Source: Escherichia phage T4
Reading direction: 5' to 3' (one strand)
DNA: 64,000 nucleotides
Sequence record: OL964745.1
Shown: one piece after another, positions 1 through 64,000 of the stretch
Layout of the letters: every line of letters starts with the position of its first letter
How positions within the stretch are numbered: the stretch's first letter is position 1
The notes under the pieces: model-generated
What the model was told of the DNA's origin: nothing
The model's input: the letters and a program-made list of their open reading frames with translations, nothing else
Databases searched by the model: none
Position numbers and translations under genes: made by a program

Positions 1-271
1 TGATATAGTACTTTTTCTCATCATATTCCATCCACAGTTCAACTAAAAGTTCTTTCTTATTTGTGCTGTTTATTAATTGACCTTTCTTTACATCGCGAAA
101 TGGCTTACCAAAAAGCCCAAATGTGATGGCTTCTAGCATAGTAGACTTACCACCGCCATTTCGTCCAGTAATAAGAGTTTTTTGAACCTTATCTAATTGA
201 ATGTCAATCCCATTTTGACCAACTGACATTATATTTTTATATTTTACTCTATTAAGTTTAAAATTCTTCAC
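1..271 (-). CDS. 46: Recombination endonuclease subunit gp46 (SbcC/Rad50-like ATPase), N-terminal part; gene runs off the window start
   Basis: Minus-strand translation MSVGQNGIDIQLDKVQKTLITGRNGGGKSTMLEA with Walker A GRNGGGKST; start GTG at 271 (AAGGAA SD) or ATG at 229. Confidence 0.8.
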   Translation of the reverse strand, partial: MKNFKLNRVKYKNIMSVGQNGIDIQLDKVQKTLITGRNGGGKSTMLEAITFGLFGKPFRDVKKGQLINSTNKKELLVELWMEYDEKKYYI

Positions 272-531
272 AAAAGATTCCTTTTAATGTATCTTTTAGA
301 CCATTCTATCATATCATCATAATCTAAAAAGTATTCATCAAATTCAGCCATGCAAACAACGCCTTGTGCTGTTTTTGATGTGATATAAATTATTCCAACA
401 TATCTAGAATCTTCTTCGGTATAATCAATATTTGCTATGAATTCATCATTAATGTCAAATGTCGAAAACTTCACAGTATGCATCCTTAATACAAGATACA
501 GCCATATCTCGTAATGATTTAGGTGTGTCAT
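268..531 (-). CDS. Hypothetical small protein (46.1-like); may be one gene with the 455-718 ORF
   Basis: 87-aa ORF overlapping the next ORF by 77 nt in another frame. Confidence 0.35.
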   Translation of the reverse strand: MTHLNHYEIWLYLVLRMHTVKFSTFDINDEFIANIDYTEEDSRYVGIIYITSKTAQGVVCMAEFDEYFLDYDDMIEWSKRYIKRNLL

Positions 532-718
532 TATCTAAAATGTTGAAGTTAAAAGATACAGCCCAGTCAGTGCAGACAGTAACCTTTTTAATACAATTAT
601 CTTCAACCTCTAACGGTTCAAACCAGTATTCAATAATTTCTTTATGACCAATATCATCTTTTACTTCACATTTAAAATGCTGACTCATCATAACATTTTT
701 AAATTCATCAAAAGTCAT
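455..718 (-). CDS. Hypothetical small protein (46.2-like)
   Basis: 87-aa ORF; stop overlaps repeat GACATTTGACATT. Confidence 0.35.
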   Translation of the reverse strand: MTFDEFKNVMMSQHFKCEVKDDIGHKEIIEYWFEPLEVEDNCIKKVTVCTDWAVSFNFNILDNDTPKSLRDMAVSCIKDAYCEVFDI

Positions 719-1734
719 TGTGTTGCCTCTACATATAGCTGATTTGCATATTGAATAAGTGCTTCACGGTCAGAATCAGTGATGTCTGGAATTGCATTAA
801 TATACTCTTCCATTAATGTCTGAAGCGATTGAACTTCAACTTCTTCACTGTCATCTGACTCGACAGAGTTATCAATCTTTGACACAACTCGTAATGAATG
901 CACAACTTTTTCTAGTTCAGATTCGAACTTCGTCAGATTTTTGTCTACTTCAGTTACTATAACACGTACTGATAGATTTGTAAAATCTTTATAGTCAATT
1001 TTTCCTTTAAATGGATAATGAATTCTACGATGCCAGGTAGTATTGTTTGGAATAAATTCCGTTCGTTCTGTTTCTGTATCAAACATCCAGAACCCACGAG
1101 GGTCATTCTCGTCACCTGCGGTTAGTGTCCATGGTGTCCCAATATATCTGACGTTTGCAGCCTCAGAAATAGTATGGAAGTGACCAGACCACACTTCTTT
1201 ATAAGTCTTAAGGAAATCGGGTTCAAGACCATGAGATTTCATTCCTTTATAAAAATAAAATCCATTCAGTTCCCAGTGACCAACACAAAAAGAAGCAGAT
1301 GAAGTTTTGATATGCTCAAGAATTTCACCAGTATTTTCTTCGCACATCCAAGGAATCAAATCAATCAAACACCCGTCAAAATCTACTGTAGTAGGCTTAT
1401 CATACACTTTAACATTAGGATATTTAGCCAAAAGCTCAGTAGAAGCATTTGGATGCATTACATTTTTATAGTGGAGATCGTGATTTCCTACAATAGTGTG
1501 TAATGTAATTCCAGCATCATCAAGCGTTTGAACTATTTCACGGGCAAACTCCATAGTTTTATGTGTGATCGCTTTTCGCACATCAAAAATATCACCGTAT
1601 TGAATCCAGGTAGTAATTCCATTTTTCTTAGAATATTCTATCGCTTGCTTAATTCCATCAATTTGAATACCGCGAATCCACTCATCATCAGCTTTAACGC
1701 CTAAATGCCAATCACCTAAATTTAAAATTTTCAT
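715..1734 (-). CDS. 47: Recombination endonuclease subunit gp47 (Mre11/SbcD-like phosphoesterase)
   Basis: 339-aa ORF; calcineurin-like motifs GDWHLG, GNHD, GHWE; ATGA-type overlap with next ORF. Confidence 0.9.
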   Translation of the reverse strand: MKILNLGDWHLGVKADDEWIRGIQIDGIKQAIEYSKKNGITTWIQYGDIFDVRKAITHKTMEFAREIVQTLDDAGITLHTIVGNHDLHYKNVMHPNASTELLAKYPNVKVYDKPTTVDFDGCLIDLIPWMCEENTGEILEHIKTSSASFCVGHWELNGFYFYKGMKSHGLEPDFLKTYKEVWSGHFHTISEAANVRYIGTPWTLTAGDENDPRGFWMFDTETERTEFIPNNTTWHRRIHYPFKGKIDYKDFTNLSVRVIVTEVDKNLTKFESELEKVVHSLRVVSKIDNSVESDDSEEVEVQSLQTLMEEYINAIPDITDSDREALIQYANQLYVEATQ

Positions 1735-1894
1735 ATATCAAGAACCGTCATTGAAATGCAAAATAAAATTATTGAAATAAATCCATCTGGAGTGCTAAAG
1801 AACCCAATCCAACATGCTCTAGTGAATAGATAAAATGCAAGAAAAAGTATCACATATCCAAGAAATATCATTATATCAAACTCCGTATAAAGCT

Positions 1895-1912
1895 AAAGGG
1901 CCGAAGCCCTTT
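1895..1912 (-). terminator. UUCG-tetraloop hairpin at 3' end of a-gt
   Basis: Forward AAAGGGCCGAAGCCCTTT, minus-strand RNA stem with UUCG loop, U-rich flank. Confidence 0.4.
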
Positions 1913-3110
1913 ATTTTGTAATAATGTCAAACTGTTCTTTAAAGCAGAAGCTTGAATCTTGATGCTGATACAAAAATTCATATGCTTTTTCTCGCTCACG
2001 GTCATAAAGAGCTCGGTCAGATGACAGTTCTTTAATACGTTCAAATGTTGATTCCATATCATTTTCATCAAACCAAATGATACCGCTATCATGCGAGGTC
2101 AAAGGAGTATTATCAACACGGAATTTTAAATTTTCGCCAGTAGATTTCCAAAATACCGGAATTGTTCCACATGCACCAAGCTCGAGATGAGTATATTCGA
2201 GTGAGCGTTGTAAGTATTTCTGGTTAAGTTTACTCAACTGATATCCAAAGCCAGATTTACTCATTCGTTCAAGCATTTCACTATTAATATAACAATCTAG
2301 GATTTGTGCCGGTTGATTCGGCGCGAGATTCATTTTATCAATCTCACGATTACCGTAATATTCATACGGAATACCTTTTTCCTTAATTGCAATAAAAGCA
2401 GGGGAACGTTCCAGACCTTCCATTACAGTGGATTTACCAGCAGGTTTTAAGAATTTTTCATGAAAATCAAACATCTGGTAAAAACCTTTCCATGTAGTCG
2501 TACGACCAATCCAACGGTTGATATTCATGTTAATTTCAGAAACATCTTTCCAATAAGTTGACCGAACCTTCACAATATCCATAGGAGGCTGAAAATTATA
2601 TACTGTCGGTGCTTCTTCAATATCATCAAACAGAGAAACAGTTTCTGGATACCATTCTTTCATCAGAACTTTATTAAAATCACCATTATCAGAATGGCTA
2701 AAAATAACATCAGCTCGACGAACAGTTTCTTCTAATCCCAAATTTCGACGCAAAGAAAGAACAGAATGATCATGCTGATAAACTACAACACGAATAGAAG
2801 GTTTAATATTATCTAAAAGTTTTTTATAGTTAATCGTAGCTTCTTGAACGGAAGTAGCAGGAACAGAATTAATAATTAGAATATCACAATCATTTACTAG
2901 CTTAAGTGCTTTATCGTATTCTTTAGCTAAAATAACTGGAATTGAAAATGATTTGTGGTCATGAGAACTTGTACGAGTAAATGATTTATCTTTAGCATAA
3001 ACCAAAGTTACTTCATGACCATTTTTAATAAACCAATCACGTTGCTCGAGTGAGAATTTTGTTACACCACAACCTTCAAGACCTCGAGCCATAAAAATGC
3101 AAATACGCAT
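1911..3110 (-). CDS. a-gt: DNA alpha-glucosyltransferase
   Basis: 399-aa ORF matching T4 AGT from memory (MRICIFMARGLEGCGVTKFSLEQRDWFIKNGHEV...). Confidence 0.9.
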   Translation of the reverse strand: MRICIFMARGLEGCGVTKFSLEQRDWFIKNGHEVTLVYAKDKSFTRTSSHDHKSFSIPVILAKEYDKALKLVNDCDILIINSVPATSVQEATINYKKLLDNIKPSIRVVVYQHDHSVLSLRRNLGLEETVRRADVIFSHSDNGDFNKVLMKEWYPETVSLFDDIEEAPTVYNFQPPMDIVKVRSTYWKDVSEINMNINRWIGRTTTWKGFYQMFDFHEKFLKPAGKSTVMEGLERSPAFIAIKEKGIPYEYYGNREIDKMNLAPNQPAQILDCYINSEMLERMSKSGFGYQLSKLNQKYLQRSLEYTHLELGACGTIPVFWKSTGENLKFRVDNTPLTSHDSGIIWFDENDMESTFERIKELSSDRALYDREREKAYEFLYQHQDSSFCFKEQFDIITK

Positions 3111-3158
3111 AGTTTTCCTCTTTTCATTTAATAAATCATGTAAATAATATTTTATTTT

Positions 3159-3940
3159 CTATAAAACGCTACGAATAGGCCCAAACATATCCATAAGCAA
3201 TTTTGCTTTTTCCAGATTGCACTTTTTAATATTAGACATGCATCCTTTAACGGATACAGCTGCGTCTTTAATTCTAGGAAATACTCGTAATAATTTTCCA
3301 GTAGTATCATATTGAAATACTGGCACATTTCTTTTCTGAGTTATCCCACGTAGATTTAGACATTTTTTGTTTAGTTGCATTAGACATCCTAGAGGGCTTT
3401 CCTATGTTATCAGAATAATATTTCCATTGAAATCCTCCAGCGGTTTTCCTTTTACCATCTACACATTGTTTAATTGAAGTTGAACAGCTATGACATATCT
3501 TCTGCAGCATCTGTAATACATCTATATTTGCGAATAAAATTTCCATTTAAATCATATTGATAAATTGGTTTTCCAGCATTTCGTCTAGCGTTAGACATGT
3601 ATTTATTATCATCTTTCCAGAACTCTTTCATGCTTTCCGATATTGAAGAAGATACAGCTGTTTTAATCCATCCATACATTATTATTTAGTCTTGTTCCGT
3701 CAGAACTATAACATCATACGAATAGCTAAAGCCAATTTAGGAAGTCTATAAATTTTAAATAATAAATGCGCGGTAAAATGTTCTTCTGGTGTCAAAAGAA
3801 CTAAATTAGTTTTATCATCTGTACCACCCATACATCTAGGAATTATATGATGTGTTTCAGTATAGTATGTCAAAAGACTTTTATCATTGCCTCTGTTTAG
3901 TCCTTTTTCGATCAGTAAATTATATGTTTAAATAATTCAT
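3159..3940 (-). pseudogene. HNH homing-endonuclease-like gene with IENR/NUMOD-type DNA-binding repeats, split over at least four frames
   Basis: MNYLNI-stop, then HNH motif ETHHIIPRCMGGTDDKTNLVLLTPEEHFTAH in another frame, then three overlapping ORFs (3488-3679, 3307-3546, 3159-3380) each carrying VxQYDxxGxLIxxFxSIxDAA / GKRKTAGGFQWKY modules. Confidence 0.5.
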
Positions 3941-3974
3941 TTTAGTTTATTTTACCAAAAAATTTATAAAGCAA

Positions 3975-3994
3975 TAGGAGCCGAAGCTCCTATC
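3975..3994 (-). terminator. UUCG-tetraloop hairpin
   Basis: Forward ATAGGAGCCGAAGCTCCTAT. Confidence 0.35.
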
Positions 3995-4181
3995 CACATA
4001 ATACGCCATACAGAGGCTCGTTAGAACTTTTAAATTTTATGCGCTTATATGTTATAGTTCCTTCTGCTTTAGCTTTATCATGAGCCTCTTTAAAGCGTCT
4101 CATCATTTCCTCTCTAGAGGAACGAATTTTATTATAATCTATTTCAGAAGTCGGATGTTCATCTTTCACAGTTGCCACCAT
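3990..4181 (-). CDS. Hypothetical small basic protein
   Basis: 63-aa ORF in tightly packed early gene array. Confidence 0.35.
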   Translation of the reverse strand: MVATVKDEHPTSEIDYNKIRSSREEMMRRFKEAHDKAKAEGTITYKRIKFKSSNEPLYGVLCG

Positions 4182-4372
4182 TTTTTGACTTGATAAGAAT
4201 CAACCCACACTTTCATATTAGGGTCTGCTCTTACAATAGGAGGATTAACTTCTTTGATTGAACTATCACGGTATTCTTTTTCAGAAATTTTCACGCAAAG
4301 ATGACCATTCAAAGATTCAGTAAATCCTGCATTAATTTTAAGACGCTTGAATTTTACGTGTGTAAGCATCAA
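4166..4372 (-). CDS. Hypothetical small protein
   Basis: 68-aa ORF. Confidence 0.3.
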   Translation of the reverse strand: MMLTHVKFKRLKINAGFTESLNGHLCVKISEKEYRDSSIKEVNPPIVRADPNMKVWVDSYQVKKWWQL

Positions 4373-4655
4373 TCATATCCTCAATCTGCGATCTAGTAGT
4401 CTTCCAAAGAATACTGATGAGTTCATCGTTATATGGCTGTTTTAGAATATCCCGACTTTTCTTGATAGCATATTCGTATTGAGCAAAATTATTATTTTCA
4501 GCTGCGATCTGAGCGTGCTTATAAAGACGATTCAGTTCGCGTTTGTTTTTAGACAATAACTTATTTGCTTTTCTTTCTGCTTCAAGACGGTTCTTTTCTT
4601 CAATAGAAGAAATAAGCTTTTCCACTTCATCATTAATTTCGGGTTTATCAGTCAT
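4338..4655 (-). CDS. Hypothetical coiled-coil protein
   Basis: 105-aa ORF, charged heptad-like sequence. Confidence 0.4.
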   Translation of the reverse strand: MTDKPEINDEVEKLISSIEEKNRLEAERKANKLLSKNKRELNRLYKHAQIAAENNNFAQYEYAIKKSRDILKQPYNDELISILWKTTRSQIEDMIDAYTRKIQAS

Positions 4656-4656
4656 A

Positions 4657-4875
4657 TTATTTCTCTAATATAAAATAAAAATCATCATCTGTTAAATGAT
4701 ACCGATAGTTTAATTCTACACCATTAGATTTAAAAGCGGTATCATACGGATTTTCTGGATCAATATCAATGTCAAGAGCTAAAACTTCCCTGAGATACAT
4801 TTTAAGTAAATAGGGAATAGCTTCAACTTCAGGTATTTCTTCCAAGAATCCGGAGAGGTTAATCGTTAGCCTCAT
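4657..4875 (-). CDS. Hypothetical small protein
   Basis: ORF 4657-4902 trimmed to internal Met to limit overlap with gene 55. Confidence 0.3.
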
Positions 4876-5416
4876 ATAAAAAATCCAAACTAGGAGAATC
4901 ATCTACAACACTTTTCTTTTCAGCCCCCGGTGTTCTATAGGTTGATTCTTCGTAATGCGTCATTTTATCATAGATGTCTTGAATAAAAGTTTCATCTACT
5001 AACGCAACCATATCGTCGTCACGGCTGTCATAGACATTGTGAACGAAGTAACTATATTTCTTTGCAACTTCCTTACGTTCTTTTTTAATACGTTGGACGA
5101 ATGCATTAAAACAAGCTTGAGTTATATACGCATGTGGGTTTTTATATTTCGTTTCATCAAAATTGTGAAGCCCCTTAATAGAAGCTTCTATACCATCTGC
5201 AATCATTTCTTGTTTCCAAGACTGGGTGTATCCTGAAAAGTTGAAACGTTTAGATAAGCCTTCTGCAATAAGCATAATGGCTAATCCGATAGTATCATTC
5301 TGACGAACTACTTTATTTGGGTCTTTATTATTTGCTAATTCTGTTTTCCAATCAATAATAGCTTGTAAAAGCTCTTTATTGTTTACGTAATTATATTTAG
5401 GCTTAGTTTCTGACAT
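4859..5416 (-). CDS. 55: Late-transcription sigma factor gp55
   Basis: 185 aa from [23 protein letters not shown]..., matches T4 gp55 from memory. Confidence 0.9.
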
Positions 5417-5498
5417 TTTCACCTCTTAGCTCAATTCATAGATCTATTATATCATAATATTTGAAGACCTATCTTAAAGCATAGAGGATGAATCAATT

Positions 5499-5714
5499 TC
5501 AAGCATTCATCAGATTAGCCGCTCCAAGAGCTGCATCTAGTGAATCAAATTGGTCAACATATTCAATTAATTCGCCGTAATTAGCGTATAACCACCATTG
5601 GCTAAATTCATACTCAAGGATGAATCCATTTCCTTCAATTTGAGTTAAACCAATGCCATTTGTATTTACTTCATACCCAGCGAGACGTAAATCGTTAATA
5701 AGAGCTTCGTTCAT
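5499..5714 (-). CDS. Hypothetical protein
   Basis: 71-aa ORF. Confidence 0.4.
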   Translation of the reverse strand: MNEALINDLRLAGYEVNTNGIGLTQIEGNGFILEYEFSQWWLYANYGELIEYVDQFDSLDAALGAANLMNA

Positions 5715-5716
5715 AA

Positions 5717-6043
5717 TTATACCTTAGTAATTTTCAGGTCTGCAAATTTTTTCTTGCGTTGATTTTTCATGCGACGAATAGTTTTATCGGAAATTTCATG
5801 CTTTTGATAAGCTTTAGATTCTACACCAAAAGCTTTAACATCAAATTCTGACAAGATATATTGAACCAACAATTCACGGACAGTATTGCGTCCAATCTTC
5901 TGATCATTCTGTTTCATCGTTTGATGAAGCTCTTTTTCCCATTTATCCAAAATTTGAGGAGTTACAATATCGCCTTTTTCTAGCAAAGAAACTACTTTAT
6001 CATATGCGTAAGAATTGATGGCGTTTTTAATTTGAATAGTCAT
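5717..6043 (-). CDS. Hypothetical protein
   Basis: 108-aa ORF. Confidence 0.45.
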   Translation of the reverse strand: MTIQIKNAINSYAYDKVVSLLEKGDIVTPQILDKWEKELHQTMKQNDQKIGRNTVRELLVQYILSEFDVKAFGVESKAYQKHEISDKTIRRMKNQRKKKFADLKITKV

Positions 6044-6081
6044 ACATTATCCTCAATTACGTTAAAATTTTATTATCCAAA

Positions 6082-6097
6082 AAGGGCCGAAGCCCTT
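6082..6097 (-). terminator. UUCG-tetraloop hairpin
   Basis: Forward AAGGGCCGAAGCCCTT, U-rich on minus strand. Confidence 0.4.
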
Positions 6098-6296
6098 AGC
6101 TAAACTTTTTGGCACCCTTCCAGCCTTCGTACATCATTGCGACTGACAATGACAAAGCTCCTTCACATGCTGCATACTTATTATTCCAGAACCAATTTAG
6201 AAAAACTTCATCCTCAATACCGTTGTGTTTCATGTTCTGGAAAAATTTGGCGCGTTCTTCAGCAATTCGCTGCGATAATTTAGATTCAGGATTCAT
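6096..6296 (-). CDS. Hypothetical protein
   Basis: 66-aa ORF. Confidence 0.4.
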   Translation of the reverse strand: MNPESKLSQRIAEERAKFFQNMKHNGIEDEVFLNWFWNNKYAACEGALSLSVAMMYEGWKGAKKFS

Positions 6297-6512
6297 TTAA
6301 ATTTCCCAATTGCCATTTTCATCAATAAATTTAATCCAGTCATTTACTGACCACTTGGTCGTATCGCCTTTTGGAGTAACATTTAAAGTGTATAGCCCTT
6401 GCTTAAAAAGCATGCGTTTGATATTCATATTTTCCTCAGCTGTAACGATAACACTCGTTTGATTTACGTTTAGCAACTCGTTGAGAAGTATTATAATCAA
6501 AATCATCATCAA
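6297..6512 (-). CDS. Hypothetical protein
   Basis: 71-aa ORF. Confidence 0.35.
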   Translation of the reverse strand: MMMILIIILLNELLNVNQTSVIVTAEENMNIKRMLFKQGLYTLNVTPKGDTTKWSVNDWIKFIDENGNWEI

Positions 6513-6729
6513 TGTAAACTGATTTTTTCAACTTTCTTACTTCACCGCGTAATTGACGATTTAACTCATCTTTAACTTCTGAATCAATACCTTTCATTCT
6601 ACGCCATTTATCTGAGCGAAAAATGTTTTCAACCATATCTTTATGACTTACCCCATCAGGAGCTTTACGCTTTCCGAAATAGTCATAATCACGCACTTTT
6701 AAGTCTTTACGACGATACGTTTTACCCAT
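6436..6729 (-). CDS. Hypothetical basic protein
   Basis: ORF 6436-6774 trimmed to internal Met (MGKTYRRKDLKVRDYDYFGKRK...). Confidence 0.35.
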   Translation of the reverse strand: MGKTYRRKDLKVRDYDYFGKRKAPDGVSHKDMVENIFRSDKWRRMKGIDSEVKDELNRQLRGEVRKLKKSVYIDDDFDYNTSQRVAKRKSNECYRYS

Positions 6730-6904
6730 GGAGTTTAATTTCCTTAGCAACTGAACTAAATACAGCACGATCACAAATCATACGTTTATGTAACTTGAGT
6801 ATAAGATAGTAAACATCAAAACCATTTACATAAGTAACACGAACAACATTACCATTCACGAGATAATACTGTCCCTTTTTAATCTCTTTATCAACCACAA
6901 CCAT
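6722..6904 (-). CDS. Hypothetical small protein
   Basis: 60-aa ORF. Confidence 0.3.
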   Translation of the reverse strand: MVVVDKEIKKGQYYLVNGNVVRVTYVNGFDVYYLILKLHKRMICDRAVFSSVAKEIKLHG

Positions 6905-6929
6905 ATCAATTCCTCAAAGGTAATTCATA

Positions 6930-6965
6930 TGTTAATAATACCACGGTTTGAACTTGTTGTAAACA
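6930..6965 (-). promoter_or_regulatory. Early-type promoter
   Basis: Minus-strand GTTTAC -35 (forward GTAAAC 6959-6964), A/T-rich -10, upstream TTTCACAAAG element. Confidence 0.4.
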
Positions 6966-7045
6966 ACTTTGTGAAAAATATTTTAGGGAATGATAAGAAA
7001 GGAACGATAGCTTAGAATGGTAATATACAGAATGTGAGAAAGAAA

Positions 7046-7059
7046 GGCCCAGAGGGCCC
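7046..7059 (-). terminator. Hairpin terminator after nrdH-like gene
   Basis: GGCCC-AGAG-GGGCC stem-loop followed on minus strand by UUUCUUUCU. Confidence 0.4.
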
Positions 7060-7062
7060 GTC

Positions 7063-7371
7063 TTAATCTTCTATGATATCTCTATCATATCCAAGTGAAA
7101 TGAGAGTTTCTTTGAAGTGTTTAATGTTCTTTTGTCTAGAATCATTAATGAAAATGACTGGATAACGAATGTTAAGAGATGTGAATCCAGCGCGTTTAGC
7201 AAGAGATACAATCAGCGGACGATCATACTCAATCTTACCATTATTTGTAAGAACTTTATAGAAAGTAAAAGGAGCATTGAGCTCCTTTAGAAGTTTTGTA
7301 ACTGATTGACATCCAGGACAACGACCTACTTCATCTGGAATTCCATAGACTTCAATCTTATTTTGTTTCAC
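7063..7371 (-). CDS. nrdH: Glutaredoxin-like redoxin (NrdH-like)
   Basis: 102-aa ORF with CPGC redox motif near N-terminus; adjacent to RNR genes. Confidence 0.6.
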   Translation of the reverse strand: MKQNKIEVYGIPDEVGRCPGCQSVTKLLKELNAPFTFYKVLTNNGKIEYDRPLIVSLAKRAGFTSLNIRYPVIFINDSRQKNIKHFKETLISLGYDRDIIED

Positions 7372-7373
7372 AA

Positions 7374-7586
7374 CTATTCCTTACTAAGAGCAGCATTCAG
7401 CTTGTTAGTAATTTTATCCAGACGCTCATTGAATTCACTAGAAGATAAGCCCTTTTCTGGAGAAATCAAACTAATCACGAAAAATATAGCAATAAAAGGA
7501 ATAAGGAAAATAGCTCCAACTGCCATAAACAGAAAGAATGTTACAGTTGTAAGAAAATCAGCTAAACCTTTACGAAATTTATACAT
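7374..7586 (-). CDS. Small membrane protein
   Basis: 70-aa ORF with hydrophobic TM segment. Confidence 0.45.
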   Translation of the reverse strand: MYKFRKGLADFLTTVTFFLFMAVGAIFLIPFIAIFFVISLISPEKGLSSSEFNERLDKITNKLNAALSKE

Positions 7587-7701
7587 TTACATTTACCTTT
7601 AATTGATTAACCAAGCATTGATAAGCACTAAACTCTGCGAATAAAATTCTGGACCAAAATGAAAAATCATATCATTTATAGTATCCATAATGTAATTCAA
7701 T

Positions 7702-8028
7702 TTAATCATGTTTCCACACCCCATCGGTATTTGACCAAAGTCGCTGATTATCTGATCCTCGCCACAGCTTTTTGGTCGGAAGATTTTTCTCATACTTCCC
7801 ATCAATAATAACATCAACATATTTAAGCATTTCTAGTTGTTTAATATCTTCAAACTTATATCCTGTCCACAACCAGATATCTTTCTCCGGAAATCTTGCT
7901 TTAACCCAAGAAACTAAATTTGAAATCTCTTCTCGGTTCTGTGGATAAAGTGGGTCACCGCCGGTTAAGGTAAGGCCTTGGATATACGATTTGCTTAAAT
8001 GGGACGCAAGTTCTTTAACGGTATTCAT
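7702..8028 (-). pseudogene. nrdG: Anaerobic RNR activase NrdG, C-terminal ~108 codons only; radical-SAM Cys motif region absent
   Basis: GLTLTGGDPLYPQNRE...KDIWLWTGYKF...LWRGSDNQ matches the E. coli NrdG C-terminal region from memory; NrdG-like frame opens only 12 codons upstream, after a stop. Confidence 0.6.
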
Positions 8029-8822
8029 AGTGAATAACTGTCCGTTACGAGCATTCCCCGTTTATATGAAACAATGTAATTTGGATAATTGTCATCTAAA
8101 CACAAATCTTTAATACGACTTGGGTGGAGTTTTAAATCTTTAGCAGCATCCACAAATGATTTATAGATATTGTCATTTATTTTAACATATTCTGGGACGG
8201 GATGAATTGTTATTTTTATATCTATAACATTTGGATGATTACTAACCTGTTCTTCAGAGCATTTAAGAAATTTTGCAGCTGATTTAAAACTTCTAAATTT
8301 ATTTCCGGATTTTAAAGCTATAGAAACAGTCTTTTTAGCCGTTCTACTACCAATATTATTTTTAACATGAGCTTCACTTCTACTATTATTTTTATAATGC
8401 TCAATCAATTTCTCTCGTATCTTATCTTTATGTTTTAAAGATAAGATTTTACCTTTATGGGCATTACTAAGTTTTTGCTTATGTTCTTCTGAATCCGGAT
8501 ATTTGTTAAATTTATATCCACCTATAGATTTATTAAGAATAAATTCGTTATTAAAATATTTCCTAATAAGCATTTCTTCATGTTTAAGGGCCGATTCATA
8601 AGAATCAAAAACTTGAAGAATTATCCACTTAGCTTTATAATCTTTAAGCTTTTCTTTAACAAGCTTAGATGACGAATTGTATTCTTTCCAATTTGTATCT
8701 TTACCATATATAGTTTTGAATTTTTTAAAACCTATATAAAAAGACTTATCAGGAAATCTTACCATATAGGTAAATGCTACAGAATTGGCAATTTTTAAGC
8801 TTTTTCTTAATTTCCATTTCAT
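8025..8822 (-). CDS. Intron-encoded GIY-YIG homing endonuclease (I-TevII-like)
   Basis: 265-aa ORF with GIY-YIG-like FTYMVRFPDKSFYIGFKKF, NUMOD-like HKQKLSNAHKGK and IENR-like KSFVDAAKDL; directly follows a group I intron core. Confidence 0.7.
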   Translation of the reverse strand: MKWKLRKSLKIANSVAFTYMVRFPDKSFYIGFKKFKTIYGKDTNWKEYNSSSKLVKEKLKDYKAKWIILQVFDSYESALKHEEMLIRKYFNNEFILNKSIGGYKFNKYPDSEEHKQKLSNAHKGKILSLKHKDKIREKLIEHYKNNSRSEAHVKNNIGSRTAKKTVSIALKSGNKFRSFKSAAKFLKCSEEQVSNHPNVIDIKITIHPVPEYVKINDNIYKSFVDAAKDLKLHPSRIKDLCLDDNYPNYIVSYKRGMLVTDSYSL

Positions 8823-9055
8823 CGTTTCACCTCGTATTCATATTTATACGAGGATAAACAGCTGCATGTCACCATGCAGTTCAGACTATATCTTCAACTC
8901 TTAGAGTTGTCTGCCGTTTCGGGTCGCTTGACCCTACTCCCTTACATTCATCAGGGATAGTCGTTGGGCATTTACAGCTACTGCTGATTTAGCAACGGAT
9001 TGTCTCAGTGAGAGTTTCCCGTTTTAGGCAGATTTTACATGAGCTTGACTTACGT
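8025..9055 (-). mobile_element. Group I intron (nrdD/sunY type) with homing-endonuclease ORF; 3' end and downstream exon not present
   Basis: Minus-strand core AAAATCTGCCTAAAACGGGAAACTCTCACTGAGACAATCCGTTGCTAAATCAGC (P3/P4-like) after the nrdD exon-1 reading frame ends. Confidence 0.65.
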
Positions 9056-9595
9056 TAACTCATAAGCTTGGAATGCATCGTATACGTCTTTTTCTGTTTT
9101 AGATTGAGCATAATTCAACGCATCAGCGATTTGCCATTTTTCTGCATCCTCAATATGTTTTGCATAGGTGCGTTTAACATAAGGAGAAAGTACTTTATCT
9201 ACATTCGCAAAAGTCGTTCCGCCGTATTGGTGAGAAGCAACTTGCGCAGTAATTTGTGCCATAATTGCAGTAGCAACTCCAATTGATTTAGGAGTTTCAA
9301 TCTGCGCATTACCAAGCTTAAATCCGTTTTCAAGCATTCCTTTTAAATATACTAAACAGCAATTAGTAAATGGAAGAGCAGGGGAATAATCAATATCATG
9401 CACGTGAATAATTCCGCTTTCATGCGCTTTCATAATAAAAGACGGGACCATATTTTTGGCAATGTGTTTAGACACAATACCAGCCATAAGGTCCCGTTGA
9501 GTTGGAAAAACACGAGAATCTTTATTAGCATTCTCGTTTAAAAGGTCTTTATTAGTTTTATGAATTAATCCTTCAATTTCTTTTTCAATTGTCAT
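9056..9595 (-). CDS. nrdD: Anaerobic ribonucleotide reductase NrdD, exon 1 (N-terminal ~180 codons)
   Basis: LLNENANKDS...PTQRDL...HVHDIDYSP...NCCLVYLKGM...AQITAQVASHQYGGTT aligns with the E. coli NrdD N-terminal region from memory. Confidence 0.75.
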
Positions 9596-10065
9596 TTTAA
9601 ACTCTTTCTAAGCTGCTTCTTGAATGAAGCTATTAATTGTGTTTTGGTGTCAGATTCATTATATTCAAATCCTCTTTGAAGCATCTCGGCCATCATTTCC
9701 TCTTTTCCTAAACGAGAAAATTCCTTTGATTTATCTCCAACAAAGTTAGGGTGAATATTATTTTGGGTGTAATCGGATTTTAAATAAGTAAGTAAATTTT
9801 CTAACCATTCAAGATAATCAACACCTTGTCCCTTTAAGCCAGAACGATTAAATTTATGCTTCATTTGACCTTCTGCAGCATTGCATAGATTACAAAGCAA
9901 TCCACGCACCTTTCCTGCTTTTGGTCCATTTAATTCATGGTCATGGTCGAGGTGATTAGCTTGAACATCAGGATTTAGTTCTCGTTGGCAAATTAAGCAT
10001 TTACCGTTTTGTGCATCATAAAATTTCTGTTTTTCTTCTTTGTATAATTTGCCAGTCAATAACAT
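9592..10065 (-). CDS. 49: Endonuclease VII (Holliday junction resolvase)
   Basis: 157-aa ORF matching T4 gp49 from memory; ATGA overlap with nrdD start. Confidence 0.9.
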   Translation of the reverse strand: MLLTGKLYKEEKQKFYDAQNGKCLICQRELNPDVQANHLDHDHELNGPKAGKVRGLLCNLCNAAEGQMKHKFNRSGLKGQGVDYLEWLENLLTYLKSDYTQNNIHPNFVGDKSKEFSRLGKEEMMAEMLQRGFEYNESDTKTQLIASFKKQLRKSLK

Positions 10066-10106
10066 AATAAACCCTTACCTTAAATAGATAAGGGTATTTA
10101 TTATTT

Positions 10107-10592
10107 TCAAGTATTGTAAAACATTTGATGCAATCGCTTATATTGCTGAATCATTCGGTCAGAAAAAGAAATTTGAGTTTCAAGCCATTCAATGTACTCT
10201 GCGGCAGCTTGCATTAAATTTCCTTCATAGCCATCGTTATTTTCTTGTGCAGCTAATTTAGCTAATGCGTATGAAATACGTTCACCTTGAAAATCGGCTT
10301 TAGGCTTCTGAACAACTTGATTAGTTCGCTCTACAACTTCTTCAATTTCGCCATTTTCTACTGATTCAGTATTCCACAAACACCAATACGTAATTGGCTT
10401 ATCGTAGATGTTAATAATCTTTCCATCAGAAAGTTCAATTTCAATAATTCCAGTGTCAGGCTCTATATCATCTTCACATTCTTTTACAAGTTCACGAACT
10501 TTAAAGACAGTACCTGCACTAAGTTCCGGCCAGTAATTACACAGCCCTGTATCAGCACGATTAATTCTAAACCATTTATCTACTGTAATCAT
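10107..10592 (-). CDS. pin: Hypothetical protein, possibly protease inhibitor Pin
   Basis: 161 aa from internal Met of ORF 10107-10610; position between 49 and nrdC as in T4. Confidence 0.45.
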   Translation of the reverse strand: MITVDKWFRINRADTGLCNYWPELSAGTVFKVRELVKECEDDIEPDTGIIEIELSDGKIINIYDKPITYWCLWNTESVENGEIEEVVERTNQVVQKPKADFQGERISYALAKLAAQENNDGYEGNLMQAAAEYIEWLETQISFSDRMIQQYKRLHQMFYNT

Positions 10593-10715
10593 GTCCCATC
10601 TCCATATCAATTAAGTCATTTATCGTTGGTTCATTATACACCGTTTCTTCATCAGTGTAAACCGGTTCTTCCGGCTCTGGCTCTACAGTTTCCCATCTAG
10701 CCGCCCACCAAGGTT

Positions 10716-11036
10716 TTATAGCGTAATCCATTCTCGTACTGTCTGAGTTACTACACGTTCTCGAAGCTCAACCAGTTCAACAGTAGGAACTGCATAATAC
10801 CAGTCAGAATGGTAAGAACCTGAGCGAGATTCATTTACAGCCACATGTACATTATGTTTTGGACTAAAATAAACACACTGACGATATTGGCATTTACCAT
10901 CTTGCACCCAGTCTTCTATTTCGATAGGTTTAAGATAGTCGGAAAAATCGAAATCATAGTTTTCCGAAAATGCATCATGGTCTTCAATGATTTCGCTCAG
11001 AACTGCATCAACATCTAATTTATTTTCAATATTCAT
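10716..11036 (-). CDS. Hypothetical acidic protein
   Basis: 106-aa ORF. Confidence 0.4.
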   Translation of the reverse strand: MNIENKLDVDAVLSEIIEDHDAFSENYDFDFSDYLKPIEIEDWVQDGKCQYRQCVYFSPKHNVHVAVNESRSGSYHSDWYYAVPTVELVELRERVVTQTVREWITL

Positions 11037-11341
11037 TTTTCACACCACCAACTGCTTACTTCAAAATCGGGTTCGCCATGTTCCCAGAACCAGGGGCCGA
11101 TAGGAATCCACTTACCTTCATCGGTGACGTCATATTCTTCGGATTTAAGCCCAACGTATCGCCATTCGACTTCATAAGCGGTACCACCGATTACAACTGT
11201 GTTCTCGCCATACGGGTTAGACACAACAAAGTCTATACCTTCTGCTTTAGCTAACCAAATCATGTATTCATAGAGTTTATATTCCAGGTCGCCTTCTGTT
11301 CCATCGCCTAGAAAAATAATTTGTTCATTTAATTCTATCAT
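11033..11341 (-). CDS. Hypothetical protein
   Basis: 102-aa ORF, ATGA overlaps on both sides. Confidence 0.4.
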   Translation of the reverse strand: MIELNEQIIFLGDGTEGDLEYKLYEYMIWLAKAEGIDFVVSNPYGENTVVIGGTAYEVEWRYVGLKSEEYDVTDEGKWIPIGPWFWEHGEPDFEVSSWWCEK

Positions 11342-11601
11342 TTAAAGTATTCCCGCAATTGGTCAAATCCACCAATATGACTTCCATCAGGAGCAAATAC
11401 CTGAGGCATTGTTAAGCCGATTTGAGTATCACGACCTAGTTTAGTCAGAAGCTCAGCAATTTTCTCATCATCAAAAACACCTTTTTCCGGCATAATGTTG
11501 ATAAATTCAAACGGCTGTTTCTTCACAGTCAAAAGACGTTTTGCATTATCGCAATACACACATTTATGAATGTTGCTATCATAACCATATACTTTAAACA
11601 T
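11338..11601 (-). CDS. nrdC: Glutaredoxin (thioredoxin) NrdC
   Basis: 87-aa ORF with CVYC active site, matches T4 glutaredoxin from memory. Confidence 0.85.
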   Translation of the reverse strand: MFKVYGYDSNIHKCVYCDNAKRLLTVKKQPFEFINIMPEKGVFDDEKIAELLTKLGRDTQIGLTMPQVFAPDGSHIGGFDQLREYFK

Positions 11602-11825
11602 ATTATTCCTTAATTCCTAGTACTTGTTTAAAAGTCTCGTCGTAATCAAGACTTTGGCCCGTTTGTTCTTTATGCTTGTATATAATCACTTACTTCTGAT
11701 AGCATATTTTTATATGAACGAGTTAAAGCAGATTTAAGCACGCTGTATCTATCAGGAAATTTACCGTGTTCATTATAATAAGCTTGCTAATTCACGGACT
11801 GCCTTTTCAGCAGTCTCCATATTCT

Positions 11826-12136
11826 TTACGCTTTGTCATTTTCTTCTCGGTCAAATCGGTGTTTACAATGGCGACATTTAACGAAGATTATTAGTCTGCC
11901 AATGGACCAATTGCACCTGTTCAGTTCCACATTCAGGGCAATTAGGAACGTTTTTAGAAGCCCTTTCGCGACGTTCAACCATGACCATTACAGAATCCCA
12001 ATTAACAGGAGGGCTAATCATCACAACCATAAATCTTTCCACGCATTTCCAGATCGTCTTCTTCACCAGCCATAATAATTTTAATTAGACTAGAATTACT
12101 TGAAGCTGCAATGTCTTCTAATAGACGCTTTTTCAT
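11826..12136 (-). pseudogene. Small zinc-ribbon ORF region with reading-frame discontinuities
   Basis: CPECG in one frame and CRHC 19 codons later in another frame; three short pieces. Confidence 0.3.
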
Positions 12137-12208
12137 TTCAATACCTCAATAGCAGTTCTTCTCACTTGGTTAATGATTTATACTCCGAGCCATCCTTGGC
12201 TTTAAATT

Positions 12209-12499
12209 TTACTTAATTAACTGCAAAGCTTGTTCTAGACGATCAAGACGATTAACGGATTCTTCCCAAATCTTTTTAGCCTGCTCATATTCTTTCTGCG
12301 CTTTATTAGAAATTTCTAGAACTTCTTTATAAGCTTTTTCTAGTGCAATAACTTCTGGACGAATTTCTATCGGTTCAGGTGAATCATCAAGACATTCCAT
12401 TAGTTCCTCAAGGGTAGTTTCTTCTTTAGGAGTATTCACAATTTCATCACATTTTTGTTGGTAAATTTCTTTACTAGTAGGTGAATAAGCACATTTCAC
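12209..12499 (-). CDS. Hypothetical protein
   Basis: 96-aa ORF. Confidence 0.4.
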   Translation of the reverse strand: MKCAYSPTSKEIYQQKCDEIVNTPKEETTLEELMECLDDSPEPIEIRPEVIALEKAYKEVLEISNKAQKEYEQAKKIWEESVNRLDRLEQALQLIK

Positions 12500-12900
12500 T
12501 TCACGAAGGCTAATTACGAGTTTATATCCTTCCCAACCGCATATTCTTAAAAGGATATGTATGAATTTCTACTGTTTCCATACAAAGTAATGCGGTCTCT
12601 AATTGACGAGTTAGTGCTAGCAATTGAGAAAAATTTATTAATATTCTTTTGGTTAGTTTCTGGTGTAAAAAATCCATAATTCACAAATAGATACTTTATT
12701 TTTATCAAGTTCATATTCTTTTATGATAATCATATCAGAAGCCAAAGGATGAATTTGACGATAATCGCCAACATAATTTAGAAGCTGATTTTAGAATTTG
12801 CTTCTTGAAAAGTCTGAAATTACTAATCCAACGACGAGTAAAAATATTCTCAGGGTCTTCTTTATTATTGAGATGATAAGAATTAACATCACCGAACCAA

Positions 12901-13155
12901 TTATCCTACTACATCTTTAGTTCGTTTAATTTCTTTCCCAAAATTACCAAGAATATCCCGATTAACCAAATATGAAAGAAGACGAGACTCTTTAAAGGTT
13001 TTCTTGATAACATCTTTATCTACACGGCTAGAAATTTTACGAATTTCATGAATAAATTTAGTAGAAGAAACAATACTTGCATCAACACTATTGAGCCACT
13101 GATTGATAATAGAAAGAACGCTATTTTGGCCAAACATCGGTATAGCTATCATCAA
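12901..13155 (-). CDS. Hypothetical protein
   Basis: 84-aa ORF. Confidence 0.3.
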   Translation of the reverse strand: MMIAIPMFGQNSVLSIINQWLNSVDASIVSSTKFIHEIRKISSRVDKDVIKKTFKESRLLSYLVNRDILGNFGKEIKRTKDVVG

Positions 13156-13250
13156 TAACGCTATTGAATGATTTGATATTCGTTACGAGTCATATTAATC
13201 TCCTCAGTAGAAAGTAAGAACATTATACCACATCCTTGTGGCAAAGTAAA

Positions 13251-13511
13251 CTAGTTCAGTGCATTTAGTGCATTGTTCAGTTTAGAACGTTGCTTTGTCA
13301 GATTTTGAACCCTTGACTGAGCTTGTTCTAACGCCTTTTCAGCTTCTAGCACTTCATTGGTCGCTTTAACTAATTCAGCATCTACTGCCTTAAGAGACTT
13401 CTCAATCGCATCCGCGTGCCATTTTTCAACAGGTTTAAGACTTGGATTTTCAACAGGAAGAAAATTCACTTTATTGAATTTCCATGCATCTTTATTACCT
13501 GAGCTATACAT
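13251..13511 (-). CDS. Hypothetical coiled-coil protein
   Basis: 86-aa ORF. Confidence 0.4.
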   Translation of the reverse strand: MYSSGNKDAWKFNKVNFLPVENPSLKPVEKWHADAIEKSLKAVDAELVKATNEVLEAEKALEQAQSRVQNLTKQRSKLNNALNALN

Positions 13512-13539
13512 CCAAAATTTAGGATCGTTTGATAAGTAA

Positions 13540-14271
13540 TTAGATATTTAAGTTATCTTGCACTTCTTGCTTTTTCTCTTGTGTGACTTCGTCCTTTCTC
13601 AAAAATTCATATTTAAATGAAACGATCATATCAAGTTCATATGATGTTGTATCTAACTTAAATCGTTCAAAACGAGGTAAAATCTTAGATTGAACAGCAG
13701 CAACAACATCCATATACTTAAATGCTTCTGTCAACTGCGATTTAAGGCATTCGCAAATTGAAAGAGAATTTTTTGTATTAGGTTTAAAGCTAATTCGTGC
13801 AGTTCTATTATTTTCTTTTAACGGTCTTACTTCCATCTGAAGAGTATAACCATCAAATTTCAGATTCTTTAAGTTAATGTCAGAGCCTTTTAATCGACTA
13901 GCAGTAGACAAAATTTGCTTTAATTGTCTACGGAACAGAGCAATAAATCTCCATTCAATACGATAATGATTTGGATTGAAAAATCCAGATGATAAATCGA
14001 CCTTACTTTGACCAACGCCTTGAACAAATAGAGGATTTTTATAATCAATAGTTTTACAGAAATCGGTGAGCTGTTCACGAGCAGTCATTTGAGTAATATA
14101 CCCTGCTTTACTAAAATTACGCACCCATTCACTGCTATTCGTATACTTAAAGTGATGAATAACACGATTAACTTTATCAGGGTCTAAATTATTTTCACAC
14201 AAAAATGTCATAACATCACGAGTATAGCTGGCATTACGAACCATATCTTCAATTTGAGAACGAGTTTTCAT
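13540..14271 (-). CDS. Hypothetical protein (243 aa)
   Basis: Long uninterrupted ORF, no motif recognised. Confidence 0.5.
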   Translation of the reverse strand: MKTRSQIEDMVRNASYTRDVMTFLCENNLDPDKVNRVIHHFKYTNSSEWVRNFSKAGYITQMTAREQLTDFCKTIDYKNPLFVQGVGQSKVDLSSGFFNPNHYRIEWRFIALFRRQLKQILSTASRLKGSDINLKNLKFDGYTLQMEVRPLKENNRTARISFKPNTKNSLSICECLKSQLTEAFKYMDVVAAVQSKILPRFERFKLDTTSYELDMIVSFKYEFLRKDEVTQEKKQEVQDNLNI

Positions 14272-14279
14272 GGTGTTCC

Positions 14280-15191
14280 TTAAGATTTAAGTAAATCAAC
14301 AATTTTAATTAACTTTTCACGCTCAGATTTAGCTTTACTACTCAATCCAGATAGTCTGAAAATTTCATCATATTGTTGAATAGAAATATTCAGCTCTTCA
14401 ATTTGCTTATTAAAATAATCAATTTGTTCAGAATGTTTTTCGTTACTACGAACTGGTACAGGTTTTGTAGGCAATTTAGTTGAACTGGATTCATTCGGGC
14501 GATAAATTAAAATGCAATTTGAACCAATCGGGCATTTAGCACCAGATGAATATTCTAACGTTCCAGCTTCTTTTAAAACTTCAAAAGCTAAACAGAGATG
14601 ATGCCCCATATTAACATAATCAGTAGAGCGAGCTCTGATGTAATAATCATCTCCACGAGTGCTAAATTTAAAGCATTTAAGGTCTTCTGTATTATTAGTT
14701 TTAAAAATCATTTGTTTATCTAGACCTTTAGCCAATCGAGCACCTAATGCTAATAATCGTCGTTGATTTTCCCACAAATCTGCGATCATTTGGTCAAATG
14801 ATAATTTCGGCATTAGCCGACCATAAAGGTCATATCCTTTATTATAATTGCGAAGGATTTCACTCGCATTAATACGAGACAACGCTCCAATTTTATTAAG
14901 GGCTTTCATAATACGATTAGATAAACTCATTCCAGACCCGTTTGTTCGCTGTAAATGTTTTTCTAATCCAAATCCAATATCAACTTTAAATTTATCTAAA
15001 ATTTCAGCATGAACATCTCTGTCAATAACATTCAAATCCAAAGTTGGGTTAAATCTATGAAAAAATTTATCTGGCTCTCCACGACGTAAAACAGTCCATT
15101 CATTCATCATTTTTTTATTAACTAAAGATTTAATTACTGCGTTGACATTATTAATTACTACTGACATATTTTCCTCACTCAATTTTACCAA
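14280..15191 (-). CDS. Hypothetical protein (303 aa)
   Basis: Long uninterrupted ORF, no motif recognised. Confidence 0.5.
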   Translation of the reverse strand: MVKLSEENMSVVINNVNAVIKSLVNKKMMNEWTVLRRGEPDKFFHRFNPTLDLNVIDRDVHAEILDKFKVDIGFGLEKHLQRTNGSGMSLSNRIMKALNKIGALSRINASEILRNYNKGYDLYGRLMPKLSFDQMIADLWENQRRLLALGARLAKGLDKQMIFKTNNTEDLKCFKFSTRGDDYYIRARSTDYVNMGHHLCLAFEVLKEAGTLEYSSGAKCPIGSNCILIYRPNESSSTKLPTKPVPVRSNEKHSEQIDYFNKQIEELNISIQQYDEIFRLSGLSSKAKSEREKLIKIVDLLKS

Positions 15192-15408
15192 TTACGCGGA
15201 ATAAGATTGAACAGACTATATAAGTACCACATATAGATTGAACTAATGCCATTCCAAAGAACCAAACAATATTATCAAACCATGTCTGTTTTACGTCGAA
15301 AGGACGTAAACTTACAGTAATATTATCACCTTTTTCTATTGAAGAATACATCTCTGGGGGAAATATATTCACTAAATCTATAACCGTCTTTGAGTTCATA
15401 TACAGCAA
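15175..15408 (-). CDS. Small membrane protein
   Basis: 77-aa ORF with C-terminal hydrophobic segment. Confidence 0.35.
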   Translation of the reverse strand: MLYMNSKTVIDLVNIFPPEMYSSIEKGDNITVSLRPFDVKQTWFDNIVWFFGMALVQSICGTYIVCSILFRVIGKIE

Positions 15409-15577
15409 TAAACGATAAACTAGACCCCTTTCCTTGAGTTCCTGTAAGGGTATTAACTACAGTAACATCATAATCTTTATAATGCATATAATCATTAATT
15501 GCGTAATAACCATATGCAATTACTATACATAAACAACATATCAATAAATTCAATCTTTTAATTATCAACTGTTTCAT
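15326..15577 (-). CDS. Small membrane protein
   Basis: 83-aa ORF with N-terminal TM helix. Confidence 0.35.
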   Translation of the reverse strand: MKQLIIKRLNLLICCLCIVIAYGYYAINDYMHYKDYDVTVVNTLTGTQGKGSSLSFIAVYELKDGYRFSEYISPRDVFFNRKR

Positions 15578-15632
15578 AATAATCTCAATTAAAAGGGCTT
15601 AGAACCATTATACCATCCTTGGTATAAAGCGG

Positions 15633-16160
15633 TTATGCGAGTACCGTATTTAACCGTTCTTCAAACTTCCGAAGAGTGTTCTGGCGTTCAGCTCTTTGCT
15701 TTTTGTAAGTTTCAATACGCTCTGAAATGAGAGTGTATCGTTCATTTACTGATTCTTTCATAAAATCAGGAATTTCACGAGAAGCTTTAATCTCGTCAAA
15801 TTTATCAATAACAGCTTGCTCTTCAGCAATTAAGTTATCATACATCAAAATATCTTTCTTGATGAACTCAATATCTTCTTGAGTTACACGAGATAATTTA
15901 GATGCTTTATCCTTTTTGTACTGTTCGTTAGTATCACGAGACCAGTGTAATGTACGATTTTTATTCGTATTCTTGTAAATTTCTACAATACCAATCTCAT
16001 CGATAATAACGATCCAATTCCAACGGGATTTGTAAATTTGTCCTCCATTAACAGTGATTTCACCTCCGATTGAGATGTCATTAAAGAACTTGCTTTGTGC
16101 TTCTGATTTAAATTTACCATCGTTGTAATTTACCAGGTTGAAAATATCTTTAGCGTTCAT
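15633..16160 (-). CDS. Hypothetical protein
   Basis: Start at internal Met (MNAKDIF) with GGAGGA SD; the track ORF start at 16220 reads through the promoter. Confidence 0.5.
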   Translation of the reverse strand: MNAKDIFNLVNYNDGKFKSEAQSKFFNDISIGGEITVNGGQIYKSRWNWIVIIDEIGIVEIYKNTNKNRTLHWSRDTNEQYKKDKASKLSRVTQEDIEFIKKDILMYDNLIAEEQAVIDKFDEIKASREIPDFMKESVNERYTLISERIETYKKQRAERQNTLRKFEERLNTVLA

Positions 16161-16185
16161 TTTGTGTTCCTCCGTAGTTGATAGT

Positions 16186-16219
16186 TGTATAGTACCACAG
16201 AGGAACGGTCTTGTAAACA
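16186..16219 (-). promoter_or_regulatory. Early promoter
   Basis: Minus strand GTTTACA -35, 17-nt spacer, TACTAT -10. Confidence 0.5.
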
Positions 16220-16220
16220 A

Positions 16221-16535
16221 CTAAAAGAAACTTCTTTCACAATTTTTTCCACTGAACCAAGCGCTCACTGCTTTCTTAGTTTCAGGAGCAGTGTTATCCA
16301 TAAACCATTCAAAGGCAGCCTTTTTATGATTCTGGAGGGCTTCTCGGGCTTTAATCTGCTCACGGTCTATTAACACTAACATATGAGCCTTTCTTGTCAC
16401 CAGGGGCTTCTTATGATTTTTTGAATACTCCCAATCATTTGTCCATCGCATCGTTGTTGCGAATTGAAATACAGCTTCTTTAATCTTAGTTTCGTAAATT
16501 TCACGAGCCTTTGAGTATAACATCATTACCTCCAT
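16221..16535 (-). CDS. Hypothetical protein
   Basis: 104-aa ORF. Confidence 0.45.
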   Translation of the reverse strand: MEVMMLYSKAREIYETKIKEAVFQFATTMRWTNDWEYSKNHKKPLVTRKAHMLVLIDREQIKAREALQNHKKAAFEWFMDNTAPETKKAVSAWFSGKNCERSFF

Positions 16536-16625
16536 TTACCAGTTTAATTCTAGTCATCTTTTTGATGGCAGTCCATATAATCTATTTCTGAACTGCCTTT
16601 TTGTCTTAGAAGGCCTCTTATGAAT

Positions 16626-17606
16626 TTATTTCAGAAGAGTAACCGTAGCGATTTCTTCCCAACCGTTTTTGTCGGTCATAATAAAGTCAGCAAGATAAAG
16701 TGCAGTACGCAGTGAAACATTACGTAAACGGTTAACATTGACTTTCATCCATGATAATGCTTTATAAGTTTCTTCATCAGAAAGACCACGCTTTTGCATC
16801 ATGTCGGTTGAAAGAATAACATCTTCAACCCTGACCATAATTTCTTCATTAGTGTGAACACCCAAATCCAAATAAACTGAGCGGGACACTAATGCTTGTA
16901 AATGTGGAGCAAGTTTAGTACCACGGTCTAATTCGCGGTCAATGTCAACGTTTGTGATAAAAACAATTGTTCCTTTAAATTCAAACTCACGCTCAATGCC
17001 TTTTTCTTCTAAGTAAGAAGATGCAGTGCTCCAGCAGACTTTACGGGTCTCTCCAGTGTCCAGAGCAGCTTTCAGAAGATTAAGAATGTCCATATCAGAG
17101 AAAACATCCACATCATCAATCAAAAGGACAGAATTCTCTTCACGATTATTCCAAAGCTGTTCATAAAGACCGATACCAGAGATTTTACCGTTAATGCTTT
17201 TATACTCAATGTATCCAATATCATTTGCTTTATTCAAAGCTTTATCTAAAGAATATGTTTTACCAATACCCGCCGCACCAGAGATAATTAATGAACGAAT
17301 ATTTCCGTTAATAATACCATTCGTCATCATTCCCATAACATTAAATCTTTTATTAATGCGGGTTTTCATATCTTCATATGATTCTTTAACTTCTTCAACT
17401 TTTACACCATCATATGAAATGTCTGATTTGTAAACCCAAACACCGCGACGTTTACCGTCAATTTCAACAAAAACTTTACCATCTCCTTGTGCATCTACCG
17501 GAGCATTATCAGGGAACCATTCACCTAAGAGCTCAAAAGTTCCAGAGATTTCTTTACCGAAGTAGATACCCTTATTGATAGTTACAGTTTTCATTTTATT
17601 CTCCAA
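16626..17606 (-). CDS. P-loop NTPase (AAA-type) of unknown function
   Basis: 326-aa ORF with Walker A GAAGIGKT and Walker B VLLIDDVD. Confidence 0.55.
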   Translation of the reverse strand: MENKMKTVTINKGIYFGKEISGTFELLGEWFPDNAPVDAQGDGKVFVEIDGKRRGVWVYKSDISYDGVKVEEVKESYEDMKTRINKRFNVMGMMTNGIINGNIRSLIISGAAGIGKTYSLDKALNKANDIGYIEYKSINGKISGIGLYEQLWNNREENSVLLIDDVDVFSDMDILNLLKAALDTGETRKVCWSTASSYLEEKGIEREFEFKGTIVFITNVDIDRELDRGTKLAPHLQALVSRSVYLDLGVHTNEEIMVRVEDVILSTDMMQKRGLSDEETYKALSWMKVNVNRLRNVSLRTALYLADFIMTDKNGWEEIATVTLLK

Positions 17607-17625
17607 ATCCGTATCAGTTGATAGT

Positions 17626-17659
17626 TGTATAGTACCATAAAGCTTTATGCTTGTAAACC
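17626..17659 (-). promoter_or_regulatory. Early promoter
   Basis: Forward TATAGTA 17628-17634 and GTAAAC 17653-17658 (minus-strand -10/-35). Confidence 0.5.
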
Positions 17660-17687
17660 GTTTTGTGAAAAAATTTTGAAATAAAAA

Positions 17688-17707
17688 AGGGAGCCCGAAG
17701 GCTCCCT
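17688..17707 (-). terminator. Rho-independent terminator (UUCG hairpin)
   Basis: AGGGAGCCCGAAGGCTCCCT followed on minus strand by UUUUUUAUUU. Confidence 0.55.
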
Positions 17708-17708
17708 A

Positions 17709-18056
17709 TCATTTATAATAACTTCGATGGTTTTCAAGATAAACCCTCTCAAGGAAGTCATCCCAGAAACTCATGTCTACTTTTTGCTGCATACCGTTCT
17801 TAGAAGCTTCAGTAGATGCTGCTTCTATAAATCCTGGGCATGAAGAATAAAAATGAATTTTATGCTCATCATTAATGCTTACAATTTTATCAGTGTAAGC
17901 ATATTCAATTTGGGTTAAACGAACAATTTCGCTAGGCGTAAAATATAACATGTCATCTTCTTGCGTCAAACGATACATGTTATTTACTTTTTCTATAGCC
18001 AATTCACCAAAAAGTGGACTAACTTCTAATACTAGTCGTTTCGCCTCGCTCATCAT
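17709..18056 (-). CDS. Hypothetical protein
   Basis: 115-aa ORF. Confidence 0.45.
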   Translation of the reverse strand: MMSEAKRLVLEVSPLFGELAIEKVNNMYRLTQEDDMLYFTPSEIVRLTQIEYAYTDKIVSINDEHKIHFYSSCPGFIEAASTEASKNGMQQKVDMSFWDDFLERVYLENHRSYYK

Positions 18057-18185
18057 TACATACTCCTCTGAATCATATTAATAATGTTATTCACCAGATT
18101 ATAAGTAAACATTGGGTAATTATATTGAATCATCACATATATAACAAACAAAACTTTCATTCTCTTCTCCTTGGCAGTTGACAAG

Positions 18186-18219
18186 ATTACTATACCATAA
18201 TCTTGTCAACTTGTAAACC
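18186..18219 (-). promoter_or_regulatory. Early promoter
   Basis: Forward GTAAAC 18213-18218 with ACTATACCA -10 complement. Confidence 0.4.
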
Positions 18220-18383
18220 ATTAAATGACGTTTTCGATAAAATTTTGAAGCTTTGTATGAGCATCAACCATGATTTTCATTTCTTCCTTGGCAAAAGCTG
18301 TGCCTCTTTCCCGAGAAGAACATTCATAGTCAGAAACTGCATTAGCATATTCTTCAATTAGCTTCATTAAAAACATCTGTTTT

Positions 18384-18578
18384 TCAGTTTTCATTATTCC
18401 ACCTAATCATTTCAAGATATTGAACTAACTTAGCTTTGGATTTATCCAAATCCCTTTTAGCTGCTTCTATACCGTCGTATGAATATCCTTCACAATGCTC
18501 AACTGCTAATTGATATGAATCTATTTCAATATCATGCGCTAATTTAATGATTTTTTCAAACTGTTCGCGTGTTAGCAT
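18384..18578 (-). CDS. Hypothetical small protein
   Basis: 64-aa ORF. Confidence 0.35.
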   Translation of the reverse strand: MLTREQFEKIIKLAHDIEIDSYQLAVEHCEGYSYDGIEAAKRDLDKSKAKLVQYLEMIRWNNEN

Positions 18579-18580
18579 AC

Positions 18581-18799
18581 TTAAACTCTCGTATTATGAT
18601 CGATAATTTCATCAAGAAACATATCTAACGCTTCTACAGCATTATTAACTTTAGCTTCAAATTCTTCAATACCTGATAAGGCAAAGTTAATGCGTTCCTC
18701 ATCTGCTTTACGAATTAAAGCTACCAATTCCTTAATTTTATCCGCTTGTTCGATACTAATCATTATTCCACCACATATGAAAGAGAGAATATTGCACAC
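18581..18799 (-). CDS. Hypothetical small protein
   Basis: 72-aa ORF. Confidence 0.35.
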   Translation of the reverse strand: MCNILSFICGGIMISIEQADKIKELVALIRKADEERINFALSGIEEFEAKVNNAVEALDMFLDEIIDHNTRV

Positions 18800-18974
18800 G
18801 CCATGTGAGTTGCAACTTCATCACACATTATAACGTTTCTTAAGAAGTTCTACAAGTTCTTCACTAGTAACTTCATCCATGTCGACGAAAAAATCACCAT
18901 TAATGATGACGTAGATATTTCCTTCTTGATTGAGTGCTTCAATTTTCATGATGTTCTCCTCTTTATCCGATGGT

Positions 18975-19008
18975 TGTATAGTACCACAGCTCAAACGGAA
19001 AGTAAACC
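18975..19008 (-). promoter_or_regulatory. Early promoter
   Basis: Forward TATAGTA 18977-18983 and GTAAAC 19002-19007. Confidence 0.45.
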
Positions 19009-19024
19009 GGTAAAATGAAAAAAA

Positions 19025-19040
19025 GTCTCCCGAAGGAGAC
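19025..19040 (-). terminator. Rho-independent terminator (UUCG hairpin)
   Basis: GTCTCCCGAAGGAGAC followed on minus strand by UUUUUUUC. Confidence 0.55.
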
Positions 19041-19045
19041 TAATG

Positions 19046-19432
19046 TTATTCGAGGGAAAGAAGATACTTACTCTGGTAAAACATTCCAGTAATATCATCT
19101 ATCGTGCTTTGGATGGCTGGAGGCATTTCTTTATAAATGCTGTTAGATTGGTCTAGTATGCGATCAATCATTTTAATTGTGTCGGTAGGAAGTTTACTGG
19201 CATCTGGAATTGAAGGCGTGTATTTTCGACCAGAATACCCCAAATATTGCTCACCAAATTTATCAATCAAATCTGGCAACTCGGAAAAAATAAAATCGTA
19301 TGCTTTGTGTCTAGCATAACTTTTAGTTTCAAAATGTGCAGAATGAAAATAAGCTTGTGCAGCCATTAATAAACCTAAGTATTCATCTGCCTTTGAAGGT
19401 TTTCCACTTTGTGAAAAGTCGCTGAATTTCAT
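19046..19432 (-). CDS. Hypothetical protein (rI.-1 position)
   Basis: 128-aa ORF immediately downstream of rI. Confidence 0.4.
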   Translation of the reverse strand: MKFSDFSQSGKPSKADEYLGLLMAAQAYFHSAHFETKSYARHKAYDFIFSELPDLIDKFGEQYLGYSGRKYTPSIPDASKLPTDTIKMIDRILDQSNSIYKEMPPAIQSTIDDITGMFYQSKYLLSLE

Positions 19433-19722
19433 TCAGTCTCCAATTTAATGTTCATAATTCTAGCGTATGATTGTGCCATCTCCGCGCCTCGCTCTATACA
19501 TTCAAAATCAGAAGAGCACGGGTCATTTTTATAGGTCGTTCTCATAAAACTATAGAATTGTTCAGACGATTCTACGCTTTTATTTTCAAAAAGCATATAA
19601 ACGTGCCTAATACCAGATTCCATAAATTTATCAAAATGAGGATCGACATTCGCTTCAATCGATGGAGATAAAACAAATGACAATCCTAGCATGGCAAAAA
19701 GTGCTGTTGCTTTTAAGGCCAT
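19429..19722 (-). CDS. rI: Lysis inhibition regulator rI
   Basis: 97-aa ORF with N-terminal signal-anchor, matches T4 RI from memory. Confidence 0.8.
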   Translation of the reverse strand: MALKATALFAMLGLSFVLSPSIEANVDPHFDKFMESGIRHVYMLFENKSVESSEQFYSFMRTTYKNDPCSSDFECIERGAEMAQSYARIMNIKLETE

Positions 19723-19980
19723 AAAGGCCTCCTATCATTTTTGTCCTGTATTTACTTTGTGCCGATGCACGGCCTTAACATCAAGGTATTTTTCAAAATT
19801 TCGCAATAGTATAGTCTGCCGGAGATTGGTTGAGTGATACTTCTCGACGCAAAGCTGAAATGATATTTCCAACTTCCCTACGAATTTCATCTAATTGAAG
19901 AACAGTAAGATTGCGAAGTTGCTTTTCAGTTAATTGTAGCATATACCCCTTTAGTTAGATACCTATTTATAACTTTTGCA

Positions 19981-20562
19981 CTAACCGAGCTTTTTAGTTA
20001 ATTCATTCCAATGTTTTCTACACAAAGAAACATAAATTTCATCACCAATACAAATTTGATTACCTTCTTTAACTGGTGTTCCATCTTCCATTAATCGAGC
20101 TGTCATAATCGCTTTTTTACCACAATGACAAACTGCTTTTAGTTCAATAAGTTTATCTGCAATCGCTAAAAGTTCTTTAGAACCTTCAAATAATTTTCCA
20201 GCGAAATCAGTCCTTAGCCCATAAGCCATAACAGGAACATTATATGTATCAACAATTCGGCTCAATTGATGCACCTGTTCAGTTTTTAAAAACTGAGCTT
20301 CATCTACAAATACGCAATGAATATCTTTTTGTGCTTCAGCCCATTTATAGAACTCGAAAATATCCATATCATCTGTAATAATATTCGCTTCCTGCTTAAT
20401 TCCAATGCGAGAAACGACTTCACAGACAGAATCGCGAGTATCAATAGCAGGCTTAAGAACTAATACACTCATTCCACGTTCTTTATAATTATGTGCAGCA
20501 GTCAAAAGAGAAGCAGATTTTCCAGCATTCATTGCTGCATAAGTAAAAATTAAACTCGCCAT
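19981..20562 (-). CDS. tk: Thymidine kinase
   Basis: 193-aa ORF, P-loop AAMNAGKS and Zn-ribbon CHCGKKA...CxxH. Confidence 0.9.
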   Translation of the reverse strand: MASLIFTYAAMNAGKSASLLTAAHNYKERGMSVLVLKPAIDTRDSVCEVVSRIGIKQEANIITDDMDIFEFYKWAEAQKDIHCVFVDEAQFLKTEQVHQLSRIVDTYNVPVMAYGLRTDFAGKLFEGSKELLAIADKLIELKAVCHCGKKAIMTARLMEDGTPVKEGNQICIGDEIYVSLCRKHWNELTKKLG

Positions 20563-20563
20563 C

Positions 20564-20752
20564 TTAGTCCTTAGTTAAATTTTCTAAATATGTTTCTAAA
20601 TCATTTTCAGCTTTATCGATAGATTTTACTAATTCGTAATATGTTTCGGCATCTCCATATTCAGAAGATATTTCAAAAGACAAATCCTTTTCTAAACTAA
20701 TAATTTCACCAACTAAAAATAATATTTCGTTCTTTTGTTCGCGAGTAATCAT
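20564..20752 (-). CDS. Hypothetical small acidic protein
   Basis: 62-aa ORF. Confidence 0.35.
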   Translation of the reverse strand: MITREQKNEILFLVGEIISLEKDLSFEISSEYGDAETYYELVKSIDKAENDLETYLENLTKD

Positions 20753-20940
20753 AAGGAATTTATATAATCAATGAGTTCTTGTTCTTTATTATCGAATTCT
20801 TTAGAAAGTTCTTCGTACTCGTTTGCGCTAAAAGGACCGCATTCATTACAAACTTTTTCCAATTCACTATTTTTATCCATAACTTCGTGGATAAGAGAAA
20901 AGAGTGTGTCTTTTTGTTCTTTGCTTAAACTCATAACCAT
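20749..20940 (-). CDS. Hypothetical small acidic protein
   Basis: 63-aa ORF, resembles the previous one. Confidence 0.35.
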   Translation of the reverse strand: MVMSLSKEQKDTLFSLIHEVMDKNSELEKVCNECGPFSANEYEELSKEFDNKEQELIDYINSL

Positions 20941-20962
20941 GTCACCTTTAAGCAGTATTCTT

Positions 20963-21154
20963 CTACATGCTGTTTACGACCTTTCTTATCAATAAAGGTA
21001 TATTCAACGAATGTTCCAATGTAGTCTTATCTACATCATGTGGACTATTAATTGGACATTTAGTGCGACAAATGCGTTCCCATTGACGAATAATTACTGC
21101 CTTATTCTTTGGGTCATATGGATGTGGATAATGTATATTCATAATAGTTCCCAA
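20963..21154 (-). CDS. Hypothetical small protein
   Basis: 63-aa ORF. Confidence 0.35.
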   Translation of the reverse strand: MGTIMNIHYPHPYDPKNKAVIIRQWERICRTKCPINSPHDVDKTTLEHSLNIPLLIRKVVNSM

Positions 21155-21571
21155 TCAACAATCACAATTTCTAATTTAGAGGAATATGTATCTAAAATCC
21201 CCTCAATAATATCCCAGTTCCCTTTACCTATGCCTGCACCAATCCTAGGCATATAGATTGTAGGTTTAATCAGTTTATTTTCACCAAACTCATTTAATTC
21301 TAACATACAATTCATTAAAGCGGAATACTCAATTTGGCCCTGGTTGAAATTGAGTATAAAGATTGAAGCAGTAAGCTTTATGAGTCCTAAAGTATTTTTC
21401 ATAGACTGAGTAAGAACCGAGTTTAGTTACATCACCCCATTCAGTCTGTAATTTATCAGCTTCCAAAATTTTAGGGAAAGCTTTGGTTAATTGACCCGCT
21501 ACGCCTGAACCCATAGTATGAAAACAATTATCCATGTGCAATATTTTTACCTTCAGCGAAAAGGGCGACAA
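21139..21571 (-). pseudogene. Macro-domain-like ORF split by a frameshift
   Basis: Two overlapping same-strand ORFs (21329-21571, 21139-21402); glycine-rich HTMGSGVAGQ and IGAGIGKGNW segments. Confidence 0.35.
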
Positions 21572-21593
21572 TATCGCCCTTGATATTTTACAA

Positions 21594-21941
21594 TCATCTA
21601 GTACTCAATCCTCGATTATAAGAATCTACCAAACGGTCAACCATTGAATGACAAGCGGCTTTATCTTTCTCCTCCGCAACTGAACATTCTAAGGTATTCC
21701 ACTTTTTAGCATATCGTTTTAACAATGTATCGTTTTTGTATCTGCTTGATTTATCTCTTTCTCCGTCTTTATATGCATATATTAATTTCTGTGCAAATTC
21801 AGCTTGGCATGCCTTATTTTTCCCACAATAATCTGCCGCAGTGCGGTTTACATATTCTCTAATTTCAGTATATGATGTATCTGCTGACGCAGAAGCAGAA
21901 AATGAAATTAATCCTATACATAAAACCAAAATTTTAGTCAT
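21594..21941 (-). CDS. vs: Secreted small protein, possibly Vs
   Basis: 115-aa ORF with signal peptide; length and position match T4 vs from memory. Confidence 0.45.
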   Translation of the reverse strand: MTKILVLCIGLISFSASASADTSYTEIREYVNRTAADYCGKNKACQAEFAQKLIYAYKDGERDKSSRYKNDTLLKRYAKKWNTLECSVAEEKDKAACHSMVDRLVDSYNRGLSTR

Positions 21942-22479
21942 TTACTATTTCCAAAAGTTTATTATTTTTAAGGTAATTAGCCTTTTCTAGGACTTCAGAA
22001 GCATATTTAGAACCTGCTTTAACATTCCATCCCGAATTATAAGAGGATATTGCTTTTCTTATATCGCCCTTATGTATATTTAACCAATAAGAAAGTTCAA
22101 TGTACGCCCAGGAAGCTGAATTGGATCGTTTATTCAACATTCTTTTTATTTCAGCATCGGTCATATTATAACCAAGTTCCTTAACTCTTGCTCGCATAGT
22201 AGGCAAATAATTTTGGAACATTCCGTAGGCGTGATGCTTTGGTTTAGATTTTAAATTAACTCCGCCAGAGCTTTCTTGCCATAAAATGGCAGCCATTATA
22301 TGACCTAATCCGCTCTTGTGGATATTTTTGTGTGTTTTATATTTTCCATCCTTAGAAAATTGTTCCCCGAATTGATACGCGTAACGCATGTTATCGAGTT
22401 GGACATTACTGAAATTATGCTCGGAGCTATGTGCCATCATTGAAATGGCCAATAGACCAGCGAGTAGTGCTTTTCTCAT
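21934..22479 (-). CDS. Lytic transglycosylase-like periplasmic protein
   Basis: 181-aa ORF with signal peptide and SLT-like motifs QESSGG and YGMFQ. Confidence 0.55.
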   Translation of the reverse strand: MRKALLAGLLAISMMAHSSEHNFSNVQLDNMRYAYQFGEQFSKDGKYKTHKNIHKSGLGHIMAAILWQESSGGVNLKSKPKHHAYGMFQNYLPTMRARVKELGYNMTDAEIKRMLNKRSNSASWAYIELSYWLNIHKGDIRKAISSYNSGWNVKAGSKYASEVLEKANYLKNNKLLEIVND

Positions 22480-22486
22480 GCTTACC

Positions 22487-22948
22487 TCATTGAGTTTTAA
22501 TTACTGCTTTAGAAGCCTTTCCTGGTAAACGACGACTGTTGATAATTGCCATCCTACATTGAAGTGACGGGTCTTTGAACTTCTCGTTAGGTTTACAAAC
22601 TGTAAATCCAAGCCAAAGATTTCCATCTGTGATTTCTAAACGTCCAGGACGATATTCAACCCCATCAATAAAATCCTCGTCAATGTCAGGACGCGGAGGC
22701 ATACTCAGGAATTCATTAACTTCTAAAACATGGTCTTTTATTTTATGGAATAATTCAAAAACGTATGTCTCATCAATCTCCCGTTGAATTGCGCGATCAA
22801 GAAGATGTTGAGAATATTTTAGATGAAACGATGAGACTCCTGCTGCTTTTGATGCCTCACGAATCTCATTGTTAATTTGACGAAACTCCGACTCAAAGTG
22901 ACGACGAAGCTTATTTCGACGGATAAAAACTTCTGTATTGATAGTCAT
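22487..22948 (-). CDS. regB: Endoribonuclease RegB
   Basis: 153-aa ORF, matches T4 RegB length and sequence from memory. Confidence 0.8.
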   Translation of the reverse strand: MTINTEVFIRRNKLRRHFESEFRQINNEIREASKAAGVSSFHLKYSQHLLDRAIQREIDETYVFELFHKIKDHVLEVNEFLSMPPRPDIDEDFIDGVEYRPGRLEITDGNLWLGFTVCKPNEKFKDPSLQCRMAIINSRRLPGKASKAVIKTQ

Positions 22949-23092
22949 GTTATTCTCCTCTTAACTGATAGAAAAATTATACCACAGTCAAGAGGAGTCC
23001 ATTTCTGTATTTACCCATTACCGCGCTTGGGCTCGACCTTATTACAGGTTGGCGGGAATCCCTCATATAATCATGAGGTCCAGGTTGTTCCC

Positions 23093-23509
23093 TTATGCAT
23101 AAATCGCCTTACCGTAGTATTTGTACCAAGTAGGACGTTGTGCAATTTTTTCATCTAAACGAGCTTGTGATATAGCAATAGAAGCTTCATGGGGAATATA
23201 ATCACCACGGAATTCCTGAGGAATATCACTAATATCCTGGACTGTAGTATCCTTGATATTAAAACCACGTTTTAAACATTCAGCTATAAGCTCAATTTGA
23301 CGTTTACGTAAGAACTCGAGCTTATCGTAAAAGAATGTAACATGACCTGCGCCAAGGATAAAAGTAGGACTGATTTTAAAATCACGAACACGTTTACCGT
23401 TAGCAACATGCTTACGAACTGCACCAAAAACACGCGGCAATTCACGATATTCAGCCATTAAGTGTTGGTCAGCCAATTCAGATACTAAAGTAAGGTTGAT
23501 ACGAGTCAT
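23093..23509 (-). CDS. denV: Endonuclease V (pyrimidine dimer DNA glycosylase)
   Basis: 138-aa ORF matching T4 endo V from memory. Confidence 0.9.
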
Positions 23510-23535
23510 TTTAGTGTTCTCCTGTAGTTGATAGG

Positions 23536-23568
23536 TCTATAGTATCATACCTACAGGAGATGTAAACT
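23536..23568 (-). promoter_or_regulatory. Early promoter upstream of denV
   Basis: Forward TATAGTA 23538-23544 and GTAAAC 23562-23567. Confidence 0.45.
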
Positions 23569-23569
23569 G

Positions 23570-23872
23570 TTATTTATCTTTAATTGCTTTAGCTGCTTCG
23601 ATAGCCGCTTGCTGAAGGTCATCCATAGACATGCCGAACTTAGAAGCAAAGTTATCAATTTTCTTTTCGACGGCATTCAAAGGCTTGGCCTGTTTACCTT
23701 CATTAGCGCCAGGAAGAGCGAGAATACGCTCTCTGTCAATATAAAGGCTTACAAGTTTCTTACGGTCTTTATCGGGCAAATCATGAAATGAATGGGCCTT
23801 TTTATTTACAGCGGCTTCTAATTTACCTGCGCCCACTCGCGCTTCGGCAATAAATTCTTGATATGTTTTCAT
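23570..23872 (-). CDS. ipII: Internal protein II
   Basis: 100-aa ORF with MKTYQEFIAEA capsid-targeting N-terminus. Confidence 0.8.
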   Translation of the reverse strand: MKTYQEFIAEARVGAGKLEAAVNKKAHSFHDLPDKDRKKLVSLYIDRERILALPGANEGKQAKPLNAVEKKIDNFASKFGMSMDDLQQAAIEAAKAIKDK

Positions 23873-23917
23873 ATGTTTCCTTTAAATGTAAATATTTTTA
23901 TTATTCTATCCTAGAAT

Positions 23918-23954
23918 TGTGATAATATATTCACAATTCTAGGAGTTGTAAACT
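23918..23954 (-). promoter_or_regulatory. Promoter upstream of ipII
   Basis: Forward GTAAAC 23948-23953; shared leader with ipIII. Confidence 0.4.
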
Positions 23955-23987
23955 GCTTTTATTTAAGCGTCCCAAGTATAAGCTTTA

Positions 23988-24569
23988 TTAAGAATTACCA
24001 CGGGCTGCATTAGCAACGGCGTAAGCGTACTGAATATTAGCGTCTTTAAACTTACCTTTAGAGGTATCTATTTCTGCCTTAAAGCCGCCTTTAGTCATAA
24101 CATCGGCAAATTCTTTACGGAAAGCCATTGCATCAAGACCTTTCCATGATGATTTATGCTTGGCAAATTCAAGACCTGCGAAGTTGACAGCTTTAGCCAA
24201 TTTATTATCAATGACCCATTTACCGGCTTTAGGCACAAACTTCGGGCCTTTCTGTTTAGAGAACAGTTTTAAATTCCAGCGGCGAAGGTCTGCATCAGCT
24301 TTAACAAATTCTGAGTCTAAGTTACTAGCAACAACATCTTCAATATGAGCAAATTTAAGTCCGTCAACTTCAATATTTAAATCGGTACGCCAGCGAAGTC
24401 CTTCCCAAGCGAAGGCTTTAAAGTCGGAAGCCTTTGTAGCTAAGTACCGTTCAATAGGAGCTGTTTTAGGGTCAAAGCCGTTTCCTGATCGGTAGGTCCA
24501 CTCATCTTTGTTAATGCCTTTGGCCTTTACTACAGAAGCTTCGGCAATAAATTCTTGATATGTTTTCAT
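23988..24569 (-). CDS. ipIII: Internal protein III
   Basis: 193-aa ORF with MKTYQEFIAEA N-terminus. Confidence 0.8.
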   Translation of the reverse strand: MKTYQEFIAEASVVKAKGINKDEWTYRSGNGFDPKTAPIERYLATKASDFKAFAWEGLRWRTDLNIEVDGLKFAHIEDVVASNLDSEFVKADADLRRWNLKLFSKQKGPKFVPKAGKWVIDNKLAKAVNFAGLEFAKHKSSWKGLDAMAFRKEFADVMTKGGFKAEIDTSKGKFKDANIQYAYAVANAARGNS

Positions 24570-24617
24570 ATGTTTCCTTTAAATATTTTAATTAGTAATT
24601 GTCTATTCAAGTAATTG

Positions 24618-24653
24618 TGAATATACTATCACAATTCCAAGAGAAAGTAAACA
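24618..24653 (-). promoter_or_regulatory. Promoter upstream of ipIII
   Basis: Forward GTAAAC 24647-24652. Confidence 0.4.
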
Positions 24654-24656
24654 GCT

Positions 24657-25620
<964 letters not shown>

Positions 25621-25793
25621 TTTAATTTCCTGCATTCAGTGATAAAGTTATTTAAATTTTGAGCATATTTCTTTTCATCAAAAATCTTTTGCTGTCTGCG
25701 TAACCGCCATGGCATTTCAATGAACATACGCCATATTCCTGATAATACTGCTGCTGTAAAAATATTAACAAGTAGTTAAAAGAATCCAATCGC

Positions 25794-26102
25794 CTATTCT
25801 GTCCATTGGATTTTTATAAAAAAGTAAAATACGAATGATGATATAGGAAGACTAATGATATACCACAGAAGAACCTTCTTATCTGTGAACCAATCAGCAT
25901 TCGTTAACTTAGCGCGACCATTTTGAATACACACGAATTTATCATCTGTTACAGTAAATGGCTTAGCTGCTTGATATCCCATTCTAAACTCCCTAATTAA
26001 TCGTTTCTTTGTATCTTCGGAACAACCATTCCAATCAACTCTATCAACTGGAATGCCATCATCCCCATCATCTAAATCATACCAGCGAGTTTTTAAAATC
26101 AT
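25794..26102 (-). CDS. Hypothetical membrane protein
   Basis: 102-aa ORF with C-terminal TM segment. Confidence 0.35.
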   Translation of the reverse strand: MILKTRWYDLDDGDDGIPVDRVDWNGCSEDTKKRLIREFRMGYQAAKPFTVTDDKFVCIQNGRAKLTNADWFTDKKVLLWYIISLPISSFVFYFFIKIQWTE

Positions 26103-26461
26103 TTAATTTTCCTGCAATCAATCACAAACTCTTTCATTGATTCATTTTCAATATAAGACATGTAGCTATTATATTCTTTTAATTGTATTTTGTAATCCTT
26201 TTTTCTTTGCCAATTTATTTTAAAATTATCATAATGAAAATATAAAATGATACCAAAGAATGAAAACAATGAAATAATTTTAGTATAACAAAGCTCGCTC
26301 CAAACTTCTATTATATCTACTGTACCACTGATTTTTAAAATAAAACAGTCAATTAATAGTCCAATAAGACTACCTGTAAGAGCTGCAGCCAACGCCACAG
26401 CAAAAATTAAAAATGACTCAGAAAACGAATATTTGACTTTATTTAGCTTTGGCTTTTGCAT
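26099..26461 (-). CDS. Hypothetical membrane protein
   Basis: 120-aa ORF with two hydrophobic segments. Confidence 0.4.
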   Translation of the reverse strand: MQKPKLNKVKYSFSESFLIFAVALAAALTGSLIGLLIDCFILKISGTVDIIEVWSELCYTKIISLFSFFGIILYFHYDNFKINWQRKKDYKIQLKEYNSYMSYIENESMKEFVIDCRKIK

Positions 26462-26838
26462 CGTGATTCCTTAACAAATTTCATAATTTCATTAAATTCA
26501 TACTCAGCAAGTTTAAGCTGGTGTTCCTTTTTAATCTTTTTGCACTGGGCTTTCCAATCACGTACGCGTTTACGATAATGTCTTCCTTGATACCAGTATC
26601 CTATCCAATTTACGGGTACTAATAAAAATGGAACTACCAATGGAAGAGTTAGCATTAACATAATTATTACGCCAGAATCAATATCAGTCATAACATCTAA
26701 AACACCTCCAATAATCAATAGAATTACAAATGATATAGCTATCACAGGACCTATTAATACATCAGTAGAAATTATCTGGCGCTTTAATTCATACTTCAAA
26801 GGTTTACTTGGAAGGTATAGTGATGGCTTTGACATATT
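26443..26838 (-). CDS. Hypothetical membrane protein
   Basis: ORF 26443-26856 trimmed to internal Met. Confidence 0.4.
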   Translation of the reverse strand, partial: NMSKPSLYLPSKPLKYELKRQIISTDVLIGPVIAISFVILLIIGGVLDVMTDIDSGVIIMLMLTLPLVVPFLLVPVNWIGYWYQGRHYRKRVRDWKAQCKKIKKEHQLKLAEYEFNEIMKFVKESRCKSQS

Positions 26839-27412
26839 CTCTACATTCCTTAACAAATTTTTCTAGTAATAAATCACTTTCAAAATTAGGATTTTCCACT
26901 AATTTATCAAAAAGATCATCAACAATATTCAAGATATTTCTTTTACTAAGAATACGTTTATTTTCATGCTTCGTTTCAGAATCAACTATAAGAGTAAAGA
27001 AATATTTCTTTCCCTGAAATTTTACCGTAGTATCAATATAAAATAAATTTGACTTTTGTAAATTACGTTTAAACCATGCGTCACTTAAACTATAAACACC
27101 GAGATAATCAAAATCGTCGTTTAAATAACAAACTGACCATTCAGGAGAAATGAAATCAGTAAATTCAACATCAAAATCACATGTCAATGAATGAATTGAT
27201 TCAATACTGTTAATAAGTATTCCAGGACGTATTAAAGACTTTTTACCTCTGGAAAATCTTCCAGAAAGACTTTCATCAGTTTCATATGAAGAACCCCAAT
27301 AATAATTACGTCCTTTTGCCATATGTTTAAGAGCATTTAGTAATTGGTCTGGAACATCAACGTGTCTTTGGAACTCTTCAAACATTGAATTGAAATCACT
27401 TTGCATTTTCAT
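26804..27412 (-). CDS. Hypothetical protein
   Basis: 202-aa ORF. Confidence 0.45.
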   Translation of the reverse strand: MKMQSDFNSMFEEFQRHVDVPDQLLNALKHMAKGRNYYWGSSYETDESLSGRFSRGKKSLIRPGILINSIESIHSLTCDFDVEFTDFISPEWSVCYLNDDFDYLGVYSLSDAWFKRNLQKSNLFYIDTTVKFQGKKYFFTLIVDSETKHENKRILSKRNILNIVDDLFDKLVENPNFESDLLLEKFVKECREYVKAITIPSK

Positions 27413-27432
27413 TCCTATTTACTCCAAGTAAT

Positions 27433-27450
27433 AGGGGGCCGAAGCCCCTT
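27433..27450 (-). terminator. UUCG-tetraloop hairpin at gene end
   Basis: AGGGGGCCGAAGCCCCTT; no clear U-run. Confidence 0.3.
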
Positions 27451-27454
27451 ATCA

Positions 27455-28048
27455 TTATTTCAGAGAATTAATATATTCCTGAACATCGGCAGAGGTAGTT
27501 TCAACCCCAGAAATATTACCATTAAAGGTTTCAACTCGAGCAAGAGTATCTTCAATATCAACCTTAGTCAGTGCTGCAATTTCAACTACATCATCAGCAG
27601 TACTAATTCCAAGGGCATTTGCTGCACGAGTTTCACGGATATATTCCAATTTAACTGCAAGTTCTTGGCGAGCATCATCTAACTCAACTACTTTCTTGGC
27701 GATTTCAATTCGCATTTCAGCATAACCATCAGCTTTAGTAGTCAGCTGTTCAGCTGTTCGACGATATAGCAAGCCGAGTTTAGCATGCATTGTTACATCT
27801 TGACCTTCGGAAAGAAGCTTGCGAATTTCACGCTCTTTTGATTCGGCCTGTTTATTCTTTTCAACAATAAGTTCACGAATACGTTTTTCTTCATTAATAG
27901 ATTTAACAGAAGCAGTTTTTAGGTCTTTAATTTTATCAAGTAGTTTTGCTGCTGCAGCAGTATACTGTTCTTCAACAGATAGATTTTTAGCCATTGCAGA
28001 ACCAAGTTTAGTGCGAATAAACTCAACAATTTTCTTCAGTGTGTTCAT
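27455..28048 (-). CDS. Hypothetical coiled-coil protein
   Basis: 197-aa ORF rich in Glu/Lys/Ala heptads. Confidence 0.45.
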
Positions 28049-28074
28049 AGTATTTCCTTAGGTTGGTATAATTA

Positions 28075-28111
28075 GATAATATAATATCACGTTTCTAATA
28101 GATTGTAAACT
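28075..28111 (-). promoter_or_regulatory. Early promoter
   Basis: Forward GTAAAC 28105-28110 with TATAAT complement upstream. Confidence 0.4.
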
Positions 28112-28446
28112 TATTCTTCGTCTAGCTCGTCGATAAAGGCGTTGATGGCCTCGATAATGGCATCATTGATAGCCAATAAAATAAAATCATCGTCAGTACC
28201 TTTAGAAGATTCTAAAGCATTGATATATGCTTGGTTGACGAGTTCCCAAGCCTTTTTAAAATAAGGAGCTTCATCATCAGGACAAATATCCCGCACGCCT
28301 TCAAAGATACGTTTGGCATAATCTAACACCCATTGTACAGGCATGTTTTGAGAACGTTCGTTAAACTCTTTAAAGTCCTTAGATTCAAAAAGCTCTTCAG
28401 GATAATTATTTCTATTACAAAAAGCTTTACTAAAGTTACGTTTCAT
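28111..28446 (-). CDS. Hypothetical acidic protein
   Basis: 111-aa ORF. Confidence 0.45.
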   Translation of the reverse strand: MKRNFSKAFCNRNNYPEELFESKDFKEFNERSQNMPVQWVLDYAKRIFEGVRDICPDDEAPYFKKAWELVNQAYINALESSKGTDDDFILLAINDAIIEAINAFIDELDEE

Positions 28447-28502
28447 AATGTTTTCCTCATTTGTATAGGCTCATAATATCTCAATCATGAGCCTATGTAA
28501 AC

Positions 28503-28766
28503 TTATTTCATATTATTGAAATATTCTTCTGCGATTTCGTCGTTATCATGGTAAACTTTAGAAGACAGTTTAACATAACTTTCAGCAGTGAACATGTTAA
28601 TCACAACCTTTACAGTATACCACTGACCGTCTTCATTACCCATTACTGCGTAAGTTTCAAACATCGGATGGTCAGGACCGATAACTTTAATATCATTCAC
28701 CGTACGACCGAAATCTTCTGAAACACATTTCATAAAGAAGTTGAAAAGTTCACCGTAATTATCCAT
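28503..28766 (-). CDS. Hypothetical protein
   Basis: Start at internal Met (MDNYGELF) with GGAG SD; the track start at 28829 lies inside the promoter. Confidence 0.45.
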   Translation of the reverse strand: MDNYGELFNFFMKCVSEDFGRTVNDIKVIGPDHPMFETYAVMGNEDGQWYTVKVVINMFTAESYVKLSSKVYHDNDEIAEEYFNNMK

Positions 28767-28806
28767 TTTATTCTCCAAGTTATTTTCTGTATCAGTAGTT
28801 GATAGT

Positions 28807-28840
28807 TGTATAGTACCATGGAAGAACAAGGATGTAAACA
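28807..28840 (-). promoter_or_regulatory. Early promoter
   Basis: Forward TATAGTA 28809-28815 and GTAAAC 28834-28839. Confidence 0.5.
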
Positions 28841-28972
28841 GTTTTGTGAAAAAATTTTTAAAAAGTTTTAGGGAATTCTAGGGCGGAGAGGGGCAATTAA
28901 AAGATAGGATAATATATTATAAAGGGTATAAACTAAATGATGCCTAGAGAGGTCTGGAAAGGCTTAGATACC

Positions 28973-29000
28973 AAAAAGCCCCAACCTTTCGGTCGGGGCT
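28973..29000 (-). terminator. Rho-independent terminator after the stable-RNA region
   Basis: Minus strand GCCCCGACC-GAAA-GGUUGGGGC followed by UUUUU. Confidence 0.5.
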
Positions 29001-29002
29001 AA

Positions 29003-29314
29003 GCCTTGCGGCAACCTTGTCGGGGTTCCACCTGCCAAGGCAAGTGTTTGTACGAAACGCCGGGATTCGAACCCGGTTATTAAGTAGTTGACGCTACTCA
29101 ATATTTTTAAAAGGCCATATCTCAACCATATCCGAACGTTCCGTCAAAAACGCTACTCGGCTTACGGCAAAGATATTTCCTCGAATCGATAATTTGGTGC
29201 GCCGTTTCTGCTGTGATGTAAGAGGGCATCAATAAACGCAAAGATTATTAACGCAATTCCTTACTCAGGGAACATCAGTCCGACGACTTACCGGTAGCGA
29301 CCCGGTTTCTCATT
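29003..29314 (-). ncRNA. Untranslated stable-RNA region downstream of tRNA-Arg (T4 species 1/2 RNA-like)
   Basis: No ORF; tRNA-like T-arm CCGGGTTCGAATCCCGG; repeated GAGTAGCGT; ends at a terminator; boundaries approximate. Confidence 0.4.
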
Positions 29315-29389
29315 TGGTATCCCGCCCTGGGATCGAACCAGGACCGCAAACTTAGAAGGATCGTATGCTATCCATTACACCAGCGGGAC
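29315..29389 (-). tRNA. tRNA-Arg (anticodon TCT), CCA encoded
   Basis: Cloverleaf folded by hand: acceptor GTCCCGC, anticodon loop CTTCTAA, T-arm GGTTCGATCC, 3' ACCA. Confidence 0.8.
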
Positions 29390-29394
29390 GTAAT

Positions 29395-30054
29395 TTAAAA
29401 TTTCATTTTTCGACCTTTAAACCATCCTTCTGGAATTGGGTCAGTTTTCTTAATACGTTTAGAAACTTTTTCATCTAATGAATGAATCCACATCATACCG
29501 AATTGGGAATTCTTTTCACCTTTCTGGTGATTATTTTTGGCGTGAGATTCTTTCATTTTATTAATAGTTTCAGGAGTATGATGCTTATTTAGATCTGCTA
29601 TTATTTAAAAATTTTTCCCTGTATTCAGGAGTTGACCACAAACGTTTAAATACATTTGAACCAATTTTACGATATTTTTCTTGAAGTAAAATATCATTTT
29701 CAAAACGTGACTTAAACGATAGCTCCTTTTAAGCTAGCATCTTTCTTCTGGTTTAGCATTCCAGGAATATTTACATGATCCCATCCACCTTCACCGCCAA
29801 GTTTTAAATTATACACATCTGGTCTATTTAAAAACTCTTCTGTGACAATATTTTTCTCGGCTTCAAGCATAGATTCTTTATCGTCAAAATACTCTAATAT
29901 TTCTTTAGAAAAATTTTCTATACCATATTTATCTTGGGCTCTTTTTAATAATTTACCAGAACCCATATCCATCATCTAAATTTTCGGTAGAATGCACACC
30001 AATATAAATTTTATTATTAATTTTATTTGTTATTTTATAAGTGTAATAGAACAT
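29395..30054 (-). pseudogene. segB: GIY-YIG homing endonuclease (segB-like) split over four frames
   Basis: MFYYTYKITNKINNKIYIGVHSTENLDDGY-stop; MGSGKLLKRAQDKYGIENF (ORF 29712-29975); IGSNVFKRLWSTPEYREKF; NUMOD-like HTPETINKMKESHAK...PIPEGWFKGRKMKF; every junction a +1 shift. Confidence 0.55.
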
Positions 30055-30095
30055 AAATATCTCCTATTTCTAAGAGTATTTATGTTCTCAAAATA

Positions 30096-30169
30096 TGACC
30101 CAGACCAGATTTGAACTGGTAACCTTTCCCTTATGAGGGGACTGCTGCTAACCATTGAGCTACAGGGCC
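30096..30169 (-). tRNA. tRNA-Ile (anticodon CAT), no encoded CCA, non-canonical D-arm
   Basis: Acceptor GGCCCTG, anticodon loop CTCATAA, T-arm CCAGTTCAAATCTGG; D region GCTCAATGGTTAGCAGCAG lacks a clean 4-bp stem. Confidence 0.65.
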
Positions 30170-30170
30170 T

Positions 30171-30246
30171 TGGTGCTGATTGACGGAATCGAACCGCCGA
30201 CATCCTCATTACAAGTGAGGTGCTCTACCTACTGAGCTAAATCAGC
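30171..30246 (-). tRNA. tRNA-Thr (anticodon TGT), CCA encoded
   Basis: Canonical cloverleaf GCTGATT / GCTC-GAGC / CCTCA-CTTGTAA-TGAGG / GGCGGTTCGATTCCGTC / ACCA; 1 nt from tRNA-Ile. Confidence 0.9.
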
Positions 30247-30253
30247 AAAATTA

Positions 30254-30340
30254 CGGAGGCGATAGGATTTGAACCTATGAGTCGCCGGAGCGACTGCCGG
30301 TTTTCAAGACCGGTGCATTAAACCACTCTGCCACGCCTCC
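30254..30340 (-). tRNA. tRNA-Ser (anticodon TGA), class II, no encoded CCA
   Basis: Acceptor GGAGGCG, anticodon arm CCGGT-CTTGAAA-ACCGG, long variable arm, T-arm GGTTCAAATCC. Confidence 0.85.
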
Positions 30341-30342
30341 AG

Positions 30343-30416
30343 TCTCCATACAAGGATTTGAACCTTGGACCTCCTGATCCCAAATCAGGCGCTCTACCAA
30401 ACTGAGCTACACGGAG
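30343..30416 (-). tRNA. tRNA-Pro (anticodon TGG), no encoded CCA
   Basis: Acceptor CTCCGTG, anticodon arm CCTGA-TTTGGGA-TCAGG, T-arm CAAGGTTCAAATCCTTG; 2 nt from tRNA-Ser. Confidence 0.85.
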
Positions 30417-30426
30417 TAAATTAAAT

Positions 30427-30500
<74 letters not shown>

Positions 30501-30505
30501 AAATT

Positions 30506-30592
30506 TGGTGCGAGAAGTGGGACTCGAACCCACAAGGAAATCATTCCGCAGCATTTTAAGTGCTGTGCCTTTACCAATTTGACCATTCTCGC
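30506..30592 (-). tRNA. tRNA-Leu (anticodon TAA), class II, CCA encoded
   Basis: Acceptor GCGAGAA, anticodon arm CAGCA-CTTAAAA-TGCTG, long variable arm, T-arm GTGGGTTCGAGTCCCAC, ACCA. Confidence 0.85.
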
Positions 30593-30593
30593 G

Positions 30594-30666
30594 CTGGGAA
30601 TAAAGGACTCGAACCTTTGCATCTAGCAGTCAAAGTGCTATGCCTTACCAACTTGGCTAATTCCCA
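30594..30666 (-). tRNA. tRNA-Gln (anticodon TTG), no encoded CCA
   Basis: Acceptor TGGGAAT, anticodon arm TAGCA-CTTTGAC-TGCTA, T-arm AAAGGTTCGAGTCCTTT; 1 nt from tRNA-Leu. Confidence 0.85.
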
Positions 30667-30760
30667 ATTATTAACAAAGGCTCTCTAACAAGAACCCTTG
30701 ATGATAGAGGGTATTAATCAGTGCGGTATGAGTTAATAACAAATAATTCTTAAAGCATAT

Positions 30761-31036
30761 TTACCATTTATGATGATACGTATTTACGATACATTCAAGA
30801 CCCAAAGGATTCTTGAAAATATCATATTCAAGAGGACCTTTTTCTGTTTCAATAAAGAAATCAAAATTTACTGTATTAAATTTACGGTCTTCCTTTACTA
30901 ATTTAACTTGAGAAGATGAACGATCAATGTAAACCTTTTCAACTTCAAAACACGTTAAAATGCCATAATCATCAATCAAGGCTTTAGCTGCTTCTTGATC
31001 ATATTTATCCATTTTCAACGGATGATACTTTCGCAT
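30761..31036 (-). CDS. Hypothetical protein
   Basis: 91-aa ORF upstream of tRNA cluster. Confidence 0.4.
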   Translation of the reverse strand: MRKYHPLKMDKYDQEAAKALIDDYGILTCFEVEKVYIDRSSSQVKLVKEDRKFNTVNFDFFIETEKGPLEYDIFKNPLGLECIVNTYHHKW

Positions 31037-31039
31037 AAA

Positions 31040-31457
31040 GAATCATCATCAACCTCTATCAACAATAGCATGAGTATGGGCATTTACGATTTGCCACCAG
31101 TCGAAACGATTGGAACCATAATCTGGTTTATTTTCATTTTCTTTAATGATATCACGCAGTTTATCTTCTGTTTCAGCATACGCAATTAAATCATCATATC
31201 CACCACAAGGATAATAATTATCACCTGCGAATAAAAGAAAATTTACCTTAGATGGATTTACGTAATAATGGTCTTTAGGATATAGTTCCTCTCCAATCAG
31301 TTACTTCAACATAACGGTAAGAAAATCCATTTTTACTTTCAATCCAACTCCACGCTTCAAAAGGAGTATTAAAAACTTTATCAGGTATTAAATTACCTTC
31401 AAAATGAGAAGGATTTGCATAATCCCCGGCATAAACATAATATTCGTTAATACTCAT
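31040..31457 (-). CDS. Hypothetical protein region, possibly frame-split
   Basis: 60-aa ORF 31275-31457 followed in another frame by 74 codons without a start. Confidence 0.3.
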
Positions 31458-31643
31458 TTATTCACCTTTAGAAATTTTATCCATAACGATAGCAATTAAA
31501 CCAATTAAAAATGCTACTACAAGTGAAAACACATTTTCTGCTGTAGTTAATAATCCGCATATAAATCCAACAAACATTGAAAAACTAAAAGCAGAAGCAG
31601 AAATTGCAATAGCAACATTTCGAATTAATTCACAGCGTTTCAT
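31458..31643 (-). CDS. Small membrane protein
   Basis: 61-aa ORF, two hydrophobic helices. Confidence 0.4.
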   Translation of the reverse strand: MKRCELIRNVAIAISASAFSFSMFVGFICGLLTTAENVFSLVVAFLIGLIAIVMDKISKGE

Positions 31644-31667
31644 TTTATTCTCCTCAGTAGTTGATAG

Positions 31668-31702
31668 GGTAATAGTATCACAGCTAAAACCCTATGTAAA
31701 CA
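31668..31702 (-). promoter_or_regulatory. Early promoter
   Basis: Forward GTAAAC 31696-31701 followed by CAACTTTGTGAAA (upstream element on minus strand). Confidence 0.4.
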
Positions 31703-31719
31703 ACTTTGTGAAATATTTA

Positions 31720-32007
31720 TTACAAAAGATTTTTAGCAATAATCTTGAGATGTGCCGCAGAAATGTGTTTAGCTTTAAACAACGCAGTTTCTTCAGCAGG
31801 AGAGATAACGATTGTAGCACCATCCTTTTTAGCAGACCACCCATCACCTAGGTAAACAGTACCTTTGATTTCTTCGCCATCAACCAGACTAATCATTGGT
31901 TTACCTTCTCGTCCTTTATTTGCTTTAATAACTTCAGAAGTAAGAGTAGCTTCGGTAATGGTAGAAACCGGGGTAGTTGTAGAAGTAAATTCTTTAAATG
32001 TTTTCAT
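31720..32007 (-). CDS. ipI: Internal protein I (injected anti-restriction protein)
   Basis: 95-aa ORF, N-terminal MKTFKEF leader like ipII/ipIII; function from established T4 knowledge. Confidence 0.75.
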   Translation of the reverse strand: MKTFKEFTSTTTPVSTITEATLTSEVIKANKGREGKPMISLVDGEEIKGTVYLGDGWSAKKDGATIVISPAEETALFKAKHISAAHLKIIAKNLL

Positions 32008-32034
32008 TTTTATTTTCCTAATTAATTTTGATGA

Positions 32035-32069
32035 GGTAATAGTATCACTACCTCATCAGTATGTAAACA
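32035..32069 (-). promoter_or_regulatory. Early promoter upstream of ipI
   Basis: Forward GTAAAC 32063-32068 with CAACTTTGTGAAA element. Confidence 0.45.
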
Positions 32070-32080
32070 ACTTTGTGAAA

Positions 32081-32777
<697 letters not shown>

Positions 32778-32778
<1 letters not shown>

Positions 32779-33503
32779 TATAGTACCTTTAGTGTATTTT
32801 TAATTTTAGAAAAAAGTTCTTCAAGAGAACCATCGTTTGTAATTACTAAATCGCCATCACGAATTGGCAATCCAGCTTCTGTAATATGTGTATCATTGGA
32901 TTTTTGACCAGGACGAACTACATGAATTACTGTAGCACCCATCGCCCTAGCCGCATCCATTTCATGATCTTGACGGGTATCAGGAACGATATAATAATCA
33001 TAACCTGAGTTAAATTTATCAAGATAATCTAAAGCAAATAATTTTACCCAGTACATGCGGTCGAAGTTATTAACAATCAAATCCGTACCTAGGGCTTGCA
33101 TCAGACGACGGACTGACCATTGATCTTCAATATTATTTATAACGTCAGTAATCTTATTAAATGCTACGAAATTAACTGATTCTTTTCCTTCGTCATCAAA
33201 AACAAACACACCTTTAATTGGGCTTTTACCATTAAGATAACAAAATGCTTGTTCCATAATCGTGATTACTTCTAATTTAGTCAGATTTAAATTAGTCTCA
33301 CGATCATAGTCAATTCCTTCAAACTCTTTACGAGTTAAGCAAGGATAGTCAGTGTTTGCTGCAAATACTCCCCATGCATAAGCCAATGCATCCTTAATAG
33401 GACCAGCAAGTTGGTATTTAACTGCAGAATAATTGCTCATGATAAAATCAGCAGTAGTATCTTTTCCACTACGCTTTACACCGCTTAAAAAGATTAGTTT
33501 CAT
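32778..33503 (-). CDS. 1: Deoxynucleoside monophosphate kinase gp1
   Basis: 241 aa from MKLIFLSGVKRSGKDTTADF (P-loop GVKRSGKDT); the track ORF start at 33542 is an upstream in-frame extension. Confidence 0.85.
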
Positions 33504-33552
33504 GTGTTTCTCCTCAAATTTAATTAAGATTATAACACACAAAACTGAAGCA

Positions 33553-34083
33553 TTAAACTTCTGCTATAATTTTACCATCTTTTTCTACTTGAAAATAGGT
33601 GTAAGGAATTGTTGCAGTACATACTAAAGCCGGGTCTGAATCTTCCGTGTAGCTAAATTCTACTTCAGATAGGTCAGAAACCCAAGGCTTATAAAAATTT
33701 ATTGACATCACGATTTCAGTTTTGCTATTATCTAAGATGTAAAGCGTAATGTACTCAGGACCTGTTTTTTGGGCAGTATTTTCACCTGTAAGATAGTTGC
33801 TAGTTCCTAGCATCCATTCATACATTCCTATCCACGACTTAAGTTCTTCATCAACTATAAATCTCACAATGAGTGGATCATACTCAAATGTAACACCTGG
33901 ACGTTGTGCTCGGCCCAGTCCAAACGGCCCAGTCACGGTATCAGTAACAGGTATTCTAATTCCTGGAATAGGAACTGACTGAGCATTTAAAGTAAAAGCA
34001 GATGTAGTATTACTATGTGGTATTGATACTACAAAGTTAGTTGTATTTGCTTGGTTAAAAATTTGTTGCAGAGCTTGCGACAT
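33553..34083 (-). CDS. 3: Tail completion / sheath stabiliser gp3
   Basis: 176 aa from internal Met (MSQALQQIF), T4 gp3 length. Confidence 0.7.
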   Translation of the reverse strand: MSQALQQIFNQANTTNFVVSIPHSNTTSAFTLNAQSVPIPGIRIPVTDTVTGPFGLGRAQRPGVTFEYDPLIVRFIVDEELKSWIGMYEWMLGTSNYLTGENTAQKTGPEYITLYILDNSKTEIVMSINFYKPWVSDLSEVEFSYTEDSDPALVCTATIPYTYFQVEKDGKIIAEV

Positions 34084-34189
34084 ATATTCCTCATAATGCT
34101 TTATAACTGTTGGTGGTATAATGGGTCTAAGTCCCTTCCATTCAATTCCATTTAGAACAAACAACAGAAAAGAATGGAAGATAATAGAA

Positions 34190-35014
34190 TTAGATATTTG
34201 ACCAGACTTTGTTTGCAGAGAAACGTTTTCCTTTTGAAACGAACTGCTGAAGTGGCATCAACACAACGTTCGCCCAGTCTTTCGGGGCGATTTCAACAAG
34301 GCTACCCATAATATTACCAGGTATATATGCCTTAATCATTTGGTCTGCACCCCTAAATCCTTTCACTTGACTCCAATCAATTTTTAATTTCGTTTTATTA
34401 GTAATAGTAGGTGTATTTGCATATTGCTTTAAAAGCTCTTCTAGGAATTGCTGACGAGCTTTAGGTGGAATATAGTGCAAGTTTAATCCGTACATTAAAT
34501 TATGCTTACCTAAACCAAGGTAAATTATCAAAGGAAATTTATCCCAGTAAGGAAGAGTTTCCTTGTGTTTAGCATCATAAGCAAAAGCATATATTCGTCC
34601 CGGCTGCGGGCGAACAACTTTATGTCCTTTTACTTGCTTAATAGTTTCAGCAAACCACTTTCTGGTTTTATTATTAATTGCTGCGCCTTCATTACGAATT
34701 TTATCACGCAATGTTTGTCTGAATGAATTTATCATAAGCAGTTGTCTTTCTTGCTTATTGAGTTTATTCATTGGTTTTGATTCAAGTTTTTGAATCTTTT
34801 CAGCCGTTTTAATTCCTGAAGCATATTTTGACATTGCTGAAGTAAACGTAGAGTATTTGATTCCTCTTTCTTCAGCAAATTGCTTTCCTGTCATTCCTTT
34901 TGCTTTGGCCTTTTTATATTCAAGACCTATCTGAATCCATTTCTTTTCGTTTAATGATTGCTTAACCTTTGGAACTTGGGGAGTGCTTTCATTAATTATT
35001 TGAAAAATAGCCAT
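34190..35014 (-). CDS. 2: DNA end-protector protein gp2
   Basis: 274-aa ORF, T4 gp2 length and position. Confidence 0.75.
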
Positions 35015-35466
35015 TATGCCCCCTTAAAGCCAAGAGCTCGTAATCCATCTTCTGTTAGAATTCTAAATTTTATTCCACGCTTTTCAGCTAAAGATTGTGC
35101 TGCTTTCCATTTGTCAGTGTTCACAGACCAGGTATAAATTTCATTCATAAATCTTTTCTTCGCTGCGGTCGTTAGATGTGCTGGTTTAACTGGTGGTTGT
35201 GTTTCTTTTTTAGGTTTTATTTCAATAAAAAATTCTTGTCCAGAAGAATCTTTCATCCAAATATCCATAAAGTATCTACGTTTTTTCCCTTCTGCATTAC
35301 AAAAATAAGGAATTACTGCTGTTTCACTACCCCATGCAATAATTTCTGGATTTTTATCTAACCATTCAAAAAAGAATTTTTCCCAATTTGATCTATACGT
35401 AATTTTTTTAGGGTCACCTCTATACTTTGATATATTTTTAGGAACCCATTTTCCAGAATATGCCAT
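35014..35466 (-). CDS. 4: Head completion protein gp4
   Basis: 150-aa ORF, ATGA-type overlap with gp2. Confidence 0.75.
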
Positions 35467-35477
35467 TGGATTCTCCT

Positions 35478-35485
35478 TATAAATA
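35478..35485 (+). promoter_or_regulatory. Late promoter upstream of gene 53
   Basis: Exact TATAAATA about 29 nt before the gp53 start. Confidence 0.6.
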
Positions 35486-35492
35486 GATAATA

Positions 35493-35500
35493 TATTTATA
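35493..35500 (-). promoter_or_regulatory. Divergent late promoter for gene 4
   Basis: Forward TATTTATA, i.e. minus-strand TATAAATA, upstream of the gp4 start. Confidence 0.5.
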
Positions 35501-35513
35501 AACAGGAGGGCCC

Positions 35514-36104
35514 ATGCTCTTTACATTTTTTGATCCGATTGAATATGCGGCCAAAACGGTGAATAAAAACGCGCCGACTATTCCTATGACAGATATTTTT
35601 AGAAACTATAAAGACTATTTTAAACGCGCTCTTGCGGGATACCGCTTACGTACTTATTATATTAAAGGTTCACCACGCCCGGAAGAATTAGCAAATGCTA
35701 TATATGGAAATCCACAGCTGTATTGGGTTTTATTGATGTGTAATGATAATTATGACCCGTATTATGGATGGATTACTTCGCAAGAAGCTGCTTATCAAGC
35801 ATCTATACAAAAATACAAAAACGTAGGTGGAGACCAAATAGTATATCATGTGAATGAGAACGGTGAAAAATTTTATAATTTAATATCATACGATGATAAT
35901 CCATATGTTTGGTATGATAAAGGCGATAAAGCTAGAAAATATCCTCAATATGAAGGAGCGCTTGCTGCGGTCGATACGTATGAAGCTGCTGTTCTTGAAA
36001 ATGAAAAACTTCGTCAAATAAAAATAATAGCAAAATCAGACATCAATTCATTTATGAACGACCTTATACGTATAATGGAGAAATCTTATGGAAATGATAA
36101 GTAA
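35514..36104 (+). CDS. 53: Baseplate wedge protein gp53
   Basis: 196-aa ORF, T4 gp53 length. Confidence 0.85.
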   Translation: MLFTFFDPIEYAAKTVNKNAPTIPMTDIFRNYKDYFKRALAGYRLRTYYIKGSPRPEELANAIYGNPQLYWVLLMCNDNYDPYYGWITSQEAAYQASIQKYKNVGGDQIVYHVNENGEKFYNLISYDDNPYVWYDKGDKARKYPQYEGALAAVDTYEAAVLENEKLRQIKIIAKSDINSFMNDLIRIMEKSYGNDK

Positions 36105-37815
36105 TAACCTTAATTGGTTTGTCGGTGTTGTTGAAGATAGAATGGACCCATTAAAATTAGGTCGTGTTCGTGTTCGTGTGGTTGGTCTGCATCCACCTCA
36201 AAGAGCACAAGGTGATGTAATGGGTATTCCAACTGAAAAATTACCATGGATGTCAGTTATTCAACCTATAACTTCTGCAGCAATGTCTGGAATTGGAGGT
36301 TCTGTTACTGGACCAGTAGAAGGAACTAGAGTTTATGGTCATTTTTTAGACAAATGGAAAACTAATGGAATTGTCCTTGGCACGTATGGTGGAATAGTTC
36401 GCGAAAAACCGAATAGACTTGAAGGATTTTCTGACCCAACTGGGCAGTATCCTAGACGTTTAGGAAATGATACTAACGTACTAAACCAAGGTGGAGAAGT
36501 AGGATATGATTCGTCTTCTAACGTTATCCAAGATAGTAACTTAGACACCGCAATAAATCCCGATGATAGACCGCTATCAGAGATTCCAACCGATGATAAT
36601 CCAAATATGTCAATGGCTGAAATGCTTCGCCGTGATGAAGGATTAAGATTAAAAGTTTATTGGGATACCGAAGGATATCCGACAATTGGTATTGGTCATC
36701 TTATCATGAAGCAGCCAGTTCGTGATATGGCTCAAATTAATAAAGTTTTATCAAAACAAGTTGGTCGTGAAATTACAGGAAATCCAGGTTCTATTACAAT
36801 GGAAGAGGCGACGACTTTATTTGAGCGTGATTTGGCTGATATGCAACGGGACATTAAATCACATTCTAAAGTAGGACCAGTCTGGCAAGCTGTCAACCGT
36901 TCTCGTCAAATGGCGTTAGAAAATATGGCATTTCAGATGGGTGTTGGTGGTGTAGCTAAATTTAACACAATGTTAACTGCTATGTTAGCAGGAGATTGGG
37001 AAAAAGCGTATAAAGCCGGTCGTGATTCATTGTGGTATCAACAAACAAAAGGCCGTGCATCCCGTGTTACCATGATTATTCTTACGGGGAATTTGGAATC
37101 ATATGGTGTTGAAGTGAAAACCCCAGCTAGGTCTCTATCAGCAATGGCTGCTACTGTAGCTAAATCTTCTGACCCTGCTGACCCTCCTATTCCAAATGAC
37201 TCGAGAATTTTATTCAAAGAACCAGTTTCTTCATATAAAGGTGAATATCCTTATGTGCATACAATGGAAACTGAAAGCGGACATATTCAGGAATTTGATG
37301 ATACCCCTGGGCAAGAACGATATAGATTAGTTCATCCAACTGGAACTTATGAAGAAGTATCACCATCAGGAAGAAGAACAAGAAAAACTGTTGATAATTT
37401 GTATGATATAACCAATGCTGATGGTAATTTTTTGGTAGCCGGTGATAAAAAGACTAACGTCGGTGGTTCAGAAATTTATTATAACATGGATAATCGTTTA
37501 CATCAAATCGATGGAAGCAATACAATATTTGTACGTGGAGACGAAACGAAAACTGTTGAAGGTAATGGAACTATCCTAGTTAAAGGTAATGTTACTATTA
37601 TAGTTGAAGGTAATGCTGACATTACAGTTAAAGGAGATGCTACCACTTTAGTTGAAGGAAATCAAACTAACACAGTAAATGGAAATCTTTCTTGGAAAGT
37701 TGCCGGGACAGTTGATTGGGATGTCGGTGGTGATTGGACAGAAAAAATGGCATCTATGAGTTCTATTTCATCTGGTCAATACACAATTGATGGATCGAGG
37801 ATTGACATTGGCTAA
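36088..37815 (+). CDS. 5: Baseplate hub / tail lysozyme gp5 (cell-puncturing device)
   Basis: 575-aa ORF; N-terminal OB-fold region, central T4-lysozyme-like domain (EMLRRDEGLRLKVYWDTEGYPTIGIGHL), C-terminal VxGxxxxxV beta-helix repeats. Confidence 0.95.
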   Translation: MEMISNNLNWFVGVVEDRMDPLKLGRVRVRVVGLHPPQRAQGDVMGIPTEKLPWMSVIQPITSAAMSGIGGSVTGPVEGTRVYGHFLDKWKTNGIVLGTYGGIVREKPNRLEGFSDPTGQYPRRLGNDTNVLNQGGEVGYDSSSNVIQDSNLDTAINPDDRPLSEIPTDDNPNMSMAEMLRRDEGLRLKVYWDTEGYPTIGIGHLIMKQPVRDMAQINKVLSKQVGREITGNPGSITMEEATTLFERDLADMQRDIKSHSKVGPVWQAVNRSRQMALENMAFQMGVGGVAKFNTMLTAMLAGDWEKAYKAGRDSLWYQQTKGRASRVTMIILTGNLESYGVEVKTPARSLSAMAATVAKSSDPADPPIPNDSRILFKEPVSSYKGEYPYVHTMETESGHIQEFDDTPGQERYRLVHPTGTYEEVSPSGRRTRKTVDNLYDITNADGNFLVAGDKKTNVGGSEIYYNMDNRLHQIDGSNTIFVRGDETKTVEGNGTILVKGNVTIIVEGNADITVKGDATTLVEGNQTNTVNGNLSWKVAGTVDWDVGGDWTEKMASMSSISSGQYTIDGSRIDIG

Positions 37816-37849
37816 TATACTTCCAATGAGCGCTGATTTAGGAGAATCC

Positions 37850-38365
37850 ATGGAAGGTTCTTCTATCGACGTCACCTTTACCGCTCAATTAGAAACAGGT
37901 GAAACGTTAGTATCTATAAATATAACTAGTTACGAAGAAACTCCTGGGGTTTTAGTAGAAGAAAATCGCTTATATGGAACATATGAATCTGTATTTGGTT
38001 TCGGAAATGACGCGTTGAAATATCGTTTAGGCGATGAATTTAAAACTGCTGCTTCATGGGAAGAACTTCCTACTGATTCTGATACTCAGTTGTATTTGTG
38101 GAAAGCTCCTCAAAACCTCCAGAAGACATTCACTTACGAAGTAACATTAATATATGACTACCAAGAACAAAGTGAATCTGGGGGTTCTGGCAGTAATTCT
38201 AGGTCATCTTCTGATACTACTGAACCGACAGATCCTCCTGCTCCAGTAAGAAAAACTCTAGTTAAAAATTATACTAAAACTATAGTTGGAAATTGGAGTC
38301 GTTGGGCTAATAAACTGAGAAAATGCCTATGCAAGACCATAAATATTTTTATTTGTATTCAATAA
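37850..38365 (+). CDS. 5.1: Hypothetical protein gp5.1
   Basis: Start at ATG 37850 with GGAG SD; the track ORF start at 37787 overlaps gp5. Confidence 0.5.
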   Translation: MEGSSIDVTFTAQLETGETLVSINITSYEETPGVLVEENRLYGTYESVFGFGNDALKYRLGDEFKTAASWEELPTDSDTQLYLWKAPQNLQKTFTYEVTLIYDYQEQSESGGSGSNSRSSSDTTEPTDPPAPVRKTLVKNYTKTIVGNWSRWANKLRKCLCKTINIFICIQ

Positions 38366-38910
38366 CTAATAAAACAACAGAAAAAATTTATGTAGGCGTC
38401 CACAAAACTTCAAATTTGGATGATGGGTATGGGTTCTGGCGTTGCCATTAAAAATGCCATTAAAATATGGCATAGATAATTTTTATAAGCATATTATAAA
38501 ATTCTTTGAATCTGAAAAAGCTATATGACGCAGAGGCAGAAATAGTCACAGAGGAATTTGTTAAATCTAAGAAAACTTATAATATGAAACTAGGCGGTAT
38601 CGGTGGCTTCCCAAAACATAACACAGCGGGTGCTAAAAATGGATTTTACGGTAAATCTCATTCGCGTGAAACTAGATTGAAAATTAGCATTAAATCGTCT
38701 AGAAAAAGAGGGCCTAGAGGGCCTAGAGGTAAAACTCTGAAGATGTGTGGCGCCAATAACCCAAGGTATGGCAAAATAGCCCCTAATGCTAAATCTGTTA
38801 TCAACGGCGTTTTATATAAAAGTATTAAAATCGCAGCTAAAGCTCTTAATATAAATTATAGTACCTTAAAGGGGCGAGTTAAAGCGGGGTATTATAAATG
38901 CCAGGATTAA
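38329..38910 (+). pseudogene. segC: GIY-YIG homing endonuclease (segC-like) split by three +1 frame shifts
   Basis: MQDHKYFYLYSITNKTTEKIYVGVHKTSNLDDGY (frame 1), MGSGVAIKNAIK (frame 2), KYGIDNFYKHIIKFFESEKAI (frame 3), then 134-aa ORF 38506-38910 in frame 1. Confidence 0.55.
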
Positions 38911-39191
38911 GTTATGATAAGTGTGTTACTGCTGGCCATGAAGCGTGGCCTCCAACAGTTGTGAATGCTACACAAAGTAAAGTATTCACTGGAGGAATTG
39001 CTGTTCTCGTAGCAGGCGATCCAATTACAGAACATACAGAAATTAAAAAGCCGTATGAAACACATGGCGGAGTGACACAACCTAGAACTTCTAAGGTATA
39101 TGTCACTGGAAAGAAAGCTGTTCAAATGGCTGATCCAATATCATGCGGTGATACTGTGGCTCAGGCATCATCTAAAGTATTCATTAAATAG
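38898..39191 (+). CDS. 5.4: PAAR-repeat spike-tip protein gp5.4
   Basis: 97-aa ORF, Gly-rich PAAR-like repeats. Confidence 0.8.
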
Positions 39192-39199
39192 GATTTAAA

Positions 39200-41182
39200 A
39201 TGGCAAATACCCCTGTAAATTATCAATTAACAAGAACAGCAAATGCTATTCCCGAGATATTCGTCGGGGGTACATTTGCTGAAATAAAACAAAACCTCAT
39301 TGAATGGCTTAATGGCCAAAATGAATTTTTGGATTATGATTTTGAAGGCTCAAGATTAAACGTTCTGTGTGACCTTTTAGCTTATAATACATTATACATT
39401 CAGCAGTTTGGTAATGCTGCTGTGTATGAAAGCTTTATGCGTACTGCTAACTTACGAAGTTCAGTTGTTCAAGCTGCACAAGATAACGGATATTTACCTA
39501 CTTCAAAATCCGCTGCGCAGACCGAAATTATGTTAACATGCACTGACGCATTGAATAGGAATTACATTACTATTCCTCGCGGAACTCGCTTTTTAGCATA
39601 TGCAAAAGATACTTCTGTTAATCCATATAACTTCGTTTCTACCGAAGACGTTATTGCTATTCGTGATAAAAATAACCAATATTTTCCGCGTTTAAAATTG
39701 GCCCAGGGACGTATAGTAAGAACTGAAATCATTTATGATAAATTAACACCTATTATCATTTATGATAAAAATATTGATAGAAACCAGGTTAAATTATACG
39801 TTGATGGAGCGGAATGGATTAACTGGACGAGAAAGTCAATGGTTCATGCTGGTTCAACATCAACGATTTACTATATGCGTGAAACTATTGATGGAAACAC
39901 TGAATTCTATTTTGGTGAAGGTGAAATTTCTGTTAATGCTTCTGAAGGAGCTTTGACCGCTAATTATATCGGAGGTATTAAACCTACTCAGAACTCTACG
40001 ATTGTTATTGAGTACATTAGTACTAATGGTGCTGACGCGAACGGAGCAGTCGGATTTTCATACGCAGATACATTAACAAATATAACTGTCATCAATATTA
40101 ATGAAAATCCAAACGATGATCCAGATTTTGTTGGGGCAGATGGAGGCGGTGATCCAGAAGATATTGAGCGTATTCGCGAATTGGGTACTATTAAACGCGA
40201 AACCCAACAACGATGCGTAACTGCGACTGACTATGATACATTCGTTTCAGAGAGATTTGGTTCTATTATTCAAGCTGTTCAGACTTTCACTGATTCTACT
40301 AAACCTGGGTATGCATTTATTGCTGCTAAACCTAAATCAGGATTGTATTTAACTACCGTACAGCGTGAAGATATTAAAAATTATCTCAAAGACTATAATT
40401 TAGCTCCTATTACGCCATCAATTATTTCTCCTAATTATCTTTTTATTAAGACTAATTTAAAAGTCACATATGCTTTAAATAAACTGCAAGAATCCGAACA
40501 GTGGCTTGAAGGTCAAATAATTGATAAAATTGATCGCTATTATACCGAAGATGTAGAAATTTTTAACTCGTCTTTCGCTAAATCTAAGATGTTGACATAT
40601 GTAGATGATGCAGATCATTCTGTCATTGGTTCATCAGCGACTATTCAAATGGTTCGTGAAGTACAAAACTTCTATAAAACGCCTGAAGCGGGTATTAAAT
40701 ACAATAATCAAATAAAAGATCGTTCTATGGAATCTAATACGTTTTCATTTAATTCTGGACGAAAGGTTGTAAATCCTGATACTGGTTTAGAAGAAGATGT
40801 ATTATATGACGTTCGTATAGTATCAACAGACCGAGATTCTAAAGGAATTGGTAAAGTTATTATTGGTCCATTTGCTTCTGGCGATGTTACAGAAAATGAA
40901 AACATTCAGCCGTATACAGGCAACGATTTTAACAAATTAGCAAATTCTGATGGACGCGACAAATACTATGTTATCGGTGAAATAAATTATCCAGCTGATG
41001 TGATTTATTGGAATATCGCTAAAATTAATTTAACATCTGAAAAATTTGAAGTTCAGACCATTGAATTATATTCTGACCCAACCGATGATGTTATCTTTAC
41101 TCGCGATGGTTCACTGATTGTATTTGAAAATGACTTACGTCCACAATACTTAACTATCGATTTGGAGCCTATATCACAATGA
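39200..41182 (+). CDS. 6: Baseplate wedge protein gp6
   Basis: 660-aa ORF, T4 gp6 length. Confidence 0.9.
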   Translation: MANTPVNYQLTRTANAIPEIFVGGTFAEIKQNLIEWLNGQNEFLDYDFEGSRLNVLCDLLAYNTLYIQQFGNAAVYESFMRTANLRSSVVQAAQDNGYLPTSKSAAQTEIMLTCTDALNRNYITIPRGTRFLAYAKDTSVNPYNFVSTEDVIAIRDKNNQYFPRLKLAQGRIVRTEIIYDKLTPIIIYDKNIDRNQVKLYVDGAEWINWTRKSMVHAGSTSTIYYMRETIDGNTEFYFGEGEISVNASEGALTANYIGGIKPTQNSTIVIEYISTNGADANGAVGFSYADTLTNITVININENPNDDPDFVGADGGGDPEDIERIRELGTIKRETQQRCVTATDYDTFVSERFGSIIQAVQTFTDSTKPGYAFIAAKPKSGLYLTTVQREDIKNYLKDYNLAPITPSIISPNYLFIKTNLKVTYALNKLQESEQWLEGQIIDKIDRYYTEDVEIFNSSFAKSKMLTYVDDADHSVIGSSATIQMVREVQNFYKTPEAGIKYNNQIKDRSMESNTFSFNSGRKVVNPDTGLEEDVLYDVRIVSTDRDSKGIGKVIIGPFASGDVTENENIQPYTGNDFNKLANSDGRDKYYVIGEINYPADVIYWNIAKINLTSEKFEVQTIELYSDPTDDVIFTRDGSLIVFENDLRPQYLTIDLEPISQ

Positions 41183-44100
41183 CAGTAAAAGCACCTTCAG
41201 TCACTAGTCTCAGAATTTCCAAGTTATCCGCAAATCAGGTGCAAGTACGCTGGGATGACGTTGGTGCTAATTTCTACAAAATAGTAGAAATCGCTGAGAC
41301 AAAAACAAACTCGGGGGAAAATCTCCCGAGTAATCAATATCGTTGGATTAATTTAGGATATACAGCAAATAATAGTTTCTTTTTTGATGATGCTGATCCA
41401 TTAACAACATACATTATTAGAGTAGCCACAGCTGCGCAAGATTTTGAGCAGTCTGATTGGATTTATACCGAAGAGTTTGAAACTTTTGCTACAAATGCTT
41501 ATACATTTCAAAACATGATTGAAATGCAATTAGCCAATAAATTCATTCAGGAAAAATTTACTCTTAATAATTCTGATTATGTTAATTTTAATAATGATAC
41601 TATAATGGCTGCATTGATGAATGAATCATTCCAATTCAGCCCATCGTATGTTGATGTTTCATCAATAAGTAATTTTATTATTGGTGAAAATGAGTATCAT
41701 GAAATACAAGGTTCTATTCAGCAAGTATGTAAGGATATTAACCGAGTTTATTTGATGGAATCAGAAGGAATTCTATATCTTTTTGAGCGCTATCAACCTG
41801 TAGTTAAAGTATCCAATGATAAAGGACAAACCTGGAAAGCTGTAAAGCTCTTCAATGACCGTGTAGGATATCCTTTATCTAAGACAGTATATTACCAATC
41901 TGCGAACACAACATACGTTCTAGGATACGACAAGATTTTCTATGGCCGCAAATCTACTGATGTTAGATGGTCAGCCGATGATGTCAGATTTAGTTCTCAG
42001 GATATAACATTTGCTAAACTTGGCGACCAATTACATCTAGGATTTGATGTAGAAATTTTTGCCACTTACGCGACTTTACCAGCGAATGTATACCGCATTG
42101 CAGAAGCTATTACTTGCACCGATGATTACATTTACGTTGTCGCCAGAGACAAAGTTAGATACATAAAAACGAGTAATGCACCTATAGATTCTGATCCATT
42201 ATCTCCAACATATTCGGAAAGACTTTTTGAACCTGATACCATGACTATAACCGGAAATCCTAAAGCAGTATGCTATAAAATGGATTCTATCTGTGATAAA
42301 GTTTTTGCTCTTATTATTGGTGAAGTTGAAACATTAAATGCTAATCCTAGAACATCAAAAATAATTGATTCCACTGATAAAGGAATATATGTTTTAAATC
42401 ATGACGAAAAAACATGGAAAAGAGTTTTTGGTAATACCGAAGAAGAAAGAAGACGTATTCAACCCGGATATGCGAATATGTCAACTGACGGTAAATTAGT
42501 TTCTCTGTCTTCGAGTAATTTTAAATTTTTAAGTGATAATGTTGTTAATGACCCTGAAACTGCAGCAAAATATCAGTTAATTGGCGCTGTTAAATATGAA
42601 TTTCCTCGTGAATGGTTAGCTGATAAGCATTATCATATGATGGCATTTATAGCGGATGAAACATCTGATTGGGAGACTTTTACTCCTCAACCAATGAAAT
42701 ACTACGCAGAACCATTCTTTAACTGGTCTAAAAAATCTAACACACGTTGTTGGATAAACAACTCTGATAGAGCTGTGGTAGTTTATGCTGATTTAAAATA
42801 CACTAAAGTTATAGAAAATATTCCGGAAACATCACCAGATAGATTAGTTCATGAATACTGGGATGATGGTGATTGCACTATAGTAATGCCAAATGTCAAA
42901 TTCACTGGATTTAAAAAATACGCATCAGGAATGCTTTTCTATAAAGCCTCCGGTGAAATAATTTCTTACTATGATTTTAACTATCGTGTGAGAGATACAG
43001 TAGAAATTATTTGGAAGCCAACTGAAGTATTTTTAAAAGCATTTTTACAAAACCAAGAGCATGAGACTCCTTGGTCACCAGAAGAAGAGCGTGGATTAGC
43101 TGACCCTGATTTAAGACCATTAATTGGCACAATGATGCCTGATTCTTATTTGTTACAGGATTCGAATTTTGAGGCATTTTGCGAAGCATATATTCAGTAT
43201 CTTTCTGATGGATATGGAACTCAATACAATAATTTACGAAATTTAATTCGTAACCAATATCCACGAGAAGAGCACGCATGGGAATATTTGTGGTCAGAGA
43301 TATATAAAAGAAACATTTATTTAAATGCTGATAAACGCGATGCTGTTGCGAGATTCTTTGAATCACGTAGCTATGATTTTTATTCTACTAAAGGAATTGA
43401 AGCATCATACAAGTTTCTTTTTAAAGTTCTTTATAATGAAGAAGTTGAAATTGAAATTGAATCTGGGGCTGGTACTGAATATGATATAATCGTTCAATCT
43501 GATTCTTTGACTGAAGATTTAGTAGGACAAACGATTTATACGGCAACAGGAAGATGTAATGTTACTTATATAGAAAGAAGCTATTCTAATGGTAAATTGC
43601 AATGGACCGTAACTATTCATAATCTTTTGGGACGATTAATTGCTGGTCAAGAAGTTAAAGCAGAAAGACTCCCTAGTTTTGAAGGCGAAATTATTCGTGG
43701 GGTTAAAGGAAAGGATTTGCTTCAAAACAATATAGACTATATTAATAGAAGTAGATCATACTATGTAATGAAAATTAAATCCAATTTACCTTCTTCCCGC
43801 TGGAAATCTGACGTTATTCGTTTTGTTCATCCAGTAGGATTTGGATTTATAGCAATTACCCTTTTAACAATGTTTATTAATGTTGGTTTAACTCTTAAAC
43901 ATACAGAGACTATAATTAATAAATACAAAAACTATAAATGGGATTCTGGATTGCCTACTGAATATGCCGACAGAATAGCTAAATTAACTCCAACCGGTGA
44001 AATTGAGCATGATTCAGTAACAGGCGAAGCAATTTATGAGCCTGGCCCAATGGCTGATGTAAAATATCCTCTTCCTGATGACTATAATGCTGAAAATAAT

Positions 44101-44277
44101 AATTCAATATTTCAAGGTCAATTGCCGTCTGAACGACGTAAATTAATGAGTCCTTTATTTGATGCATCTGGAACAACATTTGCGCAATTTAGAGATTTAG
44201 TTAATAAACGTCTAAAAGATAATATAGGAAATCCAAGAGACCCTGAAAATCCAACACAGGTTAAAATAGATGAATGA
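41179..44277 (+). CDS. 7: Baseplate wedge protein gp7
   Basis: 1032-aa ORF, T4 gp7 length; ATGA overlap with gp6. Confidence 0.9.
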   Translation: MTVKAPSVTSLRISKLSANQVQVRWDDVGANFYKIVEIAETKTNSGENLPSNQYRWINLGYTANNSFFFDDADPLTTYIIRVATAAQDFEQSDWIYTEEFETFATNAYTFQNMIEMQLANKFIQEKFTLNNSDYVNFNNDTIMAALMNESFQFSPSYVDVSSISNFIIGENEYHEIQGSIQQVCKDINRVYLMESEGILYLFERYQPVVKVSNDKGQTWKAVKLFNDRVGYPLSKTVYYQSANTTYVLGYDKIFYGRKSTDVRWSADDVRFSSQDITFAKLGDQLHLGFDVEIFATYATLPANVYRIAEAITCTDDYIYVVARDKVRYIKTSNAPIDSDPLSPTYSERLFEPDTMTITGNPKAVCYKMDSICDKVFALIIGEVETLNANPRTSKIIDSTDKGIYVLNHDEKTWKRVFGNTEEERRRIQPGYANMSTDGKLVSLSSSNFKFLSDNVVNDPETAAKYQLIGAVKYEFPREWLADKHYHMMAFIADETSDWETFTPQPMKYYAEPFFNWSKKSNTRCWINNSDRAVVVYADLKYTKVIENIPETSPDRLVHEYWDDGDCTIVMPNVKFTGFKKYASGMLFYKASGEIISYYDFNYRVRDTVEIIWKPTEVFLKAFLQNQEHETPWSPEEERGLADPDLRPLIGTMMPDSYLLQDSNFEAFCEAYIQYLSDGYGTQYNNLRNLIRNQYPREEHAWEYLWSEIYKRNIYLNADKRDAVARFFESRSYDFYSTKGIEASYKFLFKVLYNEEVEIEIESGAGTEYDIIVQSDSLTEDLVGQTIYTATGRCNVTYIERSYSNGKLQWTVTIHNLLGRLIAGQEVKAERLPSFEGEIIRGVKGKDLLQNNIDYINRSRSYYVMKIKSNLPSSRWKSDVIRFVHPVGFGFIAITLLTMFINVGLTLKHTETIINKYKNYKWDSGLPTEYADRIAKLTPTGEIEHDSVTGEAIYEPGPMADVKYPLPDDYNAENNNSIFQGQLPSERRKLMSPLFDASGTTFAQFRDLVNKRLKDNIGNPRDPENPTQVKIDE

Positions 44278-45274
44278 TTCAAGTGTTATCTATCGTGCGA
44301 TAGTTACTTCAAAATTTAGAACAGAAAAAATGTTGAATTTTTATAATTCAATTGGAAGTGGTCCGGATAAAAACACTATCTTTATCACATTTGGAAGATC
44401 AGAACCGTGGTCATCAAATGAAAATGAGGTGGGCTTTGCCCCACCTTATCCAACCGATTCTGTATTAGGCGTAACTGACATGTGGACGCATATGATGGGA
44501 ACAGTAAAAGTTCTTCCATCAATGCTTGATGCTGTTATTCCTCGCAGAGATTGGGGAGATACTAGATATCCGGATCCATACACATTTAGAATTAACGATA
44601 TTGTAGTGTGTAACTCAGCTCCTTACAACGCTACTGAATCAGGCGCTGGTTGGTTAGTGTATCGTTGTTTAGATGTTCCTGATACCGGAATGTGTTCAAT
44701 AGCATCTTTAACTGATAAAGATGAATGCCTTAAGTTAGGTGGAAAATGGACTCCTTCTGCTAGGTCAATGACTCCGCCTGAAGGTCGAGGAGATGCTGAA
44801 GGAACAATTGAACCCGGAGACGGGTATGTGTGGGAATATCTATTTGAGATTCCGCCTGATGTATCTATAAATAGATGCACGAATGAATATATCGTGGTTC
44901 CTTGGCCTGAGGAATTAAAAGAAGACCCGACTAGATGGGGATATGAAGATAATCTCACTTGGCAACAAGATGATTTTGGATTAATTTACCGTGTTAAGGC
45001 AAATACTATCCGTTTTAAAGCATATTTAGATTCAGTTTATTTTCCTGAAGCTGCATTGCCAGGAAATAAAGGATTTAGACAAATATCAATAATCACGAAT
45101 CCTCTTGAAGCTAAAGCTCATCCAAATGACCCAAACGTTAAAGCTGAAAAGGATTATTATGACCCAGAAGATTTAATGAGGCATTCGGGTGAAATGATTT
45201 ATATGGAAAATAGGCCACCTATTATTATGGCAATGGATCAAACAGAAGAAATCAATATTCTGTTTACATTTTAA
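44270..45274 (+). CDS. 8: Baseplate wedge protein gp8
   Basis: 334-aa ORF. Confidence 0.9.
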   Translation: MNDSSVIYRAIVTSKFRTEKMLNFYNSIGSGPDKNTIFITFGRSEPWSSNENEVGFAPPYPTDSVLGVTDMWTHMMGTVKVLPSMLDAVIPRRDWGDTRYPDPYTFRINDIVVCNSAPYNATESGAGWLVYRCLDVPDTGMCSIASLTDKDECLKLGGKWTPSARSMTPPEGRGDAEGTIEPGDGYVWEYLFEIPPDVSINRCTNEYIVVPWPEELKEDPTRWGYEDNLTWQQDDFGLIYRVKANTIRFKAYLDSVYFPEAALPGNKGFRQISIITNPLEAKAHPNDPNVKAEKDYYDPEDLMRHSGEMIYMENRPPIIMAMDQTEEINILFTF

Positions 45275-45279
45275 ATTAA

Positions 45280-45305
45280 GGGAGCCCATGGGCTCCCTTT
45301 TTCTT
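45280..45305 (+). terminator. Rho-independent terminator between genes 8 and 9
   Basis: Perfect palindrome GGGAGCCCATGGGCTCCC followed by TTTTTCTTT. Confidence 0.6.
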
Positions 45306-45313
45306 TATAAATA
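45306..45313 (+). promoter_or_regulatory. Late promoter upstream of gene 9
   Basis: Exact TATAAATA about 25 nt before the gp9 start. Confidence 0.6.
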
Positions 45314-45337
45314 CTATAAACTCATAAGGAAACCGCT

Positions 45338-46204
45338 ATGTTCATTCAAGAACCAAAGAAATTGATTGATACCGGCGAAATTGGTAACGCTTCTACTGGT
45401 GATATCTTATTCGACGGTGGTAATAAAATTAATAGTGATTTTAACGCAATTTATAATGCGTTTGGCGATCAGCGTAAAATGGCAGTAGCAAATGGCACTG
45501 GAGCAGATGGTCAAATTATCCATGCTACTGGATATTATCAAAAACACTCTATTACAGAGTACGCAACTCCAGTGAAAGTTGGCACTAGACATGATATTGA
45601 TACCTCTACTGTAGGTGTTAAAGTTATCATTGAAAGAGGCGAACTCGGCGATTGTGTTGAATTCATTAACTCTAATGGATCAATATCAGTTACTAATCCT
45701 TTGACAATTCAAGCTATTGATTCAATTAAAGGTGTTTCAGGTAATTTAGTAGTAACTAGCCCATATAGTAAAGTTACTTTACGCTGTATTTCATCTGATA
45801 ATTCTACGTCGGTTTGGAATTATTCTATTGAAAGTATGTTTGGACAAAAGGAATCACCAGCTGAAGGTACATGGAATATTTCTACATCTGGATCAGTTGA
45901 CATTCCATTATTTCATCGTACTGAATACAATATGGCTAAATTGCTAGTTACGTGCCAATCGGTAGATGGAAGAAAAATTAAAACAGCAGAAATAAATATT
46001 CTTGTGGATACTGTTAATTCAGAGGTAATTTCTTCTGAATATGCTGTCATGCGAGTTGGGAATGAAACCGAAGAAGACGAAATCGCTAATATTGCATTTA
46101 GTATTAAAGAAAATTATGTAACGGCGACTATAAGTTCTTCAACTGTCGGTATGAGAGCAGCAGTTAAAGTTATCGCTACGCAGAAAATCGGGGTGGCTCA
46201 ATAA
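45338..46204 (+). CDS. 9: Baseplate wedge protein gp9 (long tail fibre socket)
   Basis: 288-aa ORF. Confidence 0.9.
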   Translation: MFIQEPKKLIDTGEIGNASTGDILFDGGNKINSDFNAIYNAFGDQRKMAVANGTGADGQIIHATGYYQKHSITEYATPVKVGTRHDIDTSTVGVKVIIERGELGDCVEFINSNGSISVTNPLTIQAIDSIKGVSGNLVVTSPYSKVTLRCISSDNSTSVWNYSIESMFGQKESPAEGTWNISTSGSVDIPLFHRTEYNMAKLLVTCQSVDGRKIKTAEINILVDTVNSEVISSEYAVMRVGNETEEDEIANIAFSIKENYVTATISSSTVGMRAAVKVIATQKIGVAQ

Positions 46205-48012
46205 TGAAACAAAATATTAATATCGGTAATGTTGTAGATGATGGTACCGGTGACTACCTGCGTAAAGGTGGTATAAAAATAAATGAAAACTTTGATGAGC
46301 TTTATTATGAACTCGGTGATGGTGATGTTCCATATTCAGCCGGTGCCTGGAAAACTTATAATGCTTCATCAGGACAAACATTAACAGCAGAATGGGGAAA
46401 ATCATACGCTATTAATACATCTTCTGGAAGAGTGACTATAAATCTTCCAAAGGGTACAGTTAATGATTACAACAAGGTAATTAGAGCTAGAGACGTATTT
46501 GCTACATGGAACGTCAACCCAGTTACACTAGTAGCTGCTTCCGGCGATACGATTAAAGGGTCTGCAGTACCAGTTGAAATTAATGTTCAATTCAGCGATT
46601 TAGAACTAGTGTATTGTGCCCCAGGACGTTGGGAATATGTCAAAAATAAACAAATTGACAAAATTACCAGTTCAGACATTAGTAATGTAGCTCGCAAAGA
46701 ATTTTTAGTTGAAGTTCAAGGACAAACAGACTTTTTAGATGTTTTCCGTGGAACTAGTTATAATGTAAATAACATCAGAGTAAAACATCGTGGTAACGAA
46801 TTGTATTACGGCGATGTGTTTAGCGAAAACAGCGATTTTGGCTCTCCAGGCGAAAATGAAGGAGAACTGGTTCCTCTTGATGGATTTAACATTCGATTAA
46901 GACAGCCTTGTAATATTGGTGACACTGTTCAAATTGAAACATTTATGGATGGTGTATCACAGTGGAGAAGTTCATATACAAGACGTCAAATTAGATTGTT
47001 AGATTCAAAATTAACGTCAAAAACTTCTTTAGAAGGAAGCATTTACGTTACTGATTTATCAACAATGAAATCAATTCCATTTTCTGCTTTTGGATTAATT
47101 CCAGGAGAACCTATTAATCCTAACTCTCTTGAGGTTCGTTTTAACGGGATTTTACAGGAATTGGCTGGCACAGTTGGAATGCCATTATTTCATTGTGTTG
47201 GTGCCGATTCAGACGATGAAGTAGAATGCTCTGTTTTAGGTGGAACTTGGGAACAATCTCATACCGATTATTCAGTTGAAACTGATGAAAACGGCATACC
47301 AGAAATTTTACATTTCGATAGAGTATTTGAGCATGGTGACATTATCAATATCACCTGGTTTAATAATGATTTGGGTACATTATTAACAAAAGATGAGATT
47401 ATTGATGAAACTGATAATCTCTATGTATCGCAAGGACCTGGAGTAGATATTTCTGGTGATGTAAATTTAACAGACTTCGATAAAATTGGTTGGCCAAATG
47501 TAGAAGCAGTTCAATCTTATCAACGCGAATTTAATGCTGTTTCAAATATCTTTGATACGATTTATCCTATTGGAACTATATATGAAAACGCTGTTAATCC
47601 AAATAACCCTGTTACATATATGGGATTCGGCTCATGGAAATTATTTGGGCAAGGAAAAGTTTTAGTTGGATGGAATGAAGATATTTCGGACCCTAACTTT
47701 GCTCTAAATAACAACGATTTAGATTCGGGTGGAAATCCTTCACATACCGCAGGTGGAACAGGTGGTTCTACTTCTGTTACATTGGAAAATGCTAATCTTC
47801 CTGCAACTGAAACAGATGAAGAAGTTCTAATAGTTGATGAAAATGGATCAGTCATTGTTGGTGGGTGTCAATACGATCCAGATGAATCCGGTCCAATTTA
47901 CACTAAATACCGTGAAGCTAAAGCATCTACTAACTCTACTCACACTCCGCCAACATCAATAACTAACATTCAACCATATATTACAGTTTATCGTTGGATA
48001 AGGATTGCATAA
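46204..48012 (+). CDS. 10: Baseplate wedge protein gp10
   Basis: 602-aa ORF. Confidence 0.9.
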
Positions 48013-48671
48013 TGAGTTTACTTAATAATAAAGCGGGAGTTATTTCCCGCTTAGCCGATTTTCTTGGTTTTAGACCTAAAACTGGCGACATTGATGTAAT
48101 GAATCGTCAATCAGTCGGGTCAGTGACAATATCTCAATTAGCGAAAGGATTTTATGAACCAAACATAGAATCAGCTATTAATGACGTTCATAATTTTTCT
48201 ATAAAAGACGTTGGCACAATTATTACTAATAAAACTGGTGTTTCTCCTGAGGGTGTTTCTCAAACTGATTATTGGGCATTTTCTGGAACTGTAACAGACG
48301 ATTCTCTTCCTCCGGGTTCTCCTATTACGGTATTAGTATTTGGTCTTCCAGTTTCAGCAACAACTGGAATGACGGCAATTGAGTTTGTTGCAAAAGTTCG
48401 CGTTGCACTACAAGAAGCTATTGCGTCATTTACTGCTATCAATTCATATAAAGACCATCCAACTGATGGTAGTAAATTAGAAGTTACTTATTTAGATAAT
48501 CAAAAACATGTATTAAGCACATATTCTACATATGGAATAACTATTTCCCAAGAAATTATATCTGAGTCTAAGCCTGGCTATGGTACATGGAATTTATTGG
48601 GCGCACAAACTGTAACTTTAGATAATCAGCAGACTCCTACAGTATTTTATCATTTTGAGAGAACAGCATGA
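48012..48671 (+). CDS. 11: Baseplate wedge protein gp11
   Basis: 219 aa from [10 protein letters not shown]; ATGA-type overlap with gp10 stop. Confidence 0.85.
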
Positions 48672-50251
48672 GTAATAATACATATCAACACGTTTCTAAT
48701 GAATCTCGTTATGTAAAATTTGATCCTACCGATACGAATTTTCCACCGGAGATTACTGATGTTCAGGCTGCTATAGCAGCCATTTCTCCTGCTGGAGTAA
48801 ATGGAGTTCCTGATGCATCGTCAACAACAAAGGGAATTCTATTTCTTGCCACTGAACAGGAAGTTATAGATGGAACTAATAATACCAAAGCAGTTACACC
48901 AGCAACGTTGGCAACAAGATTATCTTATCCAAATGCAACTGAAACTGTTTACGGATTAACAAGATATTCAACCAATGATGAAGCCATTGCCGGAGTTAAT
49001 AATGAATCTTCTATAACTCCAGCTAAATTTACTGTCGCCCTTAATAATGCGTTTGAAACGCGAGTTTCAACTGAATCCTCAAATGGTGTTATTAAAATTT
49101 CATCTCTACCGCAAGCATTAGCTGGTGCAGATGATACTACTGCAATGACTCCATTAAAAACACAGCAGTTAGCTATTAAATTAATTGCGCAAATTGCTCC
49201 TTCTGAAACCACAGCTACCGAATCGGACCAAGGTGTTGTTCAATTAGCAACAGTAGCGCAGGTTCGTCAGGGAACTTTAAGAGAAGGCTATGCAATTTCT
49301 CCTTATACGTTTATGAATTCATCTGCTACTGAAGAATATAAAGGCGTAATTAAATTAGGAACACAATCAGAAGTTAACTCGAATAATGCTTCTGTTGCGG
49401 TTACTGGCGCAACTCTTAATGGTCGTGGTTCTACGACGTCAATGAGAGGCGTAGTTAAATTAACTACAACCGCCGGTTCACAGAGTGGAGGCGATGCTTC
49501 ATCAGCCTTAGCTTGGAATGCTGACGTTATCCACCAAAGAGGTGGTCAAATTATCTATGGAACACTCCGCATTGAAGACACATTTACAATAGCTAATGGT
49601 GGAGCAAATATTACGGGTACCGTCAGAATGACTGGCGGTTATATTCAAGGTAACCGCATCGTAACACAAAATGAAATTGATAGAACTATTCCTGTCGGAG
49701 CTATTATGATGTGGGCCGCTGATAGTCTTCCTAGTGATGCTTGGCGCTTCTGCCATGGTGGAACTGTTTCAGCGTCAGATTGTCCATTATATGCTTCTAG
49801 AATTGGAACAAGATATGGCGGAAACCCATCAAATCCTGGATTGCCTGACATGCGTGGTCTTTTTGTTCGTGGTTCTGGTCGTGGTTCTCACTTAACAAAT
49901 CCAAATGTTAATGGTAATGACCAATTTGGTAAACCTAGATTAGGTGTAGGTTGTACCGGTGGATATGTTGGTGAAGTACAGAAACAACAGATGTCTTATC
50001 ATAAACATGCTGGCGGATTTGGTGAGTATAATGATTCTGGGGCATTCGGTAATACCCGTAGATCAAATTTTGTTGGTACACGTAAAGGACTTGACTGGGA
50101 TAACCGTTCATACTTCACCAATGACGGATATGAAATTGACCCAGAATCACAACGAAATTCCAAATATACATTAAATCGTCCTGAATTAATTGGAAATGAA
50201 ACACGTCCATGGAACATTTCTTTAAACTACATAATTAAGGTAAAAGAATGA
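48668..50251 (+). CDS. 12: Short tail fibre protein gp12
   Basis: 527-aa ORF. Confidence 0.9.
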
Positions 50252-51711
50252 CAGATATTGTACTGAATGACTTACCATTCGTTGACGGCCCTCCTGCAGA
50301 GGGCCAGAGCCGCATTTCCTGGATTAAAAACGGCGAAGAAATATTAGGAGCTGACACACAGTATGGAAGTGAAGGCTCAATGAATAGACCTACGGTTTCT
50401 GTACTAAGAAATGTTGAAGTTCTTGATAAAAACATTGGAATACTTAAAACATCTTTAGAAACCGCAAATAGTGATATTAAAACAATTCAGGGCATCTTAG
50501 ATGTATCTGGTGATATTGAAGCTTTGGCCCAAATAGGTATCAATAAAAAGGATATTTCTGACCTCAAAACGCTAACCAGTGAACACACAGAAATATTAAA
50601 TGGAACTAATAATACGGTTGACAGTATTCTTGCCGATATTGGTCCATTTAACGCCGAGGCCAACTCTGTATACAGAACGATCAGAAATGATTTACTGTGG
50701 ATAAAGCGTGAACTTGGACAATACACTGGTCAAGATATTAATGGTCTTCCTGTTGTAGGAAATCCTAGTAGTGGAATGAAGCATCGCATTATTAATAATA
50801 CTGATGTCATCACTTCGCAGGGAATACGTTTAAGCAAATTAGAAACAAAATTTATTGAATCTGATGTAGGTTCTTTGACCATTGAAGTTGGTAATCTTCG
50901 TGAAGAGCTTGGACCGAAACCACCATCATTTTCACAGAACGTTTATAGTCGTTTAAATGAAATTGACACTAAACAGACAACAGTTGAGTCTGACATTAGT
51001 GCTATTAAGACCTCAATAGGATATCCAGGAAATAATTCGATTATCACGAGTGTTAATACAAACACTGATAATATTGCATCTATTAATTTAGAGCTAAATC
51101 AAAGTGGAGGTATTAAACAGCGTTTAACCGTTATTGAAACTTCCATTGGTTCAGATGATATTCCTTCGAGTATTAAAGGTCAAATCAAAGATAATACAAC
51201 TTCAATCGAATCTCTAAATGGAATCGTCGGTGAAAACACTTCATCTGGCTTAAGAGCGAATGTTTCATGGTTAAACCAAATTGTTGGAACTGATTCTAGC
51301 GGTGGACAACCTTCTCCTCCTGGGTCTCTTTTAAACCGAGTTTCTACAATTGAAACTTCTGTTTCAGGCTTGAATAACGATGTTCAAAACCTACAAGTAG
51401 AGATTGGTAATAACAGCACAGGAATTAAAGGGCAAGTTGTAGCGTTAAATACTTTAGTAAATGGAACTAATCCAAACGGTTCAACTGTTGAAGAGCGCGG
51501 ATTAACCAATTCAATAAAAGCTAACGAAACTAACATTGCATCAGTTACACAAGAAGTGAATACAGCTAAAGGCAATATATCTTCTTTACAAGGTGATGTT
51601 CAAGCTCTCCAAGAAGCCGGTTATATTCCTGAAGCTCCAAGAGATGGGCAAGCTTACGTTCGTAAAGATGGCGAATGGGTATTGCTTTCTACCTTTTTAT
51701 CACCAGCATAA
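50248..51711 (+). CDS. wac: Fibritin (whisker) Wac
   Basis: 487-aa ORF, coiled-coil heptad segments, C-terminal foldon-like [27 protein letters not shown]. Confidence 0.9.
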
Positions 51712-51714
51712 CAT

Positions 51715-51730
51715 GGGGCCGCAAGGCCCC
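51715..51730 (+). other. GNRA-tetraloop RNA hairpin between wac and gene 13
   Basis: GGGGCC-GCAA-GGCCCC; not followed by a U-run. Confidence 0.4.
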
Positions 51731-51742
51731 AAAGGATTTTAA

Positions 51743-53444
<1,702 letters not shown>

Positions 53445-53485
53445 TAAATATTATAAACTAATTAAAGCCCGGATTAGGAGAAGTC

Positions 53486-56626
<3,141 letters not shown>

Positions 56627-56654
56627 TATTAAAGCATATTAAAGAGGATTAAAA

Positions 56655-58634
56655 ATGACTTTATTATCTCCGGGCATTGAGCTCAAAGAAACTACGGTTC
56701 AAAGCACCGTAGTTAATAACTCTACTGGTACAGCAGCTTTGGCCGGTAAATTCCAGTGGGGTCCTGCTTTTCAGATTAAACAGGTTACAAATGAAGTAGA
56801 TTTAGTTAATACTTTTGGTCAACCAACCGCTGAAACTGCTGACTATTTTATGTCTGCGATGAATTTCTTGCAGTACGGAAATGACTTACGAGTAGTTCGT
56901 GCTGTTGATAGAGATACCGCTAAAAACTCATCGCCAATTGCTGGTAATATTGAATACACAATTTCTACCCCAGGTAGTAGCTATGCGGTTGGAGATAAAA
57001 TCACGGTCAAATATGTTTCAGATGATATTGAAACTGAAGGTAAAATTACTGAAGTAGACGCAGATGGAAAAATTAAGAAAATTAATATTCCTACTGCAAA
57101 AATTATCGCTAAAGCGAAAGAAGTCGGTGAATATCCAACACTAGGTTCTAACTGGACTGCGGAAATTTCTTCATCTTCCTCTGGTTTAGCTGCAGTAATA
57201 ACTCTTGGAAAAATTATTACTGATTCTGGTATTTTATTAGCTGAAATTGAAAATGCTGAAGCTGCTATGACAGCGGTTGACTTTCAAGCAAATCTTAAAA
57301 AATATGGAATTCCAGGAGTAGTAGCGCTTTATCCAGGCGAATTAGGCGATAAAATTGAAATTGAAATCGTATCTAAAGCTGACTATGCAAAAGGAGCTTC
57401 TGCATTACTCCCAATTTATCCAGGTGGTGGTACTCGTGCATCTACTGCTAAAGCAGTGTTTGGATATGGACCGCAAACTGATTCACAGTACGCTATTATA
57501 GTTCGTCGTAATGATGCTATTGTTCAAAGCGTTGTTCTTTCAACTAAGCGTGGTGAAAAAGATATTTACGATAGTAACATCTATATCGATGACTTTTTCG
57601 CAAAAGGTGGTTCAGAATATATTTTTGCAACTGCACAAAACTGGCCAGAAGGCTTCTCTGGAATTTTAACTCTGTCTGGTGGATTATCATCAAATGCTGA
57701 AGTAACAGCAGGAGATTTGATGGAAGCTTGGGACTTCTTTGCTGACCGTGAATCTGTTGACGTTCAACTGTTTATTGCAGGTTCTTGTGCCGGTGAATCT
57801 TTAGAAACAGCATCTACTGTCCAAAAACACGTCGTTTCAATTGGGGATGCTCGCCAAAATTGCTTAGTATTGTGCTCTCCTCCGCGTGAAACTGTAGTTG
57901 GAATTCCTGTAACCCGTGCTGTTGATAACTTAGTCAATTGGAGAACTGCGGCAGGTTCATACACTGATAATAACTTTAATATCAGTTCAACCTATGCAGC
58001 AATTGATGGTAACTATAAGTATCAGTATGACAAATATAATGATGTGAATCGTTGGGTTCCATTAGCAGCTGATATTGCTGGTTTATGCGCAAGAACTGAT
58101 AACGTATCTCAGACTTGGATGTCTCCAGCTGGTTATAATCGTGGTCAGATTCTTAACGTTATTAAACTTGCTATTGAAACTCGCCAGGCTCAGCGCGACC
58201 GTTTATACCAAGAAGCTATCAACCCGGTAACCGGTACAGGTGGTGATGGTTACGTATTGTATGGTGATAAAACAGCTACTTCTGTTCCTTCTCCATTTGA
58301 TCGTATTAACGTTCGTCGTCTGTTTAATATGTTGAAAACGAATATCGGACGTAGTTCAAAATATCGTTTGTTCGAATTAAACAACGCGTTTACTCGTTCA
58401 TCATTCCGCACAGAAACTGCCCAGTACTTACAGGGAATTAAAGCTCTCGGTGGAATTTATGAATATCGTGTAGTTTGCGATACAACAAATAACACTCCGT
58501 CAGTAATTGATAGAAATGAGTTTGTTGCAACATTCTACATCCAACCGGCTAGAAGCATTAACTACATTACCTTAAACTTCGTAGCAACTGCTACTGGTGC
58601 AGATTTCGATGAGTTAACTGGTCTTGCTGGTTAA
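56655..58634 (+). CDS. 18: Tail sheath protein gp18
   Basis: 659-aa ORF. Confidence 0.95.
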   Translation: MTLLSPGIELKETTVQSTVVNNSTGTAALAGKFQWGPAFQIKQVTNEVDLVNTFGQPTAETADYFMSAMNFLQYGNDLRVVRAVDRDTAKNSSPIAGNIEYTISTPGSSYAVGDKITVKYVSDDIETEGKITEVDADGKIKKINIPTAKIIAKAKEVGEYPTLGSNWTAEISSSSSGLAAVITLGKIITDSGILLAEIENAEAAMTAVDFQANLKKYGIPGVVALYPGELGDKIEIEIVSKADYAKGASALLPIYPGGGTRASTAKAVFGYGPQTDSQYAIIVRRNDAIVQSVVLSTKRGEKDIYDSNIYIDDFFAKGGSEYIFATAQNWPEGFSGILTLSGGLSSNAEVTAGDLMEAWDFFADRESVDVQLFIAGSCAGESLETASTVQKHVVSIGDARQNCLVLCSPPRETVVGIPVTRAVDNLVNWRTAAGSYTDNNFNISSTYAAIDGNYKYQYDKYNDVNRWVPLAADIAGLCARTDNVSQTWMSPAGYNRGQILNVIKLAIETRQAQRDRLYQEAINPVTGTGGDGYVLYGDKTATSVPSPFDRINVRRLFNMLKTNIGRSSKYRLFELNNAFTRSSFRTETAQYLQGIKALGGIYEYRVVCDTTNNTPSVIDRNEFVATFYIQPARSINYITLNFVATATGADFDELTGLAG

Positions 58635-58650
58635 TACGGTGCATTCTAAA

Positions 58651-58668
58651 GGCCTGTTTCGGCAGGCC
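58651..58668 (+). terminator. UUCG-tetraloop hairpin after gene 18
   Basis: GGCCTGT-TTCG-GCAGGCC; no strong U-run. Confidence 0.4.
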
Positions 58669-58669
58669 A

Positions 58670-58736
58670 TATAAATACACTATATCCTTAATTCTTTAAT
58701 TCTATATGCCCTAGGTTAAACATAGGGATATAAATA
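58670..58736 (+). promoter_or_regulatory. Two tandem late promoters upstream of gene 19
   Basis: TATAAATA at 58670-58677 and 58729-58736. Confidence 0.55.
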
Positions 58737-58750
58737 CTACAGAGGCTAAT

Positions 58751-59242
58751 ATGTTTGTAGATGATGTAACACGAGCGTTTGAATCTGGTGATTTTGCTCG
58801 ACCTAACTTATTCCAAGTAGAAATTTCTTATCTTGGACAAAATTTTACGTTCCAATGTAAAGCTACTGCTCTACCAGCTGGTATTGTAGAAAAAATTCCA
58901 GTCGGATTTATGAACCGTAAAATTAACGTAGCAGGCGATCGTACATTCGATGACTGGACTGTTACAGTAATGAACGATGAAGCTCATGATGCTCGTCAGA
59001 AGTTCGTTGATTGGCAAAGCATTGCTGCGGGGCAAGGAAACGAAATTACTGGTGGAAAACCTGCAGAGTATAAAAAGAGCGCTATCGTTCGTCAATATGC
59101 TCGTGACGCTAAAACAGTAACAAAAGAAATTGAAATTAAAGGTCTGTGGCCTACTAACGTGGGTGAACTTCAATTAGATTGGGATTCAAACAATGAAATC
59201 CAAACTTTTGAAGTAACTCTTGCTCTCGATTATTGGGAATAA
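58751..59242 (+). CDS. 19: Tail tube protein gp19
   Basis: 163-aa ORF. Confidence 0.95.
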   Translation: MFVDDVTRAFESGDFARPNLFQVEISYLGQNFTFQCKATALPAGIVEKIPVGFMNRKINVAGDRTFDDWTVTVMNDEAHDARQKFVDWQSIAAGQGNEITGGKPAEYKKSAIVRQYARDAKTVTKEIEIKGLWPTNVGELQLDWDSNNEIQTFEVTLALDYWE

Positions 59243-59249
59243 AATGAAT

Positions 59250-60899
<1,650 letters not shown>

Positions 60900-60900
<1 letters not shown>

Positions 60901-61142
60901 TGGAAGGTTTAATTGAAGCTATTAAATCAAACGACCTCGTAGCCGCTCGTAAATTATTTGCTGAAGCCATGGCTGCAAGAACGATTGATTTAATTAAAGA
61001 AGAAAAAATCGCTATCGCTCGCAATTTCTTAATCGAAGGTGAAGAACCTGAAGACGAGGATGAAGATGAAGATGACGAAGATAGTGATGATAAAGACGAC
61101 AAAAAAGACGAAGACTCTGACGAAGACGAGGATGATGAATAA
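60900..61142 (+). CDS. 67: Prohead core protein gp67
   Basis: 80-aa ORF with Asp/Glu-rich C-terminal tail; ATGA overlaps both sides. Confidence 0.85.
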
Positions 61143-61567
61143 TGCTTCTGATCCCTGAAACTCATGAATTAGTTCTCGAGAATGTCGAAGCACTTATTCC
61201 TGAAGCACAGGGTCGCTTTGACGAATTGTCTTCTGCTTTAAATAAAGACGATATAAATACAATTGTCGAGAATATGCTTGATGATGAAACTGATTTAGCG
61301 GTTGCATTAGCTTCTATTAATGAAAATATGCCGTTAAATGAATTCATCGTTAAACATGTTTCTGCCCGTGGTGAAATTACTCGCACTAAAGACCGCAAAA
61401 CGCGTGAACGAAATGCATTTCAAACCACTGGGCTGTCTAAAGCAAAACGTAGACAAATTGCTCGTAAAGCTACCAAAACGAAGATTGCCAATCCAGCAGG
61501 TCAATCTCGTGCTCAGCGTAAGCGTAAAAAAGCTCTTAAACGCCGTAAAGCATTAGGATTAAGCTAA
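61142..61567 (+). CDS. 68: Prohead core protein gp68
   Basis: 141-aa ORF with basic C-terminus. Confidence 0.85.
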
Positions 61568-62205
61568 TGAATGAACCCCAATTACTAATTGAAACTTGGG
61601 GTCAACCTGGCGAAATTATTGATGGCGTACCAATGCTTGAATCTCATGATGGAAAAGACTTAGGTTTAAAACCGGGTTTATACATCGAAGGAATATTCAT
61701 GCAAGCGGAAGTCGTCAATAGAAATAAACGTCTTTATCCAAAACGTATATTAGAAAAAGCGGTAAAAGACTATATTAATGAGCAAGTTTTAACTAAACAA
61801 GCTCTCGGAGAATTAAATCATCCTCCACGCGCTAATGTTGACCCGATGCAAGCCGCTATCATTATAGAAGATATGTGGTGGAAAGGAAATGACGTATACG
61901 GACGAGCTCGTGTTATTGAAGGTGACCATGGTCCTGGAGATAAATTAGCAGCTAATATTCGTGCCGGATGGATTCCAGGAGTTTCTTCTCGTGGATTAGG
62001 TTCATTGACTGACACAAATAAAGGTTATCGTATCGTAAACGAAGGATTCAAATTAACTGTAGGTGTTGATGCAGTATGGGGTCCAAGTGCTCCAGATGCA
62101 TGGGTAACTCCTAAGGAAATTACCGAATCACAGACGGCGGAAGCCGATACAAGTGCCGATGACGCCTATATGGCTCTCGCAGAGGCCATGAAAAAAGCGT
62201 TATAA
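61567..62205 (+). CDS. 21: Prohead core protease gp21
   Basis: 212-aa ORF. Confidence 0.9.
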   Translation: MNEPQLLIETWGQPGEIIDGVPMLESHDGKDLGLKPGLYIEGIFMQAEVVNRNKRLYPKRILEKAVKDYINEQVLTKQALGELNHPPRANVDPMQAAIIIEDMWWKGNDVYGRARVIEGDHGPGDKLAANIRAGWIPGVSSRGLGSLTDTNKGYRIVNEGFKLTVGVDAVWGPSAPDAWVTPKEITESQTAEADTSADDAYMALAEAMKKAL

Positions 62206-62234
62206 TATTATTATCTAAACAACAGGACTACAAA

Positions 62235-63044
62235 ATGCTTAAAGAACAACTGATTGCCGAAGCGCAGAAAATTGATGCTTCCGTTGCTCTTGATAGTATT
62301 TTCGAATCAGTTAATATTTCTCCGGAAGCAAAAGAAACTTTCGGCACTGTATTCGAAGCTACCGTCAAGCAGCACGCCGTTAAATTAGCTGAATCTCATA
62401 TCGCTAAAATTGCTGAAAAAGCAGAAGAAGAAGTAGAAAAAAATAAAGAAGAAGCCGAAGAAAAAGCTGAGAAGAAAATCGCTGAGCAAGCTTCTAAATT
62501 CATTGACCATCTTGCAAAAGAATGGCTCGCTGAAAATAAATTAGCAGTTGATAAAGGCATCAAAGCCGAACTGTTTGAATCCATGCTTGGTGGATTAAAA
62601 GAGCTCTTTGTTGAACACAACGTTGTTGTTCCAGAAGAATCAGTTGATGTTGTAGCTGAAATGGAAGAAGAGCTGCAAGAACATAAAGAAGAATCAGCTC
62701 GTCTGTTCGAAGAACTCAATATGCGCGACGCATATATCAATTATGTGCAGCGTGAAGTGGCATTGAGCGAAAGTACTAAAGATCTGACTGAGTCTCAAAA
62801 AGAAAAAGTCTCTGCTCTGGTCGAAGGTATGGATTATTCAGATGCATTCTCAAGTAAATTGAGTGCAATCGTAGAAATGGTGAAGAAATCTAATAAAGAT
62901 GAAAGCACTATTACTGAGAGTATAAATACTCCTGATACTGAAGCAGCCGGACTGAATTTCGTCACTGAAGCTGTAGAAGATAAAGCTGCACAGGGTGCAG
63001 AAGATATTGTAAGTGTATATGCGAAAGTCGCATCTCGTTTCTAA
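62235..63044 (+). CDS. 22: Prohead core scaffold protein gp22
   Basis: 269-aa acidic coiled-coil ORF. Confidence 0.9.
   Translation: MLKEQLIAEAQKIDASVALDSIFESVNISPEAKETFGTVFEATVKQHAVKLAESHIAKIAEKAEEEVEKNKEEAEEKAEKKIAEQASKFIDHLAKEWLAENKLAVDKGIKAELFESMLGGLKELFVEHNVVVPEESVDVVAEMEEELQEHKEESARLFEELNMRDAYINYVQREVALSESTKDLTESQKEKVSALVEGMDYSDAFSSKLSAIVEMVKKSNKDESTITESINTPDTEAAGLNFVTEAVEDKAAQGAEDIVSVYAKVASRF
62921..62928 (+). promoter_or_regulatory. Late promoter for gene 23, inside the 3' end of gene 22
   Basis: TATAAATA at 62921-62928 within the gene 22 coding sequence (GAGTATAAATACTCCTGATACTG). Confidence 0.55.
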
Positions 63045-63062
63045 TTTTAAAGGTTAACACAA

Positions 63063-64000
63063 ATGACTATCAAAACTAAAGCTGAACTTTTGAACAAATG
63101 GAAGCCATTACTGGAAGGTGAAGGTTTACCGGAAATTGCTAATAGCAAACAAGCGATTATCGCTAAAATCTTTGAAAACCAGGAAAAAGATTTCCAGACA
63201 GCTCCGGAATATAAAGACGAAAAAATTGCTCAGGCATTCGGTTCTTTCTTAACAGAAGCTGAAATCGGTGGTGACCACGGTTACAATGCTACCAACATCG
63301 CTGCAGGTCAGACTTCTGGCGCAGTAACTCAGATTGGCCCAGCTGTTATGGGTATGGTACGTCGTGCTATTCCTAACCTGATTGCTTTCGATATTTGTGG
63401 TGTTCAGCCGATGAACAGCCCGACTGGCCAGGTATTCGCACTGCGCGCAGTATATGGTAAAGACCCAGTGGCTGCCGGTGCTAAAGAAGCATTCCACCCA
63501 ATGTATGGTCCAGATGCAATGTTCTCTGGTCAGGGTGCTGCTAAGAAATTCCCAGCTCTGGCTGCTAGCACACAAACCACAGTAGGTGATATCTATACTC
63601 ACTTCTTCCAGGAAACTGGTACTGTATATCTGCAAGCTTCTGTTCAAGTAACAATCGATGCTGGTGCGACTGATGCTGCTAAATTAGATGCTGAAATTAA
63701 GAAACAAATGGAAGCTGGTGCACTGGTAGAAATCGCTGAAGGTATGGCTACTTCTATCGCTGAACTCCAGGAAGGTTTCAATGGTTCTACCGATAACCCA
63801 TGGAATGAAATGGGCTTCCGTATCGATAAGCAAGTTATCGAAGCTAAATCTCGTCAGCTGAAAGCTGCTTACTCTATTGAATTAGCACAAGACCTCCGCG
63901 CTGTTCACGGTATGGATGCTGATGCTGAACTGTCTGGTATTCTGGCTACAGAAATTATGCTGGAAATCAACCGTGAAGTTGTTGATTGGATTAACTACTC
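63063..64000 (+). CDS. 23: Major capsid protein gp23, N-terminal 312 codons; runs off the window end
   Basis: Open frame from ATG 63063 (MTIKTKAELLNKWKPLLEGEGLPEIANSKQAIIAKIFENQ...) to window end; absent from the ORF track because it has no stop in the window. Confidence 0.9.
   Translation, partial: MTIKTKAELLNKWKPLLEGEGLPEIANSKQAIIAKIFENQEKDFQTAPEYKDEKIAQAFGSFLTEAEIGGDHGYNATNIAAGQTSGAVTQIGPAVMGMVRRAIPNLIAFDICGVQPMNSPTGQVFALRAVYGKDPVAAGAKEAFHPMYGPDAMFSGQGAAKKFPALAASTQTTVGDIYTHFFQETGTVYLQASVQVTIDAGATDAAKLDAEIKKQMEAGALVEIAEGMATSIAELQEGFNGSTDNPWNEMGFRIDKQVIEAKSRQLKAAYSIELAQDLRAVHGMDADAELSGILATEIMLEINREVVDWINY

Follow-up and report, generated by a model that had tools for sequence, protein, structure and literature searches.

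The question raised by this locus is why two paralogous GIY-YIG endonuclease genes of phage T4, segC and segB, should break at the same motif and with the same offset within the 64,000-nucleotide stretch of DNA analyzed here (the window). When the sequence is read again, both sites indeed carry DDGY, one extra base, and then GSG, and translation of the downstream +1 frame gives MGSG in both genes, as an earlier note on this DNA had described. That note had both upstream frames end in DDGYGFW followed by a stop, which is exact for segB but three residues short for segC. The sites and their upstream open reading frames are the following.

38419-38439, plus strand: segC site, reading GATGATGGGTATGGGTTCTGG
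29956-29976, minus strand: segB site, whose reverse complement reads GATGATGGATATGGGTTCTGG
38323-38451, plus strand: segC upstream open reading frame, 42 amino acids, ending in DDGYGFWRCH and a stop
29953-30054, minus strand: segB upstream open reading frame, 33 amino acids, ending in DDGYGFW and a stop

According to our analysis, the two lesions are, with high confidence, 2-bp deletions acquired by a laboratory T4 of the lineage evolved by CRISPR/Cas9 iterative phage genome reduction (CiPGr; PMC9825161), and their parallelism comes from shared local sequence, not from a function of the site. The genes themselves are readily recognized, since their loci are 98 to 99% identical to phage T4 and every difference is a small gap: segC lies between 5.1 and 5.4 (gp5 and 5.1 upstream, 5.4 and gp6 downstream), and segB lies within the tRNA cluster. 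In Pfam, wild-type SegB matches PF01541 with 28.3 bits (cut-off 22.6) and wild-type SegC matches PF19835 with 27.9 bits (cut-off 25). The N-terminal fragments encoded in the window score only 16.8 to 18.4 bits for GIY-YIG, which is under the cut-off, and NUMOD3 is found in the 134-amino-acid C-terminal open reading frame of segC.

The nature of the lesions follows from a three-way alignment of NC_000866, the mutant T4 clone T4_583L, and the window. Wild-type T4 reads GGGTATATGGGTTCTGG at the segC site and GGATATATGGGTTCTGG at the segB site, both encoding an uninterrupted DDGYMGSG, and the intact form at either site contains TATATGGG. Relative to this form, both lesions are a 2-bp deletion that converts GGxTATATGGG into GGxTATGGG, and not a 1-base insertion; one TA/AT unit is gone at each site, in the window and in T4_583L alike.

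38428-38430, plus strand: segC focal lesion, TAT left of the wild-type TATAT, with TA lost in the Tyr-Met codons of DDGYMGSG
29965-29968, minus strand: segB focal lesion, ATAT left of the wild-type ATATAT, with 2 bp lost in the Tyr-Met codons of DDGYMGSG

The codons at this point are nearly alike in wild-type segB and segC (TAT ATG GGT TCT GG), and as a consequence each gene has a short (TA)n tract with GG dinucleotides after it. Pfam places the motif inside the GIY-YIG catalytic domain, of whose catalytic motif the Y-M-G of DDGYMGSG is the "YIG" half.

One of the explanations offered in the earlier note was a conserved site of programmed +1 frameshifting or attenuation limiting endonuclease expression, and it had proposed a comparison of orthologs, taking a continuous codon string at the motif as evidence against its reading. 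Such a string is what we find: reference T4 and all other T4-like records matched carry DDGYMGSG as continuous codons within a full-length stretch, and in IMG/VR the intact motif GATGATGGNTATATGGGTTCTGG is present in 62 contigs and the deleted motif GATGATGGNTATGGGTTCTGG in none. Programmed +1 ribosomal frameshifting is known from examples such as prfB, with the T4 gene 60 bypass named alongside, and the likeness to the seg genes is limited to the superficial picture of a frame-0 stop with a +1 continuation. The identical arrangement of the two paralogs in this window is all that speaks for recoding; it is not conserved, it is unneeded in the wild type, and a single shift does not yield the full protein. 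The last point became clear when the whole of both genes was aligned and translated.

38323-38910, plus strand: segC, in four frame segments (5.3 is fused to it, as modern T4 sequences also show)
About 38428, about 38462, and about 38524, plus strand: 2-bp deletions in segC, from alignment and translation
About 38798, plus strand: 3-bp deletion in segC, from alignment
Directly 5' of the ATG at 38323, plus strand (reference 80194-80195): 2-bp deletion of segC private to the window, from alignment
29395-30054, minus strand: segB, in four frame segments, with 2-bp deletions at about 29965, about 29720, and about 29593

The single break per gene described earlier exists but is accompanied by two further 2-bp deletions in each of segB and segC. 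In each gene the reading path passes from frame 0 through +1 and +2, interrupted by stops, before it returns to 0, the three 2-bp deletions together restoring the original frame in the C-terminal part. Translation of the window reveals no intact frame spanning the nuclease and DNA-binding parts in either gene, and both segB and segC are pseudogenes in this clone. Since three frame changes would be needed per gene, a single recoding event could not rescue the protein. With orthologs in frame, the shifted form absent from natural contigs, and a genome that is an engineered mutant, the idea of a conserved site for recoding or attenuation stands refuted, and we regard its probability as practically nil.

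Some further features of the two genes were observed. The C-terminal open reading frames of both are annotated as "homing endonuclease" in T4_583L despite the disrupted catalytic domain. The window-private deletion at 38323 shortens the spacing to the upstream sequence and alters the C terminus of gp5.1; as a counterpart, T4_583L has a private 2-bp deletion in the ribosome-binding region of segB (GGAGATATTT to GGAGATTT, reference 71921). At window position 38722 (reference 80601), NC_000866 is without one C of GGGCCTAGAGG, which separates segC from "5.3". This C is present in the window, in T4_583L, and in all modern T4 records (632-nucleotide matches), so that segC and 5.3 are one open reading frame in real T4, the C-terminal part of which contains NUMOD3 and an I-TevI-like DNA-binding motif.

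Both loci have their nearest record in MZ375356 (151,790 bp; "Mutant Escherichia phage T4 clone T4_583L"), which is the smallest T4 genome obtained by CiPGr (Yuan et al., Nucleic Acids Res 2022, PMC9825161). In that work, T4 underwent up to about 600 serial transfers on E. coli MG1655 harboring a plasmid for SpCas9 and lambda-Red together with a library of guide plasmids, with about eight guides for each non-essential gene and with 50-bp homology arms designed for 100-bp or whole-gene deletions, while structural and known essential genes were left untargeted (PMC9825161). The authors described large undesigned deletions in T4, including nrdG-D, nrdC.11-mobD.3, and vs.3-denV, and reported 1322 undesigned one- or two-base deletions, in T4 populations only, some of which they suggested to be "probably" CRISPR-escape mutations (PMC9825161). 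The focal lesions belong to the same phage and lineage, T4_583L having both of them, and are of the same kind, with the same consequence of premature termination codons, marked "P" in that paper (PMC9825161).

How the window relates to this lineage was established by comparing the whole of it with NC_000866, of which it spans positions 34,714 to 105,882 at 99.5 to 99.8% identity. Besides four larger deletions, we counted about 50 small ones (38 of 2 bp, 11 to 12 of 3 bp, and one of 4 bp), located in mobB (about 10), nrdC.4 (8), nrdC.1, nrdC.2, rI.1, tk.4, nudE, segB, segC, trna.2, trna.3, and a few intergenic sites. The genes affected by small or kilobase-scale deletions are all dispensable, no small deletion was found in the approximately 25 kb of structural genes 6 to 23 or in replication genes, and the genes with small deletions showed no substitutions in this comparison. 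The main features are listed below.

3351-3975, minus strand: mobB, hit more heavily than any other gene of the window (about 10 small deletions over about 0.8 kb)
12541-13177, minus strand: nrdC.4, with eight 2- to 3-bp deletions of the same class as the seg lesions
8057/8058: junction of a 2046-bp deletion (reference 42802-44847) of the nrdG 5' part, mobC, nrdD exon 2, and the end of I-TevII
12154/12155: junction of a 905-bp deletion removing nrdC.3 precisely up to the start codon, identical in T4_583L
17827/17828: junction of a 2046-bp deletion (reference 55554-57599) of nrdC.11, mobD, and part of mobD.1
22996/22997: junction of a 2054-bp deletion (reference 62789-64842) from vs.3 to vs.8

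Together with the precise nrdC.3 deletion, which looks like a designed CiPGr whole-gene deletion, 40 of the 50 small deletions of the window are common to T4_583L, and in the same interval 10 small deletions are private to the window and 21 to T4_583L. Shared and private lesions side by side indicate that the two are sibling lineages, in which lesions were still accruing after divergence. Genome-wide, T4_583L has 112 2-bp and 25 3-bp deletions, distributed as in the window. The large deletions of the window lie exactly in the regions of the large undesigned deletions reported for CiPGr, and its own junctions were not found in any record of the phage collection. From the shared lesions, we infer that the window belongs to a laboratory-evolved, genome-reduced T4 derivative of CiPGr origin and a sibling of T4_583L. 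The seg lesions thus are members of a wider, gene-local deletion class, as the case of mobB shows, and the lesion class is already reported for this lineage, which makes the focal finding an ordinary and already known one. The earlier note was right, in this form, to doubt that the two breaks arose by unrelated natural decay and to see a role for local sequence context; the lesions give no evidence for natural decay or for conversion between paralogs.

Several other differences were noted in the comparison. The deletions at 8057/8058, 17827/17828, and 22996/22997 are of nearly equal size and have 0 to 1 nucleotide of junction homology. Their left edges coincide within a few bases with those of larger deletions in T4_583L (42801 to 46113, 55553 to 58231, and 62804 to 65401), whose junctions show a minihomology of 10 to 20 nucleotides, partly imperfect; these larger deletions may have arisen from deletions of the window type that were extended by a second event, with the old junction as its anchor. 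In gene 7, four T-to-A changes at window positions 41278 to 41283 (reference 83159-83164), common to T4_583L, amount to an inversion of a 6-nucleotide hairpin loop (CTAC-TATTTT-GTAG to CTAC-AAAATA-GTAG), which reflects either variation between strains or a mistake in the old reference. Paired, compensating 1-bp insertions and deletions at 6084/6099, 50036/50039, 57097/57106, and 58433/58438 (55.3, gene 12, and gene 18) look like errors of the 1990s reference rather than mutations of the clone. As for the other GIY-YIG genes of T4_583L, 2- to 3-bp deletions are present in segA (3), segD (1), segE (3, with a small rearranged patch in addition), segF (2), segG (2), and I-TevI (3), and none in the remaining part of I-TevII.

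The sibling comparison also bears on whether the lesions are real. An artefact of sequencing or assembly at TATGGGTTCTGG, or at AT repeats generally, could be suspected (for instance from SOAPdenovo assembly or from reads of modified DNA), since the deletions fall in low-complexity A/T tracts, were reported only for T4, a phage with heavily modified DNA, and were found in clones assembled de novo from short reads (PMC9825161). However, the small deletions were also seen by population read mapping, and the T4_583L clone was stable over 12 transfers (PMC9825161). Moreover, no such deletions occur in the structural and replication genes despite many similar tracts (in gene 7, 0 of 12), and 40 shared and 31 differing deletions between two separately assembled siblings are what inherited mutations predict. 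An artefact is therefore improbable in our view: of the context artefact proposed earlier, the role of sequence context holds, while a purely technical origin is unlikely for lesions that siblings share and that are confined to dispensable genes.

What this context consists of was derived from 151 distinct deletions of 2 to 4 bp, pooled from the window and T4_583L. One unit of a tandem repeat of at least two units was lost in 86 of them (random expectation, 21 ± 4), and 122 lie in an A/T-only tract (random, 58 ± 6), the tracts most commonly deleted being TATA, ATAT, TATAT, and ATATAT. The fraction of alternating-AT tracts deleted rises with length, from 1.4% at 4 nucleotides to 4.4%, 11%, and 24% at 5, 6, and 7 nucleotides. 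Among tracts of at least 5 nucleotides, 11 of 18 in hit genes had a 2-bp deletion, compared with 0 of 24 in other dispensable genes (P = 7e-6); the hot tracts of e.2 to e.8 were hit in 0 of 12 cases although this block is deletable. segC contains one such tract, in the Tyr-Met codons, and segB contains two. With about 60% of the tracts lost in hit genes and a single one available in segC, the coincidence needs no special explanation, and since segB and segC are both hit genes, finding the homologous motif deleted in the two is close to what would be expected. Breakage at the motif is not inevitable: segA and segD carry GGTTATATGGG (segD, the full TATATGGGTTCTGG) and keep it undamaged in T4_583L, though both have 2-bp deletions elsewhere.

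Gene conversion, by which the lesion would have been copied between the segB and segC paralogs, was the remaining proposal of the earlier note. The 14 bases around the lesion (TATATGGGTTCTGG) are identical in both copies, but both flanks are paralog specific (GGG versus GGA, TTTGG versus TTTAG, and CGTT versus TAAA), and any conversion tract would consequently have been at most 14 nucleotides long. segD, with the same 14-mer, was not converted, and about 150 equivalent deletions occur at sites without a paralog. With each gene keeping its own flanks and so many deletions at non-homologous sites, conversion is both unnecessary and unsupported, and we consider it very improbable.

Frameshifts by replication slippage at short tandem repeats, of the Streisinger type, were first defined in T4, and the classical T4 hot spots are changes of ±1 in A/T runs, genome-wide. 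The deletions described here likewise lose exactly one repeat unit and increase in rate with tract length. In contrast to the classical hot spots, -2 dominates, -1 is rare, and the events are confined to particular targeted genes. The most frequent size is -2 bp (112 deletions in T4_583L), followed by -3 bp (25), and genuine -1 events are few, a spectrum unlike the classical T4 ±1 pattern in A/T runs; the deleted tracts are almost always A/T-only and have the same base on either side (ATA, TAT, TTT, AAA, TGT, and ACA).

Some general causes can be set aside. A global mutator combined with relaxed selection is rejected, since the gp43 DNA polymerase is unchanged in T4_583L and the hot tracts of other dispensable genes were spared. 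Selection for gene inactivation is rejected because there are many hits per gene and 3-bp in-frame deletions as well, and it is excluded by new hits in genes already broken: of the 31 younger, lineage-private deletions, 17 are of this kind (P = 0.001). Errors in chip-synthesized homology arms appear not to be the cause either, as the arms would flank the genes, judging from the whole-gene deletions in T4_583L, and synthesis errors would not be (AT)n specific.

The role of Cas9 is the more delicate question. We enumerated the NGG protospacers of wild-type T4 as candidate SpCas9 targets, of which those at the two sites are listed here.

38409-38439, plus strand: candidate SpCas9 targets in wild-type segC, AAATTTGGATGATGGGTATA (PAM TGG), AATTTGGATGATGGGTATAT (PAM GGG), and GATGATGGGTATATGGGTTC (PAM TGG)
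29956-29986, minus strand: homologous candidate SpCas9 targets in segB, AAATTTAGATGATGGATATA (PAM TGG), AATTTAGATGATGGATATAT (PAM GGG), and GATGATGGATATATGGGTTC (PAM TGG)

The focal lesions are located in the PAM or seed of canonical NGG candidate targets: in each gene the tract lies within the seed of three of them, and the predicted cut of two falls inside the tract, these being in segC the first two, which would cut inside TATAT. In the third candidate target, GATGATGGNTATATGGGTTC with PAM TGG, segB and segC differ at one position, 12 nucleotides from the PAM. At both sites a direct repeat of at least 3 nucleotides is present, in the form of overlapping repeats, with one copy kept (TAT in segC, ATAT in segB).

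T4 is known to rejoin Cas9 breaks through minihomologies of 3 to 13 nucleotides in a UvsX-dependent manner, yielding escape deletions of 17 bp to about 18 kb in which the whole protospacer is gone (Wu et al., mBio 2021, PMC8262927). The seg lesions resemble these in that a dispensable T4 gene is affected and a short direct repeat is reduced to a single copy; in the published cases the repeat flanks the Cas9 cut, which is a candidate one here, and the same deletion recurs in independent events (PMC8262927). The kilobase-scale deletions of T4_583L, with junction homologies of 4 to 20 nucleotides, are also of this minihomology type, whereas those of the window differ from it by their 0 to 1 nucleotide of homology, and the seg lesions differ in losing only 2 bp across repeats that are 3 to 4 nucleotides long and overlapping.

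The following sequence of events is inferred for the focal sites, as regards both the molecular route and the part played by Cas9. One TA unit would have been lost from each tract in this T4 lineage, misaligned re-pairing across the 3- to 4-nucleotide repeat giving the product observed, with TAT or ATAT retained once; the route could be slippage, or the smallest version of UvsX-dependent minihomology rejoining of a Cas9 break. In each gene, the deletion would leave three candidate guides with a 2-nucleotide bulge in their seed, and one candidate guide could cross-target both paralogs. The parallelism then comes from segB and segC having the same local sequence and both being targeted. Direct escape from Cas9 at the two focal sites is the reading that we favor, tentatively and on candidate guides only, as something approaching an even chance. 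It has to be set against published T4 escape deletions that begin at 17 bp and not at 2 bp, and against segA and segD, which share the motif and are unhit there in T4_583L.

Beyond the focal sites, the small deletions as a class follow the candidate targets poorly. They coincide with predicted NGG cut sites in 12 of 51 cases, which is chance (10.7 ± 2.9). No protospacer enrichment was detected for deleted AT tracts (51%, compared with 67% of nearby intact tracts) or over all 151 deletions (62%, compared with a background of 72%), and 57 of the 151 (38%) lie outside every NGG protospacer; NAG PAMs are uninformative because their background is already 98%. In the absence of class-wide enrichment, Cas9 escape cannot be the general cause, and scars of Cas9 cut sites are likewise ruled out in that role by chance overlap and the lack of context-matched enrichment. 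Only two subsets look target linked. Of 18 deletions without microhomology, 10 lie within 6 nucleotides of a PAM, and three loci (reference about 48615, about 50399, and about 60927) have a candidate protospacer whose seed or PAM was altered by one deletion in the window and by another in T4_583L; one of these deletions takes out the TGG PAM itself. We conclude that the small deletions have two overlapping sources, namely, true escape lesions and a larger set for which slippage in the repeated break repair of targeted genes would be the best account.

Should the focal lesions belong to the second source, they would be collateral and unselected, resulting from a locally raised rate of deletion in the A/T-only tracts of genes that undergo repeated cutting and repair, by way of misaligned invading or extending 3' ends in recombination-dependent repair synthesis, and the motif would have been hit as the most slippage-prone tract in each gene. 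This is a real possibility, though we would not call it probable. It agrees with the lack of protospacer enrichment and the deletions outside any NGG protospacer, with the strong, length-dependent repeat and A/T signature, with the gene-local distribution and continued hits in already broken genes, and with the unchanged gp43, which argues against a global mutator. On the other hand, the focal tracts lie exactly at candidate cut sites, selection on targets is indicated by the three loci at which a candidate seed or PAM was hit independently by different deletions, and the hit genes are without accompanying substitutions, which is unusual for generally error-prone synthesis. It also counts against unselected slippage that we know of no direct evidence for such hypermutation in T4.

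A broader proposal, which we deem rather unlikely, is that most of the small deletions are not escape mutations but mark a gene-local mutational process in Cas9-passaged T4. Repeated cutting and recombinational repair would raise the rate of -2/-3-bp deletions by orders of magnitude in A/T-only tracts as far as hundreds of bases away from the cut, almost without substitutions or -1 events, the seg lesions being two instances. Its signature, a -2-bp peak with a flank of the TNT/ANA type and only in DNA free of glucosyl-hydroxymethylcytosine, would then represent a break-repair mutagenesis specific to the T4 replication-recombination machinery. The A/T-only and (AT)n context, the -2-bp peak, the gene-local clustering, and the lack of protospacer enrichment are absent from the original report (PMC9825161) and were found here.

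The two focal sites contribute nothing new on the regulation of the seg genes. They do illustrate that parallel lesions in engineered or evolved genomes deposited in public databases can mimic conserved recoding signals, for which reason the comparison with the wild type must come first. The wider pattern, in which deletions are gene local and repeat specific without being concentrated in protospacers, is relevant to the repair of Cas9 breaks by T4 and to the question of how intact the neighboring sequence is left by Cas9-based phage engineering.
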